Part shown: in pieces, positions 1 through 64,000 of the stretch
Position numbering within the stretch: position 1 is the first letter of the stretch
Layout of the letters: the number at the start of each line of letters is the position of its first letter
Source: a virus
DNA length: 64,000 bases
UHGV virus genome: UHGV-0211740
Strand: one strand, 5' to 3'
The notes under the pieces: model-generated
The model's database searches: none
Seen by the model: the letters and a program-made list of their open reading frames with translations, nothing else
What the model was told of the DNA's origin: nothing
Position numbers and translations under genes: made by a program

Positions 1-1810
1 ATGTAATTGTTTTATCTGCAACAATAAGGCAACTATGCAAACGAATGGCATGGCGCGACGGAGTCGCGACATAATATAAAAGCAGTAACCATCACCCCCG
101 TGATAGTTTGTCTGCAAACTATTAATCAGATCATAGTTGCCTTGTATTTAGTTAATCATGACATAACAAGCAAGGCAACTATAGATCTGCTAATAGTTGC
201 CCTGCTTTTATATTATGTCATATATTATTAACTTGTTAATTGTTTTCATGCAAACGAATGTCATGGCTGATTATTGGTGTGTAAATGGTCTATACGTGAA
301 CAGTGAGGCATGCAATAGTAACAGTCGTTATTGTGTCTAAAGTGTATAAGGTGTCAGACAAGTTTTTCTCCTCTTTGTCAAGTGCTGCATGAAAAATTTA
401 CAATCTGGTATGGTAGCATTTTTGCGGCCCTGTTTACATTCAGTAATGTATGTATAATCCTTGTTGTGTGGGCGTTTAGACGTCTAAATGGCTAGATGGC
501 TGCAGGTTAATATCTAATCTATTGGCTGCTAACTATATCCCCCACAAATAGTAAGAAATGCAATTGTTATATGCGTAAACAGTGTCACATGTTATCAATC
601 CTTGTATGTATCGCCAGTGGTGCGCATAATGGGTATTATGTTAAATTGCCAGTAGTGATAACAGTTCTCACAATGATAGGTATTCTCATTCACCCCCCAC
701 AAGATAGGTTGCAAATGTTGTGCCACTGTGTGAACGGCCTCACCTATTAATTTGCCTCACTGCCATGATATTTGAGAATCGTTATAAGAATGAGAAGTAT
801 TCCCATTCCGTCCGCCTGGCAGCACTCCTGTAGGACAAGCACAAAATCGTGGCATAACTGGACCCCCTTGGGATATTTCTGGCTGACTCTTCAGACTTGT
901 GTGGTAAAAGCCAACCCCCTCCGGCGGGGCAGGTGGTGTCTGCTGGAAAATTGCAGGTCAATTAAAAAATTTACGTGGTGTATGAAGCGCTCTTCAGGCA
1001 AGGAGTGTGTTATGGGATGAAACCCTCTTCAGGTGATGATATTTGTGGGTGTGATATTTGCTGGAAAGCCAGATATGACGGGACTCCCGGCGGGGGCAGG
1101 GGTAGTACAGGCAGGGAAAATGTGAGGATGTGGTGGGGTAATTTGATCAGACATGTAGAATATAGGATATGTTACAGGTATGTTAAATATGGAGGTTGAA
1201 TATCTGCAGGATTTGTGTGTAAAATCAAAGACTTAAGTGGTGTTGTGGTATTTTCTATAAATAATTCAGGTTTAATAGGTAATATTTGTCTCTATCCACT
1301 TTGTGTGGTAAACAGATTTAGATGAAATTGGTTTACAAGTGTATACATAATATACAAATTAAAGATACAAGAAACCCCCCTCCCCCTTCGGCTACCATTC
1401 ACCTTTTCCTCTGACTGGTACTTAAACACTTATTCAGACTCTTCAGGTTATCACCCATATACTATATGGCAGTGACTGGTGTCCTCCGGCCCCTCTTTCG
1501 TCACCCGTCCGCTTCGCCAAGCTAATGCCATAGCCAAAGGTTCGGTTGTTCACCCTGTTCACTCAGGTGTATCTCCATACCCCTTCAAACCGAAGAGAAC
1601 AGAAAACCCGAATTACTCGGTAAAAGAAAAGAGAAGAACTTAATTTTATCAGGATGGGCAAGAATGTCAAGGGATGACTGCTCACTAAACAAGCAAACAG
1701 TCATGTGTGGGAGGTAAGTGATTGTGGTGGTGGGAAATTTAGTTGGTGGGTATTATAGGTGCTTCCGGTACCTTATCTGAACAGTTAAACCTGCAAAGCA
1801 GGATTGTGTG

Positions 1811-2161
1811 TCAGTCCAGAGGTTCATCACCTATTTCACTGAAATCAATGTTCATAGTCTCTTCCCAACCATCAATTTCAGCACCTGAGTAGAGATCTTT
1901 AGGGTCTACATTAAGAGCTTCTGCAACAGCGTCCATGTTTAGCACATCTGGGAGGTAAGATTCATCAAATTCAAGGTAAATGAGGCCACGAGTGTTGTCA
2001 GCCCCACCAAATAGCTCTATCTTCATGAAATCTCCTCTGAAAATGAGAGTGTGAACAGGGTTTATACGTTCTGATATGCGTGGAATTATGCACGTTTGCC
2101 TCTTCAGGCCATGCTTTAGCATGAGAAACCTGTGTGGGCTCGGTGCTTCATAGTCTCCCAC
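1811..2161 (-). CDS. hypothetical protein
   Basis: 116-aa ORF at the distal end of the minus-strand block; no recognisable motif. Confidence 0.35.
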   Translation of the reverse strand: MGDYEAPSPHRFLMLKHGLKRQTCIIPRISERINPVHTLIFRGDFMKIELFGGADNTRGLIYLEFDESYLPDVLNMDAVAEALNVDPKDLYSGAEIDGWEETMNIDFSEIGDEPLD

Positions 2162-2534
2162 CTCTGAACCCTTCGTGATCAGGCATAACAGAGAACCGGA
2201 TATCTACGATGCCTTCCCACGTTAGGCCATCAGCCTCAGGATCACCCTGGGATTGCAGTAGGGTGGCTTCAGATATGCGTGTGTTGGTCATGCTCCGCCC
2301 GTGAGTATTCCGGCAACAGCCATTATGGACGTAATGATCATCAGGATCACCACTAAAACATCGGACAATGTTTTCATTGTGCACTCCATATTCTCCAGAC
2401 TATGTGTGGATACTATCACGGGAGGAGGAATGTGTCAACAGGAACGTCGCGAGGGTTTGGTTAAAATCCGAGCGTATGGTGATTTGGGTCAAAACGGACG
2501 TGCGTTCTCGCTACGCTCGAAATAAAAAGTATAC

Positions 2535-2756
2535 TTAAGGCTTTTTGCGGTCCAGTATCTGCTTACGCTGGATAAAGTGCATAAATGTCTCAGCCCATGA
2601 GCAATTCTGATACTCTCGGTACTTGTGCATTGCTTGACGACTCACACCGTACTCTGCAGCAAATGTAGAGACACGTAGAAAATCTGGCAGATCATCATCT
2701 TCAAAATATACCGTACTGAGAGCAATATCGTTATCGTCGTATAGAACAACTTTCAT
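2535..2756 (-). CDS. small protein, possible HTH DNA-binding
   Basis: 73-aa ORF; segment AAEYGVSRQAM resembles a helix-turn-helix recognition helix. Confidence 0.3.
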   Translation of the reverse strand: MKVVLYDDNDIALSTVYFEDDDLPDFLRVSTFAAEYGVSRQAMHKYREYQNCSWAETFMHFIQRKQILDRKKP

Positions 2757-3218
2757 AAATGATACCTCAAGATGTGGTGGTTTAGGGAAACAGTTAAATT
2801 CTTTCTAAAACGCTCTGTGATGAGATTAACTATCTAAGGTATGCAATCGTGCATCAGATAAAGAAAAGGACGCCACAGAGCGTCCTAGGTGCCTTAAATT
2901 CTATATTTTGCTATACCCATGAAGGTTTGTCCAGGTTAGAGTAGCTAAAAGGTGTCAAAAGGTGACTGTCAAAATCTTTCAAACTCTCCAGGTCTTTTTC
3001 CTCATCCTGACACCATCTGTGCCTACATTTATTGTTGTAGTGCATGGAATGCATGGCGTTCTGCAACTTAACAGGCACAAGTGATTCAGGAGCAGATAAT
3101 ACAGTAGGGTATGCCAGAACTACCTCAAACAGTGGAAACACATCAAAACTGAAGTCTATTTCTGCTGAGGTGGCTGGCATGTATGAGTATTTAGCTGTCT
3201 TTGTAGACATAATTCACC

Positions 3219-3545
3219 TCACACAGGTTTGATAATACCTTCACCGAATAGCTCTTCGTATCTAATCTTATCCGGATCCCACTCCTGGATAATTTCGAAG
3301 ACAATATCCAACCCAGGAATAATCACTTCTCCAGTGTCAAGCTTGGCAAGAACAAAACCAGAAGGCTGAATGGTTTCCCAGTTGCGACGATTGGAATAGA
3401 AGACCTCGAAAATATCACCGACCTTGATCTGTTGATCAAGATGTTCAAGATTCTCTTTCATATAGACACAGCGTATTTTTCGTGCAGGCCATAGACCACC
3501 TGCATCACGTTCATTCAATTCTTTTACAGTAATCGGCACACCCAT
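3219..3545 (-). CDS. hypothetical protein
   Basis: 108-aa ORF, tightly packed with neighbours on minus strand. Confidence 0.45.
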   Translation of the reverse strand: MGVPITVKELNERDAGGLWPARKIRCVYMKENLEHLDQQIKVGDIFEVFYSNRRNWETIQPSGFVLAKLDTGEVIIPGLDIVFEIIQEWDPDKIRYEELFGEGIIKPV

Positions 3546-3565
3546 CTCAAATCTCCTTCATAGAT

Positions 3566-3596
3566 AGTAAAAAAGAGGGGCCCAAGCCCCCCTCTT
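3566..3596 (-). terminator. putative rho-independent terminator
   Basis: GC hairpin AGAGGGG..CCCCTCT followed on the minus strand by a T-run; sits between two minus-strand genes. Confidence 0.4.
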
Positions 3597-3601
3597 TGTC
3601 A

Positions 3602-3907
3602 TTATTCTACAGAGCGTTTGAACAGAATGTCTGCCTCAGACATGTGTTCAACCTCTTCTTCGATTTTAGCTCGACGTTTTTCAGCCTCGTAGCGAATATC
3701 GAACTCGGTAGCCACCAGAGATTTGATGAATTTAGGAGAATACAGGTGATCCTGCTTCTCAACAAGGATGATATCCTTGATAGCATCTTTCAGATCTTTA
3801 ATCTGAAGCTGAAGTTCCACCAGCTCTTCAATTGTTTTACGGAGGCGATCACGCTCTGCGATGTCAGAAGGAAGAGAGGTGAACAGTTCAACTTTAGATT
3901 TAGCCAT
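3602..3907 (-). CDS. hypothetical protein (coiled-coil rich)
   Basis: 101-aa ORF, charged helical composition. Confidence 0.45.
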   Translation of the reverse strand: MAKSKVELFTSLPSDIAERDRLRKTIEELVELQLQIKDLKDAIKDIILVEKQDHLYSPKFIKSLVATEFDIRYEAEKRRAKIEEEVEHMSEADILFKRSVE

Positions 3908-3935
3908 AGTAAGGGTCTCCTTATATTGTTTTAAA

Positions 3936-4253
3936 TTAACGTTCTACAAAAATACCGTTCAGTTCGATGACCAGGAATTTCTGGTCTTCGCTATCGTCAC
4001 GTGCCAGAACCTCACAGACGTAGCGGTCATCCCCATCATCATCACAGTCAAATACAAGACTAAGGACTTTATCATGATAAATCTTCGCCACTACTGCCTC
4101 GTAAGTATTGCCGATTGTGAATCCAAGATAGTCCCCGATGCATTTGACAACAACATGGTCGCCAGCATTTAAGTCAATCTTCGTCATTACTGCGCTCCTT
4201 GGGTAATAATATGGTATGTAAAACTTTAACCAGAGATGTGAATAACGCCCCAA
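3936..4253 (-). CDS. hypothetical protein
   Basis: 105-aa ORF. Confidence 0.45.
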   Translation of the reverse strand: MGRYSHLWLKFYIPYYYPRSAVMTKIDLNAGDHVVVKCIGDYLGFTIGNTYEAVVAKIYHDKVLSLVFDCDDDGDDRYVCEVLARDDSEDQKFLVIELNGIFVER

Positions 4254-4342
4254 AACACACCGATAGCGCTAAAACAGACAAGGTCATCATTAAAGCTTCA
4301 GTAAAATCGGTCATTCCTCACCTCTTGTTAGTCACTATACTA

Positions 4343-4606
4343 TCATTTATCTTTGCCGTCAAGAACTTTTTTAAATCTTTCAGGGATATCCCCAGTTCTC
4401 AGGTAGTTCATGACCTCCCAAGGTTCCCACTTAAACTTCTTGCAGAGCAGGGCGGCTGAGATTGTTTCCTTGCGAAAAGAAAGGATATTGATATCCCACT
4501 CCGAGAACCCCAGCTTCCGAAGAGTAGCTATAGAAATCCTCACAGCAACCCAGCAAGAAAAACATGCAACAAACGCTACTGCTACAACCCACATCAGGAT
4601 GTTCAT
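4343..4606 (-). CDS. putative membrane protein
   Basis: 87-aa ORF with hydrophobic N-terminal segment WVVAVAFVACFSCWVAV. Confidence 0.4.
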   Translation of the reverse strand: MNILMWVVAVAFVACFSCWVAVRISIATLRKLGFSEWDINILSFRKETISAALLCKKFKWEPWEVMNYLRTGDIPERFKKVLDGKDK

Positions 4607-4695
4607 ACAAGCACCTTATTGAAATACGAGACACAGTGCCAAGGTTGCTGACCAGCAAATAATTAACAAGGCGGTTGCAACCTTGGCAAGATTTA

Positions 4696-4983
4696 TCATA
4701 GTGTCTCTAGGATTTCATATCCTTCTGGTCGGAAGACAAGCCACTCCGCTGATCCGTTAGGGCGATATGCTTTATACAGAACAACCTGATCTCGGCACAT
4801 GCACATGGCTACATAGTTTTCATCCACACCTGCAGCCTGCATTGCATCTTCTTCTCCGGCAACAGCTTTGCTTACAACTTCCTTGGTAGGCAGGTGTGCG
4901 ATCAGCTCGTCACCATCATTAATTCCAAAATGGCGAAGTTCTCCGTTTGTATCTTTGATCTTAATCTTAACCAGATCTTTCAT
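4696..4983 (-). CDS. hypothetical protein
   Basis: 95-aa ORF. Confidence 0.4.
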   Translation of the reverse strand: MKDLVKIKIKDTNGELRHFGINDGDELIAHLPTKEVVSKAVAGEEDAMQAAGVDENYVAMCMCRDQVVLYKAYRPNGSAEWLVFRPEGYEILETL

Positions 4984-5312
4984 TAATCTTTCTCCAAGTT
5001 CAAAGGCCCTAAGATCTCATAGCCCAGATTTGAAGTTACCAGAGGATCTTCCGCATCTTTTGTATTGTACCACCCGTGGATAACCAGAGTTCCACTACGT
5101 TTCATGTCTAACTGAAACTGTTCTGCCATTTCCTCATCCATCTCTAAGATCTCCATCAGGTATTTGATGTTAGGAAGGTAGGCAGCTGTTACAGTCCCCT
5201 CTACCAGGCCTTCGGGCCAACCTACATCTGGATGACAAGTAGGAACTAAAGAGGTCAGTTTAATGGTGTATGCTTTTTCTGCACGGGCTTTCAGTAACGG
5301 ATCAATCTTCAT
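4983..5312 (-). CDS. hypothetical protein
   Basis: 109-aa ORF, start overlaps upstream stop (translational coupling). Confidence 0.4.
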   Translation of the reverse strand: MKIDPLLKARAEKAYTIKLTSLVPTCHPDVGWPEGLVEGTVTAAYLPNIKYLMEILEMDEEMAEQFQLDMKRSGTLVIHGWYNTKDAEDPLVTSNLGYEILGPLNLEKD

Positions 5313-5662
5313 TATTCGTCCTCCTCTTCGGTGCCTGCTTCCAGGAGCAGGTTAAGAATATCTTCTGCACAAGGTTCATAGAAAGCTTGGCCTTCATAAT
5401 CTACGACTTGGTAGTCATCTCCACGAATAATCAGTGGATCACTCTCAAAATTATCAAGACCTTTAACAACTACAACACGGTCGATTGCCATCATCGTAAG
5501 AACTTTATCTACATTTTCCTCTGCCACACCATACTGCAGCAGGATGTCTTTGGTAGGAGGAACAGCATCAACCACAACACCGTTACCAAAACCTTCCGGC
5601 AATTTAGCTAAAATATCTTCCGGAACAGCATTCATATCAAAACCTGTGATTTCTACTTTCAT
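5312..5662 (-). CDS. hypothetical acidic small protein (paralog family B)
   Basis: 116-aa ORF; MKVEITG N-terminus and acidic C-terminus shared with 5663..5923 and 7087..7356. Confidence 0.45.
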   Translation of the reverse strand: MKVEITGFDMNAVPEDILAKLPEGFGNGVVVDAVPPTKDILLQYGVAEENVDKVLTMMAIDRVVVVKGLDNFESDPLIIRGDDYQVVDYEGQAFYEPCAEDILNLLLEAGTEEEDE

Positions 5663-5923
5663 TTACAGCACCTCTTCGTTAACTACTTCATAAAAATGGC
5701 TTGGGATTGCAATGGCGTTCTCGCCTTCACCTAAGAACACTGTCCCACTAACAATCAACATTAGAAGAACGTCTGCGATACCTTCCTCGGGGACGTTGCC
5801 AAAACCTTTAATCAGCTCGTAGGTTGGAATATTTACCTCTAAGATGTCGCCATCTTTAGAGCGGAAATCAACACCGTCCTGAATCTCTGCCGTTTCAAGG
5901 TTTTTCAATTTAATCTTCATCAA
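5663..5923 (-). CDS. hypothetical small protein (paralog family B)
   Basis: 86-aa ORF; MKIKL start and C-terminal YEVVNEE motif. Confidence 0.45.
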   Translation of the reverse strand: MMKIKLKNLETAEIQDGVDFRSKDGDILEVNIPTYELIKGFGNVPEEGIADVLLMLIVSGTVFLGEGENAIAIPSHFYEVVNEEVL

Positions 5924-5999
5924 TCAGTCTCCTATCTTGTTAAGATGAAGGTATTATTGCACACAGGGTTGGTGTTGTCAACACCTGTGTGGCATAAAA

Positions 6000-6395
6000 T
6001 TACTGAAACAGTGCAGATAAATTACCCTCTGGTGGGAACTTATCTGCCAAGAACGGTGTTAGAACAGTGGCCTTCTGAATATCTGGGGTCCACTCGTTGT
6101 TCAGAACATCCCAGTAGTACGCAATGTTGCTGTGTGGGTGCCGCATTACGAACTTTTTCCCCTCGTAGTCAGTTGAAACCTCTACAGAAGAAATAACAAC
6201 AGAATCTTCAAGGGTTTCTTCGTAGAAAGATCCTCCCTCAAATTTCCAACGAGATGCAAGAGATCCTGCCTTAAACGCTGCAGATAGTGGACTGTCGGCA
6301 AGAACATACATTTCTTGCACTCTGTCACTGCGATCTTTGCTTCTTACGTTGTATACAGTATCTGAGCTATACTCAACACGGTATAGACTTACCAT
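6000..6395 (-). CDS. hypothetical protein
   Basis: 131-aa ORF. Confidence 0.45.
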   Translation of the reverse strand: MVSLYRVEYSSDTVYNVRSKDRSDRVQEMYVLADSPLSAAFKAGSLASRWKFEGGSFYEETLEDSVVISSVEVSTDYEGKKFVMRHPHSNIAYYWDVLNNEWTPDIQKATVLTPFLADKFPPEGNLSALFQ

Positions 6396-6754
6396 TACCG
6401 CACCTCCTCGATAACTTCCACATCTGAGCCTACCACAAATGCAAAAGGGCAGGTTTCCTTAAAGATATCCGGATCACCGCCAAGTTTGCTAACTATCTCT
6501 CCACCATTAATAAATACAAGCTCACCGATATTCATCAGATTGCTGAAATAGTATCCATAATGGTTAAAGAATGCGGCGGGGTCAGGAAGACTGGTAGCCT
6601 CAAGCTCTACATCAGTTGAGGTTACTTTCTTATCATAACCTCTCGCCTTTTGAGATGCAAGATCTGCAGAATCTTCAGGAGACCGGAGATGTATAGGAAT
6701 TGTTTCACCAATAAAACGTACTTTCATATTCTCACCCAACAACCATAGCTTCAA
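6395..6754 (-). CDS. hypothetical small protein (paralog family A)
   Basis: 119-aa ORF; internal MKVRFIGE start and C-terminal GSDVEVIEE motif. Confidence 0.45.
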   Translation of the reverse strand: MKLWLLGENMKVRFIGETIPIHLRSPEDSADLASQKARGYDKKVTSTDVELEATSLPDPAAFFNHYGYYFSNLMNIGELVFINGGEIVSKLGGDPDIFKETCPFAFVVGSDVEVIEEVR

Positions 6755-7052
6755 AAGGTGTCATAAACGAATAAACGGCATCATCATCTGCTTCAGGGAA
6801 TGCTCCCAAAGACTTTATATCTGAGCCTTTGACAAACACAAGGTTCTGATCAAAAGCCTCTTGAGGATCAATCCGATACATATCTCGTAGGGTATCGCTT
6901 ACCTCCTCATCAAGAGGTGAGTATGCTGTGCACGTTTTTCCGATCAAGCTTTGAGAATCGGGGTATCCCCCTGAAGTTTTAAAATAGACAATCATATGGT
7001 ATAACCTCTGGTAAGGGATGGGGACTCCTTTCCCACAAATAATTACAAACAT
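6732..7052 (-). CDS. hypothetical protein
   Basis: 106-aa ORF. Confidence 0.4.
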   Translation of the reverse strand: MFVIICGKGVPIPYQRLYHMIVYFKTSGGYPDSQSLIGKTCTAYSPLDEEVSDTLRDMYRIDPQEAFDQNLVFVKGSDIKSLGAFPEADDDAVYSFMTPFEAMVVG

Positions 7053-7086
7053 TTCCTATAGAGGGAGTATGCTAACCCAAGTAGTA

Positions 7087-7356
7087 TTACTCTTCTACAA
7101 CCTCATACACATCCGGAGTTACAATCAGCTCTTCTCCGTTACCCGGCGCAACAAACACCACCAAACCTTCAGGAGTGTGCTTTTTAGCCATCTCGATAAC
7201 ATCTTCTCGTAAAGCTGGCTCCATCAGATCAAAACCCTCACCTAGGGCATCACGAACAACCTTCATGTAGTCCACTGGTTGTGCTTCAACGATCATGCCT
7301 TCAACCAGTCCACAGTTTTTGTCTGCCAGCTCAGTTTGGAATAATTTAATTTTCAT
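7087..7356 (-). CDS. hypothetical small protein (paralog family B)
   Basis: 89-aa ORF; MKIKLF start, C-terminal YEVVEE. Confidence 0.45.
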   Translation of the reverse strand: MKIKLFQTELADKNCGLVEGMIVEAQPVDYMKVVRDALGEGFDLMEPALREDVIEMAKKHTPEGLVVFVAPGNGEELIVTPDVYEVVEE

Positions 7357-7493
7357 TTAGAGGTCTCCTCAATTATTTGATATTAATAGCCGTAACCTAA
7401 CACATTAACTACAACTGCGATTGCAAACATAATTTCAAAGCATGCAATCTCTACACTTGGAACTAATTTCTTAATCACACCCATTGTAGCACC

Positions 7494-7811
7494 TCATTCT
7501 CCAAAGTCAATCTTTACTTTGCCTTTCCCCTTACCTTTCTTTCCACCACATTTAGCCAACTGACGTGCTGCAACATCTACCATACGATCAGTTGCCTCGT
7601 AAGCATCACTGCCTTTGGCTTTGGCAATAATCTCCTTCCCAGAAATGTCAAAGATGAATGCCCTCACTTCTTGGTGGTCATTTTCAACTTTTACACTTAC
7701 ACGTGCATGATTCACAGAAGGATGTAGACGCTCCAGTTTTGACATTTTGTGGGAAATGAAAGACACCATACCTTCAGTGATTTCTACGTTGCCAGTGATT
7801 TCAATTTGCAT
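7494..7811 (-). CDS. hpf: ribosome hibernation promoting factor (HPF/RaiA family) homolog
   Basis: 105 aa; N-terminus MQIEITGNVEITE and the overall pattern align with bacterial HPF/YfiA, including the RQLxK motif near the C-terminus. Confidence 0.75.
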   Translation of the reverse strand: MQIEITGNVEITEGMVSFISHKMSKLERLHPSVNHARVSVKVENDHQEVRAFIFDISGKEIIAKAKGSDAYEATDRMVDVAARQLAKCGGKKGKGKGKVKIDFGE

Positions 7812-7894
7812 AATGTGCTCCTTTTAAAGAAGGGGGAACCAACCCCCTCTTTGAAAACAATGATACTAAATCTGAAGCGTTGTGTCAACAGTTT

Positions 7895-8185
7895 TTACAA
7901 CTTGTTGTCGATAGTTTTTAAAATATCTACTGCAAGATCTGCCATTTTACGAACATACTCTGCAAACTCAACAGGATCCTTGATCAATGAGTTCACAGGG
8001 TCATACCCTAAAGCGTTTAAAATGGCTACAGCATCCACGACCTTCTCATCATTTGCGAAGATCTCACCGTCAAACTTGTAGGTCCATTTTGAGTCAATCT
8101 TGGCAGGGAAGGATTGGTCAATGCTTATTGCACCATCCTTTTTAAACGCTCCGGTGTTATCAGTGTCCAGAACTAAATCCATCAT
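7895..8185 (-). CDS. hypothetical protein
   Basis: 96-aa ORF. Confidence 0.45.
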   Translation of the reverse strand: MMDLVLDTDNTGAFKKDGAISIDQSFPAKIDSKWTYKFDGEIFANDEKVVDAVAILNALGYDPVNSLIKDPVEFAEYVRKMADLAVDILKTIDNKL

Positions 8186-8202
8186 GTTGGTACCTCACTA
8201 TT

Positions 8203-8616
8203 TCAGTTTAGCTTTTCTTCAACAACCCCGTAGCTTGGAGCAGAGTCAAGAGCTTTCTGGCTTAAAAGTGGTGTAGCAGAATCTGCAAACGGTGTCCAAG
8301 TTTTTGTTCTGGCATTCCAGTAATGCTTCACTCTAGAATCTGGATGCACTATAACAAAAACTTTTTCACTTGTCAACACATTAATTTCTTCCACACCCTT
8401 GCTAACAATTTCCCCATCATAGCCTCCAGTCTGGTAACCTTCGTACCAGGTCCTTGCATAAGCATATCCAGCCTGCCAGCATGCAGCCTCTTTAGAGGTG
8501 GAGACTACGTAGAAATCTTTCTCAAATTCAGGGATACGCCCTTGCTTTACGCTCCAGGCTCCGCGAATTTTCATGGTGACTTTGAAAAGTTTGTTCTTCA
8601 CACTACCGCTCCACAA
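8203..8616 (-). CDS. hypothetical protein
   Basis: 137-aa ORF. Confidence 0.45.
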   Translation of the reverse strand: MWSGSVKNKLFKVTMKIRGAWSVKQGRIPEFEKDFYVVSTSKEAACWQAGYAYARTWYEGYQTGGYDGEIVSKGVEEINVLTSEKVFVIVHPDSRVKHYWNARTKTWTPFADSATPLLSQKALDSAPSYGVVEEKLN

Positions 8617-8893
8617 TCTCTGCGTCTGTTCCTACACCAAAGGCATAGTAAGACTCTTCCCCAAAGTAATACTCTGGTGCACCTGCCTTAATTAAGTCTG
8701 AGCCGTAGATAAATACCACACTGTGGGATACAGTGGATTGCAGTGTGGAGTGCAGCTGACGAATAGGATCATCCTCAGGCAACTCTTCGAAGTATACAGC
8801 AGGTACTACCTTTCCCTTCAGAAAGGATTGCCCCAAGTAGAGGTTAGAGTCAAGAATTTTAACCTTCACAGTCGTCCTCCACGATCTCAACAT
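8603..8893 (-). CDS. hypothetical small protein (paralog family A)
   Basis: KVKILDSNLYLGQ N-terminus and GSDLIKAGA..AEIVE motifs shared with 8859..9083 and 12420..12683. Confidence 0.45.
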   Translation of the reverse strand: MLRSWRTTVKVKILDSNLYLGQSFLKGKVVPAVYFEELPEDDPIRQLHSTLQSTVSHSVVFIYGSDLIKAGAPEYYFGEESYYAFGVGTDAEIVER

Positions 8894-9083
8894 CTTCCCC
8901 TAAGGCAAAGTTGTAAGTCCACTGACTGTCAAAGCATTCCTGAGATGCGCCAGCGGCAATAAGATCTGACCCTTTTATTTTTAAAAGGTCAGGGTAATCT
9001 TCATTAGGAACAGCGGTAAACACTTTTCCAACTAAAGGCTCTTGACCAATATAGAAGTTTGAATCTAAAACTTTAACTTTCAT
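8859..9083 (-). CDS. hypothetical small protein (paralog family A)
   Basis: 74-aa ORF; MKVKVLDSNFYIGQ, GSDLIAAGA, VEIVED. Confidence 0.45.
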   Translation of the reverse strand: MKVKVLDSNFYIGQEPLVGKVFTAVPNEDYPDLLKIKGSDLIAAGASQECFDSQWTYNFALGEDVEIVEDDCEG

Positions 9084-9367
9084 CAGCGGTCTCCATCGGG
9101 CGGCTGTGGAACGTAAACACTGTTACGAATCTCGTCAGCAGTGTAGTAACAAGTTTTCCCCTCTCTGTCTCTGGCAGCAATGTATTCAGCTATACCAATA
9201 AGTGCCATAGACTTGGTGGCGTATCTTTTAAGCTCGTTAGCTCCCCAGCAAAATCTCTGCCAAAACGGTATGAAACCGAATAGGTACACTTTCTGTTTCA
9301 CTATCCAATAAGTGCCTTTACAGATCACTTTAAACTCTGCAGCACTGTTGCTAACACCATTGCTCAT
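9083..9367 (-). CDS. hypothetical protein
   Basis: 94-aa ORF. Confidence 0.4.
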   Translation of the reverse strand: MSNGVSNSAAEFKVICKGTYWIVKQKVYLFGFIPFWQRFCWGANELKRYATKSMALIGIAEYIAARDREGKTCYYTADEIRNSVYVPQPPDGDR

Positions 9368-9379
9368 TATTTTCTCCTT

Positions 9380-9664
9380 CTATTTTTCTGAATTTGGCAA
9401 GTATTGCACATTGGCAGGAGGAACACCGGATAGCTCCCAAACAACCAGAGTGCTGTACCCTGGCACACTTCTAACATTTAAAAGAGTAGGGGCACCAACA
9501 CATTTAAACTTCCTTTTCCCAAATCCGTTCTCCATCATAACCCAGTATCCGGTATCCTGATCACCGGGAATTTGTGTTCCATCATTGTCCACCCAGCGGA
9601 CGGTCCATTTCGACACAGCAACAGCTCTATACTTAAACTTTTTAAACCACTCAAAGAGTTTCAT
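9380..9664 (-). CDS. hypothetical protein
   Basis: 94-aa ORF. Confidence 0.4.
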   Translation of the reverse strand: MKLFEWFKKFKYRAVAVSKWTVRWVDNDGTQIPGDQDTGYWVMMENGFGKRKFKCVGAPTLLNVRSVPGYSTLVVWELSGVPPANVQYLPNSEK

Positions 9665-9849
9665 AATTCAGCCTCACTTGGCAACTCTTCCACCTTAACA
9701 TGCCGAAAAGTGTTACCGTAATGGTTGATCCATGCCATCAGCTCACTTTCTTGCTCTTCCTCTGGGATGAACTCTCGAATGCTGACAAGTTTTAAGAAAA
9801 CCCAATCACAATCTGCACCCATTCTACCGGACAGACAGTAGTGCTTCAT
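9661..9849 (-). CDS. hypothetical protein
   Basis: 62-aa ORF overlapping upstream stop. Confidence 0.35.
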   Translation of the reverse strand: MKHYCLSGRMGADCDWVFLKLVSIREFIPEEEQESELMAWINHYGNTFRHVKVEELPSEAEL

Positions 9850-9867
9850 AGAACCCTCCCCACCAGT

Positions 9868-10068
9868 TTAAAATACTGCCTCTTTTAGCGATCCAAGTAG
9901 CAGCAGGCGTGAAATCTGATCCACATTCATGTAAGATTCAATCTCCTCTCCTTTGAAAGGCTCTCGACAAAACAGTACTGCATTTGGGTTTTCGCTACGC
10001 ACTATATAATACAGATCGTTCAAATCATTCTCATAGTATGTATTAAATTTAAGAATTTTGTCACTCAT
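9868..10068 (-). CDS. hypothetical protein
   Basis: 66-aa ORF. Confidence 0.35.
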   Translation of the reverse strand: MSDKILKFNTYYENDLNDLYYIVRSENPNAVLFCREPFKGEEIESYMNVDQISRLLLLGSLKEAVF

Positions 10069-10352
10069 TTTCTGGTCCTCTTCTTGGATTTTTGTGGAGA
10101 AACGCTTTCTGCAATACGAGACAAACGTTCTTCCGAAGCCTTGCCTATTCCAGGTTTTTTGAGGGGATTATCTTTACGACCGCAATCCAATTGGATATCG
10201 GACACCTCTCCCGCTTTGTAAGTCAATTCTAACAAAAGGTTGTCGTCCTTGTCAAATGTTTTTACGGTAAATTTTTTATCGTCTTCCTTAACCTCATACC
10301 GTGTTCCTGCAGTGTATAGCATAGTTCCATCAGCATAGGATATCCAGATCAT
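10065..10352 (-). CDS. hypothetical protein
   Basis: 95-aa ORF. Confidence 0.4.
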   Translation of the reverse strand: MIWISYADGTMLYTAGTRYEVKEDDKKFTVKTFDKDDNLLLELTYKAGEVSDIQLDCGRKDNPLKKPGIGKASEERLSRIAESVSPQKSKKRTRK

Positions 10353-10696
10353 TGGGCCTTCTCCTGTTGCAACAGCATTAATTCCTTGTTGGATATTTTT
10401 ACTGCAGTTTTTATTGTACCATCTTCACGGAACCACGACCAGAACTCCACGGTGTCGCCACTATCAAGCAAAGCATGCCCGTGATAAAAGTCTTTGTCTT
10501 TCGATAGTTTCTTATCTATATCTGCATCAACACATTCGTGATCCATAGCATTCTGTCTGAATGCATCGGTTATGCCAACACATGCCTTGTTCTCAAGGCT
10601 GGTATATCCTACATCTTTTAATTCAGTTTCCCAAGTCCAGTAGCCTATAAAAGCTACAACAGCTACCCACATTAATAATGTTTTAATCTTTGGCAT
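10349..10696 (-). CDS. putative secreted or membrane-anchored protein
   Basis: 115-aa ORF with N-terminal hydrophobic segment LLMWVAVVAFIGYWTW. Confidence 0.4.
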   Translation of the reverse strand: MPKIKTLLMWVAVVAFIGYWTWETELKDVGYTSLENKACVGITDAFRQNAMDHECVDADIDKKLSKDKDFYHGHALLDSGDTVEFWSWFREDGTIKTAVKISNKELMLLQQEKAQ

Positions 10697-10758
10697 TCTC
10701 TCTACCTCTTTCTTAGTTTATTTCACTATGGCACATCCTTTGTGCCATATTTCACCCA

Positions 10759-11220
10759 CTACTTAAATAGTAGTTCAAAATAGTGCAAAATTAGCAGAAG
10801 TTGAACTACACCCAGTGCAACGGCGAGTATGTTAATCTTAGAATCGAAAAACTTCTTAACTTTTACTCTAAAGGGTTCCTTAATATCCTTTACGATTCTA
10901 TTTATAGATGATCTCACATCCCTGATTGCCATCCTAAACATGGGAGAAGGATCTTCCTTCTCTGTAACGGAATCGAAAACATACTCTCTTCGGTCATAAG
11001 GACCGCCAGCTCTGCGTATTAACCTCTCCACAGAGACCTCGAACGACACACCTGTAACGTAATCGTCTATAACAAGTAATGACGGGTCTTCACCATCAAG
11101 AGGTATCAAAGTTATCTTCCCAGATTTTGTTGAAATCTCTCCTTTTTCAAGCAAGGTGTACCAATGCTCTCTACCAAGACTGTTGAGGCACGTTTTTACA
11201 TATTTAACAAACATCGTCAC
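10759..11220 (-). CDS. hypothetical protein with C-terminal transmembrane segment
   Basis: 153-aa ORF ending ILAVALGVVQLLLILHYF. Confidence 0.4.
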   Translation of the reverse strand: MTMFVKYVKTCLNSLGREHWYTLLEKGEISTKSGKITLIPLDGEDPSLLVIDDYVTGVSFEVSVERLIRRAGGPYDRREYVFDSVTEKEDPSPMFRMAIRDVRSSINRIVKDIKEPFRVKVKKFFDSKINILAVALGVVQLLLILHYFELLFK

Positions 11221-11420
11221 CCCTCATCGCACGTCTGATATAACCATTCTATAAAATCTTGATACCACTCTCCCTCTGAGCGCTCCGTAGGCCAATAATC
11301 CTCACCTTCTCTTGCATTAAAATCTGAGTATTCAACTTTCCACTCTTTTACCAGCTTGTGGAGAAGGTTTTCAGCCTGTTCTAAAGATTTATTTTCTGTC
11401 ATTACTGTCCCCTTTTTCAA
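11217..11420 (-). CDS. hypothetical protein
   Basis: 67-aa ORF. Confidence 0.35.
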   Translation of the reverse strand: MKKGTVMTENKSLEQAENLLHKLVKEWKVEYSDFNAREGEDYWPTERSEGEWYQDFIEWLYQTCDEG

Positions 11421-11622
11421 GATAACTGTACATCAGCGCCGCGCCACCTAAAATGGCTACCAGCAGTAATACCCCCGAGAGCATTTCAATAAACATGGCT
11501 TGAAACACTAGAAGGCCTCCTCTAATTTAACGCACCATTTTAAATACATGTTCTTTTCCCACAAAGGTGCCTGGCTAAGATCTGCGTAGAATGCAATCTC
11601 TTTAAGAACAGTATAAACAGTT

Positions 11623-11859
11623 TTAGGTGAGGTCTCCATTCCTACTCTCCTTTTTCTCCTTACGGAGATTCTTGTAGTAGTCAACCAGGCACATTATCAC
11701 AATGAAGACAACAACAGGCCAAAAAGGTGCAGCAGTAATGATGGTGATAAAATCATCAAACTTCACCCTTCGTGTAGACACGACGCATATACCTGTCAAG
11801 ATTACTGCTGTTATAACGGCTATTACTAGGTAACCCATCAGTACAGCATCTATACTCAT
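11623..11859 (-). CDS. small two-TM membrane protein (holin-like topology)
   Basis: 78 aa; two hydrophobic helices followed by a charged C-terminal tail. Confidence 0.4.
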   Translation of the reverse strand: MSIDAVLMGYLVIAVITAVILTGICVVSTRRVKFDDFITIITAAPFWPVVVFIVIMCLVDYYKNLRKEKKESRNGDLT

Positions 11860-11889
11860 TGGATCCTCCTTTACAGGTTAAATTGTATA

Positions 11890-12423
11890 CTACAGATTGT
11901 TGCTGAGGGTGTCAAGAAAATTATCCCGTTCTTTCTCAGAGTTTTCATGGGTGTAGCTGAAAAACATATCGAGAATAACCTTATTGATATATTCCAGCTC
12001 CTCTGTATTCAGATACTTATCAGGATCTACAATGACTTCCCAAATATCGTACAGACCGCACTCATGATATCCCCAACGCCACTCAATTGTTAAACTGAGC
12101 GGCAAAGCTTTACCGTCACAAACAACCTTCCATCTACAGATGTTGGTATCTGGACGCACCTGTGCACGGTATACCTGTACAAAATCCAATTTGAATTTGA
12201 GGTACTCGTCATACAATTTAAGTACAAAGCTCTCGATTTGTGGAGACACTTTTGCAGCAAACTGTGCGTATTTGTACTTGCACTGGATGATCTTTCTGCG
12301 TTTTGCAGTTAAATTTTTTGCAGACAGTTGTTCTTCAGTGTACCTCCACCTACGGTCAACAAACGCAACAGGGTCTTTGTCCCCATAGAGGTCTTCCCAG
12401 TTAATCAGAAGCATACCTGTCAC
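11890..12423 (-). CDS. hypothetical protein
   Basis: 177-aa ORF. Confidence 0.45.
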   Translation of the reverse strand: MTGMLLINWEDLYGDKDPVAFVDRRWRYTEEQLSAKNLTAKRRKIIQCKYKYAQFAAKVSPQIESFVLKLYDEYLKFKLDFVQVYRAQVRPDTNICRWKVVCDGKALPLSLTIEWRWGYHECGLYDIWEVIVDPDKYLNTEELEYINKVILDMFFSYTHENSEKERDNFLDTLSNNL

Positions 12424-12683
12424 TCCTCCACAACTTCAAGGCCTTTACCGCCCCTCTCTGGAAGATTGCCGAGGGATAGGTAGTAAGTATAGTCTGGTGA
12501 GATTCTACCCGCTTGTGCCCCTGCAGCGATCAAATCTTTTCCAGTGATCATAACAACGTTTTTGTTTGCCGTCAACCGTTTTGCTACTACAATTTTACCG
12601 ACGCAATCGATCAGTGATGGATACCCTAAATCTGTAAGAAATTTAACTTTCATGCTACCTCCTACTTCTACCGTCCCTGGCAA
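12420..12683 (-). CDS. hypothetical small protein (paralog family A)
   Basis: Internal MKVKFL start and ITGKDLIAAGA..LEVVEE motifs. Confidence 0.45.
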   Translation of the reverse strand: MPGTVEVGGSMKVKFLTDLGYPSLIDCVGKIVVAKRLTANKNVVMITGKDLIAAGAQAGRISPDYTYYLSLGNLPERGGKGLEVVEE

Positions 12684-12692
12684 GATAAATTA

Positions 12693-13091
12693 TTACTGAA
12701 CAGAACGCGGAGCTGGGAAGGATAACTCTTCTAAAGAGAAGATTTCATTTCCTACCACCCAAGTTGCTGGATCATCTGGATCAACAGGTTGGATAATCAT
12801 TACCTCATCAACCTTGCACACACGTTTCCCACCTATGGTAGCGTCAGCCACTAACATACGCGGCTCTTCAGAAATGCACAGGTAGCCACCTCGGCCCACT
12901 GTTCCTTCTACAGGATCCTGCCCTTTGACAACGATGAATACCTTTTCTCCTGTGGCGATATTACTTTGCACACGGACAGTTTGACCAACTTTAGAGGTAC
13001 CTACCTTGGTGGCTTCAAACATTAAATCCCGAATTACTGTTGCATAGTTGCCGGAAACTTTCTTACCTTCTTTGGTGATCTCAATCTTCAT
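12693..13091 (-). CDS. hypothetical protein
   Basis: 132-aa ORF. Confidence 0.45.
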   Translation of the reverse strand: MKIEITKEGKKVSGNYATVIRDLMFEATKVGTSKVGQTVRVQSNIATGEKVFIVVKGQDPVEGTVGRGGYLCISEEPRMLVADATIGGKRVCKVDEVMIIQPVDPDDPATWVVGNEIFSLEELSFPAPRSVQ

Positions 13092-13360
13092 AATTTAGGC
13101 TCCTTAAATGAATCTATGTAGTCAATTAAATCCCAAGCATCGCGATGGGCTGTCAGAGGATATACTTCTCCGAGAGGGATCATAGCGGCAAGTCTATCAA
13201 AAACCCAGTCTGGACGCAACATTTTATGGTGATATTCCCACTCACCTTCTACAGACTTTTTCTGAGTGATCAGGATCTCTGTGTAGTGTTTAGCCTGTCT
13301 TGAGTAGATTGAAAATGACTTGTACATAAATGGCCCCTCTTGTTGAAAACAAGAATACAT
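13088..13360 (-). CDS. hypothetical protein
   Basis: 90-aa ORF. Confidence 0.4.
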   Translation of the reverse strand: MYSCFQQEGPFMYKSFSIYSRQAKHYTEILITQKKSVEGEWEYHHKMLRPDWVFDRLAAMIPLGEVYPLTAHRDAWDLIDYIDSFKEPKL

Positions 13361-13362
13361 AA

Positions 13363-13677
13363 CTACCAGGTCACTGTCAAGTAGGCAACTGTGTTATTTT
13401 TCTCTGGCGATATGCCAACAACATCCACTTGCAGACCCCCTGCCCTTAAATCTCCGACGATGTGTGGGAAGTAATCAGAGAGATGTGATGGAAGATTTAT
13501 CGAAAATCCGCACCCCAGAAAGCCTGCTAACGCTTTATTTTGTATCTCCCCTACAATCGCATCGTAAATAGCGTTAAGCTCGTCAGGAAGCGTCACAGGG
13601 CGTTTTAGCGCTAACCGGTGTAATTTGTCCTTAGCACTCATTTTCATTTCAGATCTACCTCTGGTGGTGCCAACCAC
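13363..13677 (-). CDS. hypothetical protein
   Basis: 104-aa ORF. Confidence 0.4.
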   Translation of the reverse strand: MVGTTRGRSEMKMSAKDKLHRLALKRPVTLPDELNAIYDAIVGEIQNKALAGFLGCGFSINLPSHLSDYFPHIVGDLRAGGLQVDVVGISPEKNNTVAYLTVTW

Positions 13678-14177
13678 ATAAATGGCGGCAAATCTAAGCG
13701 GTTTTTCTTATCCCACACAAAATATGCATATGCTTGCCCGTCAGTTCTGCCATTGGACTGGAATGATGGGCGCTTAGATATTGTAATCACTGTGGTAGGG
13801 GCATTTTCAAGCCACCACTCAAAACGTGCTTTACTTTCCAGGAAGTTGAGACGCAAAAGCATAATAACTACGTCAGCATCTTTCAACGCCTTTTCTACAA
13901 ACTCACGGGCCAGGCTGTAGGGAGGGTTGGTTATAATGCAGTCAACATGGTTGTATTCTGTATTCAAGTAGTCCACACCTTCTTGAATCTCTCCCCATGC
14001 AGATCCTAACGGCATACGGGAGTAGAATACCCCGTTAACACTGTTTCGGCACGGCTCCAGATAAGTCCAGTTCTCCGGGAAATCAATTAAGTTATATAGG
14101 CCTTCTGCACACCAATCTGGTGTAACATATTCATCATAAGCATTACGTTGTTCGTCAGGTTTTCTAGCGCAAGTCAT
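13644..14177 (-). CDS. phage-type DNA N6-adenine methyltransferase (small Dam-like)
   Basis: 177 aa with catalytic motif IV ITNPPY; size and motif fit the small phage Dam family. Confidence 0.65.
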   Translation of the reverse strand: MTCARKPDEQRNAYDEYVTPDWCAEGLYNLIDFPENWTYLEPCRNSVNGVFYSRMPLGSAWGEIQEGVDYLNTEYNHVDCIITNPPYSLAREFVEKALKDADVVIMLLRLNFLESKARFEWWLENAPTTVITISKRPSFQSNGRTDGQAYAYFVWDKKNRLDLPPFMWLAPPEVDLK

Positions 14178-14228
14178 GCAAATCTCCAGATCATAAAAGC
14201 CCTCCGAAGAGGGCTTTAAGATTAATAT

Positions 14229-15275
14229 TTAAGCTTCTTCGACAATTCCTGCACCCAGGATTTTTTCATTAAGCTCTTTTGCGGTTTTAATAATATTATC
14301 CACCAGACGCTTACGGGTCTTGTCTTTCACCTGAACCTCTTCGCCACCGTTCAGAGTAGTCTTCAATTGAGACAGAATATCCTGAAGTTCAACGACAGAG
14401 AATCGCTGCAGATCTTCTGAGGTAATCTCGCCGAGAGCGATCCGGACGGTCTCACCACTTTCCATCTGCAGATTCAGGAACACGGTGTGAACATCATCTT
14501 TCACACCATTTGCTTTTGCAGACTCGACAGCATGAACCAGTTCGTCCAGGGAGGTGCACTGGTGAATCTCTGGCAGACCTGCTTCACCTAGTACCCCTTC
14601 ATCACCTTTTGCCAGAAGCTTTTTCGGTTTCTGCCCGTTCTGGATACGCTGAATGTTTTCATCGTCCAGAATGATAGCTCCAGTTCTAGATGCCAGCTCC
14701 TCTCCGTCCAACCATACTTCTCCACCAGCTGTGATGGAGGCGATCTCATCTTCTGTCAGCACTCCACCGTAGTATTTTTCGATCAGACGTTCGAAACGTT
14801 TTTTCCAGTAGCTGACCTGAGTATTCATGTTCACACCGTTGCCATAAGTGCCACCTTGGTAGTAGTGGAACATAAATTCAGTATCTGGAGCCACAGTGCG
14901 TTCTTTGCAACCTAGCCATAAGATTGTTCCAGCAGAGCAGCACATCCCTTCAGCATGTACAACAACGCTTGCCTGAGACTCGCGGAATGCCTGCAGATAT
15001 GCCATTGCAATGTGCACGCAACCACCAGGGCTATTGATGATCACCCGAATGCTTTCTTCCGGCTGAGCCATACGGATCGTCTGCAGACGAGACATATGGT
15101 CTTGTAGGTCTTCCAAGTCGTCGATATAAAGAACGTGGTCAACAACAGGTGTTGGGTAGCTGTATGTTTCCATAATACCACCCGGCATACCAAACATTTT
15201 ATTACTCATCGGTTCGAAGCCGTTCTGTTTTTCTTTCATGCCGTGTACCATGGTGCTGCGAGGTGTTAAATTCAT
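14229..15275 (-). CDS. ClpP-like serine protease with C-terminal helical extension (possible prohead protease-scaffold fusion)
   Basis: INSPGG and MCCSAGT serine motif plus MFHYY histidine region match the ClpP/S14 fold; about 150 aa helical C-terminal tail. Confidence 0.7.
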   Translation of the reverse strand: MNLTPRSTMVHGMKEKQNGFEPMSNKMFGMPGGIMETYSYPTPVVDHVLYIDDLEDLQDHMSRLQTIRMAQPEESIRVIINSPGGCVHIAMAYLQAFRESQASVVVHAEGMCCSAGTILWLGCKERTVAPDTEFMFHYYQGGTYGNGVNMNTQVSYWKKRFERLIEKYYGGVLTEDEIASITAGGEVWLDGEELASRTGAIILDDENIQRIQNGQKPKKLLAKGDEGVLGEAGLPEIHQCTSLDELVHAVESAKANGVKDDVHTVFLNLQMESGETVRIALGEITSEDLQRFSVVELQDILSQLKTTLNGGEEVQVKDKTRKRLVDNIIKTAKELNEKILGAGIVEEA

Positions 15276-15336
15276 GTGAGGTCCTTAATGTTGGAAAATT
15301 AAAAGCGATTTATTTAAACCTGATTCTCATTTGCCT

Positions 15337-15648
15337 TTATTTGGCAATTACCATGGAATACTTGCAATTGTCAGAAGCATCACAGGTCAACGATTGCCAG
15401 TCTACCACATACCACGTGTCATTGTCAACAATTACTTTATCACCTGTTCTGTAAAAGGTGTTGCTTTCAATAACACGAGACTCAGTGAAGAATCGGTGTC
15501 TTCGCTCACGTAGTAGAGCCAAGTTGATTATATTACCACCGCTGTCCTTAATCCACACATTCTTGTATCCTTTATTTGCCAAAATTGTCTCGCCGTTATA
15601 GACAAACAGGCAGTAGATTTTATTCAATCTCTCTTGTATCGTAGCCAT
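15337..15648 (-). CDS. hypothetical protein
   Basis: 103-aa ORF. Confidence 0.4.
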   Translation of the reverse strand: MATIQERLNKIYCLFVYNGETILANKGYKNVWIKDSGGNIINLALLRERRHRFFTESRVIESNTFYRTGDKVIVDNDTWYVVDWQSLTCDASDNCKYSMVIAK

Positions 15649-15749
15649 ACTGTTCTTCTCCTCGTTTTGTCAGGCAATAATACCTAAAGCTTGTCTGTTT
15701 GTCAACAAGTGTTTTAGATATTCAAGGGTGGAATAACCACCCTTATATG

Positions 15750-16538
15750 TTACTCGGAAACAGGAGTCCAAATACGGTTTGCACGGTCCTCAATAAGATT
15801 GAGTGCAATCTGACGACCCAGCCCAGAACGAACAACATCGTCAGGACTATCAAAGCTAATCATCCCAACTTCAGGATCTGGATGGCGTGTAAAGAAATCT
15901 GTCACCCATGCAAGGCCAGATTTACCAGGGATGTCTCGTTGGCTATTGTCCCCCATAATTACAAGGGTGGCCTGATCGGAGATCCTTGTGATAATTGACA
16001 ACATTTCTTCAGGGTTAGTTTGCTGTGCCTCGTCAATTAGGACAAAGCATCGTTCATCGAAACTACGACCACGAATACTTTCAACTTCACAAATCTCTAT
16101 ACGGCTGTTCTGACCGTCTCCCAGCATTGCTGCAAAAGCACCTTTGCCAACACGACGACAAATCGTGTCCATCATACTCCGGAGATAGGGCCACAGTTTC
16201 TGCATTGCATTCCCGGGTTTAAATCCTGAAGTCTTTCCTGTCTGAACGTAAGGGCGTGCAACAATGATCTTATCAATCTCGTTTTTACGTAACAGATCTC
16301 CTGCATAGGCAGATGCCATAAATGTCTTACCAGACCCAAACACACCGTTTACGATAATAATCTTACGTGACCCTAAATAATCAAGATACTTTTGCTGCTT
16401 CTTATTCATCGGTCGGAGAGCTGGAGCTGTGTGCTCTCGTTCTTCAGAAAATTTCTCAGCAGCCTTACGCAAACGATCAGATTTACGAGCCTCTCTGGCT
16501 TCATCACGCATGCGTTTTGTTTCTTTAGCTCGACCCAT
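15750..16538 (-). CDS. phoH: PhoH-like ATPase
   Basis: Walker A GVFGSGKT and LIDEAQ motifs; 262 aa. Confidence 0.8.
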   Translation of the reverse strand: MGRAKETKRMRDEAREARKSDRLRKAAEKFSEEREHTAPALRPMNKKQQKYLDYLGSRKIIIVNGVFGSGKTFMASAYAGDLLRKNEIDKIIVARPYVQTGKTSGFKPGNAMQKLWPYLRSMMDTICRRVGKGAFAAMLGDGQNSRIEICEVESIRGRSFDERCFVLIDEAQQTNPEEMLSIITRISDQATLVIMGDNSQRDIPGKSGLAWVTDFFTRHPDPEVGMISFDSPDDVVRSGLGRQIALNLIEDRANRIWTPVSE

Positions 16539-16576
16539 GGTGGGACTCCTTTCAGATTGAGATGTGTCTGGAACTT

Positions 16577-16927
16577 TTATTGCAACAGTTTTTCGATAGC
16601 CGCTTCCATGCTGCTTGCAACAGCCTGAACTCGGATATTCATCTCTTCTTGGTGGATCAGTTCCTTAAGCTCTTTAACGGTAAATTCTTTAGAGAAACCT
16701 TCCACCATAATATTGTGTAAGGCTTCTTGCGTGTCTACTTGCAAGAACTTTTCCAGTTTGTTGGCAGAGGCTTCTAAATCGGCCCGAATACGAGGGTCAT
16801 CTGTGCGATTCAGCATTAGGCGTAAGCCATCGAGATTAGTAGAGATAGCGTCAGCATGTTGAGTAACTAACCGTGGCAAAATGAGATCTACAAACTTATT
16901 AGCCAAATCAATACGTTCTTGTGTCAC
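16577..16927 (-). CDS. hypothetical protein
   Basis: 116-aa ORF. Confidence 0.4.
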   Translation of the reverse strand: MTQERIDLANKFVDLILPRLVTQHADAISTNLDGLRLMLNRTDDPRIRADLEASANKLEKFLQVDTQEALHNIMVEGFSKEFTVKELKELIHQEEMNIRVQAVASSMEAAIEKLLQ

Positions 16928-17068
16928 TGTTGTACCCCCTCTTCATCCTCATGATGTTTCTTTTCACGCTTGTGTTTTTTCTTAAGCTCAAGCGCAATCT
17001 CTTTTTTGTACGCCTTCTTCAAGGCCTTTTTAGCCATTTGGCACCTCCTCTGCTTTCATTTTACGATA

Positions 17069-17098
17069 ATTATATCTGTCTAAACAAAGCTTTGTCAA
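17069..17098 (-). promoter_or_regulatory. putative sigma70-like promoter (minus strand)
   Basis: Minus-strand TTGACA (plus-strand TGTCAA) and TATAAT-like element separated by about 18 bp, upstream of 16577..16927. Confidence 0.35.
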
Positions 17099-17101
17099 CA
17101 A

Positions 17102-17593
17102 TTAATCTACCTGAACCCATCCGCCTGCTACCTTTTTAAACATTCTTTGGTTATCACTGCCTCGGAACGGTTTCTTGGTTGGCAAATCTTTTATATACTT
17201 ACCATCAATGATGATATCAGCCAGTTTAAGAACATCACTAGAGATATGGTCAAATGTGAACCCAGTATACACAAGAATAGTTTTCTTGTCACCGAATTTT
17301 TCCTTAATTTTCTCCATCAGGCTAATAATACCTGGCTCATTATAGTATGCCAAGGGTTCTCCACCCAGCAGAGAGATACCGCACACAGACGGGTTGTCCA
17401 AATCTGACAAGATTTTTTGCAAGTCTTCCTCGGTGAACTCTCTTCCCTTATCTTTTGACCAAAATGCCTGATTAAAGCAACTAGGGCAAGCGTGTGGGCA
17501 CCCAGATACCCACAAGGCAGTTCTAATACCTGGCCCTTCGGTGTAAGATATTTCTGTGTATCCGGCAATGTTCATAGATACTCCGCACCACAT
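17102..17593 (-). CDS. nrdG: anaerobic ribonucleotide reductase activating protein (radical SAM)
   Basis: CPHACPSC radical-SAM cysteine cluster; located immediately downstream of nrdD. Confidence 0.8.
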   Translation of the reverse strand: MWCGVSMNIAGYTEISYTEGPGIRTALWVSGCPHACPSCFNQAFWSKDKGREFTEEDLQKILSDLDNPSVCGISLLGGEPLAYYNEPGIISLMEKIKEKFGDKKTILVYTGFTFDHISSDVLKLADIIIDGKYIKDLPTKKPFRGSDNQRMFKKVAGGWVQVD

Positions 17594-17751
17594 TCAGGGC
17601 AATACCAAATAAAATCATCCAGCGCCTTGCACCAACGAAGATTACAATGGCAACCGCACTTGCAAATTTTATAAATACCTGTAGACATATTGCACCTCCT
17701 AGTTTACTGTGTACCAACAATATGCCACATCCTTGTGGCTTTTGTCAAGTA

Positions 17752-19875
17752 TCAGCAACCACAACTTCCGTAGTGCTTAACTCGCTCGATAACTTCAGCT
17801 TGCTTGCCTTTATTGTAAGGACGTGAGTTAGGACTGGAAAGGTATCCAGACACACGTCGAATTACACTGATCGTTCCCTCTTCGTGGTTTCCACAGTCTG
17901 GGCATACAAAGCCTTTAGCTGTTGCACTGAACTCACCAGAGAAACCGCACTTTAGACATTTATCCACTGGTTGGTTAATACCAAAATACATAATGTGTTT
18001 ATACCCGAAGTCAACAAGAGCCTCTAAAGCATCCAGGTTGTTTTTCAGGTTAGGTGTCTCTATGTATCCAATGTTGCCGCCAGAGGAGATCATAGCAAAA
18101 CCTTCTTCATACTTCCACTTATCAAAAGGTGAACTATTGATCCATACTGGTTGGTGGAAACTGTTGGTGATATATTCATGCTCGTGCTTCAATACCTCAG
18201 GATATTCACGATCCAGACAGGTTGCAGCTTTGTAGCATAAGCTTTCAGAAGGAGTGCCGTACAAGCTGAATGCCAGACCACTTTCCTTCTTATATCGCTC
18301 ACAAGCATCTTTCATGTGCTGAAGGATTCCAAGAGCTAAAGCCTTGTCTCCCTCTCTACCCAAAATCTGACAGGTTTCATACACACCAATATATCCAATA
18401 CTGATGGAAGCGTACCCGTCATAGAAGAGTTTATCAATACTCTCTTCAGGATCCAAGCGAGCAAGAGCGCCTTCACACCACATGATGGGGTTCTGACCTG
18501 CCTTAGTGCCTTTCAGACGGTTAACCCTTACAAGGTGAGCTTCATATGCCAAATCCAGATATTCGTCTAGAACTGTAAAGAAATCAACACCTTCTGTTTT
18601 AGCTTTTGCTGCAATCATTGGCAGGTTGAGGCTAACAACACCCAAGTTGAATCTGCCGAGGTATTTCTCCTCACCTGTTTCTAAGTCATTATATTTGCTA
18701 AGAAAACTCCGGCAACCCATGCTCGTTACTTTGCCATCTGTAGAACCTGTCACCTTACGATTTAGCGGAACAGAAACAAAGTCAGGATAAATTCGCTCTG
18801 CAGAGCATTCCAGAGCTAATCGTTTCAAATCATAGTTCGGATCCTCAGGGTTCATGTTGACACCCTCTTCTAAGAAGAACAGCACTTTAGGGAACACAGG
18901 TGTGATCCGTTCTTCACCAAGACCCATTTTGTGGACTTTCAGGTAGTTTTTGGTAATCATTCTACCAAATACCGAGGTATCAAGTCCTAAACTTAATGTT
19001 ATGAACGGAGTTTGCCCGTTGACAGAAGTTAACGTGTTGATTTGATAAAGCAACGTCTGCATACTGTCAAACACGTCTTTATCAGTCATCTGCATTGCAA
19101 CGCCTTCAGCATCCGGCAACCAATGCTCCTGACAAAATTTAAGGTTCTTCTCATAGGTAGCTTCAGCATACTGTGCCAGATAATGATCAATATGGCTCAT
19201 AGTCTGACCGCCGTATTGAGCACTAGCCACTGCACTAGAGATTTGGCTAAGGATTGTTGTTGCAACCCCTATTGACTTAGGCTTGCTGACATGGGCGTTA
19301 CCAATGTTGAATCCGTTTTCCAGCATATCTGGATAATTTACCAAACAACAGTTTGTTAGAGGGCTGATCAGATAGTCAAGATCATGCACATGGATGAAGC
19401 CTTTATTGTGCTCTTCGGAGACACGGTCTGGCAGGATCTGTGTTGATGCAAGGTGTTTGCTAAGGATGCCTGCAAGCAGGTCACGATGAGTGTGTACATG
19501 ATTGGTAGGCTTATTTGCATTTTCTTTTGTAAATTCATCACAAGTGCGATCCAAGAAGCCACTAATATCTGCAAGCAGTTTTCCACCTGCCTCTCTGTTA
19601 TTATCTCTTGTCTGCCTATACTGGATGTATTCTCTGGCTGCACATTTTAAACCCATATCCATGAGAGCGTCTTCAACAAGGATATGGATATTTTTTACAG
19701 AGATTGTGCACTGATTGGCTGGTAGATTGTTAGCAACAACTTCATTAACCGCGCAGGCGATCCGGTAAGCTTCTTCTTCAGTATGTCCAGACTCAAGTAA
19801 GGCGGACTCTGCCGCCTTGATCACCTTAATTCCGTTATAGACCTCTTCTCTACCGTCCCGTTTTACAACTTTCAC
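17752..19875 (-). CDS. nrdD: anaerobic ribonucleoside-triphosphate reductase
   Basis: 707 aa; N-terminal ATP-cone (KVVKRDGREE), C-terminal glycyl radical motif RRVSGYL with preceding Cys-rich Zn ribbon. Confidence 0.9.
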   Translation of the reverse strand: MKVVKRDGREEVYNGIKVIKAAESALLESGHTEEEAYRIACAVNEVVANNLPANQCTISVKNIHILVEDALMDMGLKCAAREYIQYRQTRDNNREAGGKLLADISGFLDRTCDEFTKENANKPTNHVHTHRDLLAGILSKHLASTQILPDRVSEEHNKGFIHVHDLDYLISPLTNCCLVNYPDMLENGFNIGNAHVSKPKSIGVATTILSQISSAVASAQYGGQTMSHIDHYLAQYAEATYEKNLKFCQEHWLPDAEGVAMQMTDKDVFDSMQTLLYQINTLTSVNGQTPFITLSLGLDTSVFGRMITKNYLKVHKMGLGEERITPVFPKVLFFLEEGVNMNPEDPNYDLKRLALECSAERIYPDFVSVPLNRKVTGSTDGKVTSMGCRSFLSKYNDLETGEEKYLGRFNLGVVSLNLPMIAAKAKTEGVDFFTVLDEYLDLAYEAHLVRVNRLKGTKAGQNPIMWCEGALARLDPEESIDKLFYDGYASISIGYIGVYETCQILGREGDKALALGILQHMKDACERYKKESGLAFSLYGTPSESLCYKAATCLDREYPEVLKHEHEYITNSFHQPVWINSSPFDKWKYEEGFAMISSGGNIGYIETPNLKNNLDALEALVDFGYKHIMYFGINQPVDKCLKCGFSGEFSATAKGFVCPDCGNHEEGTISVIRRVSGYLSSPNSRPYNKGKQAEVIERVKHYGSCGC

Positions 19876-20150
19876 TTTTTCTCTCCAAAACCATTCTTAA
19901 CAAAAGAAATGAAATCGTCGGCACCGCCTATATGGATACTTTCAAGATTGCCTTCTAAGAAGATCTGCGGCAACGTTCTGGGTACGATTGGACTGCACTT
20001 CTCGATAAGTTCTTCTTTTGTGTATCCCTCGCCAAGTGTCTTATATACAAAAGGCAGACCTTTACTGACTGCAAATTCTTTTGCTCTTACACAATGTGGG
20101 CAGTTATCTTTACCGTAAATGATAAAGAAAAAAGATTTTTCACAGCTCAT
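19872..20150 (-). CDS. glutaredoxin/thioredoxin-like redoxin
   Basis: 92 aa with CPHC active site; placed between nrdB and nrdD. Confidence 0.65.
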   Translation of the reverse strand: MSCEKSFFFIIYGKDNCPHCVRAKEFAVSKGLPFVYKTLGEGYTKEELIEKCSPIVPRTLPQIFLEGNLESIHIGGADDFISFVKNGFGEKK

Positions 20151-20153
20151 ATA

Positions 20154-21242
20154 TTAAAACTCCCAAATTTCTTCTTCAGCGTCGTTAACAGTTGTGTTGA
20201 CTCGGTAGTCAGTGTTCGACATTTCTTGGTTCGCCGTCTGTTGCAATGAAGGTTTCATCCACACCTGCATAAACGGTAGCGGGTCCTTTGTTGGCGGCAC
20301 AAAGTCTTTGTCGATGTCGTAGTAATCATAAATCGGTGAGCAGTTATAGTCAACCCATTCTTTAAGCAACGGTGAGTTAAGACCTATAATCGCTCTTCCT
20401 TCGCTGAAAATATAGTCACTCCAACCGTACTCCTTGGTTCGTACTTCATCAAGAATCTCTTTCAACTCCCCTTTTATCTCAAGGAAGCTTTTCTCCCACA
20501 CTGGATCATTGAGCAGGATATCAATGATGGCAAAATCACCTTTTGAATGCAGCATTTCGTCAAGCATGATTTTTTGAACAAGCTGCGCCACCTGAACAAA
20601 AATACCCTGTTCAGCTACTGCGAAAGTGCATGCAAAACTTGCAATAAACTCAATACTCTCCAGAGCTAAAAGTGCAAAAAGTGCTCTAAGAATGCATTTC
20701 CGTACAATATCTTCTTCAACACTGGAAGGATCCAGTCGGTATTTTGCACCAATAACCTCAAGCTCTTGCATATATTTGACAATAACCCCAGATCTGCTCA
20801 GCACGTTCTGGTTTTCCTGAATTTCTTCTATGATCTCGCGAGCATTAGGTAGGCACTGTCTAACAATCTCTGAGTAAGTAAGTGCGTGAAGAACTTCAAT
20901 CTCCGACTGCTTCATCAACAGAGCGAAAAGCTCACTATTAGTGATGAATGGTGAAAAGAGGCAGATGATTGATCTTGCCGCAACGCTATCAGCCTCCCAT
21001 TGCCACATCAAGGTCTGCACCATCACGTCATAAGTTGACTTTGAGCATGTTACAAAATCTGAAATAGATTGCGACAAATCCACTTCATCCTCTGCCCAAT
21101 CCTGTTCTTTTTGTTTTTTATACAGTTCAAACAGTTGTGGGTATTTTTTATTGATAGAGTCATACATCCCCATTTGCTGTCCTAGAAACAGCGGATAGTC
21201 ACCAGTTTTATGAGCGGTGTTCTCAGCATTAAATACAGCCAT
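20154..21242 (-). CDS. nrdB: ribonucleotide reductase class Ia beta subunit
   Basis: 362 aa; position downstream of nrdA, di-iron ferritin-like pattern. Confidence 0.85.
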   Translation of the reverse strand: MAVFNAENTAHKTGDYPLFLGQQMGMYDSINKKYPQLFELYKKQKEQDWAEDEVDLSQSISDFVTCSKSTYDVMVQTLMWQWEADSVAARSIICLFSPFITNSELFALLMKQSEIEVLHALTYSEIVRQCLPNAREIIEEIQENQNVLSRSGVIVKYMQELEVIGAKYRLDPSSVEEDIVRKCILRALFALLALESIEFIASFACTFAVAEQGIFVQVAQLVQKIMLDEMLHSKGDFAIIDILLNDPVWEKSFLEIKGELKEILDEVRTKEYGWSDYIFSEGRAIIGLNSPLLKEWVDYNCSPIYDYYDIDKDFVPPTKDPLPFMQVWMKPSLQQTANQEMSNTDYRVNTTVNDAEEEIWEF

Positions 21243-21281
21243 TAGTCTACCTCTAAAATGGGGCCGAAGCCCCTTTTAAAA

Positions 21282-23597
21282 TTACAGTGCACAACTTTCG
21301 CAATACGGATCTTCAACTGAACTATCTGCGATCAAAGGATAGTTCTTTCTGGTTTCATCTTCAGCATGTTTCTTGGCATGAAGTTCCTCTGCCAAGGAGT
21401 CACCAGCACCAACCCTAGAGTTTAAATAATACCATGTCTTCATCCCGAATTTAGTGGCACGGATAAGGTACCCTAGTTGCTCCTTCATTGAAATTTTACC
21501 ATCTTTCAACTTGGTGTAATCTATGTACAAATCCGCGCTGATTGCCTGACCTGTGAATTTTTGAATCACGGCATACATATCGATCATGTCGTTGGTATCA
21601 ACGTCCCAAGCCGAAGTGTAATACTCTTTCAACTCATCGTATTCAGGAACGATAAACAGCACCTGCCCTTGTGGCGACTTTTTAAAGATAATGTGCTCAC
21701 GGACAGGATAAACCCCGTTAGTGGTGTTTGTTGCCAGCGAAGAGCTTTCATTAGGCATATATGCTTCAAGAACGCTATTACGTATCCCACCATTTTCAAT
21801 GATTTGTTTACGTAACCCTTCCCAATCCTGTTTAAGAGAAGGATCTTTCACCACACTATCGACCTCTTTGTTATAGGTGTCGATTGGTAACCAACCTTCC
21901 GGGTATTTTGTTTTATGCATCCATTCGCAGACACCACGCTCTTTTGCCAATCGTAAACTTGCTTTGTGCAAGCTGTAGCTGTGAAGCTCTGCAAGATCAT
22001 GGACAAGCTGTTTACTTTCAGGAGATCCGTAAGTAACCTTGTGGCTGGCAATAAAATGTGCAACATTGGTAAGGCCAACCCCGATAGATCTGCGTTTTTT
22101 AACAGTGCTCTCCATATTTTCATACGGATATGTCATGATTTCCATAACATTGTCAATCATAAGCACCGTGTAGTATGCAACGTCCTCATACTCCTCTGTG
22201 GTAACCCTCCCAGCTACAAGAGATGATAGGAAGCACAATGCAACCTCACCATCATCAGCATCATACTTGAAGATATTACGCATATCTGAATAGCCTTTTG
22301 TCGGAAGGGCTATCTCTGCACACAGGTTGCTTGAATAGATTACATCTTTAAAAGGTGTATGTCTATTCATCTCATCTGTCCAGTATACGTACAGTCTTCC
22401 TACCTCAGTGCGCTGCGTGATAAGTTCAGCAGCAAGATCTCTAGCACGGATCCATGTTTTAGGAATACTGTCATCTTTAGCGATCCGATCAACCTCTGCA
22501 TCAAACTCTTCCATAGACATGGTGAAGATGCCTTCATGTAGCTGAGGTGCGTGCTTATAAGAAACAAGCATCCAATCTAAATTTTTAGCCACACGGTTGA
22601 TAAACGACCTATTAATACCTATGGAATAATCCATAGTGTTGATTCTTTTTGAAGCAACAGTCATAGGGTTTCTCAAACGGATTAGCTCATCAATCTGAGG
22701 ATCCAGTGCAAGGAATGACACTGTTGCCGAACCACCACGGGATTGTTGTCTATTCTCCTTAACCCCAGCATCAATACCACGATAATATGGGAGCTTGCCC
22801 ATATGCTTAATCGTGTTACCACGAACACCATCACCTGCAGATCTTGACGATAAATAGTAGCCAATGCCTGCTTGGTTAACCGTCATTGTGTACGCAACTT
22901 CACGTGCTACACCAATTGACTTTGCTGTATCGTCAGCTTTTATTACGCAACAAGATGCATACCCTGTCTTGCCTGTGCGTAGACCGTTTAAGTACGGTGT
23001 TGGGGCATTGATCTTTAAGTCTGACAGATAAGTGTATAATTTTACAACATCGTTAATACGGCGTTCTTTAGGCATATTCTTCATGACAGCCATTGCTATC
23101 CCCATAAACATCATCTGGGGAGATTCAAACAGGGTGTCTTTAAGAGTATCCTTGATCCCGTATTTGTCACGAAACTGTTTAAGGACTGCATAGCCATAAC
23201 CGAGATCTTTACTGTGATCAATAACAGTGTTTAAAGTATTTAACTCAGTAAAGCTATAACCCATATCCTCCCAATACCCTTTCTCAACCATGGTATTGTA
23301 GAATGAGGGTAAGGAAGGGATCTTTGTAAACCCTCCAAAAGCCTCTTTATAGATCTGACCAATAAGAACACGACCAGCCATACGGGAATGTGCTTCGTCT
23401 TTACGGCTAACACATGAATCTATAATAGCCTGGTTAACTTCTTTGGTTGTGCATCCATCATACAGACGTTTGTATGCATCCATTGCAATATGTGACCAAT
23501 TGCCGTTACCGTCGTCACCGAAAATAGCTGCCTTATTTAAACGTTCTGGATCGAATTCAACTTCACATCCGTTACTTTTAATTACTTTGGTGATCAA
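21282..23597 (-). CDS. nrdA: ribonucleotide reductase class Ia alpha subunit
   Basis: 771 aa; N-terminal ATP-cone, C-terminal CESC redox tail. Confidence 0.9.
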   Translation of the reverse strand: MITKVIKSNGCEVEFDPERLNKAAIFGDDGNGNWSHIAMDAYKRLYDGCTTKEVNQAIIDSCVSRKDEAHSRMAGRVLIGQIYKEAFGGFTKIPSLPSFYNTMVEKGYWEDMGYSFTELNTLNTVIDHSKDLGYGYAVLKQFRDKYGIKDTLKDTLFESPQMMFMGIAMAVMKNMPKERRINDVVKLYTYLSDLKINAPTPYLNGLRTGKTGYASCCVIKADDTAKSIGVAREVAYTMTVNQAGIGYYLSSRSAGDGVRGNTIKHMGKLPYYRGIDAGVKENRQQSRGGSATVSFLALDPQIDELIRLRNPMTVASKRINTMDYSIGINRSFINRVAKNLDWMLVSYKHAPQLHEGIFTMSMEEFDAEVDRIAKDDSIPKTWIRARDLAAELITQRTEVGRLYVYWTDEMNRHTPFKDVIYSSNLCAEIALPTKGYSDMRNIFKYDADDGEVALCFLSSLVAGRVTTEEYEDVAYYTVLMIDNVMEIMTYPYENMESTVKKRRSIGVGLTNVAHFIASHKVTYGSPESKQLVHDLAELHSYSLHKASLRLAKERGVCEWMHKTKYPEGWLPIDTYNKEVDSVVKDPSLKQDWEGLRKQIIENGGIRNSVLEAYMPNESSSLATNTTNGVYPVREHIIFKKSPQGQVLFIVPEYDELKEYYTSAWDVDTNDMIDMYAVIQKFTGQAISADLYIDYTKLKDGKISMKEQLGYLIRATKFGMKTWYYLNSRVGAGDSLAEELHAKKHAEDETRKNYPLIADSSVEDPYCESCAL

Positions 23598-23902
23598 TTT
23601 GCTTCCTCCACTTCATCAACGTATTTATCAAGGCAGGTATCAGTATCTTGCTGAGTAAAGGTATCCTCTTCTACAGAGATATTTATAATTTTACCTGTAT
23701 ACTCGTCATAATAAACATCATCATACATTTTAATATCGTTTGTCAGGCCGTTGAACCAAAGCCACCCAACATACTCTGTCCGACTTGCAAAACCAAGATC
23801 CTTCCACTTGGAATTATGACTCATCTTCACCACCTTAGCTTTCAATACCGAATAATTTTTCCAGGCGATGCAGATCTTCAAAATTGAAAGGTTCATCAAC
23901 AA
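23594..23902 (-). CDS. hypothetical protein
   Basis: 102-aa ORF. Confidence 0.4.
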   Translation of the reverse strand: MLMNLSILKICIAWKNYSVLKAKVVKMSHNSKWKDLGFASRTEYVGWLWFNGLTNDIKMYDDVYYDEYTGKIINISVEEDTFTQQDTDTCLDKYVDEVEEAN

Positions 23903-24296
23903 TATGAATATCTTCAGCCTTTTCAGATTGTTTTGTATACTTTCTTACATTAACACGATCCTCTACAGGGATATCGTATGGAAGATCTTGAACAAGCAGT
24001 GCCTCATCTGGCGTTTTATCCACATCTAAAATATCTACACCATTGTACATTTGTGGGTATCTAAAGTCAGCACGCATGACACCCGCAAATACATCTGCCT
24101 TTCGGTAATGGGTAGGCTTATTTTTGCATCTAACGTTTTTTCCACGAAGAACATCAATATTTTTTAAATCAAACCCCACAGCAAACAGTGCAGCTCGGAG
24201 ACCGTTTCGTGTACGAACGTTAAACCCAGGAACGGTAGATAGGAAATCTAAAGTAACTGAAATAAATGTCTTTTTAGGAATCATAACATCACTCAT
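23835..24296 (-). CDS. hypothetical protein
   Basis: 153-aa ORF. Confidence 0.4.
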   Translation of the reverse strand: MSDVMIPKKTFISVTLDFLSTVPGFNVRTRNGLRAALFAVGFDLKNIDVLRGKNVRCKNKPTHYRKADVFAGVMRADFRYPQMYNGVDILDVDKTPDEALLVQDLPYDIPVEDRVNVRKYTKQSEKAEDIHIVDEPFNFEDLHRLEKLFGIES

Positions 24297-24393
24297 ATCT
24301 GTCTCCTTTCTGGCTCACCAACAAAGTGAGCCATTATTATAGATCATCTGATACTGTTAGTCAACACAAAAGTTACCTATCGCTGTGATAGGA

Positions 24394-25377
24394 TTATCCT
24401 TTCATGAAGTGATTATTAAGAAGCTGTCGGTGCTGAACCCACCCACAAAAGTTGGCAGACCAGAATTTACCATCACGGTCTTGATGGGTCACACCTTCCT
24501 GCCAGACACAGCTGTCTTGTGTGATTTCACATGAAGACAGATAGTAGTTTAAACGTTCCATCACATTGTCGTGATCCATAGGAGTCGCCTGGTGCTCGTA
24601 AGGGCTTGCATGAATACGATCCCCACCAATCAATTTTTTAGCCACATTGTCTGCCTTTTCAAACGTGCTGTCAATATTGCGATAAGATACTTGTGCACAA
24701 CAGCTCGCGCTAATAGACAGAGCTTCTTCAGTATTGAGAACGCAGAGCTTTCCTTCTGCATCCCGTACAGCATAGTTAAACTCACCGTCCAAATAAATGT
24801 GCTCTACATATGGGGTGTGCCATTGACCAGGTTTAAGGATTTCAGGAGTACTATTAGCCATAGCCTCCCACATACAATTAGCCAACATCTGAATCGTAGG
24901 ATCCGCATCGTGCCAGCAACGGAGGTGGAAAAAATTATTCCACTCGGTGCTTGTTACAACTGTTTTCATGCGCTGAAACGGCTCTACTAAGCGGTTACAC
25001 ACCTGCTTATGGTATCCAGCAAGAGCAAACTTCTCAGCATGCCAGGCTGCATTTTTGGCAGCTTCTTTCCAGAACTCTTCAGGAGAGAACTCAAGATCAG
25101 TGTACTCGACACGGATCTTCTGATCGTGATCGCCACCATCCTCCATGCCTCGCTGGTTTACACCAAAACGAACTGGCATTGCAGGATTTTCCACAACCTG
25201 CTGCAGCATTTTGCTAACAGGTACTGCACGAGAGGACATTGCATTTCTGCTGAAAACTCGGTGTGTCATGAGTTCAGAGTGAATGATTCGAGGATACTCT
25301 AGCTCAAAAGTGGTGATACGCTTACCTTTCTCGGAAATGCTGTCAGCAATAATCTTTGCAGTGCACAGTTTTAGCAT
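24394..25377 (-). CDS. thyX: flavin-dependent thymidylate synthase-like protein (ThyX family)
   Basis: Segment THRVFSRNAMSSR matches the ThyX signature RHRx7-8S pattern in position and spacing. Confidence 0.6.
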   Translation of the reverse strand: MLKLCTAKIIADSISEKGKRITTFELEYPRIIHSELMTHRVFSRNAMSSRAVPVSKMLQQVVENPAMPVRFGVNQRGMEDGGDHDQKIRVEYTDLEFSPEEFWKEAAKNAAWHAEKFALAGYHKQVCNRLVEPFQRMKTVVTSTEWNNFFHLRCWHDADPTIQMLANCMWEAMANSTPEILKPGQWHTPYVEHIYLDGEFNYAVRDAEGKLCVLNTEEALSISASCCAQVSYRNIDSTFEKADNVAKKLIGGDRIHASPYEHQATPMDHDNVMERLNYYLSSCEITQDSCVWQEGVTHQDRDGKFWSANFCGWVQHRQLLNNHFMKG

Positions 25378-25577
25378 TATTTAGCTCTCCTTGTTTTAAT
25401 TTTGGAAATTTCGTCTGGGTTTATGTTGGCCTTAAATGCAAGGTACCTGTTAAACATATCAGAGCACATATCCTGGGTGATCCTGGAAGCATACACCAGC
25501 TTTCCATCCAGATTATATACCTCTAGCCAGTCTCCGTATCGGACTACAGGATCTCCCCCTTTAGAACATCTGCCCAT
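25377..25577 (-). CDS. hypothetical protein
   Basis: 66-aa ORF. Confidence 0.35.
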   Translation of the reverse strand: MGRCSKGGDPVVRYGDWLEVYNLDGKLVYASRITQDMCSDMFNRYLAFKANINPDEISKIKTRRAK

Positions 25578-25578
25578 T

Positions 25579-26172
25579 TCAAATACCTTCTAAAAACTTT
25601 CCTATTTTATACCAGCTATGAGTGGTATAGTCAACACTAACCTTTAACTCCTCGAATTGCTCATAAGGTGTGTCTTTTAAGATTTTAATAACTTCTGGTC
25701 GTGAAGCAAACTGGTTCAGGTACTCATGCCTGTCATCAATTATGACATCTACAGCCACATTCCCTTTGAAATGTGTGGCATAGAAGCCGTGTCCCTGAGA
25801 ATGATCGTCCAGATCCATAAAGTCGCTGGTCCAACGCTTTAAGAACCTTGATTTAGAAGCTAGGTGACCTTTCTTGCACACCGAGATAAATGCAAGCTTG
25901 TGACCACGGCCCACCAAGTCTTTCATAACCTCAATAGCACCCTCCTCAGGCTTAAGAAAGTCGTAAAGGAACGGGTCACTCCAGAAATCAAAAGGACCTA
26001 TGATGTTTTCTTTGGGACGGTCAGGCCAATACTTTGACAGATCGTAATACATCGTTCCGTTAGAAGGTTTATCTATTGTCTTGTTAGCTGGGCCATATAA
26101 ACGCTCTAGCCACTCCCACCATGCTGTTCCTGAGTCTACCAGTGTCAAATCTACATCAATTCCGATCAGCAT
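25579..26172 (-). CDS. HAD-superfamily phosphatase, probable 5-prime deoxyribonucleotidase
   Basis: N-terminal GIDVDLTLVD carries the HAD DxDxT motif. Confidence 0.5.
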   Translation of the reverse strand: MLIGIDVDLTLVDSGTAWWEWLERLYGPANKTIDKPSNGTMYYDLSKYWPDRPKENIIGPFDFWSDPFLYDFLKPEEGAIEVMKDLVGRGHKLAFISVCKKGHLASKSRFLKRWTSDFMDLDDHSQGHGFYATHFKGNVAVDVIIDDRHEYLNQFASRPEVIKILKDTPYEQFEELKVSVDYTTHSWYKIGKFLEGI

Positions 26173-26177
26173 TGCTC

Positions 26178-26780
26178 TCAGCCCTCTTTAGCATCAATAT
26201 ACTTGCACACAATCTCAGATGCACACTCCCAAGGTGCTCCCTCAGGGTTAACGACATCAAACTCGATACCTTTTATCCCGTTCTTCTCTAGGCTAAGGTA
26301 AGTTCTGGAATCATTTCCCCAATCATATCCTGCACGGTGTATACGGAACAATAGCAGATCTCCACCTGTGCGGTATGCGTACTCGCTAAGGCATGCCAGC
26401 TCCTCTTTGAAGCCACCATCAGAGTAAACAACAACCCCTTTACCTTCTGGGAAATCTTTCTCCAGAGAAGCAACACTGGCCTTTCCGAAAGCGTCGCTAC
26501 CGAATACAGGTTTAATAAGGGACTCGCTACAATGGATCATCCACTCGCGAGGAGAAACGTGCTTTCCATCGATCATCAAGAACGGGCACGGCTCTTCTTT
26601 GTAGCGGCGATCATAAAATGCATTCCACAACTGTGGTGAAATACCTGCTGCCTTAATTGCCACGCTGAATAGCATTTCCTTTACCTCGCGGTGATGCGAG
26701 TTTGGAATAGCTTCCAACAAAAGATCTGCGATATGGTCTTTTCCAGAGCTTGGTGGTGCATTAAGAACAATAATATCCAT
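26178..26780 (-). CDS. P-loop nucleotide kinase, probable dNMP kinase
   Basis: NAPPSSGKD P-loop resembles the T4 gp1 dNMP kinase motif. Confidence 0.45.
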   Translation of the reverse strand: MDIIVLNAPPSSGKDHIADLLLEAIPNSHHREVKEMLFSVAIKAAGISPQLWNAFYDRRYKEEPCPFLMIDGKHVSPREWMIHCSESLIKPVFGSDAFGKASVASLEKDFPEGKGVVVYSDGGFKEELACLSEYAYRTGGDLLLFRIHRAGYDWGNDSRTYLSLEKNGIKGIEFDVVNPEGAPWECASEIVCKYIDAKEG

Positions 26781-26983
26781 TAAAAACCTCCGTGATATTC
26801 TCCAACTGCATCAATAATACTTTTACACTTATCTACCAACTCGTTAGCTACTACAGCATCGTCCTCCCAAACAGCCTCCTCGATTTGATCAAGCAGTGAT
26901 CGCATCTTCTGCATCATTTCTGGGATAAAGTCTTCTGAAAAGCTATCTGGAATTATTAACTCTGGTGTCATTGCGGTCTCCAA
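26780..26983 (-). CDS. hypothetical protein
   Basis: 67-aa acidic ORF. Confidence 0.35.
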   Translation of the reverse strand: METAMTPELIIPDSFSEDFIPEMMQKMRSLLDQIEEAVWEDDAVVANELVDKCKSIIDAVGEYHGGF

Positions 26984-26998
26984 TCATACTGTGCGTTA

Positions 26999-27457
26999 TT
27001 AGAAGTTTGTTTTTACACGTCCCTTTTCATCGACTTCGTTGTTAGCTAGGAGCGTTACAAAGTCTGTAAAACGAACATGAAGAACTCTTTTCTTACCCAG
27101 GTACCCTAAAGCCACCCCTGAGAAATTTAGCATCAAAGGGGCTAAAGAAGCTCTGGCACTGAAATGCTGTTGTTCCACCCTTCCAACACCTTTAGTATAG
27201 GATGGGTTGAGATTATAAGTTCTGAATCCAAGTTTTGTTGGAGCTTTAGAGTTAAAAACAACTTTATAGCGTTTCTTACTCAGTTTATGCTCCAGGATAA
27301 GCATCCCCTTATCACCTTTGATAAGTTGAAAATCTGTAAAGTGCTCTTTTAAGACGAAAGGTAGTGCCAGCCCCATGGCCTGCCCCCTTTGAACCGCAGT
27401 CTCACCAAAAGCTTTTGCGTCAGTAAGTTCTTTAGTTAAGTCTATACTTTTGATCAT
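26999..27457 (-). CDS. hypothetical protein
   Basis: 152-aa ORF. Confidence 0.4.
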   Translation of the reverse strand: MIKSIDLTKELTDAKAFGETAVQRGQAMGLALPFVLKEHFTDFQLIKGDKGMLILEHKLSKKRYKVVFNSKAPTKLGFRTYNLNPSYTKGVGRVEQQHFSARASLAPLMLNFSGVALGYLGKKRVLHVRFTDFVTLLANNEVDEKGRVKTNF

Positions 27458-28268
27458 ACTGGGCCTCCAGAATGTATTGTAGTTCTTTCTTACCTATACT
27501 CTTCATTCCTGCGGTCTTACCCGCTTCTTCTTGAAAAGAAGAATAGCACTCGATAAACACTCTGTCAACACCATCAACCAAAGATTTTATGAAATATGTT
27601 GATTCTTTAGATTTTGGGTCATCCTCACCTAATACTTTTCCGGCATTATACCCAACACGCCTCACACAGAAGTCGTAGTCATCTGGTGTACTAAAAGAAA
27701 ATAGCTTATTCTCTCCAATCTCTACAGGACTTCTATTGCAGTCCTTTTTCTCCCAGATCTGGAAAACGCATGGCACGTCATAAGGTTTGCCACTGAGTAA
27801 AAAAGAATTCTTGGGGCACCTTTCGCTGTAAACAAGGTGCATCGACATATCCAGCTTGTTTGCAAAAAATATTTTTTCAAATGTTCGTGGTAAGATGAAG
27901 GCTATAGCCCCACCAAGCTCCAATAACGACGCACAGTGGTTAAAGAACTTGCAAGCTAAAGATGAATTCTTGCCAAATGGAGGGTTACCTATGAATACAT
28001 CTGCCTTGGGATACACCTCCAAAAAGTTTGCCTGAATGCACGGTGTTGGGCCTTCAAATTCAGGATCTGGGACCAAATCGTACGACAATATCTCTGAGAA
28101 CAGTTTTGAAAAAGAACCCTTTCCAGCAGAAGGCTCAACGTATGCACAATTTCCATACTTACCTTTTACTTTGCCAACAAGATATTTGGCATACTCGGGA
28201 TCTGTGTAATATTTGTCGTTGGACTCTTTCTTGCTCAAAGTGCCTCCAAAAAGGAAAGGGAGGCGCAA
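27432..28268 (-). CDS. DNA methyltransferase (NPPF motif, probably N6-adenine)
   Basis: Motif I-like EPSAGKGSF and motif IV FIGNPPFGK. Confidence 0.65.
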   Translation of the reverse strand: MRLPFLFGGTLSKKESNDKYYTDPEYAKYLVGKVKGKYGNCAYVEPSAGKGSFSKLFSEILSYDLVPDPEFEGPTPCIQANFLEVYPKADVFIGNPPFGKNSSLACKFFNHCASLLELGGAIAFILPRTFEKIFFANKLDMSMHLVYSERCPKNSFLLSGKPYDVPCVFQIWEKKDCNRSPVEIGENKLFSFSTPDDYDFCVRRVGYNAGKVLGEDDPKSKESTYFIKSLVDGVDRVFIECYSSFQEEAGKTAGMKSIGKKELQYILEAQYDQKYRLN

Positions 28269-28283
28269 GCCTCCCTCTAAGTG

Positions 28284-29267
28284 TTAGATTATCTGGATCA
28301 GGGTGTTTTTCATTTCTTCTCTGGTCCGGATGTTGTTACGATCACGAACAACAGACCCACAACCTTCGCAACGGTATGTTTTAAATGCACTCAGCTGAGT
28401 ATACGCCAAAGCTTCCTCTTCGTGAAGGTGTTCTCCACCGCAGCGTGGGCAACGAACTTTCGACTCCTCGTCCTGGTAGTACAGCGACATGTTGGGGTGC
28501 TGCTTAGCAAACGGGCGAGCCAGCAAGTACAGACCTTCCAGAGACAGAATATCCCCAACATTATACTCACGCATTTGTTTAAACGCCTCAAGATCACCAT
28601 GGACACACTTGATCCACATTTCAAATGTATGGTCAATCAGCTTCTGTCGGGCCAGTTGGAAGTATTTGCATGCATATTCCAAGGTGTTTGCATTCAAACG
28701 GAATGCCTTCTTAATCATCTTAAGGGTGTCAACCTCTTTGTAGGGACTTGTTGGCGGCAACCCGTGAAATGCAAATCGTTGGTTGGCCCACCCACAGTCA
28801 AAACCTGAATTGTGAGCTACTGCAACATCACATTTGTCCAGATAATACCACAGATCCTGAATCAACTCAAGATCGTTGTGAATATCCTCACCCCACATTT
28901 TGTAATCAGGAAGAGCACAGTCAACCACGCTAGGACTGTCTAACCACTTACCTGCAAAAGTTAGCATATAGGGCATAATTTCAATACCGCAGGTTTGAAT
29001 GTTGGTTTTATAGTGCCCAAAGAACCAGCCGTTTGTTGGAGATGTCTCTGTATCATACACCCAAACTTTGGCACCCTTGTGTTCCTCAAGGAAGCGCTCA
29101 GTTGCCTCTCCTACAATCTCTGACATATTTTCCTGTGCACGTTTAAGCTGTAGTCGGATCCAGCTCTCTCGTGACTCACGTCCTAAAAATTCACGAGCAA
29201 TTTGTCTATTAGTGTATCCCTGCTGCTTTAGTGTTAAAATTTGCTCAAGAGTTAACTTTGTCATCAT
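28284..29267 (-). CDS. DEDD-family 3-prime to 5-prime exonuclease with HTH and C-terminal Zn ribbon
   Basis: VYDTETS (Exo I) and AHNSGFD (Exo II) motifs; C-terminal CPRCGGEH..CEGCG; N-terminal GYTNRQIAREF. Confidence 0.6.
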   Translation of the reverse strand: MMTKLTLEQILTLKQQGYTNRQIAREFLGRESRESWIRLQLKRAQENMSEIVGEATERFLEEHKGAKVWVYDTETSPTNGWFFGHYKTNIQTCGIEIMPYMLTFAGKWLDSPSVVDCALPDYKMWGEDIHNDLELIQDLWYYLDKCDVAVAHNSGFDCGWANQRFAFHGLPPTSPYKEVDTLKMIKKAFRLNANTLEYACKYFQLARQKLIDHTFEMWIKCVHGDLEAFKQMREYNVGDILSLEGLYLLARPFAKQHPNMSLYYQDEESKVRCPRCGGEHLHEEEALAYTQLSAFKTYRCEGCGSVVRDRNNIRTREEMKNTLIQII

Positions 29268-29279
29268 CGTTAAGATTCC

Positions 29280-29501
29280 TTAGTAAAACTGAAGAATGTC
29301 TTTTAAAGCGAAGTCACGATATTCGCCCTTGTCTACATCAAAGGCATGCATCAACCACTGCTCTTCTTTATGATACTCTGTAGAACCAAACCATAAATTA
29401 GGTTCAGTAACGCAGCGATCTGCAACAACACCTTTCCAGTTACGGTATTTCATCCTGATCAGAACTGAATCGCAAGGATTGAATACCTTTTTCATCCCCA
29501 T
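29280..29501 (-). CDS. hypothetical protein
   Basis: 73-aa ORF. Confidence 0.35.
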   Translation of the reverse strand: MGMKKVFNPCDSVLIRMKYRNWKGVVADRCVTEPNLWFGSTEYHKEEQWLMHAFDVDKGEYRDFALKDILQFY

Positions 29502-30045
29502 AGAAGTCTCTCTCCTCAGTTTTCTTTATGAACTCCTGCATGTAGGCTTCAATAGCCTCATGCTTAGTGTGCTCTGGATTAATGACAAGATCGAGATCCG
29601 ATTCTGCTCGTGCAATAATTGTGGCTTTAGAGCATCTCCTCAAGAACTTTGTCATATCGTCTCTGTAGTTTTTGTGGAGCGGGAAGTCGCTGTAGTCTTT
29701 CTCCAGATAGTCAGCCATCCGGCGCAACGCCTCTGATAAACTGCAATCTGTATACTCGTTACAGTATTTCATCCAGTACTTAAGCACATACCCTTCAAAG
29801 GTATTAGTGAATTGGGACAAAACACCCCTGCAACGACCAGTCAGATGATCATGATCTAAACAAGGCTTACGAAGTGGCTCGCACAAGATCGGATCAAGGC
29901 CATCCTGCTCTTCTGACAATTCTTTCCGAAAGTTGGCTATGTCCTTAGAATCTTTTAGCCACCCGCTATGAACGGGGGCTTTGACAGCTTTCTTTCTTAT
30001 TTTACGCTTTGCGATAATCCCTCCAGATGTGCCCTGCCTATCCAA
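29440..30045 (-). CDS. Endonuclease VII-family (HNH-like) nuclease
   Basis: CLDHDHLTGRCRGVL matches the Endo VII Zn/HNH core. Confidence 0.6.
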   Translation of the reverse strand: MDRQGTSGGIIAKRKIRKKAVKAPVHSGWLKDSKDIANFRKELSEEQDGLDPILCEPLRKPCLDHDHLTGRCRGVLSQFTNTFEGYVLKYWMKYCNEYTDCSLSEALRRMADYLEKDYSDFPLHKNYRDDMTKFLRRCSKATIIARAESDLDLVINPEHTKHEAIEAYMQEFIKKTEERDFYGDEKGIQSLRFSSDQDEIP

Positions 30046-30626
30046 TAGGCATCTGCGAGATCGGCCTTACCTTGTACCAAATTGATCCCATCCAGAAACC
30101 CTGGTTCAGATACTTCACAGGCCTTAACCATTAACTTTTTATCCATCGTAACAGGTTTCTTCACAGTATGCTCTTTACCTGTCTTTTTGTCAAGCTTTTT
30201 CTTCTCCTCAAAAGCAAGTTCTTCAGGAAGATGACTACGAGCAAACTTTTTGGCGGTTGTCGGTGTTACTGTGTGGACCTTAAACAGGCCGTCATTTTCA
30301 CAATCTGCTAAAGCATCCCAAAGCATAACTTCGAGACCGTAAAACAGCCCAGCTAGTTCACGTGTGGCATCCCCGCGCGATCCAAATGAAAGACCTTCCA
30401 TAACCACCGTGTCGATGCCGTGTGTGTGGATATAATATCTGACCTGTTTGCAAATCCAGTCAATACGCTCAGCAGCTGTCGCAAAAGAAACCGTCCCTGG
30501 TTTCTTCTCTTTTGCAGATGAGCTTTGAGTGCGTAACACAACTTTATGAACAGGCTTTCCATCGTCCCATACAACGCAAGCTGTGTGTGTCAACGACTGG
30601 TCTATGGATAATAGACGCTCTCTCAT
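29997..30626 (-). CDS. RuvC-like Holliday junction resolvase
   Basis: N-terminal SIDQSLTHTACVVWDDG catalytic Asp region, MEG and ADAYWIG acidic positions typical of the RNase H-like RuvC fold. Confidence 0.6.
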   Translation of the reverse strand: MRERLLSIDQSLTHTACVVWDDGKPVHKVVLRTQSSSAKEKKPGTVSFATAAERIDWICKQVRYYIHTHGIDTVVMEGLSFGSRGDATRELAGLFYGLEVMLWDALADCENDGLFKVHTVTPTTAKKFARSHLPEELAFEEKKKLDKKTGKEHTVKKPVTMDKKLMVKACEVSEPGFLDGINLVQGKADLADAYWIGRAHLEGLSQSVK

Positions 30627-30955
30627 GCTTCCTCACCCTCCTCTCCTTCATCAGGAGCATAGGCCTTATCTTTGAACAGGACAAGAGAGCAAAGCTTGAC
30701 ATCTGTTTCCACACTGGTGAACATGCATAACCGCTCGCCCTCAATAAGCTCACAATCCTCTTTTAAAACAGCAGACCATACACGGTCATCTGCGTAATCA
30801 TCAGTATATAAGATGTATGAAATGGTGTCATCTTCATACAACCGCCACATACCTGTGGCAACAATAAATGTATTTTTTGTTTTAAGTGTCCCTGTTGTAT
30901 GATCATCCTCAAAAACAGCTTCCATAATTGCGTTATCTACAGCATTTTTAGTCAT
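30623..30955 (-). CDS. hypothetical protein
   Basis: 110-aa ORF. Confidence 0.4.
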   Translation of the reverse strand: MTKNAVDNAIMEAVFEDDHTTGTLKTKNTFIVATGMWRLYEDDTISYILYTDDYADDRVWSAVLKEDCELIEGERLCMFTSVETDVKLCSLVLFKDKAYAPDEGEEGEEA

Positions 30956-32094
30956 CAGATTGCTCCAACATTTCTAAGAACGTTAACAAGTTTTGTTTGA
31001 TCATTAAATGTCCGCTTCATATACAGACAGTCAAAAATTATACTCATCCATTGACCTACGGAAATTCTACGATCAATACCATTGAAGTCGGTATACTTAA
31101 CAACACCTTTCGGGAACCATTTCTTGTACTGATCGATAATAGCCACCCACATCTCCTTTGGAGTGTTGCACTGAGATAGCAGGTAGAATGCTGAGGCATC
31201 CCCGAATTTTCCTTTACCGATAAGTCCTTGATACGGCTTGATGTTATCAGCAGAGTCACCACACAGCATTTGGTATCCGAAGAACAGCATTCCGTAACCA
31301 CCAACTTCTCCATTAGGCTTCATGAAGATGTTCCCCATACCGTTATCGATCAGCATAGGAGTCTCTCTTACAAAATCTCCTTTATCGTTTCGCATGGGAT
31401 CGAACACAAGCCCAGGTAGTGTTCTTTGGTCCTTATCGATAGAGATAATAAACTTGTTGAACTTACCTGTTTTTTGGTAGTGGTTCCAACCTTCAAATTG
31501 CTGGATAGCTAACCAGTCGTCAGCCTCGATACCGTTGATCACTTGAGCATTATACTGCTTTTGGAGATACTGTCTTGCATCTCCAAGCAGCAGTGGTCGA
31601 AGAGTATTGTTACGGTTGGCTTTGTATCTTTCCGGCATTGGGAGATCTAGTCTGAAGTTACCTGTGCCTCCCAACACCCCGACACATCGATCTTCCGGAA
31701 TACCCAGGTAGTTAAGAACTGCATTTGCCTTACATTTGATTGTGTGCAAGCAGTTCTCTACAGGATCAGGCGTTTGGATATCCAAGACATCGAAATCTTC
31801 ACGTGTCCACGGAATAAACTCCTTACCAGACTTTTTACATGCGGCTTCACGGTTGGTATTCTCAGCTTTTAACCAACCACCAACGGTGTTCTTCTGCCGC
31901 CCCCAGAACTCTGTTCGTGTTTTAAACATCTTCTTACGTCCGGAGGCTTTGTGTGTTACCTCAATTGTCCTTTTTTCACAACTTGCCGCAGCTTGATATG
32001 CAACCTGGTCGAAGTCATAATAGACTATAGCGTCAGGTTCGAGAAGATCAGCAAGACAATCTACAGATTCAATAAGTGGATATTCTCTACTCAA
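30955..32094 (-). CDS. 5-prime to 3-prime exonuclease / flap endonuclease
   Basis: GIEADDW and GDSADNI motifs characteristic of the FEN / T5 D15 / T4 RNase H family. Confidence 0.7.
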   Translation of the reverse strand: MSREYPLIESVDCLADLLEPDAIVYYDFDQVAYQAAASCEKRTIEVTHKASGRKKMFKTRTEFWGRQKNTVGGWLKAENTNREAACKKSGKEFIPWTREDFDVLDIQTPDPVENCLHTIKCKANAVLNYLGIPEDRCVGVLGGTGNFRLDLPMPERYKANRNNTLRPLLLGDARQYLQKQYNAQVINGIEADDWLAIQQFEGWNHYQKTGKFNKFIISIDKDQRTLPGLVFDPMRNDKGDFVRETPMLIDNGMGNIFMKPNGEVGGYGMLFFGYQMLCGDSADNIKPYQGLIGKGKFGDASAFYLLSQCNTPKEMWVAIIDQYKKWFPKGVVKYTDFNGIDRRISVGQWMSIIFDCLYMKRTFNDQTKLVNVLRNVGAI

Positions 32095-32395
32095 AGCCCC
32101 TCCTGTTAGTTATTCTGCAAGATGGTTGGATGCTATAATGAAATGCATCATCACTCTCTGCGATAAGTGACTCAACATCCCAATACTTTTCAAAAAGGAA
32201 CGGATTAGAACCCCAGTGGTGTGTTATTTTCATCAGAGAGTCTGGTATAAGGTAGCCACAGATCTTAACTACATCACCAGGTTGAATTGTGTTTTCATGA
32301 AGGTTGTTTGCCTTCTTCAGAATCATACCTTTGTGATTCTCATTTGCATACAACTGGACAATATCTTTATCTTCAACAATAAAAATTTTAAGCAT
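32087..32395 (-). CDS. hypothetical protein
   Basis: 102-aa ORF. Confidence 0.4.
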   Translation of the reverse strand: MLKIFIVEDKDIVQLYANENHKGMILKKANNLHENTIQPGDVVKICGYLIPDSLMKITHHWGSNPFLFEKYWDVESLIAESDDAFHYSIQPSCRITNRRGFE

Positions 32396-32454
32396 ACCTG
32401 GTTCTCCTAGTTAATAAATAGTTAATTGATAATATCAGATTAGAGGCTCATTTG

Positions 32455-32748
32455 TCAAGACTTTTTGGTCTTTCTTGGAGAGCTTTTTGTTGATCTTTTC
32501 CTCTTGTGGTAAATTCCAAGTGCAGCATTTTCTTGGGCACACGTTTTAACAGTTTTTAGATCAGAGCTTTCAGCTCTGGACAGATTAAGCTCCCACCAAC
32601 CCAGCCAGTAAAGTTCTGATTCCGACAACTGCTCAGATTCAGCCTTCCGGTACAAGGCTTGCATCCCTCTGATGATATCGTCAAGAGGTGTATCGAATAC
32701 AAAAGCTGTCTTATCAAATTTCTCTTTTACAGGTTTCTTAGCCATCAA
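32455..32748 (-). CDS. hypothetical protein with basic C-terminus
   Basis: 97-aa ORF. Confidence 0.35.
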   Translation of the reverse strand: MMAKKPVKEKFDKTAFVFDTPLDDIIRGMQALYRKAESEQLSESELYWLGWWELNLSRAESSDLKTVKTCAQENAALGIYHKRKRSTKSSPRKTKKS

Positions 32749-33241
32749 GGTAACCCTCTATCCACGAAAAGTCAGTCTTCCATTCTGGAACTTTACTAAG
32801 CTCGCGCCACTCTGCAAAGCAGTCTCGGTAATAAGCTTCTGCCATACCCTTAGTGATTTTATTCACCTTAGCCAACTGATTAACTGCCTGAGCATACTTT
32901 CCACGAATATTTGCTAACCCTGGATGCACCGATGTGTGACAATCTGGGCACAACGCTATCAGCCCGACAAGCCGGATCACTCCATCTTCGAAAGTGTAAA
33001 GTTCATGACACTCAACTGGGTGTTTGCTGCCTTTACCGCCGCACACCTCACAAGTATAGTTGGCTTCTCTGTAGCACTTCTTACGGATCTTATCCCACTC
33101 ACTCTTCTTCACAGCGTTTCTGAGGTTATTATACCAAGCTGTTTCCGGGATCAGTTGCACAATAAGCCTGCGTTCAGACTTCATTAAACGTCCGTCTTCC
33201 ATCAGCCCTCCAATTTGACCATACAATGACCATCTTTCCAC
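32738..33241 (-). CDS. HNH endonuclease
   Basis: CEVCGGKGSKHPVECHE and CPDCH Zn/HNH motifs. Confidence 0.55.
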   Translation of the reverse strand: MERWSLYGQIGGLMEDGRLMKSERRLIVQLIPETAWYNNLRNAVKKSEWDKIRKKCYREANYTCEVCGGKGSKHPVECHELYTFEDGVIRLVGLIALCPDCHTSVHPGLANIRGKYAQAVNQLAKVNKITKGMAEAYYRDCFAEWRELSKVPEWKTDFSWIEGYLDG

Positions 33242-33420
33242 TTAGAAATCGATCTTTCGCCATTAGAGTAATAAACTTCAAGCTTAGCACGGTCATTCTT
33301 GATCTGTATGACCTTCGCTGTTTCTAGGGAACCATAACCGTAGTATACTGCAACAGTATCTCCCACATACACTGCACTCCCACGATAATCGTGAATATAA
33401 TCAGTGCCTTCTAAAGCCAT
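33202..33420 (-). CDS. hypothetical protein
   Basis: 72-aa ORF. Confidence 0.35.
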   Translation of the reverse strand: MALEGTDYIHDYRGSAVYVGDTVAVYYGYGSLETAKVIQIKNDRAKLEVYYSNGERSISKWKDGHCMVKLEG

Positions 33421-33430
33421 ATTACCACCC

Positions 33431-33637
33431 TTATTCGAAGAAGTGAGTCCGAGGACAAGATCCAGCCTCGCCTTGTTTCACAAGCTCGTAGAGCTCACCT
33501 TGGCTTGTTTCATAAAGGCAAATACGTTTACCATTGTCCCGATATACATCTACAAGATACGCTGTTTCACCTGCAAACACGACACCACAGGCAAAGCATG
33601 CTGCCATGAATAAAATTGCCAACAGAAAATCTTTCAT
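33431..33637 (-). CDS. small secreted protein or lipoprotein
   Basis: N-terminal signal-like AILFMAACFACG. Confidence 0.35.
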   Translation of the reverse strand: MKDFLLAILFMAACFACGVVFAGETAYLVDVYRDNGKRICLYETSQGELYELVKQGEAGSCPRTHFFE

Positions 33638-33700
33638 GGTTAAACTCTCCTTAACATTTTACTGGGTAACAATACCACATCCGTGTGGTCATGTCAATGA

Positions 33701-34171
33701 TTAATCCAGGACAACACCGCCTGACTTTTTAAACACCTCGATCAACTTTTCGATCTTCTGTTCGTGCTGACCATACCCTGCACCAGGAAGGCTTGCCCAT
33801 CGGGATCTGCAAAGATGGATGGCCTGATGAATACGACCTTCATCGATATCATCGAGCGCCTTGCACTCACGGATCAATTGTAGTGCGATCTTATCCTGAC
33901 TGGCAGGGCCAAAATCTGGTAATCCTAACTGTTTCATATAGTGTTTAGCAAACTTCTCCAAAACTTGGTAGCGCCCCGCAGCAGAGGAGGTAAGTTTAGC
34001 ATTTAGCTTAACGTACACACCTGGATGCTTACTGTAATCGCTAAACAGCTTGCCACCGACTATGACATCATAGCCCCGATCCTTGGTAGGTTGTCTACCA
34101 TTATCTGTACCTTCTGAATATGCGATCATATCTAAGAAAGCTTTTCGTTGAACATTTTTATCAAGTTTCAT
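33701..34171 (-). CDS. endolysin, lambda R-like lytic transglycosylase
   Basis: 156 aa near-collinear with lambda R: QRKAFLDM..SEGTDNGRQ..GYDVIVGG..WASLPGAGYGQ. Confidence 0.85.
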   Translation of the reverse strand: MKLDKNVQRKAFLDMIAYSEGTDNGRQPTKDRGYDVIVGGKLFSDYSKHPGVYVKLNAKLTSSAAGRYQVLEKFAKHYMKQLGLPDFGPASQDKIALQLIRECKALDDIDEGRIHQAIHLCRSRWASLPGAGYGQHEQKIEKLIEVFKKSGGVVLD

Positions 34172-34295
34172 TTTTCATACTCTCCAATTTACTCATAACT
34201 AACCCGATCAACAACACTGCATAATGTGGTTATGTAGGTGCCAATTGAAAAACCATCATTCAATTGGCTACCGTTACCTACTAAACCTTCCTACA

Positions 34296-35579
34296 TCATT
34301 CCAGAACCTCCCAAGTGTCAGGGTTAACATTTCGGACGCAGATGCCGACAGGGAATTGGTAGTTGTTGTCTTCTGTCCTTGCTTGATATTTGAAGGTGAC
34401 AAACTTGCCGATCATTTCCTGCATCCTGTCATAGCTACGCTCCTCGTGCGTGCCTTTCATCTTCATTTTAACAACGATACCTTCCTTGTCAACGCAGATA
34501 AGAACACCTTCATCATTCTTATCTTTCTCAACGTCAATAACTTTCACCTCAGCATCGTTGAACTTTTTCCATTTCAATGCTTCAGATGTTCGCTGACCAT
34601 ATTCATATTTACCGCAGAAGTTACGCATGATAGTACCTTCATATCCTTCTGACATGAATACACCAACAGATTCTTCGCAATGATCAACTGTGTACGCAAG
34701 CTCTGCGTCAACAACCTTGATATGGTCAAGCATCAGAGTGGTAATGGTATCTTCTGCATCCATAAGGTCCTTGCATCTTCCAGATTCTGTTTCCGGATCC
34801 CACCATACCTTGTCACTAGGGATGTCGAAAATATGATACTCTAAGTCATAGCTACAGTACCCTCCGTAACGCAAATCATCACGAACAGGCTCAACATCAA
34901 CAGGAATATCTACCTTATTGAAGTTTTTGTATGTTGATAAGCCTGCCTTAATTGCGGCATGACGGCGTTTTTTATCTGCCTCGTAGTCTTTATCTATCTC
35001 GGCCTGAATCTCTTCCTGTGTGCGCCACCGTTTAGCAAGAGACACTATTTTCTGCAGAGGCAGACCATGAATATAGATCTCTCCGTCGAGCTGTTTAATC
35101 CCGGTGGTGAAGTGGAAAGAACGAAGTTGCTCCAGAAGCTTTCCTTGAATAGGGTAGGACTTATTACCACGGGAAATAAATTTAGGCTCACCGTTTTGGA
35201 AAACAACCAGTAGACGAAGGCCATCTAACTTACGCAAGATCCAGCAAGGTAATTTAAGTGCCTTTCCACGCTTCAGGTAGTCATGCATCAGCATGGGTAA
35301 AAGGTCAACCCCCTGCTCGCAATCTTCCATATTTTCAACATACCCCAGACGGACTTGTTTTTCCCACTTACTGATCGCTTCCAGCTCAGCCTGTTGCTCA
35401 GCTGTAGTTTCATTGGCACGGCCCACGTTCTTAGGTGTGCAGATCGTCTCTTTGTATTGCAGTTTACCATCAAGCTTGCCAAACTCTACGATAACCTTAT
35501 CACCATCCGTGAATACTTTCCACTGTTGGTAGCTGCCATCTTTGTTCAGTGCGTACAGTGTTGTTTTGATCTGATGCAT
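34296..35579 (-). CDS. ATP-dependent DNA ligase
   Basis: Nucleotidyltransferase motif I KLDGLR, motif IV EGYEGTIM, motif V LKWKKF. Confidence 0.75.
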   Translation of the reverse strand: MHQIKTTLYALNKDGSYQQWKVFTDGDKVIVEFGKLDGKLQYKETICTPKNVGRANETTAEQQAELEAISKWEKQVRLGYVENMEDCEQGVDLLPMLMHDYLKRGKALKLPCWILRKLDGLRLLVVFQNGEPKFISRGNKSYPIQGKLLEQLRSFHFTTGIKQLDGEIYIHGLPLQKIVSLAKRWRTQEEIQAEIDKDYEADKKRRHAAIKAGLSTYKNFNKVDIPVDVEPVRDDLRYGGYCSYDLEYHIFDIPSDKVWWDPETESGRCKDLMDAEDTITTLMLDHIKVVDAELAYTVDHCEESVGVFMSEGYEGTIMRNFCGKYEYGQRTSEALKWKKFNDAEVKVIDVEKDKNDEGVLICVDKEGIVVKMKMKGTHEERSYDRMQEMIGKFVTFKYQARTEDNNYQFPVGICVRNVNPDTWEVLE

Positions 35580-35848
35580 TACTCAGCCTCTTCCTTAAAA
35601 ATTTTAAACATCTCTTCTTTGCTCATTACCAACCAGTCTCCCATAAAGTCAACTAACCAATCCCCTTGGTACAAGACCAGGTTACCAAACGGCTCGACAA
35701 GCTCACACATGCGAAGAATATCTCTGGTCCGAACAGGTGACGGTGTAAACACACCTGTATCAATCCACCGTTGCAGATCAGATACTGATGAAGAGCTTCC
35801 GTCAAACTGGTGTGCTTCTACAGGTTTAGCAAGATTAAATAACGGCAT
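35579..35848 (-). CDS. hypothetical protein
   Basis: 89-aa ORF. Confidence 0.4.
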   Translation of the reverse strand: MPLFNLAKPVEAHQFDGSSSSVSDLQRWIDTGVFTPSPVRTRDILRMCELVEPFGNLVLYQGDWLVDFMGDWLVMSKEEMFKIFKEEAE

Positions 35849-36143
35849 TGCAGTCCTCCTTCTCTAATAGGTCTTTTATCGGGTAAACAAGTAGGTGTGG
35901 ATCGTAATAATTTATAGTTTTATTCTGCCACACTATGAACTTAATTACAACTAAATTTACCACATCTTTATCTCCATGTAGTCCAACACACAGATTTGTC
36001 CATATTTTGTGGTTGAAGACCTTACTGTCGATGTAGATCTTAGTGTCAAACTTATCCTCTATCCTGCCTATAAGTTTAACCAATTCTTTCATCTGATCCC
36101 CAAACACAGCATCGTTTTCAAGATACCTAGAGTGCTTGTACAT
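35835..36143 (-). CDS. hypothetical protein
   Basis: 102-aa ORF. Confidence 0.4.
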   Translation of the reverse strand: MYKHSRYLENDAVFGDQMKELVKLIGRIEDKFDTKIYIDSKVFNHKIWTNLCVGLHGDKDVVNLVVIKFIVWQNKTINYYDPHLLVYPIKDLLEKEDCNAVI

Positions 36144-36206
36144 AACTAACTACCTCACTTTCCTACTTTCCACAACAGATAAAGCCGGGTGACCCCGGCT
36201 ATGTTG

Positions 36207-36920
36207 TTAAATATACTCTGTTACATCCTTGAAGCTTGAAGGCTTCATAATCTTACCTTTGCTGTCAAGGAAGATGATAACCTTATTACCGTTGTAGAAT
36301 TCTTCTTTAGCAACAAAACCTTCATATCTACCATCGAAGCGTCGCTCAAGATCTTTAATCTCTAACTCTACAAGTTGTTCAACAGGCATATCTGCACTGG
36401 CACCGTGTGAATACCGTAGATGGTTGACCCGTGCAAACTTGCTGTCATTAGATTTGAGAACCTTCCGCATCATCCCGCACACATCACCGCGAAGCTGGAA
36501 TAGCAAAGCTGTTGACAACTCCGCCAGGCGGTAAGCAGAAGCTTTTTGCTTGGAGGTGTTTTTTGCAGCGATCAGTGTGTCATAGAACTCACCGATCTTA
36601 AACTTAAGACCTCGCGGATTATCAAACAGGTTTGACCACTTTTCATGATTATCATTAACAAGATAAGCGGCATAGCTTGTAACAACATGAAGATCGCAGG
36701 CCTCTTTTAGCAGATGATCTCCACCATCACCTTTCTCCAGCTCTTCCAAAACCTCATTAAACTCTTCCTCAATGAAGCTAAGTTGTAATTCGAATGGTGT
36801 GTATGATTTTTTCACTTTAGCTGCCACACGGTTCCAGTTTTCCACCCAGTTGGCAGACCAAAGGTAGTTTTCAGGTTGGGACAGTTTTTCCAGATTGTCA
36901 ATTAACTTAGTATTCAGCAT
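36207..36920 (-). CDS. hypothetical protein, possible MazG-like nucleotide pyrophosphohydrolase
   Basis: 237 aa; acidic helix FIEEEFNEVLEELEK resembles the metal-binding EExxE motif of all-alpha NTP pyrophosphatases; weak. Confidence 0.3.
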   Translation of the reverse strand: MLNTKLIDNLEKLSQPENYLWSANWVENWNRVAAKVKKSYTPFELQLSFIEEEFNEVLEELEKGDGGDHLLKEACDLHVVTSYAAYLVNDNHEKWSNLFDNPRGLKFKIGEFYDTLIAAKNTSKQKASAYRLAELSTALLFQLRGDVCGMMRKVLKSNDSKFARVNHLRYSHGASADMPVEQLVELEIKDLERRFDGRYEGFVAKEEFYNGNKVIIFLDSKGKIMKPSSFKDVTEYI

Positions 36921-36933
36921 TAAAGGTCTCCTT

Positions 36934-37695
36934 TTAAAGTTCCATGAAGTTTTCTACAGTTTCAATCAATGTTTTATCAGAGAAAGCGTCAACCGCACCG
37001 TTAAACCAAACAGGAATGCCGCGATCCTCATACTGGTAAATGTCACTACGTGAAATGCCATTCTCCTCCAAATGCTGTGAGTCATATTTGTTAACAATCA
37101 ACAGCTTAGTTCCCTTGTTACAGGCAGGGAACAGCTCCCAGTTAAAATTGATAACTGTGTTTGAGCACCCTACAAGGATAACCATATCATTGCTTGTCAG
37201 AGAAGTCAACAGATCATACATGTCTGTATACTTTGGAGCAACTTCTCCGAAGAACACCACATTAGGCTTAACCCAAATATACTCGCCTGCATCTACCTCC
37301 GAATACCCAATGTCTTTAATGACATTGCTTCCTTCATCGTCCTCATAGACTATTTCTGGCAAATACCCGTGGACATGTAAAATATCTTCATGTTTTACAC
37401 CAGCACGCTCTAGCAAATCATCTACATTGGTGGTCAGGTTGATCACACGACCAGACCAACGAGAATACCACTCTGCGATCCGGAGATGTGCAAGATTAGG
37501 CTCAACACTGCCCAAAGCTATACGCCGTGCATTGTAAAAGTCATGCACCTTATAATAGTTCTTGGCAAAGGTGTGGATGTTACACACCTCATCGATGCTG
37601 AAATTCTCCCACATTGCAGTGCTACCAGATCGAAAGGTGGGGATACCGGATTCAGCACTCAAGCCAGCACCAGAGATAACAATCAGTCGTCGCAT
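36934..37695 (-). CDS. Sir2-family NAD-dependent protein (sirtuin-like)
   Basis: N-terminal GAGLSAESGIPTFR Rossmann motif and downstream HG catalytic dyad; no Zn-binding Cys pairs. Confidence 0.75.
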   Translation of the reverse strand: MRRLIVISGAGLSAESGIPTFRSGSTAMWENFSIDEVCNIHTFAKNYYKVHDFYNARRIALGSVEPNLAHLRIAEWYSRWSGRVINLTTNVDDLLERAGVKHEDILHVHGYLPEIVYEDDEGSNVIKDIGYSEVDAGEYIWVKPNVVFFGEVAPKYTDMYDLLTSLTSNDMVILVGCSNTVINFNWELFPACNKGTKLLIVNKYDSQHLEENGISRSDIYQYEDRGIPVWFNGAVDAFSDKTLIETVENFMEL

Positions 37696-37703
37696 AGGTG
37701 TCC

Positions 37704-38051
37704 TCAGTAAATGTTCTGTTTAATCTCTATTCCAAACTTTTTGAACGAATCTGCAGCAAGCATAAATTTACGAGCTGCCGATGGGTTAGAAGTATGCACG
37801 AAAATCTTCACGTTGTCAACCACAGGTGGCTTGCCAAATACAAATAGCTCTTCCAGTCTCAATAAAACAGCATATCCGTCTTGATCAGAGTCTTCACCCA
37901 AATCGTGGTCAAAGAACCACTCTGTCACTCTTCGATACATTTTAGCAGAATTATTAAGAAACTCCATAGCCTCTTGTGAGGTTTTAAACCAAATTGCATC
38001 TGCCTGTCCGTAGTCAGCTGGGTTACGCAAATCATCTATCCAAACTTTCAT
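37704..38051 (-). CDS. hypothetical protein
   Basis: 115-aa ORF immediately upstream of the Sir2 gene. Confidence 0.4.
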   Translation of the reverse strand: MKVWIDDLRNPADYGQADAIWFKTSQEAMEFLNNSAKMYRRVTEWFFDHDLGEDSDQDGYAVLLRLEELFVFGKPPVVDNVKIFVHTSNPSAARKFMLAADSFKKFGIEIKQNIY

Positions 38052-38059
38052 ACATACCT

Positions 38060-38668
38060 CTAAAAATTTTCTATCGGTGTTTTTGAAGATAAAGCTAAAA
38101 CTATCTTATTCTCAATTCTTCGTAATCCTAATAGCAACCTACTATCATCTACAGTTTTAATCAAGTCTCTAAGAAGTTGCAGTTTACATTCTAAGTATCT
38201 CATGTGTGCCTCAATCTGCGTGGGGAAGGTTCCAAGATAAACCTGCGTGTCCTTAACCCCATCTTTGCAATAGGCAGCAAAAGATGGGCCTTTTCTTCTT
38301 ACTCCCATCAAACACTCCCCTCTTTGCGGCATCCTTGCTACAAAGAAGTTGTTTATTTCCCGGGGAACAAAAATACACGCTTCTGGGCAGTATATAAGAT
38401 TATTCTCGAAGAGAATATCTTTATCTAAAAATTTATCCCGCCAATCTTGTTTTTCCATCCAACGCTTGAAGTTGCTGAAGATTTTCCATTCTTCACAAAC
38501 TTCTACCATAGCATAAGCTTCAAATTTCTTGTTTTTAAGGTAGCACCTCCCTAGCATATTTGACCACGTCATATAAAAAGGACACATTATTCTCTTTCCA
38601 GTATCCTTGTCCAAAACCCTGACAGGATAGTCTGCATCATTAACACCAACACCATGTACAAGTTTCAT
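38060..38668 (-). CDS. putative homing-endonuclease-like protein with AP2-type DNA-binding segment
   Basis: YLGTFPTQIEAHMRY resembles the AP2 domain found in phage HNH homing endonucleases; weak. Confidence 0.35.
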   Translation of the reverse strand: MKLVHGVGVNDADYPVRVLDKDTGKRIMCPFYMTWSNMLGRCYLKNKKFEAYAMVEVCEEWKIFSNFKRWMEKQDWRDKFLDKDILFENNLIYCPEACIFVPREINNFFVARMPQRGECLMGVRRKGPSFAAYCKDGVKDTQVYLGTFPTQIEAHMRYLECKLQLLRDLIKTVDDSRLLLGLRRIENKIVLALSSKTPIENF

Positions 38669-38712
38669 ACAGACCTCTTAAGCTGAAATGATTAAAAAGA
38701 ACTTCCCCTTCT

Positions 38713-39669
38713 TCATTGCATATAGTCCTCGTTGTGGAAATAGTAGTCAAGTATCTCACGACGTTCCTGCTCAAGGAGGCAGTTCCACACATCCTCTGTG
38801 TAGTTGTTACGAATGAAGTTTACCATGCCATAAAACTCTTCGTCAATACGTTTAAAGATATCCTCATCCCAAATCTTCCAAGCTCTCCCTCTCATTACGG
38901 CCTTCCGTGCCAGGTAGTATGGAGATTTGATCTTCAACTGCAGGTCATAAGGGTAGTAAGGATTACGGATCATGTACCCTTCGCCCCTTGTTTCTGCAGC
39001 TAATTCTTTTGCATAGCTGAACGGAATTTCACGCACAGTGTGAGGACGTTTTGCACCAAGATACTTGGCAATACCGTCTAAAGCCGCTTCTGGTAGCATT
39101 ATTCCAGAATCATTGTATCTACAACCTATCAAATACGCACCATGATCCTCATGAACAATATGCGGGTCTGAAGGGTGACAAATTTCAAACATAAATGTCA
39201 TGTTTTCATGGCCCATAACCTTCTTGATAAGATCTAAATTGCCACATTGCTCCTGAATGGTTTCCTTTGCAAGGTTACAATATGGAGAATCAAGAGACCC
39301 AGTCGTTGAGAATAATAGTTCACCTTTATGAGAGGATACCACGCCAAGGAACCCGTTCTTTTTCTCTACAGCCGTCACAAGCTTATTGTCAGGTAGGTTG
39401 GTTGAGTTTTCTCCCAAGTTAAACACTTTTGTGAAGGGCCATGCCACAACATTCCCCTCGTTACCGACAACAATGCCTCGGCACTCCAGTAGACGCGGAG
39501 AAAAATGCCATAAATTGTTGTAGAATACTTTTCTGGCATATTTGTAGATCTTTAATCCGAGATCTGGATAATACCGACTGGTTACAAGACCTTTATCCAC
39601 TAAATCATCTGCATTAAAATACTTCATCATGCGTTCCTCATTTGTCATTTTGTTCCACAATCTTCCCAC
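38713..39669 (-). CDS. RNA ligase, Rnl1 (T4 RnlA) family
   Basis: LLECRGIVV, KVFNLGEN, motif I VEKKNGF, motif IV EGYMIR and motif V LKIKS line up with T4 Rnl1. Confidence 0.75.
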   Translation of the reverse strand: MGRLWNKMTNEERMMKYFNADDLVDKGLVTSRYYPDLGLKIYKYARKVFYNNLWHFSPRLLECRGIVVGNEGNVVAWPFTKVFNLGENSTNLPDNKLVTAVEKKNGFLGVVSSHKGELLFSTTGSLDSPYCNLAKETIQEQCGNLDLIKKVMGHENMTFMFEICHPSDPHIVHEDHGAYLIGCRYNDSGIMLPEAALDGIAKYLGAKRPHTVREIPFSYAKELAAETRGEGYMIRNPYYPYDLQLKIKSPYYLARKAVMRGRAWKIWDEDIFKRIDEEFYGMVNFIRNNYTEDVWNCLLEQERREILDYYFHNEDYMQ

Positions 39670-39748
39670 ACAAACAGTATCATGTCAACACTTGAAATGC
39701 TCAAAAGAACACGGTATACTGTCGTTAAAATTAAAACGGAGGGTCGCT

Positions 39749-40159
39749 ATGTCTAAAATGCTATATATCGTGCGTGGTCTACCAGGGTCTGGCAAATCAA
39801 CACTGGCAAATGCGTTATCTTTAGAAGGTCTGTATCCACATTTTGAGAACGACATGTTCTGGTACGACGATGATGGAAATTACAACTGGGATGCAAGTAA
39901 AGTGACACTTGCTGCAAAATGGTGCAAAGATAATATAGAAGATATGATGCGTATGGGGTACGACCGTGTCGTGGTAAGCAACACATTCACAAAAGAAAAG
40001 CATGTGCAAGAGTATATTGACATGGCGATCCGTAATGGGTATAATTACACAGTAATCGTGGTGGAGAATCGCCACGGTAACAAAAGTATCCACAATGTTC
40101 CAGAAAAGGTTGTGGATCGTATGGAACGTGAACTGAAAAACTGTATTAAACTTAAATGA
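39749..40159 (+). CDS. P-loop kinase, putative polynucleotide 5-prime kinase
   Basis: Start refined to the ATG after a GGAGGG RBS; Walker A VRGLPGSGKST like the T4 Pnk kinase domain. Confidence 0.55.
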   Translation: MSKMLYIVRGLPGSGKSTLANALSLEGLYPHFENDMFWYDDDGNYNWDASKVTLAAKWCKDNIEDMMRMGYDRVVVSNTFTKEKHVQEYIDMAIRNGYNYTVIVVENRHGNKSIHNVPEKVVDRMERELKNCIKLK

Positions 40160-40166
40160 GGATAGT

Positions 40167-40721
40167 ATGAAATATTTTATAACAAGTGACACACACTTTC
40201 TCCACCAGCGTGTTATGGAGTTCGATTCTTGTCAAAAGCACAGATCGCAGTATAACCACGATCTTGATAGCATGAATGCAGGGATCATAGACAAGTGGAA
40301 CTCAATTGTGTCACCATGGGACACTGTGTTCCACTTGGGAGACATTGCATGCACTAAGGATAAGAATATCAACAACTTACTGCCTGAAATTCTAAATATG
40401 CTGAACGGACATATTATTCTTGTTCGTGGTAACCATGACACAAGGACGACTGTCAGAATTATGAAAGAGTTCTGTCATGAGGTTGTAGATTATTACGAGC
40501 TTCGCCACAACAAGAATCTGATCTGTATGAGCCATTACCAGTTTGCAACGTGGAACAGAAAGCCCCACGGATCAGTTCAACTGTTTGGTCATGCTCACGG
40601 AACCACACAACAGTTATTTGGCAGGCAGTTGGATGTTGGTTGGGATGTATGGGGTAGACTGTTACCACTAGAAGAGGCATACAGCCTTGCAATGAGTTTT
40701 GATATTGACAGCAGGGAGTAA
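40167..40721 (+). CDS. calcineurin-like metallophosphoesterase
   Basis: Motifs SDTHF, LGDIA, RGNHD and GHAHG of the binuclear metallophosphoesterase fold. Confidence 0.7.
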   Translation: MKYFITSDTHFLHQRVMEFDSCQKHRSQYNHDLDSMNAGIIDKWNSIVSPWDTVFHLGDIACTKDKNINNLLPEILNMLNGHIILVRGNHDTRTTVRIMKEFCHEVVDYYELRHNKNLICMSHYQFATWNRKPHGSVQLFGHAHGTTQQLFGRQLDVGWDVWGRLLPLEEAYSLAMSFDIDSRE

Positions 40722-40768
40722 TCCCTGCTATATTAAAGAAAATAGCCACACAAGGAGAATCAGGAGAT

Positions 40769-41119
40769 ATGAAAGATGAGGATAAGCTGCCCTATCTTAA
40801 AGTCCCACTTGGGATACTTTCTCTGTCGAAAGTTTTGAATACTACAACTGGAGAGGTGGTTATTCTTGATCTGTATGACAAGGTAGTATACTGCTACCTG
40901 CACAACTGGTATAAGCTTGGAGGAAATTCACGATTCACACCGAGCACAAGGAAAATTGCAGCTGATACAGGGATTAAGAAAACAAAAGCAGCAGAATGCG
41001 TTAGAACTTTAGAGTGTGCGGGGATAGTTGAAACTTCCACACAAGGGAGAGGGAAAAGATGCACATTTTCTAAAGTTTTACCACCAGAAGAAGTGATTCG
41101 CATGTCAACAACTGGTTAG
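40769..41119 (+). CDS. hypothetical protein, possible winged-helix DNA-binding protein
   Basis: 116 aa; STRKIAADTGIKKTKAAECVRTLECAGIV resembles a wHTH; lies just upstream of the palindrome array. Confidence 0.35.
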   Translation: MKDEDKLPYLKVPLGILSLSKVLNTTTGEVVILDLYDKVVYCYLHNWYKLGGNSRFTPSTRKIAADTGIKKTKAAECVRTLECAGIVETSTQGRGKRCTFSKVLPPEEVIRMSTTG

Positions 41120-41195
41120 ACCAGTAAAAACTTAAATATTTGTATTATAAAGGTATGTATGTTTTATGTCCACACCAGCACAAAGATTACAAACT

Positions 41196-41274
41196 GTCCG
41201 TGAGACGGACACTACTGTCCGCCACGCGGACACATCTGCCCGTAATACGGACACTAACTGTCCGTGATACGGAC
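41196..41274. promoter_or_regulatory. array of four 15-bp palindromic operator-like sites
   Basis: GTCCGTGAGACGGAC, GTCCGCCACGCGGAC, GCCCGTAATACGGAC and GTCCGTGATACGGAC at 41196, 41217, 41238 and 41260; 21-22 bp periodicity. Confidence 0.55.
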
Positions 41275-41779
41275 ACATAAAGAATATAACTAAAATAACT
41301 AAAGAATAAAAATAAAAAGATCTAGTACTTATTGTACTAAAGTGCATATACTTAACTTATGTAGAATATACTAGATCTAAAGTACTATGTTTTAAATTTA
41401 TTACTTACTGGTATAGTGTCGGCCCTTCATTGGCACTCGCCTATGAGGGGCGAGATGCCGGGCCTCCATAGTGCACACAATAACAGGCGTGCATACGTGC
41501 ATGGCTGTTCACATGTGTGGGAGCGAAGCTATAGCGCAGGCCAAAGGCCGAGCACTAATGTGGACCGCCGACGAAAGCTTGCCAGCGCAGTAAGGAGTCG
41601 GTTGGGAGTCTCCCGCGCGAGTTTGTTTAAAGTTTATGTGTGGAAACTGGCAAGAAGGCCTCTAAATCGCTCTACAGCTGTGTGAACTACACTGGGTAAG
41701 GCAATCACACCAGTTTGATAGAAAAGCTCGTTACAAAGCGATACAGTGAGTTTTTCTATAACCTGAAGAGGAGTCAGCT

Positions 41780-42358
41780 ATGAGCTCACGCAAACATGAC
41801 CGAGAAAAGATTGCAAAACGTTATCAGGATGAAGAACAGATGGAGAAAACTTTCAAGTGGAGGCCAGGTTTCCAGCGCAATCATTCGGACGCTCGTGATC
41901 GTAAGCATCCAGATAAGTGGTTAACACCGCCAAACGATGACATGCAAGTCGGTGATGAGAAGGAGTTGTCACCGGGGAAAGATGGCAACTACATTCGCAC
42001 TAAGGAAGCTGGTCCAAAGGATGACAGCTATCTTGTAGATAAGGTTCTTGCTAGTATTGATGTAGATGTTGATACTGTACGAGACACTTTCCTTGGTTGG
42101 TATCGCACAGGGTTTTTCGACATCAAGGCTATTCGTCGTGTTTGCGATATTAAAAAGTCTGCCTACGATGACGACTCTCTACATCGCACTCTAAGACAAT
42201 ATTCAGAGAGATACGGTCATCCAGTTATCACTCTTGACGATATTAACGAAGTGATGTATCATGTAGAGGTTGTTGCAGGTAGGTTCGGTGATGCATATCT
42301 CGGTATTCTTTCTGCAAAGGATGAGGTAATGTTAAATAAAATTTACTATGAACGCTGA
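41780..42358 (+). CDS. hypothetical protein
   Basis: 192-aa ORF, first long plus-strand ORF after the control region. Confidence 0.5.
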   Translation: MSSRKHDREKIAKRYQDEEQMEKTFKWRPGFQRNHSDARDRKHPDKWLTPPNDDMQVGDEKELSPGKDGNYIRTKEAGPKDDSYLVDKVLASIDVDVDTVRDTFLGWYRTGFFDIKAIRRVCDIKKSAYDDDSLHRTLRQYSERYGHPVITLDDINEVMYHVEVVAGRFGDAYLGILSAKDEVMLNKIYYER

Positions 42359-42557
42359 GGAGCGCTTAATGAACAACCCGGTAGCAAAGAACTGCAATAA
42401 GTTCAACAAGCCTGCAATTCACACTGACAGGAAAAAGAGCTGGTCTCCGGATATTGACGAGGAGCTTGAGGATTACTTCGAAGGCTTGGCCCTTAATGCA
42501 GATGAGATTGCGATTAAAGAGTACGCAGACAGGAAGGATAAGGCCGGAATCTGTTGA
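42348..42557 (+). CDS. hypothetical protein
   Basis: 69-aa ORF overlapping upstream stop. Confidence 0.35.
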   Translation: MNAEERLMNNPVAKNCNKFNKPAIHTDRKKSWSPDIDEELEDYFEGLALNADEIAIKEYADRKDKAGIC

Positions 42558-42582
42558 CAAAAACAGTGTTACCTGATAAGAT
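42554..42582 (+). promoter_or_regulatory. sigma70 consensus-like promoter
   Basis: TTGACA, 17-bp spacer, TAAGAT; upstream of 42634. Confidence 0.45.
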
Positions 42583-42633
42583 CTGCAATATGATGTGATG
42601 CAATTTTAACTTACGAGGTCTACAGGTAATGCT

Positions 42634-42876
42634 ATGTTTAAGGTTAAGCTCGTTTTTCGTTCCATGAATGAGGATTATTTAGAAGATGAAGGTGAATTTC
42701 GTGCGCTAGATGATGCAATAGATTTTGCCAACGACTTAGCTTGTATGAATACTGGATACGGGTTATGTTGTTGGGATGGCGGTGTTCAGATCGGTGACAG
42801 CAAGATTTTCTACTTCTACCCTGAGCCAGATAACAAACAAATTAAGTATGTTTTATTTATTTGCGCTTTACAATGA
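42634..42876 (+). CDS. hypothetical protein
   Basis: 80-aa ORF. Confidence 0.45.
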   Translation: MFKVKLVFRSMNEDYLEDEGEFRALDDAIDFANDLACMNTGYGLCCWDGGVQIGDSKIFYFYPEPDNKQIKYVLFICALQ

Positions 42877-43164
42877 GGTTGTTTTCATGTATGATGATGA
42901 ATATCCAATTTAAAGACGAATTTGATGGCTTTATCTCCGGATGCTTTGAAACAGGATTCGGAGAAGGCTGAGTTCCCCCTAGAGGGCTTGATAGTGCACC
43001 ACACTTAAAATGGTAGGGGCAGCCAGCACATGACGATGTGACCCCAGCCAACCTGTAATAAGGTCGAGCCCAAGCGCGGTAATGGGTCTCTGGTAACCCA
43101 CTTGTTGGGTCTTGCTGGTCCAGGACGCTGGACAAGTCGCAGGGAACACCACCCTGCGGCGAAC

Positions 43165-43193
43165 TTGACAATTAGTATCTGCCGTGATAAAAT
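43165..43193 (+). promoter_or_regulatory. sigma70 consensus-like promoter
   Basis: TTGACA, 17-bp spacer, TAAAAT; upstream of 43222. Confidence 0.45.
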
Positions 43194-43221
43194 CCACCTA
43201 TCACGTGATAATGGAGGAAAC

Positions 43222-43563
43222 ATGGCGGATACAACTAAAAAGCGTCGCCGTAGAGGCAGACCTCTGAAAGAGGAGTCCAACGCCATTCAGCTAGAGAAGA
43301 ACATTCTTGATATGAAGGAATCTTTTATAGCGATGGTTCCAGAAGCTCATAAAGTTCTAAGAGAGCTGATGTTGGATCCGAAAACCAAACAAAATATTCG
43401 TCAAAGCATTGCAGAGTATGTCCTTGACAAGGCAGACAGAATGCAGGAAGAATATGATGAGATGTTTGGTGAAGAGGAAGAAGAGGTGGTAGTAGAAGAG
43501 GCTGAAAAACCAGCACCTTTTATGCCGTTTACCACCGAAATACAGCCTGTTAGTAACAGTTAA
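43222..43563 (+). CDS. small DNA-binding protein with AT-hook-like motif
   Basis: Start refined to MADTTKK after a GGAGG RBS; KRRRRGRPLK AT-hook-like segment and acidic C-terminus. Confidence 0.45.
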   Translation: MADTTKKRRRRGRPLKEESNAIQLEKNILDMKESFIAMVPEAHKVLRELMLDPKTKQNIRQSIAEYVLDKADRMQEEYDEMFGEEEEEVVVEEAEKPAPFMPFTTEIQPVSNS

Positions 43564-43572
43564 AATATTTTC

Positions 43573-43601
43573 TTGACAAACTTTGCTTAACAGTGTAATA
43601 T
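43573..43601 (+). promoter_or_regulatory. sigma70 consensus promoter for the tRNA cluster
   Basis: TTGACA at 43573, 17-bp spacer, TAATAT at 43596. Confidence 0.5.
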
Positions 43602-43659
43602 TATAAATATGGTCTCCCACCTTTTCTGGCGGCTCAGGTGTAAAAGAAAGCCACCCAGT

Positions 43660-43734
43660 GCCCTGTTAGCTTAGTGGATAAAGCAGCGGCCTTCTAAGCC
43701 GTTGACACTGGTTCGAGTCCAGTACGGGGTGCCA
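43660..43734 (+). tRNA. tRNA-Arg (anticodon TCT)
   Basis: 7-bp acceptor stem, T-arm CTGGTTCGAGTCCAG, anticodon loop CTTCTAA, 3-prime CCA encoded. Confidence 0.75.
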
Positions 43735-43738
43735 AATC

Positions 43739-43825
43739 GGGGAGTTATACCGTAGAGGTAGCGGTGTAGACTGTAAATCTATTGTCATTGCGACTCGGGT
43801 GGTTCGACTCCATCACTCCCCACCA
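43739..43825 (+). tRNA. tRNA-Tyr (anticodon GTA)
   Basis: Acceptor GGGGAGT/ACTCCCC, anticodon loop CTGTAAA, long variable arm, T-loop GGTTCGACTCC, CCA encoded. Confidence 0.75.
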
Positions 43826-43936
43826 AAATCCCATATTTGTGATAAATAATATAGATAATGACATTGATGTTTATCGTCGTTTATACTAGTCCCTAACTGT
43901 TCGAAAATCAGTGTCATTATCAGTGTTGTTTATAAA

Positions 43937-44026
43937 AGAGAGTAGGGAGCATGGTGCTCAAGCGGTCTTGAAAACCGTCCCGTTGAGATATCCTCGATGA
44001 TGGTTCGATTCCATTACTCTCTGCCA
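43937..44026 (+). tRNA. tRNA-Ser (anticodon TGA)
   Basis: Perfect 7-bp acceptor AGAGAGT/ACTCTCT, anticodon loop CTTGAAA, long variable arm, T-loop TTCGATT, CCA encoded. Confidence 0.75.
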
Positions 44027-44124
44027 GATCGTGGATCATGAAATTAAGCGAGCGCCGGAAGCAGAACCGGATTAACAAATGTTACAGTCGTCATCGCCGA
44101 CTAGCAGCATGATCCACATAATAT

Positions 44125-44221
44125 GCTAGGTAAGCCCTTTGGCAAGGGCGAGGATTTTTAATCCTGAAAATAGACGAAGCAGTCGTTGAATACATAGGTG
44201 GTTCGATTCCATCGCCTAGCA
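44125..44221 (+). tRNA. atypical 97-nt tRNA-like gene (possible pseudo-tRNA or non-canonical tRNA)
   Basis: Perfect acceptor stem GCTAGGT/GCCTAGC and canonical T-arm GGTGGTTCGATTCCATC, but no clean 5-bp anticodon stem with 7-nt loop (closest is AGGA/TCCT with loop TTTTTAA) plus about 30 nt of extra internal sequence; no encoded CCA. Confidence 0.35.
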
Positions 44222-44228
44222 CCTTTTT

Positions 44229-44304
44229 GCTGATGTAGCACAATTGGTAGTGCAATTGATTTGTAATCAATAGGTTGCAGGTTCAAGTCCTGCCATCAGC
44301 ACCA
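44229..44304 (+). tRNA. tRNA-Thr (anticodon TGT)
   Basis: Acceptor GCTGATG/CATCAGC, anticodon stem-loop ATTGA-TTTGTAA-TCAAT, T-loop GGTTCAAGTCC, CCA encoded. Confidence 0.8.
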
Positions 44305-44305
44305 T

Positions 44306-44380
44306 GTCCCTGTAGCTGGAAGGTTCAAGCAAGCGACTCATAATCGCCAGACGGTGGTTCAATTCCACCCAGGGCCACCA
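44306..44380 (+). tRNA. tRNA-Met or Ile2 (anticodon CAT)
   Basis: Acceptor GTCCCTG/CAGGGCC with one mismatch, anticodon loop CTCATAA, T-arm GGTGGTTCAATTCCACC, CCA encoded. Confidence 0.7.
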
Positions 44381-44391
44381 AATTATAAATA

Positions 44392-44468
44392 CTCCGCGTA
44401 GCTCAGCTTGGTAGAGCGCCTGATTTGGGATCAGGAGGTCGAGTGTTCGAATCACTCCGTGGAGACCA
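44392..44468 (+). tRNA. tRNA-Pro (anticodon TGG)
   Basis: C1-G72 acceptor CTCCGCG/CGTGGAG, D-arm AGCTCAGCTTGGTAGAGC, anticodon loop TTTGGGA, T-loop GTTCGAATC, CCA encoded. Confidence 0.8.
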
Positions 44469-44511
44469 ATTTCACTATACCTTAAACATATATACAAAAG
44501 GAATCCTAAAA

Positions 44512-44781
44512 ATGTATACACTTAAAATTGTAGAACGTGTAAATCCAACCCATACTGTAGATTTTCGTGACGATTTCAACCCTCTTGCTGTAAATCTTCG
44601 AGAGTCGTATCATGAACTAAGCTGCGATGCAGTAGTGGTCTTCTTTGAAGACAACTCTGAAGGGGCAGTAGCTTGTGTTGTCGATAGCGAGCAGAAGTTT
44701 TATATTTACAGAGATGTGGATGCTTACTTGATGAATGAGAATGCAGTTACTGTTAGAATCATCCACCGAGTGCCTCGATAA
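44512..44781 (+). CDS. hypothetical protein
   Basis: Start refined to the internal ATG (MYTLKIV) immediately after tRNA-Pro; 89 aa. Confidence 0.45.
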   Translation: MYTLKIVERVNPTHTVDFRDDFNPLAVNLRESYHELSCDAVVVFFEDNSEGAVACVVDSEQKFYIYRDVDAYLMNENAVTVRIIHRVPR

Positions 44782-44886
44782 GTATTAGTCTCCTTTTAGT
44801 TAGTTTAGATCTATTTAGGTTACTCAATTTTAACCCGCCCCGTTAGCTGTATGGCTGCGGGGTTTTTTCGTTTCTGGAGCCGTAAA

Positions 44887-45285
44887 ATGATTTCAGTTTT
44901 AACATGGCTGGGCAGGTATAAAGGGGTCATAAAAGGTTTAGTTTTTGCAGCAACTCTTGGTATAGCCTATCTTGGTGCCGTATATTGGTTTAATTCTAAG
45001 CTTGACACTGCTTACCAGGAGGGTGTGACAGCAACAGAGTTGAAGTGGGAACGGATCCTTGATCAGCAACAAAAGCAAGCTGACAGGATTAAAATGGGCC
45101 ATGCAGAGGAGGTTAAAAACCTTGAAAAATCCCTTTCTGACCTGCAGGATAAATTAAGTATAGCTGAGAAGGCAGGTAAAGAAAAGCAGATTATTTACCT
45201 CCAATCGCCTGAAGGTAAGAAGTCAACACTTCCTGATCAGCTTATAGAGATTTATAATGAGAGTATCAATCAGGAGGGTCGATGA
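44887..45285 (+). CDS. putative i-spanin (Rz-like)
   Basis: Start refined downstream of a terminator-like hairpin; N-terminal TM VIKGLVFAATLGIAYLGAVYWF followed by a coiled-coil periplasmic domain. Confidence 0.5.
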   Translation: MISVLTWLGRYKGVIKGLVFAATLGIAYLGAVYWFNSKLDTAYQEGVTATELKWERILDQQQKQADRIKMGHAEEVKNLEKSLSDLQDKLSIAEKAGKEKQIIYLQSPEGKKSTLPDQLIEIYNESINQEGR

Positions 45286-45569
45286 GAGTTGCTGCACTAC
45301 TTATTATGTGCTTGTTATTATGTGGGTGTACAACCAGCGTTGAGAGAGAATACAAGATTGACCCTCCGGATGTAGGGAGGTTGATTGTTAAACCACCAGA
45401 GGGTGCCATGAAACCACCTGCTAAAGCCGTGCCTTTGAAGAAGGGTGCCCCGGATGCGGTGAATTCTGGCATTATGAGGGATAATAACCTATCTTGCAGT
45501 AATGATAGAGCTAAATTAATCATTTTGCAAGACTATATTAGAACACTGTTTCCAAAGGAGAGAGGTTAA
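45282..45569 (+). CDS. putative o-spanin (Rz1-like lipoprotein)
   Basis: Lipobox LLLCGC near the N-terminus, proline-rich mature region, overlaps i-spanin stop. Confidence 0.55.
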   Translation: MRVAALLIMCLLLCGCTTSVEREYKIDPPDVGRLIVKPPEGAMKPPAKAVPLKKGAPDAVNSGIMRDNNLSCSNDRAKLIILQDYIRTLFPKERG

Positions 45570-45994
45570 TGTCTAAGATTTACGGACCGTGTTCTGAAAA
45601 GCAGAAGATGATCCTGGAAAATGATGCAGATATTTTGGTAATTGGCGGGGCTGCAGGATCTGGCAAGTCATTCCTCTTGCAGCTAATGCCGCTTAAAATT
45701 ATTGATGACCCGCACAGCTCTGTGGTTATGTTCCGAAGAACAACCCCACAGTTGGAAGGTGAGGGGGGACTATGGCCTAAAGCAGTAGCTATTTATAGTG
45801 ATCTGCCAGAAAACATTAAGCCAAAGTTTAGAGAGAAGGATCATAAGTTCATTTTTCCACGGTTTGATCCGAGCACTGGCAAGTGGGACAGGAGCAAAAA
45901 GGGAGCTGTTGTAAAATACTGCCACATGGAATATGTCCAAGATAAGCTTAACCATCAGGGTTTGGAATACACCATGGTTTGCTTCGATGAGGGT
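45569..45994 (+). CDS. terL: terminase large subunit, exon 1 (ATPase N-terminal part)
   Basis: Walker A GGAAGSGKS and Walker B MVCFDE; reading frame terminates at a TAA that begins the intron. Confidence 0.75.
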
Positions 45995-46877
45995 TAATTT
46001 GTAGCTCTCGTAAAACCTCCCTAATTGCGGGGAAATCTTTATTATTGACACCACCAATCTGTCATGGTAACATGATAGAGGCTTCGAAGAGAGATCGAAG
46101 GTATGGTAACAGTGTGTTAATTTAGATAATCCGCAGCGAAGCATCCGAGAGGATGAACGTTCAACGACTAGTCGAAAGACGTAGAATCAAGCGATTCGAA
46201 ACGGGAGGGTGCATGTGTAATACTAAAAAATGTATGGATTGCCAAAGAGTTCTACCTATTGATGATTTCTTTTTATCATCTAAGAGCAAGGATGGATACT
46301 CAGGTACATGCAAGGAATGCTATATGTACTACAGGAAGGGTGGATCTCGTAAAAACAAAAATATGGTTAAGAGAGATGACGCAGCATTGTTTATTCAAGA
46401 CTTGCTGAAGAAAGGTGAACTTTTTGAATGCAAATCTTGTCATAAAAGTATGCTCGCTGATAGTTTTTACACAAAACGTGACTATGGCAAAGTATATCTG
46501 GTTACGAACAGGTGTAAGATGTGTGAAAAGTTTTATCAGATTGAGAAGAAATTTCACATAACAAAAGATGAATACTATCGTCTACTCTCAGATCAAGATC
46601 ATAAGTGTGCCATTTGTAGAATATCTCTTGATGAGTATAGGACGCAAGGGTACAGAGATTTCTTTTGTGTTGATCATGACCATAAAACTGGTGCTGTAAG
46701 AGGGTTGCTTTGTGATAAATGCAACAGAGCTTTAGGCTTCTTCCAAGAAGATGAGGAAACTATTCTTAAAGCGGCAGAATATTTACACATTCATAAGATA
46801 TAGTCTGGTCTGCATGGAGACATGCAGCTGCCTGAAAATGGCGGGGCAAGACTAGCGACCTTGCCCGAACATAAACG
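45995..46877 (+). mobile_element. group I self-splicing intron carrying a homing endonuclease ORF (3-prime boundary approximate)
   Basis: Core elements in canonical order: P AATTGCGGGGAAA (~46030), Q AATCCGCAGC (46128), R GTTCAACGACTAGTC (46159), S AAGATATAGTCTGG (46795); internal guide GCTCTC pairs with exon end GAGGGT. Confidence 0.65.
46153..46803 (+). CDS. intron-encoded homing endonuclease, Endonuclease VII/HNH-like
   Basis: Cys-rich N-terminus and CVDHDHKTGAVRGLLCDKCN Endo VII core; ORF lies between intron R and S elements; true start may be an internal ATG. Confidence 0.65.
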   Translation: MNVQRLVERRRIKRFETGGCMCNTKKCMDCQRVLPIDDFFLSSKSKDGYSGTCKECYMYYRKGGSRKNKNMVKRDDAALFIQDLLKKGELFECKSCHKSMLADSFYTKRDYGKVYLVTNRCKMCEKFYQIEKKFHITKDEYYRLLSDQDHKCAICRISLDEYRTQGYRDFFCVDHDHKTGAVRGLLCDKCNRALGFFQEDEETILKAAEYLHIHKI

Positions 46878-47999
46878 ACACAATTCGAATGGGAGCAGAT
46901 AGACTATCTGATGTCTCGTTTGCGATCTCAGTCAAAGTATCCATCAAGAATGGTTATCAGCTGTAACCCCGACTCAGAGCATATGCTTGCCAAACTGGTT
47001 AGATGGTGGCTGGACGATGAAGGGTATCCAGATCCGGAGAAATGTGGCAAGAAAAGATATTTTATCCGGCGTGACGGTGAATTTATTTGGGGAGACTCTA
47101 AAGAGGAGTTGATAGAGAAATACACCACAGTTAATGGACTGGGTGTGGAGATCAAGCCAAGACCGTTGTCATTCTCGTTTATAGGCGCAACAATATTCGA
47201 TAATCCTGTCTGCTTGAGAGACAACCCAGAATACCTTGCTTTCCTTGAAGGTCTGCCAGAACTGGAAAAAGCTCAGCTTCTTCATGGTAACTGGTTTGCC
47301 AAACCTGAGGGTGCGAACTACTTTCAAAGATCTTTCCTTCGTGATGCCGACAGCGTACCTTTAGGGTCTGTGTCTTGCAGGGCATGGGATAAAGCTGGAA
47401 CTGAAAGAACTTCAGGTAATAAATTCCCTGACTTTACTGCCAGTGTCAAGGTAAGTAAAGATAGTGATGGATTCTACTACCTGTCAGGAGATTATTGTCC
47501 GGAGAACGTGGATGACGGGAGATATTCCACAGGTCTGGAAGGCAAGTTCTGTAAAAAGGCTGGCGAACGAGATGTGATCATCAGGAAACAGGCGCAGTTT
47601 GATGGTGATGATTGTATAATCGTATTCTCTGTGGACCCCGGTCAGGCAGGTAAGAGTGAGTTCTTAACCTCATCCAGATCCTTGCTCGCCGAAGGTTTCA
47701 GGGTTGAAGAAGACCCAATGCCTTCCAACAAATCTAAACTGACAAGGTTCTCACCTTTTGCCAATCTTGCCCAACAAGGGATGGTGAGGATTGTAAAATC
47801 CAGTTTCCATCCTGATACTTTGGAAGCATTTCTGACTGAACTTGAAAAGTTCAACGGGGAAAGATCAACATTTAACAGAAAAGACGACTGGGCCGACTGT
47901 GTAGCATCTGCGATTAATTTCCTGGAGAAAGAGGAGGTAGCACTGCCTTGTGTGATCCCATCAATATCATCACCTTCTATGTTTAAGCGTTTTATCTAA
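46878..47999 (+). CDS. terL: terminase large subunit, exon 2 (ATPase C-motif and nuclease domain); exon start approximate
   Basis: In-frame continuation with no stops from 46875; contains VISCNP coupling-motif-like segment and C-terminal nuclease-like acidic residues; possible splice acceptors after G at 46877, 46892, 46895 or 46898. Confidence 0.65.
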   Translation, partial: TQFEWEQIDYLMSRLRSQSKYPSRMVISCNPDSEHMLAKLVRWWLDDEGYPDPEKCGKKRYFIRRDGEFIWGDSKEELIEKYTTVNGLGVEIKPRPLSFSFIGATIFDNPVCLRDNPEYLAFLEGLPELEKAQLLHGNWFAKPEGANYFQRSFLRDADSVPLGSVSCRAWDKAGTERTSGNKFPDFTASVKVSKDSDGFYYLSGDYCPENVDDGRYSTGLEGKFCKKAGERDVIIRKQAQFDGDDCIIVFSVDPGQAGKSEFLTSSRSLLAEGFRVEEDPMPSNKSKLTRFSPFANLAQQGMVRIVKSSFHPDTLEAFLTELEKFNGERSTFNRKDDWADCVASAINFLEKEEVALPCVIPSISSPSMFKRFI

Positions 48000-48099
48000 G
48001 TGTTGCCAATCTTGATCAGATGTGGTACAATAGAGTAATTGGAGATACTAGCCCTCTGACGAGGGCTATTTTGTTATACTGTTTTGAGGGGTAAAGCTT

Positions 48100-49656
48100 G
48101 TGTCCAAAAAGAACCGCAGGAAACACAACGCCACAGCCAAAACTGTGAATAAATCTGGGAACGCAGGCGCACCAACTCATAATGTTCGTATGAGTGAGAT
48201 CGGTTCTGGCGCACTTTCCCAAATTATGGCAGAATCGCAATCTATGATGGTTGAGGAATTGCGTTGGCCTCAGCTGATTGCCACAGTGGAGACTATGAAA
48301 TGTGATTCCACAGTTGCTACTGCCTTAGATACAAAATATGTTTTCATCACGAAAGCATTTAATGATTTTAAGATCCTTTATAATGTTAAAAGTGAAGACT
48401 CTAAGAAAGCTGCCGAGCTTATAGAGTATTCTTTGCATAATTTGGCAAACCAACAAACTCTTCGAGATATTGCAAGAAGCGCAGCTACCTTTAACGAGTA
48501 TGGTTTTTCACTGTTTGAGAAAGTATACCGCAGAGAGAAAGAAGGTAAATACGCCGGGATGCTTCTTATTGATAAAATTGCATTCCGACCTCAGGCCAGT
48601 CTGTCCAGATCAGAGCCGTTTGTCTTTGACAAGAACAGTAGAACACTGACAGGTATTTATCAGTCACCTAATGCATTTCTAAACAATCAGAATGCACGCT
48701 GGGCTGGACCTCTTGCTGCAATGCCTTCAAAAGGCTTTAATGAGCCTGAAATTTTCATTCCTGCTAAAAAGCTTATGCTCATGACCCTGTCAGGAACAGA
48801 ATCTAATCCTGCAGGTGTGTCACCGATGATAGGTTGCTACAGATCTTTCCGTGAGAAAGTTCTGATTGAAAACCTTGAGGTTGTTGGCTGCTCCAAAGAC
48901 CTTGGTGGTGTGCTTGAGCTGAAAATTCCTTCCAATATTTTGAATAAGGCCAGTATTGACCCGAATTCGATGGAAGGGAGAATGGTTGCAGATCTGATGC
49001 TTGACGCAGCAAACGCCCACAGTGGTGAGCAAAGTTTCTTTATACTTCCGTCTGATAGGGATAAATCTGGTAAAGAGCTTTACTCTATGACCCTGAAGGG
49101 GGTTGATGGTATTGGTAAGCAGTATTCCACTAAAGATCTGATTGATGCCCGTAAGAAGGCGATTCTTGACCGTTTCGGTGCTGGCTTTATTAACCTCGGT
49201 AACGATAACGTTGGATCCTTCTCTCTGTCTGAGTCAAAACAATCTATCCATGGTCATTTTGTTCAGCGTGATATAGATATTATCACCGAGGCCTTCAATA
49301 AAGATCTTATTCCACAGCTTCTGGCATTGAATGGTATCATCCTTGAAGATGATGATATGCCTAAACTGAAACCCGGTCTGATTGAAGAAGTGGACATGGA
49401 GAGCTTCTCCAAGTTTGTCCAGAGGATCGGTGCTGTAGGTTACTTGCCAAAAACTCCTGCAGTAATTAATAAGATTCTTGAAGTAGGCGGGTTTGATGAA
49501 AGATTTGACGAGGACATGGATCAGGAAGAGCTGATGAAGCTCTTGGGCCAGGATATCAGCAGGGCTGGTGATGGAATGGCTGCAGGATCCACTGGAAACG
49601 GCACTTCTAAGATGTCATCAACCAGAGATAATTCCGTATCCAACATGGAAAATTAA
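48100..49656 (+). CDS. portal protein
   Basis: 518-aa ORF (GTG start) immediately downstream of terminase; size and position typical of portal. Confidence 0.65.
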   Translation: MSKKNRRKHNATAKTVNKSGNAGAPTHNVRMSEIGSGALSQIMAESQSMMVEELRWPQLIATVETMKCDSTVATALDTKYVFITKAFNDFKILYNVKSEDSKKAAELIEYSLHNLANQQTLRDIARSAATFNEYGFSLFEKVYRREKEGKYAGMLLIDKIAFRPQASLSRSEPFVFDKNSRTLTGIYQSPNAFLNNQNARWAGPLAAMPSKGFNEPEIFIPAKKLMLMTLSGTESNPAGVSPMIGCYRSFREKVLIENLEVVGCSKDLGGVLELKIPSNILNKASIDPNSMEGRMVADLMLDAANAHSGEQSFFILPSDRDKSGKELYSMTLKGVDGIGKQYSTKDLIDARKKAILDRFGAGFINLGNDNVGSFSLSESKQSIHGHFVQRDIDIITEAFNKDLIPQLLALNGIILEDDDMPKLKPGLIEEVDMESFSKFVQRIGAVGYLPKTPAVINKILEVGGFDERFDEDMDQEELMKLLGQDISRAGDGMAAGSTGNGTSKMSSTRDNSVSNMEN

Positions 49657-49724
49657 AAAATTATCAACACAGGGGGTTGCAAAACCTCCTTTGGCGTGAT
49701 AAAATAATCCACATGGGGAATAAG

Positions 49725-50144
49725 ATGCCACAGGAAGAAATGATTTCCTACGAAATCATCTACGAACCTGACACTAAAGATGCTCACGGTGAGTGGATGA
49801 GTAAAGACACCATCAAAAAGGCTAAAGACAACTGGGACGCAGCATACGCCGCAGGACTGGTTTCTGAAAACCTCTTTCACTTGACTTCTACAGATGCTTT
49901 CACTATTGAAAAAACGTGGATTCAAGAAGAGTTTGATGTTGTAGTAATTGGCACTGAGCAGGTCATCAAGGCTGGCTCTTGGGTTGCTAAAGTTAAATAC
50001 AATAATCCTGAGTTATGGGAAGCTAAGAAGGCTGGCATTGTTGGTGGCCTAAGTATTCAGGCAACTGGTAATGTTGATGAAGAAACTGGAGAGATCACCA
50101 ACGTAAATTTCGGGATCAGTGTTGTAGAAGAGGGCAATGAGTAA
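49725..50144 (+). CDS. head-module protein of unknown function
   Basis: Start refined to MPQEEM after a GGGG RBS; located between portal and scaffold. Confidence 0.4.
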   Translation: MPQEEMISYEIIYEPDTKDAHGEWMSKDTIKKAKDNWDAAYAAGLVSENLFHLTSTDAFTIEKTWIQEEFDVVVIGTEQVIKAGSWVAKVKYNNPELWEAKKAGIVGGLSIQATGNVDEETGEITNVNFGISVVEEGNE

Positions 50145-51124
50145 TGTCTGAAAAAACAATCACTATTAAAGAGAAAGGGATTGCCCTGTGCCATAAGGCG
50201 CAAGGCTATAGCGCTAACAATCGACCTGTATCTCTTTTAATGAAGAGCGATCTTCAGCCTGAGCAGTTGACAGAGGATATTGTTAAGGCTCTTCGCCAAG
50301 TCACTGTGGAGCTTAGTTTTGAAGAATACCTGCGTCGTTTCTTCGATATGTGGTATGACGATGCTAAGGCACTGGCTCACCTGCTCGGGTTCGAGATTGA
50401 GGAAGAAGCTTGGGCAAAAGAACACCCAGATTGGGAGTGGGCGCAGGCTGATGCAGAGGCTTGTGTGCAGTGGTTAGAAGAACGTTGTGACAACGTAACC
50501 ATTCACAAAGCTGCTAAAGAAGGTAAAGATTTAAGTATTGTTGACCAATACACTCTGTTAAAAACCCAACAAGTTTTTGAGCAGATGACCGCTGATCTCT
50601 TCGATGAAGAAGGGAAACTTATTAAAGCGGCACAGGAAACCACAGAAGAGGTTGTTACTGATGCTGTGGACAATGTTGATAAATCCGCAAATACCGAGGA
50701 GAATCCGGTGGAAGACGTAACCAAGTCTCAAGAGTACCTGGACCTGCTGAAACAGTTCGAAGAACTGAAGGCTACCAATGAAAAAGCTGAAGAAATCATC
50801 AAGGCTCAGGTAGAAGTTGAAAAAGCTAAAATGCTGGAAAAAGCTCAAGCGTTAAGCTTCGCTACTGAAGAAGATCACACAACTCTGGTCGAATTCATGC
50901 TGGACAAAGCTAATGCTTCTGTTGTTGCATTGCTGGAAAAAGCCCAAGCTCGTATTGCTGAACTGGAAGCTGAAGTTGAAAAAGCTAAAGATGAGTTCGC
51001 AACTACCGAGCAAGGCAAAGATGGTGATGTCGTAGTAGATGACATTGCTAAATCTGCTGAAGATATTATTGCTGAAAACGTCGCTAAAGCTCTGGCTCGT
51101 GCACGTAAAGAATCTAATAAATAA
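50144..51124 (+). CDS. putative scaffolding protein
   Basis: 326 aa, highly acidic, long coiled-coil stretch (AELEAEVEKAKDEF); position between portal and capsid genes. Confidence 0.5.
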   Translation: MSEKTITIKEKGIALCHKAQGYSANNRPVSLLMKSDLQPEQLTEDIVKALRQVTVELSFEEYLRRFFDMWYDDAKALAHLLGFEIEEEAWAKEHPDWEWAQADAEACVQWLEERCDNVTIHKAAKEGKDLSIVDQYTLLKTQQVFEQMTADLFDEEGKLIKAAQETTEEVVTDAVDNVDKSANTEENPVEDVTKSQEYLDLLKQFEELKATNEKAEEIIKAQVEVEKAKMLEKAQALSFATEEDHTTLVEFMLDKANASVVALLEKAQARIAELEAEVEKAKDEFATTEQGKDGDVVVDDIAKSAEDIIAENVAKALARARKESNK

Positions 51125-51142
51125 TTTGCGTAATAGGGGAAA

Positions 51143-51520
51143 ATGATGATCACCACTCAATATTCTGATATCGTGCTCGGCAAAGTAGATGCAAGCGATG
51201 CAGGTTTCAACTTTAAAGAGATTGAAATTACCCTTACTGCTGATCACGTTGCTGGCGCAGTAGTTACCAAAACTGGCACTCTGGCTAATCAAGATGGCAC
51301 AGATACCTTTGGTGTACTGGTTGACCGCGCTCTTCTGCCTGACGATTCTGGTAAAGTTAATCTGGCAGAGCCTCTGAAAGTTGGCGAGAAGTATAAACTG
51401 GTTGTTGCTGTTCGTGGCGTTACTTTCGCTAAAAAACATCTGAAAGTGGCTGGCGGTACGGCTGCACCTGCTGCAGTTCTGGAAGCTCTCGAAGCCAAAG
51501 GCAACAAAGTTCAGGAATAA
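51143..51520 (+). CDS. putative head decoration protein
   Basis: 125 aa directly upstream of the major capsid gene, as for lambda gpD; host-optimised codon usage. Confidence 0.45.
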   Translation: MMITTQYSDIVLGKVDASDAGFNFKEIEITLTADHVAGAVVTKTGTLANQDGTDTFGVLVDRALLPDDSGKVNLAEPLKVGEKYKLVVAVRGVTFAKKHLKVAGGTAAPAAVLEALEAKGNKVQE

Positions 51521-51555
51521 TCCTAGATCTTTGGGAAACAAAATTTTAAAGTTAT

Positions 51556-52569
51556 TTGGAGAAAATAATGCGTAAAGATGATTTTGGTATTGTTGATTTA
51601 GGTGCTACTCTTGAACTGGTTCCGCGCCAATATCGCCTGATTACTGGTATGGATCTGTTTGAAACCCATCTCGGCACCTCAACAATTGCACAGATCGAAC
51701 GTGTTGATGAGGTGGTTGGTGATATTGCCGCTCGTCGTCGTGGTGGTGAACGTAACTACGTTGATAGCGAACGTTCACAGATCAAAAACCTGAACATCCC
51801 GTTCTTCCCACTGGATAAGGGAATCACTGCTGCGGACGTTCAGAACTTCCGTCGCTACTTCACTCCGGATGCACCGAAAACTGTGCAAGACGTGGTTACT
51901 CGTGTAGTTCGTCGTATTCGTCTGAGCCACGAAACCTTGCGTGAAAAAGCTCTTTTTGCTGCAGTTCTGGGTAAATCCTATGCACCTGGTGATGCAACCT
52001 GTCAGTATGACTATTACAAACTGTGGGGCGTTTCCCAGAAATCTATCGAAATCGATCCTAAAAATGCAGCACAGGACCCGATGGAAGTAATCGAAGATGC
52101 ACGTCTGCACATTGCTCTGCAGGCTGGTGACAACGCTGGTGCTTACAACATCATCGCGCTGTGCTCTCCGAAATTCTTCTCTGCACTGGTTCATCATCCG
52201 CTGGTAGAGCTGGCTTACACCTACTACAGCTCTTCTCAGGAACCGCTGCGTCGTCGTCTGGGTGCAGGTGGCGAACAGAGCATTTACCGTGTGTTTGAAC
52301 ACAAAGGCATGACCTTCATCGAAGACATCTCTGGCAACATTCCGGACGGTGAGGCTCGCCTGATGCCTATGGGTATTGACCAGATGTTCCAGCTGCACTT
52401 TGCTCCTGCTGACACTGTGGAAGATGCAAATACCCCAGCTCAAGAACTGTATATGTGGTATAAACACTCTGCCTACCTGAGAGAACAGAAAATCGAATCT
52501 GAAACCTCTATGCTGGCAGTTAACACCCGTCCAGAGCTGGTTGTTAAAGCAACTCTGAAAAGTGAATAA
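51556..52569 (+). CDS. major capsid protein
   Basis: 337 aa, highest GC and strongest codon bias in the window, followed by a strong terminator; position in head module. Confidence 0.6.
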   Translation: MEKIMRKDDFGIVDLGATLELVPRQYRLITGMDLFETHLGTSTIAQIERVDEVVGDIAARRRGGERNYVDSERSQIKNLNIPFFPLDKGITAADVQNFRRYFTPDAPKTVQDVVTRVVRRIRLSHETLREKALFAAVLGKSYAPGDATCQYDYYKLWGVSQKSIEIDPKNAAQDPMEVIEDARLHIALQAGDNAGAYNIIALCSPKFFSALVHHPLVELAYTYYSSSQEPLRRRLGAGGEQSIYRVFEHKGMTFIEDISGNIPDGEARLMPMGIDQMFQLHFAPADTVEDANTPAQELYMWYKHSAYLREQKIESETSMLAVNTRPELVVKATLKSE

Positions 52570-52593
52570 TCACTAAGGTGATTCATCCCATAT

Positions 52594-52624
52594 GGGGAGG
52601 GGGTTCTCCCCTCCCCTTTTTATT
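52594..52624 (+). terminator. rho-independent terminator
   Basis: GGGGAGGGGG-TTCT-CCCCTCCCC hairpin followed by TTTTTATTT. Confidence 0.6.
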
Positions 52625-52649
52625 TATTAGGGTTTAACAGGAGTGTCCC

Positions 52650-53492
52650 GTGAAGAGAGCCGTATATCCAGTCGAGTATGATCCTCTATTAAGAGTTTTC
52701 AATAACCAGTTAAGTTTTTATCAATTTTTAGCACAATATAACCCAGAAATCAATGTTGGTTTATCAGCCCTGCTGCCACCAACAGAATTCGTTATTGGCA
52801 GTGTTCATTACCCGTGCAGAACAATTGTAGACTTCTTCAAGAAGATTGCAAAACATACGGGCCTGCCAATCGATACTGGTATTTCAACTATCCGTATGGG
52901 TGTTATTCTTCTGTTCTTCACAGAGAACCTTGATGAAAGCACTTTAACACTGCAAAGCGGTGATGTCAATATCACACTCACCCCGTCAGTCTTTAAAGAA
53001 GTAGATGCTGCTTTCAAGGTTTCCGTGGCAGAAGGTTATCTGTGGGATCCTGAAGGGATGCCTAAAAAAGTGACCATAAACGATGAGCAATGCGATGTTG
53101 TTTATGCAGCTGATACCCAAACTTTCACCATTGAGTGGCCTAAGAAACGTTCTCAGGTTGTAAATCTTGGTTTGACCTCTACAGTGGCACCGGAACCAGC
53201 TCCACCTGTGCCGCCTGTAGGTCCTACTGAACCTGGTGGTGGTGAAGAATCCCAAGGTCCGACTGTACCGGAGGAAGGCACTGAGCAGGATCCTGAACAG
53301 GCACAAGAATCAAGATCTTCTCGTAGTGATGTTGATGCCGTGCTACAGCAGGCCGCAGCTCTTAACAACGAAGATGACAAAAGTGGTTCAAAAGATGCAC
53401 TCCAAACCTTCGCCAAAGAGCACGGTGTTACCTTAAGTAAGGCAAAAACTTTCCAAAATATGATGAAAGATTTTGAGGCTGCACTGGCATAA
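52650..53492 (+). CDS. hypothetical structural protein
   Basis: 280 aa with Pro/Glu-rich linker; head-tail joining region. Confidence 0.4.
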   Translation: MKRAVYPVEYDPLLRVFNNQLSFYQFLAQYNPEINVGLSALLPPTEFVIGSVHYPCRTIVDFFKKIAKHTGLPIDTGISTIRMGVILLFFTENLDESTLTLQSGDVNITLTPSVFKEVDAAFKVSVAEGYLWDPEGMPKKVTINDEQCDVVYAADTQTFTIEWPKKRSQVVNLGLTSTVAPEPAPPVPPVGPTEPGGGEESQGPTVPEEGTEQDPEQAQESRSSRSDVDAVLQQAAALNNEDDKSGSKDALQTFAKEHGVTLSKAKTFQNMMKDFEAALA

Positions 53493-53551
53493 TTTTGTTA
53501 AGGCCCCTTCCAAATCAGGAATGGGGCTTTATTTTTATGAGGTATTTTCAA

Positions 53552-54172
53552 ATGGCATGGTATGAAGATGAAGAGATTATCCCGTCCCCTCCTAACCATG
53601 ATGGTGTAGTCGATACCCCAGAAGATCCACCAAAAGAAGATCCTGTGCCTCCAGAACCTGATCCGGACCAACCTCTTATTGATATTATGAGGTTATTGCT
53701 TGGCAATGTTGATGAGGAAACACTACCCGATGAGGTAATTAAAACATTCCTCGACATGGAGAAGCTGAAACTAAATTACCCGGCAAACCCTGATAAGCTA
53801 CCTCTGCTTAAGTACAATGTGCTTGTGCAGCTTGTGCGGTGGCTGATGATGCAAGAAGTGTCCAGCGGTAATGCAAGTATAACTTCCCGTCTGGAAAAAA
53901 TAGGTGATGAGACCATAGAGATTCGTGGTGGATCTTCCTACGCCCAGTGGAAAGATTTCCTTGATTGGCTGCTGGCACACCCCGACTATGTAGATTCTGA
54001 TCTGGATGCTTATAGCAGAATGATCATTATCGGTGGTGTTCGTGTAGACGAAGGAGTTCGGGTTAAATTTAATGAAAACAGTAACGGCCCGTTCGATGTT
54101 CAGGGGATTACACCTATTAGTGGTCTAAATAATCAACCTCCTCGCCACCCAAGACGCAAACGCAGTTTTTAA
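53552..54172 (+). CDS. hypothetical structural protein
   Basis: Start refined to the internal ATG (MAWYEDEE) downstream of a hairpin. Confidence 0.4.
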   Translation: MAWYEDEEIIPSPPNHDGVVDTPEDPPKEDPVPPEPDPDQPLIDIMRLLLGNVDEETLPDEVIKTFLDMEKLKLNYPANPDKLPLLKYNVLVQLVRWLMMQEVSSGNASITSRLEKIGDETIEIRGGSSYAQWKDFLDWLLAHPDYVDSDLDAYSRMIIIGGVRVDEGVRVKFNENSNGPFDVQGITPISGLNNQPPRHPRRKRSF

Positions 54173-54226
54173 AAATTGTTGCTTTTGATGCATCTTTGTG
54201 GTAAAATACATTAGTGAGGAATAATA

Positions 54227-54691
54227 ATGCTAAAGGTTAAATGTCAAACAAGGTTCAACCTAAAGCGTTTAGATCGCTTTTACAAAGAACTTGTGAAACT
54301 TGAGAGCAAAACAATAACCTACGGCTTTTATGACGAACCTCACCCTTCGGGCTTAAATATGGCGACATTGGCAGCTATTCACAACTTCGGTTGGAACGGG
54401 CTGCCTGTTCGCAATTTTATGGAGACAGCCTTTGCATTTCACAGCACTCAGCTGCAGACCTTAACAGAAAAATTGTTGAGAGCTATGGCTAGAGGGTCAA
54501 ATGCAGAGGCCATTCTTAGGCAGATGGGGGATACAGGGGCCAAAGCTATCCAGTTTGTTATTGAGGCTGGGCAGTTTAGTAATCCTACGGTTAGTGAGCA
54601 GTGGGCACAAGAGAAGGGCTTCAACGAAGCTATGCGGCATTATGATGTGCTGCTTGAATCTGCAACCTTTAAAATTGGACAGCAAAAATAA
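54227..54691 (+). CDS. putative head-tail connector/neck protein
   Basis: 154-aa ORF in neck region. Confidence 0.4.
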   Translation: MLKVKCQTRFNLKRLDRFYKELVKLESKTITYGFYDEPHPSGLNMATLAAIHNFGWNGLPVRNFMETAFAFHSTQLQTLTEKLLRAMARGSNAEAILRQMGDTGAKAIQFVIEAGQFSNPTVSEQWAQEKGFNEAMRHYDVLLESATFKIGQQK

Positions 54692-54700
54692 GGGGGTTGA

Positions 54701-55126
54701 GTGGCAGCAGGTTATAGGCTGATAGGAAAGAACAGGCTAATACCTCGTAAAACATTCAAAGGTCGCCACAGAGTGTATAACAAAACAATTGGTGGGCCTT
54801 TTGTCAACGAGGGGTTAGAACTTGAATATGAAGAGTTTGATGTCTTAGAGTGTGTTGTGCAGCCGTTGACAGGAAGGGCAGCTAAAGATTACTCCTCTCA
54901 AATAAACCCTGAGGGTGACAGACAGTATGAGGCTTTTACAGTTTACTCATCAACCAAGTTGTATAGTCCGGATGAAGGAACGTATGCAATGGCTGATCAA
55001 ATTCAACTGCCTGACATACGTGGTGACTTGAAATGGTTTACCGTTTTAAAGTGTGATGCATATGTCACGTCTGGTGGGGGAAGATATAGATTTTTTGTGG
55101 TAGAAGAGCCTGAAGGAGAAAACTAA
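54701..55126 (+). CDS. putative neck or tail completion protein
   Basis: 141-aa ORF. Confidence 0.4.
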   Translation: MAAGYRLIGKNRLIPRKTFKGRHRVYNKTIGGPFVNEGLELEYEEFDVLECVVQPLTGRAAKDYSSQINPEGDRQYEAFTVYSSTKLYSPDEGTYAMADQIQLPDIRGDLKWFTVLKCDAYVTSGGGRYRFFVVEEPEGEN

Positions 55127-55677
55127 TGGAAGCTTTCGAAAAAGTTTTTTCTGATCTTGAAACCACTATTGCTAAACTCGTCAAGGTTGCTACAGGAAGA
55201 ACTGTGGTTCTGGCAGAAAGTTCTACCATACCGAAGCCGGAAGGTGAGTTTGTACTTTTACAAACATTGGCGATCAATCCTACCACTTGGGAAGACAATG
55301 AGTTTCAAGATGCGGAGGGTAATGCTTACGTCACCCACAGTTACACTGTTACTTATCTGTTAACAGCTTATCGTGGCAGGGCATATGCTGCACTGAGTAG
55401 AGTACTGCAAGCAATCAATCTCCCAATGTTTTATGACAAGTATTTCCCTCTGGGATCGTGCTTTGCCTACTCTAACAATTCAACAATCTCACCTCAAAGG
55501 GTGCCGTTGAATAAGCAGACGTATGAAAATAGAGCCACTGTAATGTTGACATTTAACGTAAGGTTTGTTGAGACAGACATTGGGGCTTTTGAAGATCTCC
55601 AGGGAATCAAGGCTGAAGTAACCACACATTTCCCTTCACCCGATGCTGGTCAAGCGGTTACAGACAGCGGTCAGTAA
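55126..55677 (+). CDS. putative tail terminator or completion protein
   Basis: 183-aa ORF immediately upstream of the major tail gene. Confidence 0.4.
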   Translation: MEAFEKVFSDLETTIAKLVKVATGRTVVLAESSTIPKPEGEFVLLQTLAINPTTWEDNEFQDAEGNAYVTHSYTVTYLLTAYRGRAYAALSRVLQAINLPMFYDKYFPLGSCFAYSNNSTISPQRVPLNKQTYENRATVMLTFNVRFVETDIGAFEDLQGIKAEVTTHFPSPDAGQAVTDSGQ

Positions 55678-55749
55678 TCGTTATAATTGTGTAGTGTAAT
55701 GATTACACTGCGTGTTTGATATCCGTGCACAGATATTAAGAGGAAACAA

Positions 55750-57126
55750 ATGCCATATTTAGATAAAGTGGTAGATGTTACAGTTAACCTCGGAACCCAG
55801 CCTATTGACACTGTAGGTTTCGAAACTCCCCTGTTCATCGCTATCCACAATAACTTTACTGAGCGAGCTCGCGTATATGCTGAGCTGGACCAGATGGTGG
55901 AAGATGGTTTCGCACAAGGCTCTGCAGCATATGAGTTTGCAGCAAAAGCTTTTGGTGGTGTATTCCCTCCACAATATGTTATGATCGGCAGACAAGCCAA
56001 AGAAAAAACCACTGTAGATTTTAAAGGTATTGCTGCCGCAGCCGATACCGATGTCGTAATGACTATTGCAAAAGGTGACTACAATACTGCCTTGATAGTC
56101 CCTGTTTCTGGTGGAACAGCTGCAACTCAGATTGCAGAATCAATGAAGACCAAAATTGAAGCAGATGATAGCTTGAACGATATCACTGTAGTGGCTTCTG
56201 AAGGTGTTCTCACCATCACTGGTGACTGCACTGTTGGTTATCATACTGGTAACTATACCATTAAGAATGTCCCTAATGCTGAAAAACCTTCTACAGTAAT
56301 TGACAAGATCAATGCTGAGCGAGACAATTGGTACTTCCTGTGCCATGAAGACCACACTGACATTGAAGCGTGTGCTAAGTGGGCTCAGGCTAACTACAAG
56401 TTGCATGTCTACTCTACTTCAGAAGATGTAACTGGTAAAGACAGCAACATCGCCGCTAAACTGAAAGCTGCAAAATATGACAGTGTTGGTATGTACGACC
56501 CTCGCGCCGACAAAGACTTCCCAGAGGGCGGTATTATCGGTGCTATGGCATCCAACGACCCATCTTACGGCGACAGCTTACACTTAAAACAGATGCCTGG
56601 TGTGCTTGCACCATCACTGACATTGACCCAGCGCATGGCGATTTGGGAGAACAACATTAACTTCTACAGAACAATCAACGGTGTTGGTGCTTTCTGGGAA
56701 GGTAAATGTGCCTCTGGTCAGTATGCAGATGCTATCCGCTTCGCTCACTGGATTAAGTTTAGATCTGAAGAGTCCATGTTCGGATATATGCACCGCCGCT
56801 CTAATATGGGCCTGAGCATGAAGATGTCTGATGATGATCTGCCAGTTATCAAGTCTGTTCTGATGAACAACCCGATCAATACGGGCATTAAGAACGGTGC
56901 GATCCTGACAGGTTTTGACGAAGACAATAATGTATTCTACGACCCGATCATTACAGTTCCAAAACGTGCAGAAATCCCGACCAACCAGTTGGCTGCTCGT
57001 GTTCTGGAAGGTGTGAAAGTAGAACTGGTGTATAACAACGCTCTGCACTTCGTTCGTATCCGGATCAACGTTCTTCTGGACAAAGTTGGTTCTAAATCCA
57101 CCAATGCTGTTGCAATGACTGAATAA
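55750..57126 (+). CDS. major tail protein (tail sheath likely; sipho-type tube not excluded)
   Basis: 458 aa, followed by a 157-aa tube-like protein, a frameshifted chaperone pair and the tape measure gene. Confidence 0.5.
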   Translation: MPYLDKVVDVTVNLGTQPIDTVGFETPLFIAIHNNFTERARVYAELDQMVEDGFAQGSAAYEFAAKAFGGVFPPQYVMIGRQAKEKTTVDFKGIAAAADTDVVMTIAKGDYNTALIVPVSGGTAATQIAESMKTKIEADDSLNDITVVASEGVLTITGDCTVGYHTGNYTIKNVPNAEKPSTVIDKINAERDNWYFLCHEDHTDIEACAKWAQANYKLHVYSTSEDVTGKDSNIAAKLKAAKYDSVGMYDPRADKDFPEGGIIGAMASNDPSYGDSLHLKQMPGVLAPSLTLTQRMAIWENNINFYRTINGVGAFWEGKCASGQYADAIRFAHWIKFRSEESMFGYMHRRSNMGLSMKMSDDDLPVIKSVLMNNPINTGIKNGAILTGFDEDNNVFYDPIITVPKRAEIPTNQLAARVLEGVKVELVYNNALHFVRIRINVLLDKVGSKSTNAVAMTE

Positions 57127-57136
57127 GGAATACTAG

Positions 57137-57610
57137 ATGGAAACTCAAATTTTAACTCCTTATGCGTATGACCCTAAAAAGGTCAAACTGTATCTGATGC
57201 AGCAGCGTGTCACTGGCTTCGCTGCTGACACCAAGATCGTTGTTTCAAGAAATGAAGACAACATCTACCCTCACGTCGGTGTGGATGGCGAAATGTCTGC
57301 GGCTCTGTCTCGTAACCAATCCGGTGTTATGACTGTATCTTTGCAGAACACTTCTGTATGGAACGCCTACCTTTCTGACTGGCAGAAACAGGCATCAATC
57401 ACTGGTCTGGTATTCTTCCCGGTTCTGTTGGAAGGTAGCCAGGGTCCTGGTATTGCCACAATCGGTTGGATCCAGAAACAGCCCGACCTGACTTATGGAA
57501 CCGAAGTAGGTCAGCTGGACTGGGATATCGGTATCCTGGATGCATGGCTCAACCGTGACAACATCACTGGTGCTCTCACTGGCCTCGCAGGTCTTGCAGG
57601 TATTATCTAA
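57137..57610 (+). CDS. putative tail tube protein
   Basis: 157-aa ORF between the major tail gene and the chaperone genes. Confidence 0.45.
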   Translation: METQILTPYAYDPKKVKLYLMQQRVTGFAADTKIVVSRNEDNIYPHVGVDGEMSAALSRNQSGVMTVSLQNTSVWNAYLSDWQKQASITGLVFFPVLLEGSQGPGIATIGWIQKQPDLTYGTEVGQLDWDIGILDAWLNRDNITGALTGLAGLAGII

Positions 57611-57627
57611 GAGCACACTTCAGCATA

Positions 57628-57658
57628 AGCCTCACCTTCAGGTGGGGCTTTTTGCTTT
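57628..57658 (+). terminator. rho-independent terminator
   Basis: AGCCTCACC-TTCA-GGTGGGGCT hairpin then TTTTTGCTTTT. Confidence 0.5.
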
Positions 57659-57700
57659 TATGGTTCTGACACACGTTCTTGAATTGCTTGAAAGGTTAAA

Positions 57701-57729
57701 TTGACAATGCACCATAATCATGGTAAAAT
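57701..57729 (+). promoter_or_regulatory. sigma70 consensus-like promoter
   Basis: TTGACA, 17-bp spacer, TAAAAT upstream of the tail chaperone gene. Confidence 0.45.
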
Positions 57730-57772
57730 ACACAAATATGGTGCACAACATGACTAATAAGGATGCTATAAA

Positions 57773-58246
57773 ATGGCTATAAACTTTAGACCTACAACAG
57801 AGATTGACTTAGCAGGGCACAACTTCGTGATCACCCACTGGGGGCCGATGAAGGCAATGAAAAACATGCCTAAGATTGGCAAGATTGTGGCTGTCCCGTT
57901 GGGTGCTATCGGTGGATCTATTATCTCAGGCGGTCAGAATATGGCAGAGGTCCTTCCTACTGCTCTGGCCTACCTGTTCCAGGAACTTGATGATAACTCT
58001 ATTGAAGAGTTATTTAAAATCTTGTTCGAAGATATTACTGTAGACGGTGTGGATAGGCTTAATCCCGATGTCGTGTTTGCAGGGCATCTGCTGGAAATGA
58101 TTAAACTGGCAGGTAAGGTTCTGGAGGTTAACTACGGCTGTTTTTTCACACAAGACGGTTTAGGAAGCCTTCTGGAGATGTTACAGCAGATGGGTATGAT
58201 TCAGCAGGTGAACAATCTGGATCAGACTCCGGAAGAGCAGGAATAA
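57773..58246 (+). CDS. tail assembly chaperone (upstream frame)
   Basis: 157-aa acidic protein immediately upstream of the tape measure gene; contains slippery TTTTTTC near its 3-prime end. Confidence 0.5.
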   Translation: MAINFRPTTEIDLAGHNFVITHWGPMKAMKNMPKIGKIVAVPLGAIGGSIISGGQNMAEVLPTALAYLFQELDDNSIEELFKILFEDITVDGVDRLNPDVVFAGHLLEMIKLAGKVLEVNYGCFFTQDGLGSLLEMLQQMGMIQQVNNLDQTPEEQE

Positions 58247-58506
58247 GCAAAGTTGTTGTGAGAGCCAGTGAGTGGGCAGCTAAGAATAGCTCACTTAACT
58301 GGTTCGACTTTCTTTGGTGTAGGGTGCTCAAGAACTTTAAAGGGGAAAATTTTGAATCGCTTAATCTTGCAGATATGGCGTATTTCCTCAAGCTCTGTGA
58401 GTATCTTGATATCGAAGAATTCCTAGATACCGTCCAAAACAGGGAAATGGAGCGGGAGCAGAAGGCTGCCGCAGCTGCTGCGAAAGCTAAGCGCAGGAGA
58501 GGATAA
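58141..58506 (+). CDS. tail assembly chaperone -1 frameshift extension
   Basis: The -1 frame is open from the slippery heptamer at 58141 through the annotated 58258..58506 ORF. Confidence 0.45.
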   Translation, partial: FFHTRRFRKPSGDVTADGYDSAGEQSGSDSGRAGISKVVVRASEWAAKNSSLNWFDFLWCRVLKNFKGENFESLNLADMAYFLKLCEYLDIEEFLDTVQNREMEREQKAAAAAAKAKRRRG

Positions 58507-58511
58507 TCTAA

Positions 58512-58547
58512 GGGCCGGATTCCTTTTCTGGGATCTGGCCCTTTTTA
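58512..58547 (+). terminator. putative terminator or attenuator hairpin
   Basis: GGGCCGGAT..ATCTGGCCC hairpin followed by TTTTTATT. Confidence 0.4.
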
Positions 58548-58560
58548 TTATGAGGAAAAC

Positions 58561-60900
58561 ATGGCTACAAATAAGATAGTTGCCACAACAGTCAACAAGA
58601 TTGGCTTTGAGATAGAGAACTCCTCCTACAAAAAAGCTGTAGAGAAAATTCGCAGTATCGGGAAGGAGTTCAGGAAACTGGGCGAGGATTTTAACTCAGC
58701 CAACCCCATGAGCAGATGGCAGGCAGTGGCTGTTAAAACTCAGCAGACAATGCAACGTGTTGCCAGACAGCAATCCCAAGCAAATGCTAAACTACACAGG
58801 GAGAGCGTTGCTCAGGCCAAGAAAGAGGCTGCAGTAAAGGCTGCAATAGAGCGCAGGGAGAATGCAAGACGTAAGCAAGCTGTAGGCAATCTTACCGCCA
58901 AAAACCCAGAGATGGCTAGGATGCGTAAGTTCTACCAGCAGCAAGCTAAAGAGGCCAAAAAAGCTGCCAAATCTGCACCAGTATCCTATGGTGGTTATAA
59001 GGCACCTAAGGCAAGAGTTCTTGCTAACGCCAAGTCTTTCAGATATATTCCCGGCAACCCTAACATGGGTGGGGTGGCTTCAGATCCTAATCTTGTGAAA
59101 GCCCAGACTGCTGCCATGAACCGTTATCACAGACAGCTAAGAAGGGACAGCAAGGCTGGGATGGATAATAGGCTTATGGCAGATCGTGAGGCAAGGAGAA
59201 CCCACCTCTACAACTCTGCGATAAGACTTTCTGCTAAATATGGTGCCGGATTCCGTGGCAGATTGTCTGGGTATTCGGAGTTAGAGTCCCGATTTGCTCG
59301 CGGGGAAATGAGTAAGTCAACCTTTAACGCCCACCTGTCTGCGTTGCAGTCTGGATTCAAAAGTGCCACCAGCCAAACTCTGACCCTCGGTGATGCTATG
59401 AGGGATTTGCGTAGATCTGTGATCAACGCTACAGCTGCGTATACAGCTTTTTCTGGATTTGCTGCAGTTAACAGATCCGGTCATATGATGGAGGGGGCAA
59501 GTGCTGCTCTTACTGCTGTTACTGGAGATCCAAACAAAGCCAACAGTGAAGTTGCGTTTGTCCAGCAGGAGGCTATGCGTCTTGGTTTTGACCTCAAGTC
59601 TGGTCTTCAGGGTTATTCTCAGATGGCGGTAAACGCCAAAAATCAGATGACAAACCAAGAGGTGCATGAGCTATTCTCTGCATACTCCCAATATGCTGCT
59701 GCTTACGGTGCCGATGAGGTAAAATACCAGCGCGGTATTATGGCAATCCAGCAAATGCTCGGTAAAGGGCAAGTAATGTCCGAAGAACTGAAGCAACAAC
59801 TTGCTGAAGCATTACCTGGTGCATACGAACCTTTTATCAAAGCTACCCAAGAGGCTTTTGGTCTTGCTGAGCTCTCCATGGATCAGTTCATGGACATGAT
59901 GAAAAAAGGTGAAGTTAAAACAGCCAAGATAATGAAGTATGTGGCTAAGTACATGAATGAGGCATCTGCAGCTGGTTATGAAAGAATGCAGAAGTCTAAC
60001 GTACTGGCAGAAAACAGACTGAAAACCTTCATCGAACTGTCCCGTCAGAAACTGTTCACACGTTGGGCAGATGAACTGACAGAGTTCTACTACACCCTGA
60101 TCCGCACAGGGGAAACTTTCCAGTTCCTATGGGACGCTTCTGGTGACTTTGTCAGCGGATTTGTGAGAGGTTTGAACTGGGTTGTTGGTGAACTAAACAA
60201 CACTATAGTTAAGATCCGTTTGTTTTTCCTTGAATGGGGAATTAAATGGGGGCTCATAACCGCCAAGACGAAGGAATATTCTGAAGAGATACATGACACC
60301 TTTAGCATGGCTAAATGGGCAGGGTATGCTGCTGCAATCATGCTGGTAGTGAACGCCCTTACAAAAGGGTTTGTTATGGCATCCATGCTTGTAAAAACAT
60401 TTAAGTTCCTCAGCAACCTGAGAGGTGCAGCTGGAGCTGCAGGTGCTGGTGCAGTAACCGCAGACGGCTCTGGAGGAGGAGCAGCCGGAAAAGGTGGTGG
60501 TGGCCTCAAGACACCTGGTGGCAAAGTTGGTCTGCTCGGTAAGCTGGGCATTATCGGTACAATACTAAGCGCCGGGGAATTATTTAATGACCGTTTCAAC
60601 CCGCTGAGTGAAAGAAATCAACAGCTGGATACCATCGGCGATATGATTCGTAAAGACATCATATCTGGAGGTAACGGGTTTGTTGATCCTCTAAGCACCT
60701 TGCCGGGAGGTACTCTTCCGTTACCAGGTGGCCCTGGTTTTGCTTCTCAGTTAAGAACTATGGAAATGCTACCTTTAGAGATCAGTGATGGTAAAATCAC
60801 GATTTCAATAGATGAGGGCGAGTTTAGCAAAATATTTGATGCAAAACTTGAGTGGGAGAACAGTAAAGATATCAACTTTATGTCCACAGATCTTTGGTAA
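58561..60900 (+). CDS. tail tape measure protein
   Basis: 779 aa, helical with Gly/Ala-rich segment (AAGAAGAGAVTADGSGGGAAGKGGGG), downstream of the chaperone pair. Confidence 0.75.
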   Translation: MATNKIVATTVNKIGFEIENSSYKKAVEKIRSIGKEFRKLGEDFNSANPMSRWQAVAVKTQQTMQRVARQQSQANAKLHRESVAQAKKEAAVKAAIERRENARRKQAVGNLTAKNPEMARMRKFYQQQAKEAKKAAKSAPVSYGGYKAPKARVLANAKSFRYIPGNPNMGGVASDPNLVKAQTAAMNRYHRQLRRDSKAGMDNRLMADREARRTHLYNSAIRLSAKYGAGFRGRLSGYSELESRFARGEMSKSTFNAHLSALQSGFKSATSQTLTLGDAMRDLRRSVINATAAYTAFSGFAAVNRSGHMMEGASAALTAVTGDPNKANSEVAFVQQEAMRLGFDLKSGLQGYSQMAVNAKNQMTNQEVHELFSAYSQYAAAYGADEVKYQRGIMAIQQMLGKGQVMSEELKQQLAEALPGAYEPFIKATQEAFGLAELSMDQFMDMMKKGEVKTAKIMKYVAKYMNEASAAGYERMQKSNVLAENRLKTFIELSRQKLFTRWADELTEFYYTLIRTGETFQFLWDASGDFVSGFVRGLNWVVGELNNTIVKIRLFFLEWGIKWGLITAKTKEYSEEIHDTFSMAKWAGYAAAIMLVVNALTKGFVMASMLVKTFKFLSNLRGAAGAAGAGAVTADGSGGGAAGKGGGGLKTPGGKVGLLGKLGIIGTILSAGELFNDRFNPLSERNQQLDTIGDMIRKDIISGGNGFVDPLSTLPGGTLPLPGGPGFASQLRTMEMLPLEISDGKITISIDEGEFSKIFDAKLEWENSKDINFMSTDLW

Positions 60901-60979
60901 TTAAACTATGTGGGGGGGCTCTGGCCCCCTTTATTTTATCAGTGTTGTAAAAACGGCTATTTTATGATACAATATCTAA

Positions 60980-61891
60980 ATGGTATCGGAGTGTCCTGGA
61001 GAGGTTATGCCAAGTAATATAGTTGATGAAAAAGACCTGTACAAGCCTCAAGAGGTTAAATCTCCAAAGGCTGAAAAGGCAGAGCAGCAAACTGAAAGTG
61101 ATGTAAAGTATACTATGTTTGTCAGCGGTCTTAACTACGGCGGTCGCAATATAGAGATGAAGGGTAAAAACTTCACTAACGACCTTGCCATTATCTTCGA
61201 TCAGGTTGAGAATTATTCTTTTAAACAAACGGTCGATAAGTCAGATTTTGCAGTAGAAGATAAGTCTACCCTGTCAGATCATGCAGTGGTTAAGGATGGG
61301 GTATTTTCTTTCACTGGTCGGGTAAATACATCCCCTCATATAATTTATGAGCAAAACTACATTGATAGAAACACTGACTCCAAAAACCCTGCAGCGTCTA
61401 TGCGACCTGGTGCGGCATTAGAAGCTTTGACAGAGATCATTAATAAGCGACAGTTGGTTTCTTTAGTTACCGAGGAGAGACTCCTTGAAAACTACATTAT
61501 AACCAGTCTTTCTGCCAACAAGTCTGTTGGTGAAGGTGCTGCAATGGTGTTTGATGTGGAACTTACAGAATTCCGCACATTCTACTTGAACAAGGTTGTT
61601 AATGCAACTGTATACAGCAATCCTAAGAAGGTCGGCAAGACTCAGCAAAAAGGTGCTGTCAACGATTGCAAGAATGGTAGTAACGTAGGTAACAAGAGAG
61701 ACACAGGGGCATTTGCAGACACCGCGTCCACAAATGCTGCAGAAGAGTGGCAGCCATACAAATCTATGATGTGGACAGATGAAAACGGTGTTACCCAATC
61801 GGCTGCAGATTGGTACTATCAGGAATATGGAAGACCTTCCACCATAGTCCCATCTGAGCAGGGAAACTACAACAAAGTTAACGGAAAATAA
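60980..61891 (+). CDS. putative tail/baseplate protein
   Basis: 303-aa ORF after the tape measure gene. Confidence 0.4.
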   Translation: MVSECPGEVMPSNIVDEKDLYKPQEVKSPKAEKAEQQTESDVKYTMFVSGLNYGGRNIEMKGKNFTNDLAIIFDQVENYSFKQTVDKSDFAVEDKSTLSDHAVVKDGVFSFTGRVNTSPHIIYEQNYIDRNTDSKNPAASMRPGAALEALTEIINKRQLVSLVTEERLLENYIITSLSANKSVGEGAAMVFDVELTEFRTFYLNKVVNATVYSNPKKVGKTQQKGAVNDCKNGSNVGNKRDTGAFADTASTNAAEEWQPYKSMMWTDENGVTQSAADWYYQEYGRPSTIVPSEQGNYNKVNGK

Positions 61892-61903
61892 GGGGAGCGT
61901 GTA

Positions 61904-62284
61904 ATGGAGCTTAAAGATTGGTGCGTAATCACCTTTGTGTGGGACATTGACGGCTTTCCTGATCAGACTATGCGTGTGGTTTTAGATAATGAAACCTATG
62001 AAATGCGTATGCAATGGAACGAGAGGGATGAGTCCTGGTGGTTATCTCTTGGTCCAGTAGGCGACAGTCCTTTAGTAACCAGAAAAGTAACAGCTTGTCA
62101 AGACATTTTAGACGGGCTGCATTACAGAGACGATTTACCGAAGGGTAGGCTAATGGCTCTGTCGTTTAAAGACGATCAATATTGGGGCAGGGTTGGAAGA
62201 TACAACCTTGGGGCCAGATCTGAGCTACAACTTGTATACGGCACCCCGGTTGATCTTTACAAGGAACAGCAAGGGTTAGACTAA
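61904..62284 (+). CDS. putative tail/baseplate protein
   Basis: 126-aa ORF. Confidence 0.4.
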   Translation: MELKDWCVITFVWDIDGFPDQTMRVVLDNETYEMRMQWNERDESWWLSLGPVGDSPLVTRKVTACQDILDGLHYRDDLPKGRLMALSFKDDQYWGRVGRYNLGARSELQLVYGTPVDLYKEQQGLD

Positions 62285-63288
62285 TGGCAGAGTATAGACG
62301 TAGAACATGGCGATTGTTGTTTGGTCGCCCTGTAGAACATGGCGGAAAATCAAAAACCAATATCCCAAAATCTGTTGAAAAGAAAGGAGAAAGTGATTCT
62401 GGAGTTTATGAGGTTAGCTCAGACACAGGTGCTGCCAATATAGAGTTCGACATACAAAAGGATAACACCAAAGAGCCAAACAAAGGCTATGTGATAGTTT
62501 ACAACCTGTCTGACGATACGGTTAACTATCTGGACATGCACCAAGCTGATGCTCTTGCAGTGATGTTTGAGGCTGGCTATGATAATGAGAACCAGTTGAT
62601 ATTCTCAGGAACTGTAGAGTTTGTTGAAGATAGGTGGGAAGGCCCGACTAGGAAAACTAAGTTCATCTTCGGAGACGGCACTGAGAATATCATTAAGTGC
62701 CAAAGCACCAGATCTTATCAGAAAGGCACACCTCTGGACTCTGTGCTTAATGACCTCCTGAAGGATATGAACTTACCAAAAGGTAGGGTTGTTGGTTTTG
62801 GAAACCAAACTTTGCAATACTCTATGGCTTTCTCTGGGAACACTGCAGAGAACCTCCGCAGATTTGCAAGACTGACCAACTCAACATTTAGCGTTCAGGA
62901 TGGGGCTTTGTATTGGACCAAGGTTGGGAAAAGGTTCAAGGACTCTGTATTTGAAATCAGTGCAGAGTCTGGGATGCACGGATCGCCCACCCCTAAAAAC
63001 CCAGAGCCTGCGAGAAAACGAAAAGCTAAAGCTGCTGCAAAAGGCGGTTCAACATCTAAAAAGAAAAAGAAAAACCCGAAAGAGGACGTTGGTCTTACCG
63101 TGACAACATGTCTTAACGGGGCTATCCTCCCAGAGTCAACCATCTATCTTAAGAGCAGGCAATATACAGGCTTCTACAAGGTGATCACAGTGCACCACAA
63201 GGGCACCATCGAAGGAGGTGATTACATTACAGAGCTTGGACTTGGGGAAGCTGTTGGTGGGGTTGTTGACAAAACTGAGGAGGTATAA
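62284..63288 (+). CDS. putative baseplate hub or tail protein
   Basis: 334-aa ORF, translationally coupled to neighbours. Confidence 0.4.
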   Translation: MAEYRRRTWRLLFGRPVEHGGKSKTNIPKSVEKKGESDSGVYEVSSDTGAANIEFDIQKDNTKEPNKGYVIVYNLSDDTVNYLDMHQADALAVMFEAGYDNENQLIFSGTVEFVEDRWEGPTRKTKFIFGDGTENIIKCQSTRSYQKGTPLDSVLNDLLKDMNLPKGRVVGFGNQTLQYSMAFSGNTAENLRRFARLTNSTFSVQDGALYWTKVGKRFKDSVFEISAESGMHGSPTPKNPEPARKRKAKAAAKGGSTSKKKKKNPKEDVGLTVTTCLNGAILPESTIYLKSRQYTGFYKVITVHHKGTIEGGDYITELGLGEAVGGVVDKTEEV

Positions 63289-63965
63289 TGGCAATAAACA
63301 GGAAAGATGCTGCTGTAAGATCCTTTATAGAAAAGATAATGAGGGACTACCACACCAGTATTAGAGCCAGAGTTGTCAGTGTAGATTACAGTATCCCCTC
63401 TGCAGCCGTGCAGCCAATAGCCGAAACCATGTTTGACGATGGGGATGTAGAAAGGTACCCTCTTATCTATGATGTCCCAATTCAGGTGATGTCTGCAAAT
63501 GGTGGTAAGGCAAGGTTAACACTTCCTATTAAAGCTGGTGATGTTGTAGGGCTGCAATTTTCAGAGAGAAATGAAAACAATAACGATGACCAGCAAACCC
63601 ACGGCCTGTTTCCAGGATGGGCTATCACCTCTGTTCATTCTGACTCTAATGCCTTGCAGATCGACCCTGATAATGTAGAGTTATGGAACGACAGGGTTTA
63701 TTTTAAACTAACACCTTCTGGTGATTTTGAGCTTCAAACACCGGGCGGAACATTACGGTGCGACAGTAGCGGGGAGTTTTCTTTTACTAACGGAGCTGCC
63801 AATTTACGCGCTGCCGTAGATGGGAATATTAGAATGAATGGTGCCACAATAGATCCGTCAGGTAGAATCATAACGGCTGCTGGTGTGGATTTGGATTCAT
63901 TCTATGCAGAATATAAAGGTCATACTCACTCTTGCCCTGATGGCGAGACCAGTGGACCGCACTAA
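63288..63965 (+). CDS. putative baseplate/spike assembly protein
   Basis: 225-aa ORF, translationally coupled. Confidence 0.4.
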   Translation: MAINRKDAAVRSFIEKIMRDYHTSIRARVVSVDYSIPSAAVQPIAETMFDDGDVERYPLIYDVPIQVMSANGGKARLTLPIKAGDVVGLQFSERNENNNDDQQTHGLFPGWAITSVHSDSNALQIDPDNVELWNDRVYFKLTPSGDFELQTPGGTLRCDSSGEFSFTNGAANLRAAVDGNIRMNGATIDPSGRIITAAGVDLDSFYAEYKGHTHSCPDGETSGPH

Positions 63966-64000
63966 TAGAGGGCTTGCATGGCTACGCTTTATAGTGATAT

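Follow-up and report, generated by a model that had tools for sequence, protein, structure and literature searches.

Phage tRNAs have recently shifted from 'codon-usage helpers' to recognised counter-defence tools. In PARIS, AriB cuts the host tRNAs Lys(UUU), Thr(UGU) and Asn(GUU) between positions 40 and 41 in the motif U36-A-A-U-C-A41, and cleavage is abolished by U39A and inhibited by A41C (PMC11464382, PMC12409363). T5 escapes PARIS with variant tRNAs and its tRNA-Lys rescues the phage (PMC11464382, PMC12409363). The T5 tRNA-Lys(UUU) resembles the tRNA-like element described here in being of the Lys(UUU) type, in having an anticodon stem unlike that of the host and in belonging to a phage that also encodes tRNA-Thr(UGU), but it is a normal 76-nt cloverleaf with the point substitutions U39A and A41C. 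The element (AriB-site sequence U36-A-A-U-C-C41) keeps U39 and C40, has C in place of A at position 41, a state that it shares with the weakly cleaved tRNA-Asn, and differs from T5 tRNA-Lys mainly in architecture. Its link to PARIS is putative, and by its AriB-site sequence alone it would count neither as a clear target nor as a clear escape variant. Two of the AriB targets, Lys(UUU) and Thr(UGU), have adjoining counterparts in the cluster analysed here, namely the element and tRNA-Thr(UGU).

Other described RNAs share single properties with the element. In T4, the stable RNAs C and D (species 1 and 2; rnaC and rnaD) are also small RNAs that closely adjoin tRNA genes, in their case at the end of the phage tRNA cluster. 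Their termini are tRNA-like, with a T arm in rnaC and a CCA end in rnaD, and no function is known for either. However, they are 119-139 nt long with another internal architecture, and the family covariance model described below gave no match on T4 70908-71171 at E<0.1, so they are analogues instead of relatives. The tRNA-like domain of tmRNA, the Y-RNA-like module of YrlA and mascRNA are like the element in mimicking the acceptor, T arm and elbow with the anticodon function lost or replaced, whereas in the element the D arm is complete and the anticodon position is occupied by a hairpin, and it has no sequence or model similarity to them. The one Rfam match to YrlA was insignificant and lay elsewhere than the element, and neither a selenocysteine tRNA nor a tmRNA was supported by ARAGORN and Rfam, ARAGORN finding no tmRNA. 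Bacterial tRNAs can work with an anticodon stem of 4 bp and, like the element if a 7-nt loop is assumed, have four Watson-Crick pairs, but in these tRNAs 27:43 is present and unpaired so that the arm length is kept, while the element lacks the nucleotides and has a 5-bp/5-nt alternative (PMC13092985). Canonical tRNAs (RF00005) share with the element a 7-bp acceptor stem, a 5-bp T stem, the T loop UUCGAUU, a 4-bp D stem, G18 and G19, the 19:56 elbow, a site in a tRNA operon and a complete or partial CCA. The element differs from them in an anticodon-position arm of 15-16 nt instead of 17, in an A.U instead of U.A pair at 8:14 and in an anticodon that varies among homologs. From all canonical tRNAs, class II included, it is further set apart by a 31-nt variable region with long conserved single-stranded linkers around a hairpin.

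The window analysed here, a stretch of 64,000 nucleotides, belonged to an rV5-like phage (Vequintavirus), and its tRNA cluster was approximately 93% identical to that of rV5 and more than 100 relatives. ARAGORN at default settings detected six cluster tRNAs (Arg-UCU, Tyr-GUA, Ser-UGA, Thr-UGU, Met/Ile2-CAU and Pro-UGG) and missed the element. The other tRNAs of the cluster match codons used frequently by the phage (AGA, ACA, AUA, UCA and CCA), which are rare or under-used in E. coli. A promoter-like site (TTGACA-17-TAATAT) was located on the plus strand at 43573-43601 upstream of tRNA-Arg, at the annotated P(tRNA) of rV5, and a second candidate promoter at 43858-43887 between tRNA-Tyr and tRNA-Ser. 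No terminator belonging to the element itself was found within the operon. A GC-rich stretch at 42990-43175 was not significant as a structured RNA (z=-1.3). Pfam searches of the neighbouring proteins were uninformative except for DUF7230 and an Endonuclease VII-type domain, the latter in an ORF that interrupts the large terminase.

The element occupied 97 nt on the plus strand (44125-44221) within the tRNA operon, and the original prediction of a tRNA-like gene inside the cluster was right in both coordinates and anatomy. The 5' strand of the acceptor stem (GCUAGGU, 44125-44131) paired with GCCUAGC (44214-44220), which together with the discriminator A73 at 44221 formed the 3' strand segment 44214-44221. 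Seven pairs formed, as predicted, but the stem was not perfect, with six Watson-Crick pairs and one U7.G66 wobble where most relatives have U-A. Positions 8 and 9 (A8 and A9, 44132-44133) followed, A8 being placed with U14 in place of the canonical U8.A14. The D arm (44134-44149) was canonical and had a 4-bp stem, GCCC/GGGC (44134-44137/44146-44149), and an 8-nt loop UUUGGCAA with G18 and G19, while the T arm (GGUGG-UUCGAUU-CCAUC, 44197-44213) had a canonical T loop and a covarying stem. Both arms had been recognised beforehand. Between them, the anticodon-arm analogue (44150-44166) consisted of a G, the strand AGGA (44151-44154), the loop UUUUUAA (44155-44161), the strand UCCU (44162-44165) and a second G on the basis of sequence and fold, and the stem covaried between the two invariant flanking G residues. 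The 4-bp stem and its loop had been taken as a substitute for a normal anticodon arm. Both were present, but it had been overlooked that UUUUUAA in this copy has the make-up of a textbook 7-nt anticodon loop (U33, UUU, A37 and A38). The arm allowed two readings, one of 4 bp around a 7-nt loop, which puts the anticodon UUU at 44157-44159, and one of 5 bp around a 5-nt loop.

The approximately 30 extra nucleotides of the original prediction were counted as a 31-nt insert (44166-44196) placed before the T arm. It was composed of a 5' linker GAAAAUA (44166-44172), a 5-bp extra-arm hairpin (GACGA-AGCAG-UCGUU, 44173-44187) of which all five pairs covaried family-wide, and a 3' linker GAAUACAUA (44188-44196), and both linkers were conserved among several genera. 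The 3' trailer read from the sequence, CC-UUUUU (44222-44228), abutted tRNA-Thr(UGU) at 44229. All six neighbouring tRNAs encoded CCA, as stated in the prediction. The element itself indeed encoded no CCA, but C74 and C75 were present (A73-CC-UUUUU) and the final A alone was missing.

Standard tools gave inconsistent results for this gene. The Rfam tRNA model (RF00005) scored the window copy at 29.4 bits (E=0.0014 in a 1.9-kb search; gathering score 29) and handled its insert as a 26-nt insertion, and none of the four sister-genus copies examined reached the gathering score. The homologous locus was labelled tRNA-Lys(AAA) in BASEL phages (tRNAscan-SE annotation), 'tRNA-???(atcc)' in slur16, 'tRNA-OTHER Asp|Gly' in Murica and 'tRNA-Stop(tta)' in SophiaRose, and had no annotation in the rV5 reference. 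Several of these conflicting labels were reproduced by ARAGORN, varying with the settings. The 'tRNA-???(atcc)' structure was rejected, as it needs an AUUUU/AAAAU stem whose pairing is lost in each of the three Avunavirus copies. An intron-containing tRNA was also rejected; the 31-nt insert lay in the variable region and matched no Rfam intron family, and the ARAGORN intron call Leu(taa) was one among several mutually inconsistent calls. The prospect raised earlier, that tools might fold the gene as a standard class II tRNA, was borne out in part: annotations based on tRNAscan-SE gave tRNA-Lys(UUU), but the element was not a standard class II tRNA and the calls of the other tools were incompatible.

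Scans of phage, IMG/VR and metagenome collections produced nine distinct close variants, without indels. Thirteen columns varied among the nine, seven of them in stems, and pairing was kept in all seven, including double compensatory changes at acceptor pair 4:69 and extra-arm pair 53:59; the extra-arm hairpin showed a compensatory change from A-U to G-C in Avunavirus. The six variable columns outside stems were position 9, the middle base of the loop (U/A), three loop bases of the extra hairpin and the discriminator (A/C/U). All 225 stem cells of this alignment were paired (225/225), compared with 25-49% in slid controls. Between Vequintavirus and Avunavirus the element was 91-92% identical while tRNAs of the same anticodon were 71-78% identical, and the similarity between the two genera stopped at the element borders. 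In phage V18, a deletion joined tRNA-Tyr to the 3' third of the element and removed most of it; the phage was viable, and the element is therefore dispensable in culture.

A covariance model was built from the nine close variants and used to search for homologs. These were found in six phage lineages with 41-124 bits (E 4e-07 to 4e-27), among them unannotated copies in Seunavirus (79 bits), Mydovirus (63 bits), phi92-like Justusliebigvirus (55 bits) and a Serratia phage (41 bits). The Avunavirus copies belong to the same family, and further matches to the model occurred in several IMG/VR genomes. In approximately 80 GenBank records the homologous stretch was unannotated or marked as a spurious small ORF. 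Together with approximately 114 Vequintavirus records, the family was present in roughly 190 sequenced phages of two subfamilies. It is a previously unrecognised, mostly unannotated family whose members sit among the clustered tRNA genes of rV5-like (Vequintavirinae) and phi92-like phages. The loci examined in Certrevirus CR8 and Phapecoctavirus ESCO37, which lay close to the terminase gene, held no family member, and 5,426 complete E. coli genomes gave no match to the element. Bacterial genomes held no convincing member, the single pattern match in a MAG failing confirmation by the model. Comparison with all ARAGORN tRNAs in six loci showed no convincing kinship of the element with a known tRNA, and the Leu(UAA), Ile(GAU) and Lys(UUU) genes of the sister genera were likewise rejected as its origin. 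The insert motif TAGNCGNAGCAGNNGTTGAA was rejected as a shared feature. Of 75 IMG/VR matches 72 were due to chance, in ordinary non-tRNA sequence, and three jumbo-phage matches had a different fold without a D arm, their 17/22 similarity being probably a coincidence.

Structure was analysed across the family on 17 distinct sequences in an alignment fitted to the covariance model. The covariation was drawn from about six lineages and hence reflects few independent events. A total of 98.6% of the stem cells were paired, compared with 30-45% in slid controls, and 18 of the 25 pairs had changed on both sides. An independent MAFFT and RNAalifold run arrived at four of the stems (acceptor, D, hairpin and T), in which 11 pairs were compensated. 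Acceptor pairs 3:70, 4:69, 5:68 and 7:66 covaried while G1-C72 and C2-G71 were invariant in the 17 sequences, and the D stem covaried among genera (GACC/GGUC, GCGG/CCGC). The tertiary elbow pair 19:56 covaried as well, with G-C in 13 sequences and U-A in four: the D loop UUUGGCAA goes with the T loop UUCGAUU, and the D loop UUUGUCAA with UUAGAUU. The 18:55 contact was an invariant G.U in the 17 sequences and 8:14 was A.U in 16/17. Combined, the pairing and the tertiary covariation indicate that an L-shaped tRNA-like fold is under selection. The minimum-free-energy fold of the element was a cloverleaf with an extra hairpin (MFE -33.6 kcal/mol, z=-3.67). On Rfam score, MFE z-score, and conservation and covariation across phage genera, the element is more than chance, and it is a real, evolutionarily maintained tRNA-shaped RNA gene.

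These results bear directly on the degenerate pseudo-tRNA that the original prediction had listed first among its explanations. A decaying, functionless tRNA copy would account for the non-canonical anticodon arm, the incomplete CCA, the borderline score with the tRNA model and the partial deletion in V18. It would not be expected to keep every stem substitution compensated or wobble-compatible, to covary at 19:56, to be better conserved between genera than bona fide tRNAs or to persist in so many phages of two subfamilies. The pseudo-tRNA is hence very improbable, and the two leading readings are together made up of the other explanations of that prediction: a tRNA-like decoy, and a tRNA that carries an insertion or whose anticodon arm is non-canonical.

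The hairpin at the anticodon position was always placed between invariant G residues, with a covarying stem and a loop that differed among genera. The arm measured 15 nt in the window copy and 15-16 nt in every lineage, compared with the canonical 17 nt, and its loops were UUUUUAA, UUUAUAA, CAUCCA, CAGCCA, CCUCCA, CAUCAAA and GUCCG, several without U33. Neither the window copy nor the homologs showed the canonical arrangement of five anticodon-stem pairs, a 7-nt loop and U33, and with loops of the UAU, UCC, GCC or UCA type among homologs no anticodon was common to the family. In RNAalifold, a fifth pair of the hairpin covaried (U-A/C-G), and small loops of 5-6 nt are therefore favoured. Across the family, the anticodon loop is not conserved and departs from the canonical form, and ordinary codon reading is for this reason unlikely as the conserved job; to judge from the compared sequences, the family most likely does something else.

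The main rival to this interpretation is that the window copy is a genuine but aberrant elongator tRNA-Lys(UUU), processed, completed with CCA, charged by LysRS and reading AAA/AAG. Its benefit would be the supply of a lysine-rich phage proteome, with 72 Lys codons per 1000 in the window, or the replacement of host tRNA-Lys cut by PrrC or PARIS, where nucleases would cut it poorly owing to its short stem and bulky insert. The identity set of E. coli LysRS is the anticodon UUU with discriminator A73 (PMC9976931), and the window copy fits the full set provided that the 7-nt loop forms; it can be drawn with a fully canonical Lys loop, and the records based on tRNAscan-SE name it tRNA-Lys. ARAGORN found no other tRNA-Lys in the cluster of the window, while the sister phages carry normal ones (Lys(UUU) in Avuna-, Mydo-, Serratia- and phi92-type phages, Lys(CUU) at the Seunavirus locus). 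Similarly, the Avunavirus element reads UAU (with C73 or U73) in a cluster in which ARAGORN found no tRNA-Ile. The middle base of the loop and the discriminator switched jointly from C35/U73 to U35/A73, a change that is confounded with phylogeny. The function of 4-bp-stem tRNAs (PMC13092985) and the overcoming of PARIS by T5 tRNA-Lys (PMC11464382, PMC12409363) are also consistent with this rival. However, the arm is physically 2 nt short and not just unpaired at 27:43, the covarying fifth pair points to a closed 5-nt loop, and the loops of the homologs in other genera cannot serve as anticodon loops. Selection also keeps the insert linkers, which play no decoding role, and the element has no notable sequence similarity to phage tRNA-Lys genes. 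Unlike all six neighbours it leaves A76 unencoded, its Rfam score is borderline and default ARAGORN missed it. Overall, an elongator tRNA-Lys is possible but on the unlikely side.

Copies of the Vequinta, Avuna and Seuna types had one and the same 5' insert linker, GAAAAUA, from which the Mydo- and phi92-type copies deviated slightly. The 3' linker GAAUACAUA was identical in the first three types, and was AAAUACAUA in Mydovirus and AAAUACGAAA in phi92-like phages. Both linkers had diverged in the Serratia phage copy, and the extra hairpin between them varied in length, sequence and loop across the family. An antisense action of the linkers was considered and rejected. The window had five near-matches to the complement of the 3' linker, a marginal enrichment, with four of them on the non-coding strand of genes, and no enrichment of the complement of the 5' linker.

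A long extra arm together with A73, as in bacterial tRNA-Leu, also raises the case of a class II-type tRNA charged through that arm by the anticodon-blind LeuRS or SerRS and recoding AAA. The anticodon polymorphism among genera, as in allo-tRNAs (PMC5389517), and the Leu(taa) proposed by ARAGORN when introns were allowed agree with this. In class II tRNAs (Leu/Ser/Tyr), however, the variable helix leaves the core directly, whereas the extra hairpin of the element, an RNA with the anticodon UUU, is set off from the core by linkers of 7 and 9 nt, unlike any class II variable arm. In addition, C2-G71 is listed as a SerRS anti-determinant (PMC9976931), most genera carry a U discriminator, there is no similarity to the phages' own tRNA-Leu(UAA), and recoded lysine codons would be toxic proteome-wide. 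This was the least probable of the explanations weighed.

Seuna-, Mydo- and Serratia-type copies start 2-3 nt past the CCA of the previous tRNA and end in U73-CCA, and phi92-like copies have U73, a 3' end of UCA or CCC instead of CCA and a loop that reads UCA. The window copy had A as its discriminator, Avunavirus copies had C or U, and every other genus had U. The Seuna-, Mydo- and Serratia-type copies combined U73, G1-C72 and C2-G71 with an NCC triplet in the loop (UCC, GCC, UCC, UCC). This combination matches the glycine identity set of E. coli (U73, G1-C72, C2-G71 and C35C36), and U73 with G71 is the signature read by the TacT toxin (PMC9976931).

The element followed tRNA-Thr(UGU) in four other lineages and tRNA-Leu(UAA) in phi92-like phages, and its neighbours by genus were Thr, Ile, Leu or an HNH gene. 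It always lay within a few nt of flanking tRNAs, its best-conserved parts were the acceptor and T domains, which are those read by RNase P, and its anticodon loop was free to vary. All three properties would suit a pure processing or stability element, in which RNase P and other enzymes of tRNA maturation are attracted by the tRNA shape and divide up the operon transcript, freeing for instance the neighbouring tRNA-Thr and an upstream structured spacer RNA, and the excised RNA has no further role. We consider this improbable, as the neighbouring tRNAs are already RNase P substrates that need no helper, the neighbours change among genera, and the conserved linkers, D arm, 19:56 pair, G1-C72/C2-G71 and U73-CCA are left unexplained.

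The reading that we prefer, with a probability of roughly 0.5, is a functional non-canonical tRNA-like RNA that is processed and probably chargeable and that would have a conserved role beyond ordinary decoding, most plausibly mimicry in phage-host conflict. The RNA would be transcribed as part of a polycistronic tRNA precursor. Its 5' end would be cut by RNase P and its 3' end set by RNase P cleavage of the adjacent tRNA-Thr followed by exonuclease trimming, and the missing A76 may be supplied by the host CCA-adding enzyme. The product is predicted to adopt an L-shaped fold with the extra domain projecting from the core. It may be aminoacylated by LysRS in the phage of the window (UUU and A73) and by GlyRS in the sister genera (U73, G1-C72, C2-G71 and C35C36). 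It could then act as a decoy or resistant stand-in against host factors that attack tRNAs, for instance anticodon nucleases or toxins of the acceptor end, any specific target being conjecture. A more detailed version is put forward tentatively and may well be wrong: a widespread family of tRNA mimics with tRNA-like maturation and charging, glycine ancestrally and then lysine in Vequintavirus, would have a non-decoding anti-immunity role in which the conserved linkers serve as a handle. Its candidate opponents would be acceptor-end toxins that read U73 and G71, and the Lys/Thr-directed nucleases PrrC and PARIS.

For the rV5-like and phi92-like phages, the finding means that a deviant gene annotated in four ways or not at all is one coherent, strongly conserved family. 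It exposes a blind spot of standard tRNA and Rfam annotation, and the covariance model built here finds the family. Should the RNA decode, it would offer a natural case of a tRNA coping with both a shorter anticodon arm and an insert of 31 nt, which would be of interest for tRNA engineering. Finally, its conservation and the apparent switch from glycine to lysine identity make the family a concrete, testable candidate for tRNA mimicry in phage-host conflict.

A spacer with a core of approximately 65 nt was located on the + strand between tRNA-Ser and the element (window 44027-44124; also positions 1982-2079 of locus L001). The core had the consensus AAUUAAGCGA..CCGGAAGCAGAACCGGAU..CAAAUG..UACAG.CGUCAUCGCCG.C.AGC and was almost unchanged among the window phage, rV5, lambda and the P1-like P7 and D6. 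In lambda, it was positioned between orf-64 and S (44866-44934; about 1200-1270 of the lambda locus, L006) while in P7 (about 1500-1565 of its locus, L007) and D6 it was found 3' of the phage tRNAs. The closing stem of 9-12 bp around the core varied in sequence from case to case with pairing kept every time, and the fold of the spacer RNA had a z of -3.2. A search of Rfam produced no match for the spacer RNA. The core was present in 426 of 5,426 complete E. coli genomes, where it was without annotation and was carried by prophages and P1-like plasmids. Overall, the spacer core is probably an undescribed structured RNA which accompanies tRNA clusters or late regions of phages as they move.

Downstream in the window, the gene for the large terminase appears to be split (45569-47999). 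The N-terminal ORF (45569-45997) and the C-terminal ORF (46911-47999) were separated by an ORF with an Endonuclease VII-type domain (46153-46803), and the terminase in the rV5 annotation was joined from three pieces. HNH endonuclease genes were also identified amid tRNA genes in Mydovirus Ro1 (L016, 1239-1631) and at locus L017 (5621-6127); the insertion point in Ro1 was exactly between tRNA-Thr and the element.

Among other unusual tRNA genes, tRNA-Asn(GUU) had a length of 85-91 nt in Seuna-type (L015, 4839-4923), Mydo-type (L016, 5154-5238), phi92-like (L122, 7678-7762) and Avuna-type (L133, 4636-4726) phages, and at least the Seuna- and Mydo-type genes had a variable region with an additional hairpin of 4 bp. 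Such a hairpin is uncommon for a class I identity. The targets of PARIS AriB include tRNA-Asn(GUU). Long-arm tRNAs with anticodon UAU were found on three unrelated IMG/VR phage contigs (L018, about 12187-12287, - strand; L029, 1658-1750; L027, 3543-3637), each with a CCA end and a variable-region insert of 20-33 nt and canonical elsewhere, and look like a recurrent type. ARAGORN called one of them as a 93-nt tRNA-Ile(tat) and missed another. In three GC-rich phage genomes of about 220 kb (L022, 5312-5395; L023, 7105-7188; L028, 5173-5256), tRNA-like genes lacked a D arm and combined a CCA end with an acceptor stem, a T arm and a hairpin bearing an ACG 'anticodon'. The insert of these genes, UAGUCGUAGCAGGAGUUGAA, matched that of the element at 17 of 22 positions, a likeness which is probably coincidental because the folds differ.

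Finally, a natural deletion in phage V18 left a fusion (L008, 1440-1547) in which a 5' portion of tRNA-Tyr runs into about 40 nt from the 3' end of the element; most of the element was lost, along with tRNA-Ser and the spacer RNA. The T arms of tRNA-Tyr and the element differ by one base, a near-identity which could promote recombination of the kind seen in V18.

Follow-up and report, generated by a model that had tools for sequence, protein, structure and literature searches.

A predicted mobile group IA intron with an Endo VII-type homing endonuclease gene in the terminase large subunit gene of a Vequintavirus genome

Introduction

In virus genome UHGV-0211740, of which a stretch of 64,000 nucleotides (the window) was analysed here, the reading frame of the terminase large subunit (TerL) stops directly after the Walker B motif (MVCFDEG), at a TAA at position 45995, and resumes in frame about 0.9 kb downstream. 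This arrangement raises the question of whether TerL is one protein whose mRNA is restored by splicing or two proteins translated from a gene that is truly split. An earlier note, made from the DNA sequence alone, had recorded the interruption just as we find it and ascribed it to a group I intron carrying an Endo VII-like homing endonuclease.

More than 100 GenBank records of Vequintavirus (rV5-like coliphages) are 95–98% identical to the 2.7 kb around the interruption; the best match to this region is OX460980 (97.7%), and phage JES2013 is among the records 95% identical to it. TerL is preceded by six tRNA genes, then by an i-spanin/o-spanin pair, and the tRNA set and order are as in rV5. 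By its sequence, the window is a Vequintavirus, that is, an rV5-like coliphage.

The element is already known from this group. In the section "Introns in terminase", the rV5 paper (Kropinski et al. 2013; PMC3606486) describes a TerL that is divided into three segments and accompanied by a single homing endonuclease; the basis given there is BLASTX only, and D. Shub is thanked for locating the intron. In the RefSeq record of rV5 (NC_011041), TerL is annotated as a three-part join. Similarly, the record of phage HeinrichReichert (MZ501073), which belongs to the BASEL collection (PMC8594841), gives TerL as a join that encloses a "putative homing endonuclease", and a protein of "Escherichia phage 2 JES-2013" is listed among intron-encoded endonucleases with the Endo VII motif (Fang et al. 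2018; PMC6083498). Among terminase large subunit genes, terL of Lactobacillus phage LL-H was the first from which a group I intron was reported (Mikkonen and Alatossava 1995, as cited in PMC3606486), and splicing of a TerL intron has been shown by RT-PCR in Pectobacterium phage CB7, a Certrevirus of the Vequintavirinae (PMC7344957). In the literature on the Vequintavirus TerL intron itself, we found no splicing or cleavage experiment. The interpretation offered by the earlier note is therefore correct but ordinary; what is refined here are the exact 3′ splice site, the start of the endonuclease ORF and the placement of that ORF in P8.

Results

Cutting out positions 45995–46877 (883 nt) yields a 1548-nt ORF that reads ...DEG/TQFEW... 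(the slash marks the insertion site), which is the length found in intron-less phages. An uninterrupted TerL of 1548 nt is present in the sister phages AlexBoehm and FFH2, and alignment of the spliced product with these intron-less terminases, a check proposed in the earlier note, showed that 513–514 of the 515 amino acids are identical. Further, the Pfam family Terminase_6N runs continuously over residues 25–294 of the spliced protein (profile positions 2–211, E = 4.6e-20), compared with E = 8e-6 and 1.6e-7 for the two fragments taken separately, exon 1 covering profile positions 2–104. The spliced protein also matches Terminase_6C (E = 2.7e-6), as in a T4-type large terminase (PF03237 / PF17289). 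The junction peptide spans ...CFDEGTQFEWEQ..., and the intron-less site in AlexBoehm and FFH2 reads ...TTCGATGAGGGC ACGCAGTTCGAATGG.... The coordinates of all features are collected in Table 1.

Group I chemistry requires an exon that ends in U and an intron that ends in G. The final codon of exon 1, GGT, occupies 45992–45994 and is followed by the in-frame TAA at 45995–45997; U45994, the last base of the exon and the 5′ splice-site U, and G46877 at the intron end fit this rule. The earlier note had preferred 46878 as the first base of exon 2 but considered its position ambiguous. The intron-less alleles bear out the preference and remove the ambiguity: because they fix the junction, exon 2 begins at 46878, and 3′ splice sites at 46892, 46895 and 46898 are excluded. 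A shifted splice pair, 45994/46876, would produce the same mRNA but breaks the rule of U at −1 and a terminal G. Among the six alleles read at the junction, the four that contain the intron have GGT/ACA and the two that lack it have GGC/ACG, base −1 thus being T in 4/4 and C in 2/2. In GGT/ACA, the T supplies the splice-site U and the A lengthens a possible P10, in which UGU at 46000–46002 can pair with exon-2 ACA at 46878–46880.

Table 1. Positions of the TerL exons, the intron and its elements in the window
Feature	Position	Strand	Sequence or description	Evidence
TerL exon 1	45569..45994	+	142 codons, Walker A to Walker B ...MVCFDEG	ORF list; Pfam Terminase_6N; intron-less alleles
P1	45989..46009	+	exon GAGGGU (45989-45994) and intron UA with guide UAGCUCUC (46002-46009)	Rfam alignment; MFE fold
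Group I intron	45995..46877	+	883 nt, from in-frame TAA to G46877	Rfam RF00028; own model R1, 135.8 bits; exon restoration
P3, 5′ strand	46016..46021	+	CCUCCC, partner GGGAGG 46203-46208	MFE fold; 5/6 pairs change on both sides
P element	46023-46035	+	AATTGCGGGGAAA	sequence check
P4	46025..46136	+	UUGCGGG 46025-46031 with UCCGCAG 46130-46136; encloses P5 and an extension of ~90 nt	fold, covariation
Sigma-70-like site	46045..46073	+	TTGACA-17 nt-TAACAT, upstream TG, in P5 extension	consensus scan only
Q element	46128-46137	+	AATCCGCAGC	sequence check
P6a	46142..46155	+	hairpin CAUCC-GAGA-GGAUG	MFE fold; 4/5 pairs change on both sides
R element	46159-46173	+	GTTCAACGACTAGTC	Rfam consensus
P7, 5′ strand	46166..46170	+	GACUA (in R), partner UAGUC 46801-46805	Rfam consensus R and S; almost invariant
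P7.1	46171-46180	+	GUC-GAAA-GAC	MFE fold; covaries
P7.2	46184-46197	+	GAAUC-AAGC-GAUUC	MFE fold; covaries
P3, 3′ strand	46203..46208	+	GGGAGG	fold, covariation
P8 with ORF in loop	46209..46794	+	GUGCAUGUGUAA (46209-46220) and UUACACAUUCAU (46783-46794), 11/12 paired	JohannBauhin alignment; Rfam insert position
Predicted homing endonuclease	46213..46803	+	196 aa, Endo VII/DHHRN type	PF02945; PHROG endonuclease VII families; PDB matches; GenBank start
S element	46795..46808	+	AAGATATAGTCTGG, holds P7 3′ strand UAGUC 46801-46805	Rfam consensus
P9	46810-46827	+	CUGCAUG-GAGA-CAUGCAG	fold, covariation
P9.1, P9.2 and 3′ tail	46810..46877 (with P9)	+	P9.1 46830-46842; P9.2 46844-46866; tail to G46877	fold, covariation
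TerL exon 2	46878..47999	+	373 codons and stop, begins ACA CAA TTC GAA TGG (TQFEW)	intron-less alleles; spliced-protein domain matches

The covariance-model search suggested in the earlier note supported the assignment to group I. When the local stretch was searched by E-value with the Rfam family RF00028 (Intron_gpI), positions 45985–46827 matched the whole model (positions 1–253) at 44.8 bits (E = 7.6e-10). The score falls under the gathering value of 50, a shortfall caused by the 586-nt P8/ORF segment, which stands where ORF-less alleles have a 22-nt P8 hairpin: the 319-nt ORF-less intron of phage JohannBauhin, whose core outside P8 is identical to that of the window at 293/297 positions, scores 84.3 bits (E = 8.5e-21). 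An Rfam scan of the whole window at the gathering threshold reported tRNAs only and not the TerL intron.

The minimum free energy (MFE) fold of the ORF-less allele gives P1, P3, P4, P5 and its extension, P6a, P7.1, P7.2, P8, P9, P9.1 and P9.2 (z = −6.3). A covariance model of our own, R1, built on the trimmed core of this structure, found introns in the ribonucleotide reductase gene of phiNIT1, a phiKZ-like phage, a Vibrio phage, the DNA polymerase gene of PaoP5, TerL of KIL1, and the td and nrdB genes of T-even phages; it detected no further group I intron in the 64-kb window. In introns whose P5 or P6 holds a long insertion, the Vequintavirus intron included, R1 mis-aligned the 5′ half (P3, P4 and P5); the mis-aligned rows were masked by hand for the wider set, and the formal pair count was limited to seven fully aligned independent introns. 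In these seven phage introns, 96.7% of cells hold standard pairs, compared with 38–46% when the partners are slid, and 29/43 pairs have changed on both sides, values reached in 0/500 shuffles, although the alignment was fitted to the model and the fit favours the proposed structure. In the wider, hand-masked set, 436/445 cells are paired. P7, which is nearly invariant in the homologs, and P10, which is too short, yield no covariation information.

The proposed helices agree with the elements named in the earlier note. It had listed P, Q, R and S in canonical order, and all four are present within a base or two of where it placed them; the strands that it assigned to P7 (GACTA and TAGTC) lie at 46166–46170 and 46801–46805 and match the Rfam consensus of R and S. 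The internal guide GCTCTC that it proposed is confirmed at 46004–46009, where it pairs with GAGGGT at 45989–45994 with the splice-site U45994 in a wobble opposite G46004. It had also named failure of P, Q, R and S to fold into a group I structure as grounds for rejection; apart from P7, the group I helices listed above were instead recovered by the MFE fold and kept in the homologs. P and Q vary in a compensatory way in other phage introns (GCUGG/CAGCA and UCAGG/CCUGA), and of the hairpins in the P5 extension (46059–46078 and 46082–46100), the former shows a compensatory change from C-G to U-A in rV5. P2 is absent, and P1 and P3 are spaced by only 6 nt. P7.1 and P7.2, peripheral helices typical of subgroup IA, are present between P7 and the 3′ strand of P3, which is the criterion for that subgroup, and by this structure the intron belongs to subgroup IA, with which the BLAST similarity of its P7–P9 region to the T-even td and nrdB introns agrees. 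As to IA2 or IA1, its likeness to the td and nrdB introns offers only a lead. Given its in-frame stops and its group I core, the element can be neither an intein nor a group II intron.

The intron carries an ORF of 216 codons (46153–46803), which the earlier note had described as having an Endo VII/HNH core, lying in the interval between R and S and ending in a stop codon that overlaps S. The ORF, its core and the overlap are as described, the stop (TAG 46801–46803) lying inside S and the 3′ strand of P7; its location within the R–S interval did not hold because it starts 6 nt upstream of R. A protein start at 46153 was rejected: the 60 nt from there belong to the ribozyme core (P6a, R, P7.1, P7.2 and the 3′ strand of P3) and are identical in ORF-less alleles. 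Sequence specific to the ORF-containing form, judged against JohannBauhin, begins at 46209, and the GenBank annotators of HeinrichReichert and HdK5 also chose the ATG at 46213. The endonuclease therefore most likely starts at this ATG and is 196 aa long. The GGGAGG at 46203–46208 would then double as its Shine-Dalgarno sequence, 4–5 nt before the ATG.

The 196-aa protein matches Endonuclease_7 (PF02945) with 75 bits (cutoff 23.6; E = 4e-21), and its top-scoring hits in the PDB are the restriction enzyme Hpy99I (E = 4e-6) and T4 Endo VII (E = 5e-4). The CxxC...DHDH...R...CxxC-N motif (DHHRN/Endo VII), as defined in PMC6083498, is complete; the catalytic and zinc residues C132, C135, D154, H155, H157, R163, C167, C170 and N171 are all kept. 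The N-terminal half holds two CxxC...CxxC modules (residues 7–36 and 73–104); this Cys-rich half has no significant Pfam match, its sole match being a PHROG labelled "Lar-like". The protein is found at 95–99% identity in exactly 30 phage records, which are the carriers of the long intron. Its remaining matches in phage genomes are <60% identical, and most of those listed carry the annotation of a separate "endonuclease VII" gene. Overall, covariance model, covariation, exon restoration and the Pfam Endonuclease_7 match agree on a group I intron with an Endo VII-like endonuclease in TerL, as the earlier note had proposed.

The ORF is closely interlaced with the ribozyme. The AUG of the endonuclease sits in the 12-bp P8 stem, and its last three codons and stop are drawn from the conserved core, S and P7. 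Since the presumed Shine-Dalgarno sequence is the 3′ strand of P3, the AUG lies in P8 and the stop in P7, folding of the RNA and translation of the ORF would be expected to compete. The P5 extension further contains a sigma-70-like site (46045–46073), possibly an internal promoter, that is present in rV5, which lacks the homing endonuclease gene, and degraded in JohannBauhin, which also lacks it. A link between the TTGACA −35 hexamer and the presence of the ORF was not supported: of these two ORF-less introns, that of rV5 has the hexamer and that of JohannBauhin does not.

Three states of the site coexist among ~120 related records: intron with ORF in 30, intron without ORF in ~23, and no intron at that position in the others. 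In a comparison of the window with HeinrichReichert, 11/883 positions of the intron with its ORF differ, as do 35/756 in the flanking exons (Fisher p = 3e-5), which makes the divergence of the former about four times lower; for the ORF segment alone compared with exon 1, p = 5e-4. These values point to a common ancestry of the intron that is more recent than that of its host gene and are consistent with recent homing. The low divergence of the ribozyme core could also come from structural constraint, an argument that fails for the synonymous sites in the ORF. A second group I intron, of 979 nt and with an unrelated HNH gene, lies deeper in exon 2 of rV5, HdK5 and others; it occurs in all combinations with the first and is not present in the window.

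Discussion

Taken together, the interruption of TerL is very probably a mobile group IA intron, related to those of td and nrdB, that is inserted after Walker B (DEG/T) and encodes a homing endonuclease in P8. According to this model, the pre-mRNA folds into a P1–P9 ribozyme core, exogenous guanosine would attack after U45994, which the guide (46004–46009) holds in a U-G wobble, and the exons would be ligated after G46877 to give the mRNA for a 515-aa TerL. Because the in-frame TAA, the first codon of the intron, would stop ribosomes on unspliced RNA, this mRNA could arise only by splicing. The endonuclease, predicted to consist of two zinc-ribbon-like modules and an Endo VII/DHHRN nuclease domain of the beta-beta-alpha-metal type, would in a mixed infection presumably cut or nick an intron-less TerL near the insertion site, and repair would copy the intron in (homing).

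Two readings that dispense with splicing were weighed against this model. TerL could be truly split into proteins of 142 aa and ~362 aa that assemble with each other, the endonuclease being a free-standing cassette that only resembles an intron. Several GenBank records do annotate two separate terminase CDSs, and an ATG is available at 46911; however, that start drops 11 conserved codons (TQFEWEQIDYL), and this reading gives no other reason for the conservation of the ORF-less 319-nt form at 98–100%. It is also difficult to reconcile with a complete group I core supported by covariation and with the fact that removal of the 883 nt restores the uninterrupted allele exactly and in frame, a U standing at the splice site and a G at the intron end, and we consider it extremely improbable. 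Equally slight is the chance that the intron is a dead remnant unable to splice and TerL a pseudogene of a defective phage or an assembly artefact. Although the closest record is an unannotated wastewater assembly, 30 records share the arrangement and many of these come from plaque-purified isolates, the core is 98.6–99.7% identical to those of viable phages, and the helices are free of any disrupting change. Indeed, the intron interrupts this essential gene in viable isolates (among them rV5 and phages of the BASEL collection), with TerL annotated as a join.

It is more conceivable, albeit still unlikely, that the intron splices but that its endonuclease no longer serves homing, either because it is decaying or because it is kept for another role, for example as a maturase, the distribution of alleles then reflecting vertical descent and loss. 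The ~23 records with an ORF-less intron and the more than half without any intron are what would be expected late in a homing cycle, and the nearest relatives of the protein outside the carrier phages are <60% identical. Nevertheless, the ORF is intact and 98–99% identical across 30 records with every catalytic and zinc residue kept, it has diverged less than the flanking exons, favouring recent spread, and the P8 hairpin of the ORF-less alleles is a different, compact one rather than a deletion remnant of the ORF. We favour an intron that both splices and is mobile.

Among known systems, the closest are the phages that share the element. In HeinrichReichert, JES2013, APECc02 and HdK5, the same intron and ORF are 98–99% identical to those of the window, the ORF having the same 591-nt coordinates and TerL being given as a join; only a few point differences separate them, and the flanking exons are ~94% identical. 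Intron 1 of rV5 has the same insertion site and the same 5′ and 3′ ends, and its core outside P8 is identical at 292/297 positions; unlike in the window, it is the 319-nt ORF-less form, and another intron, 979 nt long and carrying an HNH gene, follows in exon 2. The CB7 intron also lies in TerL at Walker B, in a phage of the same subfamily, and is likewise of group I and carries an ORF of HNH type, but it is inserted 6 nt upstream (VD/EG rather than DEG/T) and differs in P4, endonuclease and ORF position. With a score of only 44.5 bits against R1, it is by these comparisons a different intron from that of Vequintavirus.

The T-even introns resemble that of the window in P7–P9 by BLAST (82% over 79 nt for td and 73% over 109 nt for nrdB), in having P7.1 and P7.2, in the early in-frame stop and in the optional endonuclease ORF. 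These IA2 introns, with I-TevI and I-TevIII, differ in host gene and endonuclease family, and the window intron lacks P2. The ORF also sits elsewhere: that of the td intron is located in P6 and that of RB9 nrdB upstream of R, whereas the ORF of the window is in P8. The DHHRN family (F-CphI), Hpy99I and T4 Endo VII share the C-terminal CxxC...DHDH...R...CxxCN core with the window protein; F-CphI is free-standing beside an intron, in contrast to the ORF of the window, which lies inside one (Fang et al. 2018). LL-H, an unrelated siphovirus of a Gram-positive host, is likened here by description only.

The overlap of the ORF with the ribozyme invites a further, tentative proposal. Folding of the ribozyme and translation of the endonuclease may be mutually exclusive, and a transcript from the site at 46045–46073, which would lack the 5′ strand of P3, may be a dedicated endonuclease mRNA: without that strand, the shorter transcript could not fold, and the Shine-Dalgarno sequence would be left free. 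Judging from the layout of the sequence, we regard this as possible but rather doubtful. If true, expression of the endonuclease would be uncoupled from the supply of terminase, which would still be a variation on a known theme. Conflicts of a comparable kind between translation and splicing are known from T4 I-TevI.

The practical value of the analysis lies in annotation. Many GenBank relatives list two "terminase" fragments and a "recombination endonuclease VII" where there is very probably one spliced TerL and an intron-encoded homing endonuclease, and the coordinates 45995–46877 correct the annotation of TerL for UHGV-0211740. A further point of interest is that the intron of the Certrevirus CB7 lies only 6 nt away, at the same catalytic motif of TerL. 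None of these observations changes current understanding. Overall, with three allele types coexisting in a single phage genus, TerL of Vequintavirus neatly illustrates the homing cycle as it occurs in nature.

Sequence features surrounding the TerL gene

The TerL-portal gap contains both a promoter-like site and a terminator-like hairpin, and the portal gene starts with a GTG codon at 48100; the records of HdK5 and rV5 have a terminator annotated between TerL and the portal gene. A further site, resembling a sigma-70 promoter, is located within the P5 extension of intron 1, upstream of the endonuclease gene. The same site is found in intron 1 of rV5, an intron with no endonuclease ORF, and is mutated to TTAATA in the likewise ORF-less intron of JohannBauhin. 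The six tRNA genes of the window are identical in set and order to those of rV5; the tRNA-Ser gene among them was detected by ARAGORN and had no Rfam match at the gathering threshold.

We also note 18 GenBank records (MG0656xx) that bear the name "Campylobacter phage" and list C. jejuni as host; over TerL they are 94-96% identical to the E. coli Vequintaviruses. The C. jejuni host label of these records looks doubtful.

Coordinates of introns, group I core matches, tRNA genes and promoter- and terminator-like sites in the window and in comparison loci
Feature	Sequence	Position	Details
Six tRNA genes	Window	43660-44468	Arg-TCT, Tyr, Ser-TGA, Thr, Met, Pro
tRNA-Ser	Window	43937-44026
TerL junction	Window	45992-45994 and 46878-46883	Compared with loci L003 and L005
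Sigma-70-like site	Window	46045-46073	TTGACA-17 nt-TAACAT, upstream TG; 10/12 matches
Promoter-like site	Window	48003-48031	TTGCCA-17 nt-TACAAT
Terminator-like hairpin	Window	48049-48068	T-rich tail after it
Second TerL intron	HdK5 locus (L002)	2301-3291	P 2341, Q 2372, R 3114
Second TerL intron	rV5 locus (L017)	3884-4063	Minus strand
TerL intron	Pectobacterium phage CB7 locus (L018)	385-1350
Group I core match	Pseudomonas phage KIL1 locus (L013)	2223-2390	76.7 bits
Group I core matches	Escherichia phage TH18 locus (L014)	843-1011 and 1470-1662

Known and putative group I introns in TerL and other genes of related phages

In some Vequintaviruses, exon 2 of TerL is itself interrupted by a second group I intron of ∼979 nt, which carries a 228-aa HNH ORF between Q and R (PHROG 59, E = 1e-50). 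This second intron is absent from the window, and every combination of the two TerL introns was found among the relatives. At the junction of intron 1, synonymous differences are linked with intron presence: in the six alleles read, those containing the intron have GGT|ACA CA(A/G), whereas those lacking it have GGC|ACG CAG. Possible explanations are co-conversion, the requirements of the splice site, or protection against the endonuclease.

KIL1 also has a strong match to the group I core, located shortly after the annotated end (2207) of its join-annotated TerL and ahead of the CDS that comes next (2417). The match may mark one more intron that has escaped annotation, in which case the downstream "hypothetical protein" may be another TerL exon. 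In TH18, a member of the Vequintavirinae, the two core matches separate fragments annotated as DNA polymerase and are probably unannotated introns.

Splicing of the CB7 TerL intron has been reported by RT-PCR (PMC7344957). Both this intron and its endonuclease differ from intron 1 of the Vequintaviruses and its endonuclease. The CB7 insertion site precedes that of the Vequintaviruses by just 6 nt (VD|EG in CB7 compared with DEG|T in Vequintaviruses). Thus, TerL appears to have been targeted repeatedly at its Walker B codons.

Follow-up and report, generated by a model that had tools for sequence, protein, structure and literature searches.

Does the tail chaperone gene of an rV5-like phage give rise to one protein or to two? 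The question is raised by a T-rich heptamer, TTTTTTC, near the 3′ end of this gene in the stretch of viral DNA analysed here (64,000 nt of UHGV virus genome UHGV-0211740; the whole stretch is hereafter called the window). A preliminary description of the window had read the heptamer as a programmed −1 frameshift site at which slippage would produce a C-terminally extended chaperone. Tailed phages are well known for frameshifting in their chaperone genes (Xu et al. 2004, as cited in PMC5009743). When the locus was compared among related phages, the proposed slippage received comparative support from all relatives checked, and on this evidence it is very likely that the chaperone is made in a long and a short form through −1 ribosomal slippage at TTTTTTC.

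Slippery heptamer and reading frames of the chaperone gene

Read directly from the window sequence, TTTTTTC is located at positions 58141-58147 of the plus strand. In the zero frame set by the ATG at 57773, the codons across the heptamer are TGT TTT TTC, encoding Cys-Phe-Phe in the context ..NYGCFFTQ... The difference between 58141 and 57773 leaves a remainder of 2 when divided by 3, that is, the register X_XXY_YYZ is satisfied as T_TTT_TTC, and the coordinates, register and residues (..GCFFTQ..) first attributed to the site are all correct. The −1 frame is closed by a TAA at 58129-58131, opens at 58132, nine bases 5′ of the heptamer, and meets its next stop, a TAA, only at 58504-58506, so that the earlier reading of a −1 frame open through 58506 holds as well.

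By itself, the heptamer occurs at chance frequency: the window contains 17 copies of TTTTTTC, against 20.4 +/- 4.7 expected from shuffles. The case rests on comparison among lineages. The position of the heptamer is more unusual. We let the window's 55 longest ORFs without mutual overlap stand for its genes and counted 45 in-frame X_XXY_YYZ heptamers in them, and only the one at 58141-58147 opens a long −1 ORF (119 codons) from inside a gene. In the −1 frame of this genome, with stops at a density of 9.4% per codon, a randomly chosen codon is followed by 37 or more open codons with a probability of 0.024. One further candidate, AAATTTT at codon 201 (of 202) in the minus-strand ORF 38060-38668, also leads into a 119-codon −1 frame, but was rejected as an ordinary gene junction; the gene that follows it (37704-38051) has its own ATG, with GAGG as a Shine-Dalgarno (SD) sequence in front.

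A chaperone gene between tube and tape measure

The locus belongs to an rV5-like (Vequintavirus) E. coli myovirus, a contractile-tailed virus of 136 kb, and by megablast a 901-base segment around the site shares 96-99% identity with over 100 Vequintavirus genomes. Along the plus strand, the order of the genes is sheath, tube, chaperone, −1 ORF and tape measure, the chaperone pair being flanked by the tube and tape measure genes (Table 1). The chaperone ORF matches the Pfam family PF21822 with an E-value of 3e-23 and 83.1 bits (cut-off 22), its residues 15-129 aligning to profile positions 2-125 of 127, and phrog_3840, labelled 'tail assembly chaperone', with an E-value of 1e-68. The Phage_TAC_15 domain was also present in all of the 73 database homologues of the chaperone. 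The assignment to a tail module made in the preliminary description is borne out by these matches, which give both the identity of the chaperone and the gene order around it. Since the Pfam match ends at residue 129, almost at the end of the profile, a slip after codon 125 would keep the whole chaperone domain in the fusion.

Table 1. Features of the chaperone locus and its surroundings (window coordinates)
Feature	Position	Strand	Evidence or remark
Tail sheath gene	55750-57126	+	phrog_205, E 3e-119
Tail tube gene, 5′ neighbour of chaperone	57137-57610	+	Pfam KPP10_Orf10, E 4e-9; phrog_280, E 1e-41
Terminator-like hairpin after tube gene	57627-57650		Hairpin scan
Sigma-70 promoter-like site, TTGACA-17-TAAAAT, TG before −10	57701-57729	+	Consensus scan 11/12; pattern match only
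Chaperone ORF (TAC-N), short product, 157 aa, 17.3 kDa	57773-58246	+	Pfam PF21822 Phage_TAC_15; phrog_3840
SD-like GGAGG, candidate upstream stimulator	58123-58127	+	13 nt 5′ of heptamer
Zero/−1 frame overlap (dual coding), 115 nt	58132-58246	+	Between TAA 58129-58131 and chaperone stop 58244-58246
Slippery heptamer T_TTT_TTC	58141-58147	+	In frame; homologous codon in 18/20 lineages
−1 ORF (extension), 119 codons and stop	58147-58506	+	Translation; domain conserved in 20 lineages; phrog_10409
−1 ORF as usually annotated, GTG start, 82 aa, 'hypothetical protein'	58258-58506	+	Public records
Terminator-like hairpin and T-run, between −1 ORF stop and tape measure gene	58510-58543	+	14-bp stem, 8 G-C pairs; 'terminator' in Murica record
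Tape measure protein gene, 3′ neighbour	58561-60900	+	Pfam TMP_3, E 2e-18; phrog_5255, E 0

Together, the hairpin at 57627-57650, the promoter-like site at 57701-57729 and the hairpin at 58510-58543 bracket the chaperone and its extension, which look, judging from these motifs, like a separate transcription unit. Given the strength of the terminator-like hairpin at 58510-58543, the tape measure gene would then need read-through or a promoter of its own.

Conservation of the proposed slip site among relatives

The comparison set was made up of 20 distinct lineages, the window included, with chaperone identities down to 28%. For it, 16 annotated GenBank phages (99% to 28% identity in the chaperone) were fetched, which belong to the genera Vequintavirus, Seunavirus, Avunavirus, Certrevirus, Phapecoctavirus, Justusliebigvirus, Barbavirus and Plateaulakevirus or are unclassified Aeromonas, Pseudaeromonas, Klebsiella and Citrobacter phages; the higher groups covered are the Vequintavirinae, the Stephanstirmvirinae, Barbavirus, Plateaulakevirus and unclassified phages. 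All 20 lineages carry an in-frame slippery heptamer at the homologous position or at most three codons away from it, although these lineages are related, and this and the following counts are not counts of independent events. The heptamer is TTTTTTC in 18 of the 20, CCCTTTT in KLEP7 and GGGAAAG in Barba16S, the latter being the lambda heptamer and displaced by three codons. In the Stephanstirmvirinae, TTTTTTC overlaps a second heptamer, CCCTTTT. From just 5′ of the heptamer, the −1 frame is open in every lineage and remains so for 74-98 codons after the stop codon of the chaperone. In the 16 GenBank relatives the +1 frame ends within 1-19 codons, and in at most 22 codons when four metagenomic lineages are included. 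These four (73%, 48%, 42% and 41% identity) were picked afterwards as a follow-up test and show the same layout: TTTTTTC, at codon 123-126, is the sole in-frame slippery heptamer of the gene, and the −1 frame runs 83-89 codons past the chaperone stop. The putative slip site and the two-frame layout are, as judged from this comparison, conserved among diverged relatives even where the type of heptamer has been replaced.

The nucleotides of the heptamer are more constrained than the residues that they encode. Among the 18 non-identical lineages with TTTTTTC, the entropy at the third codon position is 0 at the three heptamer codons versus 0.5-2.0 bits for the ten codons on each side. At the first heptamer codon the residue varies (Cys, Pro or Ser; 1.3 bits), while the codon is always NNT. 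In E. coli, H_HH.U_UU.Y and V_VV.A_AA.R are among the most efficient −1 motifs, and TTTTTTC, CCCTTTT and GGGAAAG all fall in these efficient classes (PMC4066793). That is, the type of heptamer has been swapped, the synonymous sites are frozen and the residue is free, a pattern indicating that selection acts on slipperiness itself.

The −1 extension

The extension consists of a linker rich in Gly, Ser, Asp and Pro, variable in length among lineages, followed by a conserved domain of about 80 residues with the motif ..A..KNSSLxWFDxLW.R..FKGE..SL...DMxYLLKLxEYLDIEEF... The −1 product opens with a conserved (R/E)RFR segment, which is dual-coded with the end of the chaperone. The last 82 residues of the extension match phrog_10409, of unknown function, with an E-value of 8.5e-51; a Pfam scan of the 119-aa extension at E <= 0.01 returned no family. 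A single-sequence structure model of the fused product reached a pLDDT of 37.8 and was unusable.

No in-frame fusion of chaperone and extension was found when the extension was searched against 1.84 billion representatives. Likewise, no protein spanning both halves was found with the 244-aa fused product as query against 5.8 billion clusters, which gave only proteins of 149-159 aa with 50-62% coverage. The extension search also returned five long matches to DUF285/BspA leucine-rich-repeat proteins (P0080, P0082, P0086, P0088 and P0090; 737-1311 aa, E-values 7e-6 to 9e-4, in multiple stretches). With their marginal, repeat-inflated scores these were judged irrelevant, the similarity being probably a chance likeness to the NSSLxWFD..L motif.

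In one uncultured lineage (P0081, 102 aa), the start called for the −1 ORF is an ATG that shares bases with the slip site (MFFQERFRSD..) and that arises from the Gly codon GGA in front of TGT TTT TTC. This ATG may be fortuitous, or it may give that lineage another way of making the extension.

Independent initiation, polymerase slippage or artefact

Frameshifting would not be needed if the downstream ORF were an independent gene translated from GTG 58258 into an 82-aa trans-acting protein, in which case the heptamer would be incidental. Most GenBank records annotate the ORF in this way, and a GTG or TTG is located 2-3 codons 5′ of the domain in the window, in the 73%-identity clade (L020/L021) and in A7_1. 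In the window, GTG 58258 sits two codons before the conserved domain, which makes independent initiation conceivable in this phage as far as the sequence alone can tell; the residues I-S-K-V-V just upstream are conserved in Seunavirus and Avunavirus, although they lie over the chaperone stop and just past it. However, no SD sequence is found at a functional distance, within 5-12 nt, of this GTG, and the start is not conserved in relatives. For 17 of the 20 lineages there is no canonical start before the domain, the first ATG, GTG or TTG of the −1 frame being downstream of the domain's invariant opening Ala. In 11 lineages it comes at least 10 codons past this Ala, beyond an invariant Leu and Trp. 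Klebsiella phage P8734 has 37 codons of the domain ahead of its first such start. With no start codon conserved for the downstream ORF, most lineages would reach it only from the chaperone frame. Furthermore, its annotation is inconsistent, with lengths of 43-88 aa in annotations, and of up to 102 aa among gene-caller products, from differing starts, and with the ORF omitted in inoa, muut and KLEP7, and an independent gene would explain neither the stop-free −1 overlap of every lineage, given the stop density in that frame, nor the invariant synonymous positions of the heptamer. We consider such a gene very unlikely; the earlier interpretation of the ORF as a fusion extension is favoured by the 17 lineages, with GTG 58258 as a qualification for the window itself.

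The fusion would also be obtained by standard translation if RNA polymerase slipped on the T6 stretch and produced mRNAs minus one U or plus two. The site does hold six consecutive T, but efficient polymerase slippage usually takes longer runs. Certain genes of bacteria and phages do have homopolymer runs on which the polymerase slips (reviewed in PMC5009743), and a mechanism that differs from ribosomal frameshifting has been proposed for the chaperone pair of T4-like phages, to go by the title of reference 76 in PMC12846349. Against this, the X_XXY_YYZ register is conserved, and a polymerase needs no register. Moreover, GGGAAAG in Barba16S and CCCTTTT in KLEP7 fit tandem tRNA re-pairing and offer only a 3- or 5-base run; these relatives keep the codon register rather than the homopolymer, which leads us to regard polymerase slippage as very unlikely. 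Finally, the two frames might be an artefact or the remains of a decayed gene, a single ancestral ORF having been broken in two through an indel or a sequencing error, and a one-base indel in a T-run is indeed a common sequencing and assembly error. Yet the same layout is present, base by base, in 20 of 20 divergent lineages, which come from independent projects and sequencing technologies, and by alignment identity in 122 of 122 megablast-matching phage records (the layout being checked in those inspected). Lineages with both parts in one frame number zero. Because all independent genomes share the layout and none is single-frame, a sequencing artefact is excluded, and the chance of any reading of this kind being right is negligible. 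Ribosomal slippage at the heptamer is the reading that we develop below.

RNA elements around the heptamer

A search for a downstream stimulatory structure, suggested in the preliminary description as a check, came out negative for both folds computed. The fold of positions 58148-58250 (-25.2 kcal/mol, z = -1.6), with a stem that begins 19 nt past the heptamer, is unremarkable, and the consensus fold of nine Vequintavirinae (-1.5 kcal/mol) shows essentially no covariation and no conserved hairpin or pseudoknot. Upstream, the duplex of the GGAGG with the anti-SD, at -10 kcal/mol, is in the top 2% of 24-nt windows in tail genes, and a spacing of 13 nt between SD and heptamer lies within the range that is stimulatory for −1 shifts. 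The GGAGG may raise the shift rate in this phage. As a feature of the family, an upstream SD-like stimulator was rejected: an element of comparable strength (about -10 kcal/mol) is confined to 6 of the 20 lineages, and its presence is explained by the Leu-Glu-Val codons that encode it.

With no conserved RNA stimulator detected, the shift is probably infrequent, with a rate that depends for the most part on the heptamer. For U_UU.U_UU.C, a motif used by IS elements, a shift of more than 0.1% has been reported without a stimulator (PMC4066793).

Proposed mechanism and products

We infer the slip, how efficient it is and what the two products do as follows. The majority of ribosomes would finish 57773-58246 and release the 157-aa chaperone. 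A minority would slip when the P site (UUU, 58142-58144) and the A site (UUC, 58145-58147) each hold a tRNA-Phe; both tRNAs would re-pair one base upstream, on UUU and UUU. Decoding would restart at CAC (58147-58149) and end, in the −1 frame, with the stop codon at 58504-58506. The predicted long form has 244 aa (27.1 kDa), that is, chaperone residues 1-125 followed by the 119-residue extension, so that a flexible linker and a conserved C-terminal domain of some 80 residues would take the place of the short form's last 32 residues. The junction tryptic peptide predicted for the long form is VLEVNYGCFFHTR, and the zero-frame C-terminal peptide predicted for the short form is VLEVNYGCFFTQDGLGSLLEMLQQMGMIQQVNNLDQTPEEQE.

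By analogy with gpG and gpGT of lambda, both forms may coat the tape measure protein, while recruitment of the tube protein would fall to the extension in the rare long form; both forms would be expected to be absent from the virion. A wider reading, which we put forward tentatively and hold to be doubtful, is that the shift of the whole family is free of stimulators and driven by the heptamer, with a rate tuned in each lineage by a change of heptamer class or by gain and loss of GGAGG, and that the extension is an unrecognised family of tube-recruiting domains. The PHROGs to which the extension belongs (phrog_10409, 8811 and 16039) are all labelled 'unknown function'. If this reading were true, such a domain family would be common to the Vequintavirinae, the Stephanstirmvirinae, Barbavirus and Plateaulakevirus.

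Relation to known frameshift systems

In lambda, gpG and gpGT are a −1 frameshift pair (Levin et al. 1993 and Xu, Hendrix and Duda 2004, as summarised in PMC5009743), with a ratio of short to long form of about 30:1; the G part coats the tape measure and the −1 domain recruits the tube (PMC5009743). The comparison with lambda G/GT made in the preliminary description stands for the mechanism and the gene order and fails for the sequence family. As in lambda, the pair is placed between the major tail or tube gene and the tape measure gene, the two products share their N-terminal part and the −1 frame adds a C-terminal domain, and one relative, Barba16S, uses the heptamer G_GGA_AAG of lambda. In contrast, there is no detectable sequence relationship: the chaperone here is a Phage_TAC_15 protein, the extension lies outside Pfam and the heptamer is T_TTT_TTC. 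A Pfam scan at E <= 0.01 gave no match of either half to the families of lambda gpG/gpT or P2 gpE. Lambda is also a siphovirus, whereas the present virus has a contractile tail and 136 kb.

The heptamer of P2, T_TTT_TTG, is T-rich like the one described here. The present extension differs from that of P2 in being much longer (119 aa), with its own conserved domain, and in belonging with a chaperone that has no P2 gpE-type Pfam match. The pairs of contractile tails, namely gpE/gpE+E' of P2 and those of the Mu type, are said to have been described by Xu et al. in 2004, reportedly with the −1 extension between tube and tape measure.

For the −1 shift of dnaX, E. coli relies on an upstream SD-like element, the heptamer A_AAA_AAG and a downstream hairpin. 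The GGAGG of the window, 13 nt 5′ of the heptamer, recalls this arrangement, but the phages have no conserved downstream hairpin, the SD-like element is missing in most relatives, and the outcome is an extended protein instead of the truncated one of dnaX.

A paper of December 2025 argued along the same comparative lines for the chaperone locus in the Vandenendeviridae and Andersonviridae, with a GTTTTT motif, and relates these families to the Vequintavirinae; the locus of the Vequintavirinae and Stephanstirmvirinae is outside its analysis (PMC12846349). The likeness lies in the poly-T motif at the 3′ end of the chaperone gene (TAC-N/TAC-NC) and in a −1 frame that is open through a 'hypothetical protein' or intergenic region, and there too the argument is purely comparative; the families are likened here by layout, not by homology of the chaperone sequences. 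Similarly, the genome announcement of Moogle notes a tape measure chaperone with frameshift (PMC4319497). Like the rV5-like phages, Pakpunavirus, with phage Adele, and Mooglevirus are large lytic myoviruses, with a virion architecture said to be common with the Vequintavirinae (PMC12846349, PMC4319497).

Annotation of the locus in public records

The paper on the genomics and proteomics of rV5 mentions neither a frameshift nor a chaperone, and we found no literature report of a chaperone frameshift for the rV5-like group. A 2026 Klebsiella paper that mentions 'peptides that suggest frameshifts' was considered as mass spectrometry evidence and set aside, as it concerns T4-like phages. A joined CDS of both ORFs was present in none of the 19 GenBank records inspected. 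The probable frameshift of the rV5-like phages is a so far unannotated case of a well-known phage strategy, and it challenges no current view; it extends chaperone frameshifting to another large group of contractile-tailed phages. More than 100 deposited rV5-like genomes and several hundred genomes of related subfamilies list the extension separately, with arbitrary length, or omit it, and should carry a joined chaperone CDS. The rV5-like phages serve in the typing of E. coli O157 and in therapy cocktails, and a correct inventory of their structural genes is therefore of some use.

Some further peculiarities were noticed in the records. About 18 unannotated 'Campylobacter phage' records (MG065635-MG065676; host Campylobacter jejuni) are 96% identical at this locus to rV5-like E. 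coli phages, and their host or organism label looks doubtful. The chaperone gene is named 'nucleotidyltransferase' in Klebsiella phage vB_Kpl_K54lambda1.1.1 and 'tail tube protein' in Escherichia phage JohannJBalmer; both names are probably annotation errors. In addition, several relatives carry other genes within the tail module. In the gut-metagenome lineage with 73% identity, a large gene with a DUF723 domain lies directly 5′ of the chaperone (L020 1-1397, L021 1-1444), a reverse-strand gene for a DNA-binding protein separates the extension from the tape measure gene in Barba16S (L013 2120-2758), and in Aeromonas phage 4L372XY an annotated endonuclease comes after the extension (L014 2319-3384). 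These three genes are possibly mobile insertions.
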